Source: an uncultured Tangfeifania sp.
GTDB lineage: Bacteria; Bacteroidota; Bacteroidia; Bacteroidales; Prolixibacteraceae
Assembly (NCBI GenBank): GCA_964528535.1
Contig: CAZGSQ010000019.1
Location: forward strand, 10,605-34,604
Direction: 5' to 3'
Length of the DNA stretch: 24,000 nt
In this document: in pieces, positions 1 to 24,000 of the stretch
Numbering within the stretch: the first letter of the stretch is position 1
Layout: each line of letters opens with the position of its first letter
Translations under genes and position numbers: made by a program
The notes under the pieces: model-generated
What the model was told of the DNA's origin: nothing
The model's database searches: none
What the model saw: the letters and a program-made list of their open reading frames with translations, nothing else

Positions 1-77
1 CCTACCTGGATGCGCCCATGGGGCAAAGTGGCCATTTTGGCTGTGACCTGCACATGATCCTTCAACTCTGAAATACC

Positions 78-1367
78 TTACTTTCCCGAATCTCCTACCA
101 ATGATTCAACAAAAGCGGAAGTCGGATCAACCATCACCTTCCCATCCTTTAAATAGGCCTTGAAGACAAATTGCCCCGTTTTTAGAACCGTAAAAACAAG
201 ATCATCAGGCGAAATGGTGTACCTTTCCATGGTATACCGTATCCTCCAATCGACATAATCATAGGTCAAATAAACCAATTCGGTACAGGTGATGGCTTCC
301 GGCGATTCTACATCGAAATTAAAATCATAATCCTTGGTGAGCTGCTTCCGAAGGTTGGTCAAAATCGTCTTACGTTGATCTCTTGTCAGGTTAACAGGGC
401 GGACCACCAAAAATATCTCCCCATCGGCAAAATCATCCAGCGTACTGATCTGGACGCCGCTTCGCAGTACCTCTACCATGCCGGCTCCGTTCTTGCTATG
501 CTTCTGAAATGGCTTAATCAAATACCTCTCAACAAGGTTGTTACCCATCCAAATTCCCACATGACCAAAATATCCGGGAATAAATCTATTGGTCAGATGA
601 TTTGGCGATCGCATCAACACCAGGTCGAAAGGCCGTAGATAAGGTCGCAGATCGTTGGCGTTTTTTTCGGGATTCGAATCACGGTGAAAAATGCCAACCA
701 AATTGCCAAAAAGATAACTCGCTACATAGGCAGTACTGTAAAGGAACGCATGAAACCTGTCGTTGCTTCGAAACAATCCATGAGCCAGCGATTTAAAGAA
801 GTTGGTGTTGGGCAAATTTCTGAGTAGGCTGTCTGTATACGAGTCTCTACATTCAGCAGATTGTGATTTGACAATTTTCCGAATGGAAGGTGAATACAAG
901 AAATTCCTGCTTTTTTGCAAAACCTTTCTCGGAATACCATTCCCCGAATCGCCTCGGTTCAGACTCCGCCTCACGAACCTGTTCACTTGGTAACTTTTTT
1001 CATAAGCCGCAGCAGATGACAACAGTTCAACAGCAGCCAGGTATTGCCTGGGACGCATCTGCCCGCCTCTTCCCCCAAAATCCTGCAGCTCCCATTGATA
1101 GGCCCTGTCGTTGGAAAGTTGCTCTCCAAAATTTGTGTACAAATGATTGATATCTAACGCTTTCAAGGTAAGTCTCTGGCTCTTCTGACGGGTAATGATT
1201 TGAAGAAGACTATCCGCCCTTAAGCCTCTTGCCTTTTTCTCTGCTTCAGAGGCAAAAGATTGATTGACGGAATCTATTTGAAAATTGGACGTACCCAAAT
1301 AGGAGTTTCGGATTGAAATACAAGAAACCATCGGCAAGATCAGGAGTAAGAGGCAAAATTTGTGCAC
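78..1367 (-). CDS. Lipoprotein with a C-terminal YiiX/YaeF-like permuted papain-fold domain
   Basis: 429-aa ORF. The N-terminus has a lipoprotein-type signal (LLLILPMVSC). The C-terminal half has the His-before-Cys order of permuted papain-like amidases (FGHVGIWMG ... ITCTELVYLTY). Family assigned from motif recall only. Confidence 0.55.
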   Translation of the reverse strand: MHKFCLLLLILPMVSCISIRNSYLGTSNFQIDSVNQSFASEAEKKARGLRADSLLQIITRQKSQRLTLKALDINHLYTNFGEQLSNDRAYQWELQDFGGRGGQMRPRQYLAAVELLSSAAAYEKSYQVNRFVRRSLNRGDSGNGIPRKVLQKSRNFLYSPSIRKIVKSQSAECRDSYTDSLLRNLPNTNFFKSLAHGLFRSNDRFHAFLYSTAYVASYLFGNLVGIFHRDSNPEKNANDLRPYLRPFDLVLMRSPNHLTNRFIPGYFGHVGIWMGNNLVERYLIKPFQKHSKNGAGMVEVLRSGVQISTLDDFADGEIFLVVRPVNLTRDQRKTILTNLRKQLTKDYDFNFDVESPEAITCTELVYLTYDYVDWRIRYTMERYTISPDDLVFTVLKTGQFVFKAYLKDGKVMVDPTSAFVESLVGDSGK

Positions 1368-1478
1368 TTGTCCAGGGATATCAGAATATTATAGCTTATA
1401 AAACATGTAAAACTACATTTTTTGTTGAAAAATCAATTGCTATCTTGTTCTCCCGTTTAGACAACCATTTTTAGTTCC

Positions 1479-4160
1479 ATGAGACAAATATTCGACCCAA
1501 TTTTTCGCAAAGTATCTAATTTTCTTTGGGTCGTCCTCCTCCTCCTGACACTTCATTTTCCATCAACCGCCAACGCAGGTATGAATTTATTGGATGATTC
1601 CATCCATGGACCATCTGCAAACAAGGAGGGTAGAATCTATACAACCCAAAGATTATCAACCCCAAGACCGGTTATCGATGGAGTCCTCGACGATGCCTGC
1701 TGGAAAACCGGTAGCTGGGCAGGAGATTTTACACAATTTATCCCCAAAGAAGGTGGAAAACCCTCCCAGCAAACTTATGTAAAAATTCTCTACGACGACA
1801 AAAGCATCTATGTGGCCATCAGGGCCATGGACAGTGAACCTGCCAAGATCATCAGGAAAGCAGGCAGAAGGGATGAATTGATTGGCGACATGACAGGCAT
1901 AAATTTCGACAGCTACCACGACCATCGCACAGGATTTGAATTTGACATGAGCGCCGCTGGCCAGAAACTGGATCTGATCCTCACCAATCCAATGCTCTGG
2001 GACCTCAATTGGAATGCAGTGTGGTATGGGAAAGTAGCCAAAGAGGACTCCGCATGGACCACCGAAATGGAGATCCCGCTGAGCCAGTTGAGGTACAGCA
2101 ATGCCTACGAACAGGTGTGGGGCTTGCATGTTTGGCGCTGGATTGACCGCCTTCAGGAGGAGAGCGATTGGGAAAAACAATCCCTCACAGGCCCGGGTGT
2201 TCTTTATCTGTTCGGCGAATTACGGGGCATCAAAGGATTAAAAAAAGCCCAGCGCATTGAACTGATGCCCTACTCCCTCGGTGAGCTGAGAACCTTCAGG
2301 AAGGAACCCGCAAATCCTTTTGCCAGCAGTGGACACCGGTTGATGGGAAATGTCGGATTGGATGCCAAAATTGGCGTTGGAAATAATTTCACAGTCGACT
2401 TGACTGTCAATCCCGATTTCGGCCAGGTAGAATCGGATCCATCTGTCATGAACCTCACCGCATTTGAGACATTTTACGAAGAGAAACGCCCCTTCTTTCT
2501 CGAAGGCAAGAATATTTTCGATTTCGAAATGGACGATGCCAGTCTGTTTTACAGCAGACGAATCGGTCATGCCCCCTCCTACCATCCCACTTTAAAAGAA
2601 CAGGAATACCTTCAATCACCCGACAAATCCACCATTTTAAGTGCCGCAAAATTCAGTGGAAAAACGGCAAGCGGATTGTCTGTGGGTGTGTTGCAAAGCT
2701 TCACTGCCAACGAAATGGCCACGGTCAACTCCCCCTCAGGGAACAGCAAGATTAATGTAGAACCCTTTACAAGCTATGCCGTAACCCGGATCCAACAGGA
2801 TTTTAACCAAAGCAATACCTTTTTGGGAGGAATTTTTACGGCAACCAACAGGGCCGTGAATAATCCCGAACTTAGCTTTCTCAACAGAGGCGCCTTCACA
2901 GGCGGATTGGACCTGAAACATTTCTGGAAAGAGAAGGAGTTTTTTGTCGAAGCAAAGGTCATCGGCAGTGACCTTCAAGGCGACGCAAGGGCCATCAGCA
3001 ACCTGCAGCTTTCATCTGCCCGGTATTTCCAGCGACCCGATGCCGGTCATTTCAATTTCGACAGTACCTTGACCTCTCTTGCCGGCAGTGGCGGCTTGAT
3101 AAAAATTGGCAAAGGCAGCAAGGGCCTGTGGAGGTACTCCACCGAATTGGGATGGCGTTCTCCCGGATTGGACCTCAACGATATTGGCTATCTTCAGACA
3201 GCAGATCTGATCCGGCAAAAGAACATGCTCTCCTATTTTATCAACCAACCTATCTCCATCTTCCGAACCTATTCAATAGGTGCAGAGCAGACCAACAATT
3301 GGGATTTCAATGGTCAATACCTTTGCTCAGAGGTTGCACTCAACTTTTCAGCAGATTTTAAAAACAAATGGGGGATTGTCAACAAAATAAGTTACCGGAA
3401 CCAATCGCTCGACTACCACCTGCTGCGCGGTGGATATGCCATGCTGGTACCTGACAACTGGACAGAAACCTTTTTGATACGAACCGATCAATCCAAAAAA
3501 ATCAACGCCCATCTCTCTGCTTCAACTGCTTCATCCGGAGAAAATTCCTACCATTTCAATGAAATAGCAGCAGGAATCTCTGTCCGACCTGTCAACAACC
3601 TCCTCCTTTCGCTGAATGCAAACTACGCGGACAAGGAAGATCAGTTGCAGTACATTGGCACGGTTAAGTACCTTTCCGACAAACGCTACCTGCTCGGTCA
3701 AATCAACCAGCAAACGGTTGGATTAACCTTCAGAATCGACTACAACATCACCCCCGAAATATCCTTTCAATATTATGGAAGTCCATTCGCTACAGTCGGA
3801 AAATACAGTAACTTTAAAGTGATTACGAACGCGGTAGACAAGGCTTACACCAACCGGTTCAATGTACTGCAAAACCTGGTACTGAAGAATGGAACGACCT
3901 ATGAGGCAGATGAAAACAACGATCATTCGATGGATTACAGTTTTGGTAAACCCGATTTCAATTTCAATCAGGTCAGATCAAATCTGGTTTTTCGCTGGGA
4001 GTACAAGCCCGGATCACAACTCTTTGTGGTATGGTCGAACGAACGAACCTACTGGCTGAATCCGGGTGACGAACCACTTGGCCGTGCAGCCGATCGTTTG
4101 GCCCAGGCAGCTCCAAACAATATTTTTCTGATTAAGTTTAATTATTGGTTCTCCCTTTGA
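1479..4160 (+). CDS. DUF5916 / carbohydrate-binding family 9-like outer-membrane protein
   Basis: 893-aa ORF with a signal peptide (WVVLLLLTLHFPSTANA). The N-terminal segment PVIDGVLDDACW...FTQFIPKEG...YVKILYDDKSIYVAIRA resembles the CBM9-like module found ahead of DUF5916. The long beta-rich C-terminal part ends in an aromatic-rich terminus (FNYWFSL), as in beta-barrel outer-membrane proteins. Confidence 0.7.
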   Translation: MRQIFDPIFRKVSNFLWVVLLLLTLHFPSTANAGMNLLDDSIHGPSANKEGRIYTTQRLSTPRPVIDGVLDDACWKTGSWAGDFTQFIPKEGGKPSQQTYVKILYDDKSIYVAIRAMDSEPAKIIRKAGRRDELIGDMTGINFDSYHDHRTGFEFDMSAAGQKLDLILTNPMLWDLNWNAVWYGKVAKEDSAWTTEMEIPLSQLRYSNAYEQVWGLHVWRWIDRLQEESDWEKQSLTGPGVLYLFGELRGIKGLKKAQRIELMPYSLGELRTFRKEPANPFASSGHRLMGNVGLDAKIGVGNNFTVDLTVNPDFGQVESDPSVMNLTAFETFYEEKRPFFLEGKNIFDFEMDDASLFYSRRIGHAPSYHPTLKEQEYLQSPDKSTILSAAKFSGKTASGLSVGVLQSFTANEMATVNSPSGNSKINVEPFTSYAVTRIQQDFNQSNTFLGGIFTATNRAVNNPELSFLNRGAFTGGLDLKHFWKEKEFFVEAKVIGSDLQGDARAISNLQLSSARYFQRPDAGHFNFDSTLTSLAGSGGLIKIGKGSKGLWRYSTELGWRSPGLDLNDIGYLQTADLIRQKNMLSYFINQPISIFRTYSIGAEQTNNWDFNGQYLCSEVALNFSADFKNKWGIVNKISYRNQSLDYHLLRGGYAMLVPDNWTETFLIRTDQSKKINAHLSASTASSGENSYHFNEIAAGISVRPVNNLLLSLNANYADKEDQLQYIGTVKYLSDKRYLLGQINQQTVGLTFRIDYNITPEISFQYYGSPFATVGKYSNFKVITNAVDKAYTNRFNVLQNLVLKNGTTYEADENNDHSMDYSFGKPDFNFNQVRSNLVFRWEYKPGSQLFVVWSNERTYWLNPGDEPLGRAADRLAQAAPNNIFLIKFNYWFSL

Positions 4161-4199
4161 GACAATAAAAAATGGTTGTCAATTTAAATATACAGACGA

Positions 4200-6572
4200 A
4201 TGAAAACATTTAGCCTCTTTGTGCTGCTTCTCACCTTCGGATTCTTGTCAAGCGCACAGGATCAGGGCCCCATCCCCCAGTTAAGCAAACAGCTGACCGA
4301 TTATTACAATGCAAACCCCGGCGTGAAGGTATATGTTACCACCGACAAGACCCACTACAAACCTGCTGAAACAATCTGGTTTCAGGTGCTGGTGACCGAA
4401 GAAATTTTTCCATACCTTACCAGGGAGAGCGGTGAACTCATCGTTAAACTCTTCGATGCACAAGGAAAATCTGAAATCCAGCAGCTTTTCAAACTGAAGA
4501 ACGGCTCGGCCTCCTGCGATGTAAAATTACCGAAAGAGATGTCGAAAGGAATCTATTTCCTCTCTGTCTACAGCTCTGAATCAAACACTTTTGGAGAGGT
4601 TAGCACAACGGCACTCAGCATCGATCCTGAATACAACAACCAATGGACCCTCCGCACCAGGTTTAAAGACAGTATCTCGTCTGCAGGGCAAAAAAATGAA
4701 CTCTACGCCGAGTTGTCTGACCTTGGCGGCGAAAAGAAGAAGAACACCACCATTCGCTATCAATTGACAAATGGGACTGAAATTCTGGAAAAAGGAAAAA
4801 TTAAGTCGGATGAAAATGGGAAAATGACCCTGCCATTTACGATGCCATCCAAGACCAATGGCCAGCCATTCGTTCTTGAAATCAACGACAAGGATACCTG
4901 GGAGAATGATCTTTTCGTACCTTCCGGACTTGATTCGGTGGTGATCAGGTTCTTCCCCGAAGGCGGAACCCTGATTCCGGGCACTCCCTCCAAAATCGGA
5001 TTTACAGCCTTCAACAAATGGGGAATACCCGTCGATGCGGAAGGCACGATCCTGAATGAAACAGGCAGCACCGCCGCACAGATCAAAACTTTCACAAGGG
5101 GATTGGGCTTTTTTTCAATGGTCTGCGAGGCAAATCAAAAATACAAGCTGGTGCTTTCTGGTAAAATGGGTGAAAAGCAGACCTTTCAACTTCCTGTTAC
5201 GGATCCCAAGGGACTTACCTTGTCTGTTGTAAAGACAGATGCCGATTTTATCTCGGCCAACCTGATCTTTGCTGACAAGCAGAAACATGCCGTTGCACTG
5301 ACAGTCACCCAGGGCAGCAGCATCTTCTGGGCGGCAGATATGGATGTGGATGGCACAGGAAGAATCAAAATACCCGCAGTCAACATCCCACAAGGCATCA
5401 ACCTGCTCTCTGTTTTTTCGAAAGAGGGAGTGCTTATGGGAGAAAGAATTGTCTATATGGACAAAAAACTCGAACTAAAAGTCACTGTATTGCCCGAAAA
5501 ATCATCCATTGCTCCTGACAATACCCTTAAAGTCAAGATCCTCTTAACCAACGAAAACAACCAGCCTGTTGCCGGAAACGTAACTGTCCGGGTTTCGGAT
5601 CAGTACCGCAACGAATATGCCCAGCCCAGAATAAATGAATTTCTGCTCCTCGGTTCGGTGCTTGAAACACCCTTCTCCCTTGTTTCGGGTGCGATGAAAG
5701 GGAAGATCGCACAGTCAACGCTTTTGGATGTTTTTCTGATAGCCAACAAGATAAAGGGCCACGATTGGGAGAAGATCAAAAATTTCAGACCCGATCAGGT
5801 TCAGGGAGGAAAAGAGCGGCTGAATTTTAGCGGCAACAAAAATCTGGAAGTACAATTTTCCGGATACATTTCGAAATGTGCACAAAATTACAAGCTGATG
5901 TACAGAAACAAGATCCCGGATGCAACCTATTTGAGCAACAATGCAGCGCTCTTTGTGAAAGCACCCAAATTGTTCAAAACAAACAACACTGCCCTCGACA
6001 ACCAACGCAAGATGTTCGCCTCCTCCTCGAGTATCCTGGAAGTGATCAAGACCCTGAAACCTTACAAGGTTGTTAGCAACCAGATCGTCTTCATAGGCAG
6101 TGAAAATTCGTTAAACTACCAGGGCGGCGCCCTCATCGTCCTGGATGGTCAACAATTGGGAACTGACATCTCGGCGCTATCCAGCATTTCGCCCATGGAG
6201 GTTGACCACATCAACGTATCCACGAATGCCATGGACATTCAGCGCTACACGGGTTTGAATTCGGTGGGTGTCATCGAAATTTTCCAGAAGAAAGCAACCG
6301 TCAGGGAGGTAAAAACGGCGGATGAGTCCTCCGAAAAATACGAGAACGGATACCGGTTGCCTAAACAATTCGCCGCCGAAGCTGCTACCTCAAAAACAGA
6401 TCTCCGTACCACCCTGCAGTGGATTCCTCTTCTCTCAATCGATCAGACAGGTCAGGCCGAATTTTCTGTTGGCACAGGGAAAGTCCTCAGCGATTTTGTG
6501 GTAGAGGTGGAGGGAATCACCACCGATGGCCGTTTGGGACACGGCCAAAGCAACATTAAGGTGGTTTTTTGA
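4200..6572 (+). CDS. Secreted large protein with Ig/MG2-like repeats and a TonB-plug-like segment near the C-terminus
   Basis: 790-aa ORF with a signal peptide (FSLFVLLLTFGFLSSAQD). Residues around 640-700 (ALIVLDGQQLGTDISALSSISPMEVDHINVSTNAMDIQRYTGLNSVGVIEIFQKK) look like a TonB-dependent-receptor plug motif, but no barrel follows. Function unknown. Confidence 0.55.
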   Translation: MKTFSLFVLLLTFGFLSSAQDQGPIPQLSKQLTDYYNANPGVKVYVTTDKTHYKPAETIWFQVLVTEEIFPYLTRESGELIVKLFDAQGKSEIQQLFKLKNGSASCDVKLPKEMSKGIYFLSVYSSESNTFGEVSTTALSIDPEYNNQWTLRTRFKDSISSAGQKNELYAELSDLGGEKKKNTTIRYQLTNGTEILEKGKIKSDENGKMTLPFTMPSKTNGQPFVLEINDKDTWENDLFVPSGLDSVVIRFFPEGGTLIPGTPSKIGFTAFNKWGIPVDAEGTILNETGSTAAQIKTFTRGLGFFSMVCEANQKYKLVLSGKMGEKQTFQLPVTDPKGLTLSVVKTDADFISANLIFADKQKHAVALTVTQGSSIFWAADMDVDGTGRIKIPAVNIPQGINLLSVFSKEGVLMGERIVYMDKKLELKVTVLPEKSSIAPDNTLKVKILLTNENNQPVAGNVTVRVSDQYRNEYAQPRINEFLLLGSVLETPFSLVSGAMKGKIAQSTLLDVFLIANKIKGHDWEKIKNFRPDQVQGGKERLNFSGNKNLEVQFSGYISKCAQNYKLMYRNKIPDATYLSNNAALFVKAPKLFKTNNTALDNQRKMFASSSSILEVIKTLKPYKVVSNQIVFIGSENSLNYQGGALIVLDGQQLGTDISALSSISPMEVDHINVSTNAMDIQRYTGLNSVGVIEIFQKKATVREVKTADESSEKYENGYRLPKQFAAEAATSKTDLRTTLQWIPLLSIDQTGQAEFSVGTGKVLSDFVVEVEGITTDGRLGHGQSNIKVVF

Positions 6573-6582
6573 AAATGCTCTT

Positions 6583-6897
6583 TTAACTCTTTAGAACCGT
6601 TTCTTAACCCTTTAGAACCAATTTTTAACTCTCTAAAATCGTTTTTTAACCCTCTAAAATCGTTTCTTAATCCTTTAGAACCGATTTTTAACCCTTTAGA
6701 ACCGGTTTTTAACTCTCTAAAATCGTTTTTTAACCCTCTAAAATCGTTTCTTAACCCTCTAAAACCGATTTTTAACTCTCTTAAATCGATTTTTAACCCT
6801 CTAAAACCGATTTTTAACTCTCTTAAATCGATTTTTAACCCTCTAAAACCGATTTTTCATGCTTCAGAACGACTGCATAAACTTTCAGAACCCTTGC
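6583..6897. repeat. Tandem array of 21-bp direct repeats: 13 clear copies plus 2 degenerate copies
   Basis: Unit starts counted by hand at 6583, 6604, 6625, 6646, 6667, 6688, 6709, 6730, 6751, 6772, 6793, 6814 and 6835, every 21 bp exactly. Consensus TTAACCCTCTAAAACCGATTT. Degenerate copies lie at 6856-6876 and 6877-6897, the last running into the mcrC stop codon. There are no spacers, and stop codons occur in all frames. Confidence 0.92.
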
Positions 6898-8189
6898 ATT
6901 GGCTTTTGGAAGGGTAAAATGCATTTCTGACCGTTCATTTCAAGGGGTATCGTGCTCAGTAGTTCAATACAAATTTCTTTTTGCCATTGAACTACGTCTA
7001 ATGTATTTTGTGGGATTTTCAATTTTATAATTGAACAGGGATAAACTTGTGATTCACCCTTTTCATGGCAAAAGAAACCGGAAGAAGAAAAGTCTGAATC
7101 AAGTGGATAAACTAATGCAGTAAAGTTGGAATCAAAATATTTTGTATAAACATACATCTGTTTTAAGTCATCATCAGAAGGCCGGGAACCCTTCAATACT
7201 TTCCATTTTGTGTCAAGCACATAAGTTTCAGCGCCCCGTTGGATAATGATATCTGGTATCATTCCAACTTTTGCATTCAATTCTGACTCCCAAAACGCCT
7301 TTTTTACCTGTCCTTTAATCTGGTAGTCAACTGGCGAAAATTTTTTAAGACTGGAAAGTACAAAACGTTCCCACAATGTATTCATGTCAAACATGAGGGC
7401 TAATACATGATTCTGACCACGACTAATGTCAGGATGGTAGTTTAGTAATAATAGCCGTGCAATATTGATGGCCTCCCGATAACATTCCGTTTTCCTGTTA
7501 TATTGTAAGTGATAAAATGTTGTCTCGGAAACTTTAATATCAGGCATTTCCGGGAAGTTAAGAAGCAAAGAACCAATCCGGCTCTGCAAGGCTGAAGAAG
7601 TGTTGACCTTATTGACAAGCAACAACGCTTTATAAATTATCTGATTGAACAGATTTTGTCTGTCATAGGTTTGATGATTCACATAGAATTGTTCCTGGTG
7701 CACCAAGTTTTGCTGAATATGCTTAGAAAAGATCAATTTCCCTTTTAATGACAGGCTGTTCTCTTCTTGCCTGCGGTATTGCCTGATCAATCCTTTGTGA
7801 ACCAGATGTTCAAGTTCCGTGATGAAATTTTCAAAATAGAGGTCTAAGATTGAATTTGATTTGAGCTTTAAATCTGTACTCCCGGCAGTACTTACTTTCA
7901 ATGTTTTTACCGCTCTAAGCATACCAATAAGTATTTTTCTCCAATGGCCTTCCTCATTGGATTGATCTGACTTGGGTAGCACTTCAATTACCAAAGAATC
8001 AACCTGAATAATACCTACATGTTGGTTGAATTTTACTCCGTTGTGAATGAGACTGAAATATTTGGTCCCTTTTTCCCCATAGTACCGCTGAAGAGCCAAA
8101 AGATGCCTCTGCTCAAAGCCTTCATGGTATCCGGGTCTGAGACTTTGATGTTCGTAGGTGGTAATGATATTTCGTCCTGGTGAGTTCAT
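6885..8189 (-). CDS. mcrC: McrC-like nuclease subunit of a McrBC-type modification-dependent restriction system
   Basis: 434-aa ORF starting 2 nt after the mcrB stop. The C-terminal PD-(D/E)xK-type motif MIPDIIIQRGAETYVLDTKWK is typical of McrC. Confidence 0.8.
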   Translation of the reverse strand: MNSPGRNIITTYEHQSLRPGYHEGFEQRHLLALQRYYGEKGTKYFSLIHNGVKFNQHVGIIQVDSLVIEVLPKSDQSNEEGHWRKILIGMLRAVKTLKVSTAGSTDLKLKSNSILDLYFENFITELEHLVHKGLIRQYRRQEENSLSLKGKLIFSKHIQQNLVHQEQFYVNHQTYDRQNLFNQIIYKALLLVNKVNTSSALQSRIGSLLLNFPEMPDIKVSETTFYHLQYNRKTECYREAINIARLLLLNYHPDISRGQNHVLALMFDMNTLWERFVLSSLKKFSPVDYQIKGQVKKAFWESELNAKVGMIPDIIIQRGAETYVLDTKWKVLKGSRPSDDDLKQMYVYTKYFDSNFTALVYPLDSDFSSSGFFCHEKGESQVYPCSIIKLKIPQNTLDVVQWQKEICIELLSTIPLEMNGQKCILPFQKPMQGF

Positions 8190-8191
8190 AT

Positions 8192-24000: not shown

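Follow-up and report, generated by a model that had tools for sequence, protein, structure and literature searches.

A 21-bp tandem array at a defence-island junction of an uncultured Tangfeifania appears to belong to a young, species-restricted minisatellite family

Introduction

The closest described system to the array reported here is BrickBuilt of Porphyromonas gingivalis, a species-specific, intergenic minisatellite of spacer-less 23-nt units present in 19 copies (Klein et al. 2015, PMC4596501). BrickBuilt is a MITE with conserved leader and tail subunits and small inverted-repeat ends, and bidirectional promoter activity has been measured for it (PMC4596501). Our array resembles BrickBuilt in its occurrence in Bacteroidota, in its spacer-less tandem units of about 21–23 nt, and in being intergenic, multi-copy and species-restricted. 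It differs in unit length (21 rather than 23 nt), in the number of loci (3–5 rather than 19), and in the lack of leader, tail and inverted ends. Whereas promoter activity was measured for BrickBuilt, the array studied here lacks the Bacteroidetes −7 promoter motif.

Heptamer repeats, including cyanobacterial STRR, LSSR and TAACTGA repeats, form a second point of comparison. TAACTGA direct repeats occur in Beggiatoaceae, cyanobacteria and five Bacteroidetes (MacGregor 2015, PMC4679880), and heptamers dominate long simple-sequence repeats, as far as the account of Mrazek et al. (2007) given in PMC4679880 goes. The genome studied here and 21 of 24 congeners hold many intergenic heptamer arrays, and at one locus (C37) a 21-bp array of the family adjoins a heptamer array within the same spacer. 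However, our array has a 10/11-bp sub-period and not one of 7 or 14 bp, and its family is restricted to one species, in contrast to the genus-wide heptamers.

MIRU elements have units of 40–100 bp, often lie inside operons, overlap stop and start signals, and show documented copy-number polymorphism. The array shares with MIRU and other bacterial VNTRs the presence of related tandem units at many intergenic spacers, higher-order duplication and decayed edge units, but its unit is only 21 bp long. Iterons and the F-plasmid sopC array serve as binding sites for a Rep or ParB-type protein whose gene lies next to them. Like them, our array consists of direct repeats of similar unit length that present one helical face; unlike them, it has no neighbouring rep or par gene and no plasmid or phage relative, and its sister arrays lie at housekeeping loci.

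Here, we describe the array within a 24,000-nucleotide stretch of the genome of an uncultured Tangfeifania sp. (hereafter, the window). A first-pass annotation of this window, made from the sequence alone, had noted the repeats and suggested several roles for them.

Results

TRF detected a single array at 6581–6857, with a period of 21 (13.2 copies, score 330) or 84 (3.3 copies, score 401); no other tandem repeat in the window approached it in strength. The core array (6583–6855, with no strand assigned) consists of 13 head-to-tail units of 21 bp with the consensus TTAACCCTCTAAAACCGATTT. In the unit table, one unit starts every 21 bp in the 6583 register without a single indel, and the units are contiguous, with no CRISPR-type spacers between them. 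A pairwise mismatch matrix showed that units 3–4 are identical to units 7–8 and units 9–10 to units 11–12, and that unit 13 equals units 9 and 11. Thirteen spacer-less units of exact period and the 42- and 84-bp block identities had all been recognised in the first-pass annotation. Its two alternating variants do exist, but the units fall into four core types (CTTTAGAACC, CTCTAAAATC, CTCTAAAACC and CTCTTAAATC). In the higher-order layout, units 1–8 form two 84-bp blocks (1–4 and 5–8), and units 9–13 form two and a half perfect 42-bp blocks, giving 105 bp of exact 42-bp periodicity. The 84-bp blocks are presumably older than the perfect 42-bp blocks.

The right edge of the array is decayed. Unit 14 (6856–6876) and unit 15 (6877–6897) remain in phase and match a real unit at 13/21 and 14/21 positions, respectively (P of at least 13 matches = 0.005 against random 21-mers of the window). 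As previously noted, they reach into the mcrC stop codon: according to the ORF table, they overlap the last codons and stop of that gene, and the stop codon itself (6885–6887) lies inside unit 15. At the left edge, a possible decayed unit 0 (6562–6582) matches at 11/21 positions, which is marginal (P about 0.045), and it includes the TGA stop (6570–6572) of an MG2-like gene. The left edge, 9 bp past this TGA, is therefore sharp. The MG2-like gene and mcrC converge with their 3′ ends 312 bp apart, and the array fills this spacer.

The 21-bp unit has an internal structure of its own. The autocorrelation of the array was 0.83 at lag 21 and 0.43–0.44 at lags 10–11, compared with a base level of 0.31, and no sub-period of 7 or 14 bp was found (0.26 at both lags). 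The unit is thus itself a degenerate 10/11-bp dimer with the halves TTTTTAACCC and TTTAGAACCGA, and the half-unit can be written as TTTWRAACC. This agrees with the earlier proposal that the repeats are phased at two helical turns. The proposal that the array contains no internal hairpins was correct in that no stable fold or terminator was predicted, but it overlooked a 10-bp perfect palindrome, AAATCGATTT, in units 10 and 12, which is present in a degenerate form, AAAAYCGRTTTT, in the other units.

The array had been taken as non-coding on the grounds that TAA or TAG occurs in every frame. This reason was wrong: the plus-strand frame in phase with the MG2-like gene is open over 6573–6917 (114 codons), and one minus-strand frame is open over 6452–6856 (134 codons). 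The conclusion itself held. Neither open frame has an in-frame start codon (ATG, GTG or TTG) before or inside the array, neither gave a Pfam match above cut-off, and the variation between units is not of the synonymous type, with 6/9 variable unit positions falling on codon position 1. In addition, orthologues of the upstream MG2-like protein in relatives stop at the same C-terminal position. For these reasons, we read both frames as non-coding and rejected a coding repeat or a read-through extension of the MG2-like protein. A promoter role was also rejected, as the −7 motif TAnnTTTG is absent from the array and only two weak, 9-of-12 sigma-70-like matches were found.

We searched the whole source genome with the 21-mer consensus, as the first-pass annotation had recommended, and the motif was not unique. 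With up to four mismatches, the consensus also matched two other loci, C3 and C94, both of which carry arrays of 21-bp period with 9–10 units. In an nhmmer search with a profile of the units of the studied array (C19), C94 was recovered at E = 4e-8 and C3 at E = 0.004. Two looser arrays, C37 and C88, have a CTTTAGAA-type core. This family, which we call family A, therefore comprises two firm and two looser loci in addition to the studied one, or 3–5 intergenic loci in all. Genes near the sister arrays, as read by eye, encode a purM-type AIR synthase, an OmpA-like protein, pta, a hydroxyacyl-CoA dehydrogenase, a GDSL/hydrolase protein and a DUF1080-like protein. None of the sister arrays adjoins an island.

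The loci of family A share their units and not their surroundings. No common flanking sequence was detected among them by blastn of 300-bp flanks, and no left/right terminal inverted repeat of at least 8 nt was found, and so a MITE or leader/tail structure was rejected. At C19, C3 and C88, the stop codon of a co-oriented gene precedes the array by 8, 42 and 32 bp, respectively, whereas at C37 and C94 the array is antisense to the nearest gene and lies upstream of it; orientation to neighbouring genes is thus inconsistent. Agreement between loci was highest at the CTYTARAA positions and the TTT run, although this count is biased, because two of the five loci had been chosen by that core. Together with the perfect retention of phase, this agreement speaks in favour of some constraint. 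In the studied array, only units 1, 2, 5 and 6 keep the core common to the other loci. The perfectly repeated units, which are presumably the youngest, differ from it at two or three positions.

Among the sequences searched, the family was confined to this genome. A three-core pattern with up to three mismatches gave 24 matches in the source genome, whereas the 24 congeneric genomes gave none. Blastn against 72,556 plasmids and 50,697 phage records yielded no match to the array, and its pattern was found neither in viral contigs nor, with two patterns, in JGI metagenome contigs. When 185,579 species-representative genomes were screened for three CTYTARAA cores at 21-bp spacing, more than 119 loci came up, and many of these were in Bacteroidota. 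At the remaining 13 unit positions, seven of these loci had 9/13 matches compared with 7.5 expected from shuffled tails, and two had 10 compared with 1.5 expected. As the unit tails were no closer to the studied array than shuffled tails, the scan loci were regarded as unrelated 21-bp arrays that contain the 8-mer by chance, and a cross-species family was rejected. A likeness to arrays of Flavobacterium endophyticum and 'FLAVO1' was dropped on the same comparison.

Tandem repeats are a general feature of this genome. TRF loci, mostly intergenic, were most numerous at periods of 7 (154 loci, 124 of them intergenic), 14 (47) and 21 (46). Further families of 21/42-bp period include AATCCATTTTTCGGTGCATGA at six or more loci and ATGTAAGGGATCGAAAATCTT at three, among others. 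Intergenic 21/42-bp arrays of at least 80 bp were distributed over convergent, divergent and tandem gene pairs at 4:3:11, which is near the genome's own 446:448:2191.

Heptamer arrays extend through the genus. Arrays of CTCATRW (CTCATAW-type) were present in 21 of 24 congeners, with no match for a reversed control; CTCATAA rotated is TAACTCA, one base off TAACTGA. In an 800-kb sample of one complete congener, heptamers occurred at equal density (31 of 100 loci), yet no 21-bp array of at least 70 bp was found, indicating that a general bias toward slippage in multiples of 7 is insufficient alone to generate long 21-bp arrays. The orthologous purM spacer holds heptamer arrays in 11 of 13 relatives and is an empty 57-bp spacer in the other two. 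In the relatives inspected, these heptamers form inverted pairs, and the heptamer differs by species. In the source genome, the purM spacer holds a family A array that abuts a heptamer array. The C37 site in relatives carries CTTTAGC, CTTTAAC or CTTTATC heptamers that resemble the family A core. We treated this resemblance as a hint only and rejected a heptamer origin of the 21-mer, as a sub-period of 7 or 14 bp is lacking in the arrays of family A.

The array lies at a genuine island boundary. To its left is a core gene for an MG2/alpha-2-macroglobulin-like protein (4200–6572, plus strand; Pfam PF01835), which is preceded by a DUF5916 gene and whose orthologues in the genus are 48–59% identical. 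To its right, mcrC (6885–8189, minus strand; PF10117) is the first gene of an inserted island and is followed, all on the minus strand, by genes for McrB, a SocA/MqsA-type antitoxin pair, a KAP NTPase carrying a collagen-like tract, the S and M subunits of a type I R-M system, an IS200-like Y1 transposase and HsdR. At the far island edge is the core gene mnmE (trmE; 21643–23115, minus strand; identified by Pfam), with an Hsp20 gene beyond it. The GC content is 0.32–0.39 across 6601–14400, compared with 0.43–0.51 in the flanks. In three relatives of the genus (L004, L005 and L011), tblastn synteny placed the MG2-like gene and mnmE next to each other, convergent and 2–55 bp apart. The segment at 6573–21642, comprising the array and the 15-kb defence island, is therefore an insertion, and the boundary position given in the first-pass annotation was right. 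The array sits exactly on the left junction of this insertion. In further relatives, different DNA follows the MG2-like gene, which makes the site a variable hotspot. No 21-bp array was present at any of 10 orthologous loci of relatives, each examined with about 1.5 kb of flank.

Discussion

The array is probably a single member of an interspersed family of 21-bp minisatellites that are non-coding, young and restricted to one species. We infer that it grew in place and serves no dedicated function. Growth and homogenisation would have proceeded by slipped-strand mispairing and unequal exchange in steps of 21, 42 and 84 bp, while the edges decayed. The latest amplification may have occurred on the mcrC side, through the variants CTCTAAAA and CTCTTAAA, which depart from the between-locus core CTTTAGAA. 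The genus fills its intergenic spacers with tandem repeats of fast turnover, mostly heptamers, and the array would belong to this type of repeat population rather than being a device of the island. It would simply be tolerated in a 3′–3′ spacer at a site that varies between relatives. As such, it offers a clean example of the rapid gain of lineage-specific minisatellites by Bacteroidota spacers: the genus shares heptamer arrays, and the source species has several additional 21/42-bp families. Slippage in place does not account for the presence of related units, with no visible vehicle, at unlinked loci, a point that applies to this whole class of repeats.

The array might instead provide sites for a DNA-binding protein, either nucleoid-associated or a dimeric regulator, docking at intervals of two helical turns along the same face of a curved DNA segment. 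On this view, loci of the family would form chromatin-like patches that are organised or insulated, here parting the island from a core gene. We regard this as rather unlikely, although several features fit it. The 13 units keep exact 21-bp phase without an indel, and the 10/11-bp sub-period is present in four family A loci. A dyad element occurs as AAAAYCGRTTTT in the units of the studied array and as AATCGATT in C94, but the palindrome is missing from the units of C3 and C37. The CTYTARAA core, with its better agreement between loci, looks like a read-out motif, with the same selection bias; however, its alteration in the presumably youngest units counts against strict sequence read-out. The inconsistent orientation to neighbouring genes also argues against docking, as does the absence of the family from the 24 congeners searched, which means that a protein reading the unit would need to be just as young. 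A more specific form, in which family A loci are platforms for a lineage-specific protein that reads the half-unit TTTWRAACC with the CTTTAGAA core, polymerises on one face of the curved segment, and insulates neighbouring transcription units and the island junction, is unlikely.

Curvature bears directly on this docking proposal. We predicted it with a dinucleotide wedge model using Bolshoy parameters, and all values are predictions only; the model controls behaved as expected (A6N4, 0.39; A4T4N2, 0.43; T4A4N2, 0.99). With a unit made of two degenerate 10/11-bp half-units, the array is expected from the model to have strong intrinsic curvature. Its predicted end-to-end/contour ratio was 0.385, compared with 0.88 for random genomic segments; this value was below 99.7% of them and as low as those of the phased A-tract controls. 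However, 27% of shuffled-unit 21-bp arrays were predicted to be equally curved. Besides the studied array, only C37 and an unrelated array (C129) were predicted to be curved, whereas C94, C88 and the arrays of families B and C were predicted to be straighter than most shuffled-unit arrays. Predicted curvature is thus a property of the studied array and not of the class, and we rejected it as a family-wide function.

A role at the RNA level is less likely still. No intrinsic terminator was predicted between the two convergent genes, so both convergent transcripts should enter the array. It could form the 3′ tail of the MG2-like transcript or be read in antisense from mcrC, and act as a platform for an RNA-binding protein or as a termination buffer for convergent transcription. 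In Beggiatoaceae, cyanobacteria and some Bacteroidetes, heptamer direct repeats have been suggested to act at the translational or post-transcriptional level (PMC4679880). The position of three family arrays shortly after a co-oriented stop codon is consistent with such a role, but the upstream, antisense position of those at C37 and C94 is not. Moreover, no Rfam family matched the array on either strand, and no stable fold was predicted on either strand, the centroid fold being nearly unpaired. The folding z-score of −4.2 on the plus strand reflects the self-complementarity of the repeat.

It is very unlikely that the array is, or derives from, an att-like recombination target where the defence island entered. 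The first-pass annotation had suggested an integration or recombination hotspot, and this was correct in so far as the MG2/mnmE junction is filled differently in different relatives. The start of the array, 9 bp past the core gene stop and exactly at the left junction of the insertion, also fits. The product of mcrC extends about 19 residues past the end (...LLTHIES*) of its closest homologue, which is 77% identical and comes from another genus of the family (G101). Because the final codons and the stop of mcrC fall within decayed units, the array may predate the arrival of the island. No array was found downstream of the G101 homologue, indicating that the array did not travel with that module. 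Against a recombination target, k-mer comparison found no direct or inverted repeat of at least 9 bp common to both island junctions, no such repeat was present at the empty or otherwise filled sites of relatives, and no 21-bp repeat occurred in the 330-bp junction before mnmE. The sole recombinase-type gene in the island is the IS200-like Y1 transposase, with no integrase, and the other family loci are not beside islands.

The direct repeats have the length of iterons (about 17–22 bp), keep helical phase and border horizontally acquired DNA, which had led to the proposal that an iteron or centromere-like array of sopC/parS type remains from a replication or partition module of a plasmid, ICE or phage, but this highly improbable reading is largely refuted: a Pfam scan of 15 ORFs (the window's main non-nested ORFs; families McrBC, TA, KAP, type I R-M, Y1 transposase, MnmE and Hsp20) found no rep, parA, parB or integrase gene, as the first-pass annotation had itself stated; DnaA boxes (TTATCCACA with up to one mismatch) gave seven matches compared with 7.3 expected and no cluster at the array; the plasmid, phage and viral searches were negative; no array accompanies the closest McrC homologue; and the sister arrays lie at chromosomal housekeeping loci. 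Had it been an iteron or centromere, the array would have pointed to a hidden replicon or a novel partition system; it does not.

That short-read metagenome binning produced the repeat number or the entire higher-order pattern is scarcely credible, even though the source genome is a bin of 386 contigs (87% completeness, 6% contamination) and small k-mers cannot count the 105 bp of perfect 42-bp periodicity in units 9–13. An independent Logan contig (run SRR12676971) agrees at every base with the junction and the initial three and a half units, and it ends in unit 4, where the first exact internal duplicate starts; the array was not spanned by any other assembly. This contig, the related arrays elsewhere in the genome and the phase kept without indels across diverged units indicate that the array is real and that its copy number alone is uncertain; the count of 13 units is least certain for the perfect 42-bp blocks. 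Arrays of this kind break short-read assemblies and render copy numbers in bins unreliable, and they create open frames that are prone to being mis-called as genes. They could also serve as strain markers. The source genome, 4.47 Mb in size, is a Bacteroidota bin, as its 22 SusD-family genes show.

Position of the window array at the edge of the defence island

The 15-kb defence island (window 6573-21642), which encodes McrBC, a SocA/MqsA-type pair, a KAP NTPase, type I R-M and an IS200-like transposase, is an insertion between two core genes, an MG2-like gene (4200-6572, plus strand) and mnmE (21643-23115, minus strand). These genes are neighbours in three relatives, and the MG2-like/mnmE junction holds different DNA in other relatives. 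Relative to its closest homologue (77% identity), McrC has a C-terminal extension of ~19 residues (PLEMNGQKCILPFQKPMQGF; window 6885-6945, minus strand), and its last codons and stop were located within the decayed repeat units on the mcrC side of the 21-bp array. The locus was also assembled independently, in a Logan contig (SRR12676971_61351) that ends at unit 4, inside the array. Arrays of this type break up short-read assemblies, and their copy numbers in bins are therefore not dependable.

Further tandem-repeat families in the same genome

Beyond the dispersed 21-bp family that includes the window array, the same genome (G000; contigs denoted by C numbers) holds further dispersed 21/42-bp tandem-repeat families. 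One of these, family B, has the motif AATCCATTTTTCGGTGCATGA with a true unit of 42 bp, and its arrays lie at C80:14409-14724, C86:5875-6273, C105:6764-7023, C126:7784-8050, C141:2141-2320 and C153:1141-1331. A dispersed repeat of ~165 bp adjoins one family B array, with copies 88-100% identical (C86:6409-6573, C1:103433-103597, C14:38558-38716, C159:4626-4705 and C241:2916-2970). Family C (motif ATGTAAGGGATCGAAAATCTT) has a 7/14-bp sub-period and was found at C150:6076-6277, C207:1588-1783 and C65:13824-13943. There is also an array of eight 42-bp units (C53:5609-5947) and a G-rich array (C129:5708-5906), the latter with extreme predicted curvature (ratio 0.17).

Other Bacteroidota genomes likewise have 21-bp arrays of their own, either dispersed or long. 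In the termite-gut Tannerellaceae MAG Gsp477_bin92, the unit ...CTTTCTTTAGAAAG... occurs at four loci on four contigs (L045, L046, L069 and L096), and Flavobacterium endophyticum DSM 29537 (L073) carries a 21-bp array of ~20 units. These arrays are analogues in kind of the window family rather than demonstrated relatives in sequence.

Heptamer arrays across the genus

Heptamers of the CTCATAT/CTCATAA/CTCATGT type form intergenic arrays in 21 of 24 genus genomes, and G000 itself has ~150 such loci (for example, C37:22539-22654, C119:76-323 and C161:1208-1387). Rotated to TAACTCA, the heptamer is one base off the published TAACTGA direct repeats (PMC4679880). The ratio of convergent to divergent spacers among the arrays of G000 was 12:3, although the genome has as many spacers of one type as of the other.

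We compared the purM / OmpA-like spacer (C37:22303-22650) with the corresponding loci of 13 relatives (L202-L214). Heptamer arrays were present in 11 of these; in the other two the spacer is empty, at 57 bp. The heptamer changes sequence from species to species, and in the relatives inspected the arrays form inverted pairs (AAAGGAT...CCTTTAT, AGATATA...ATATCTC, AAGGCTA...CTTTAGC and others), giving a long imperfect palindrome.
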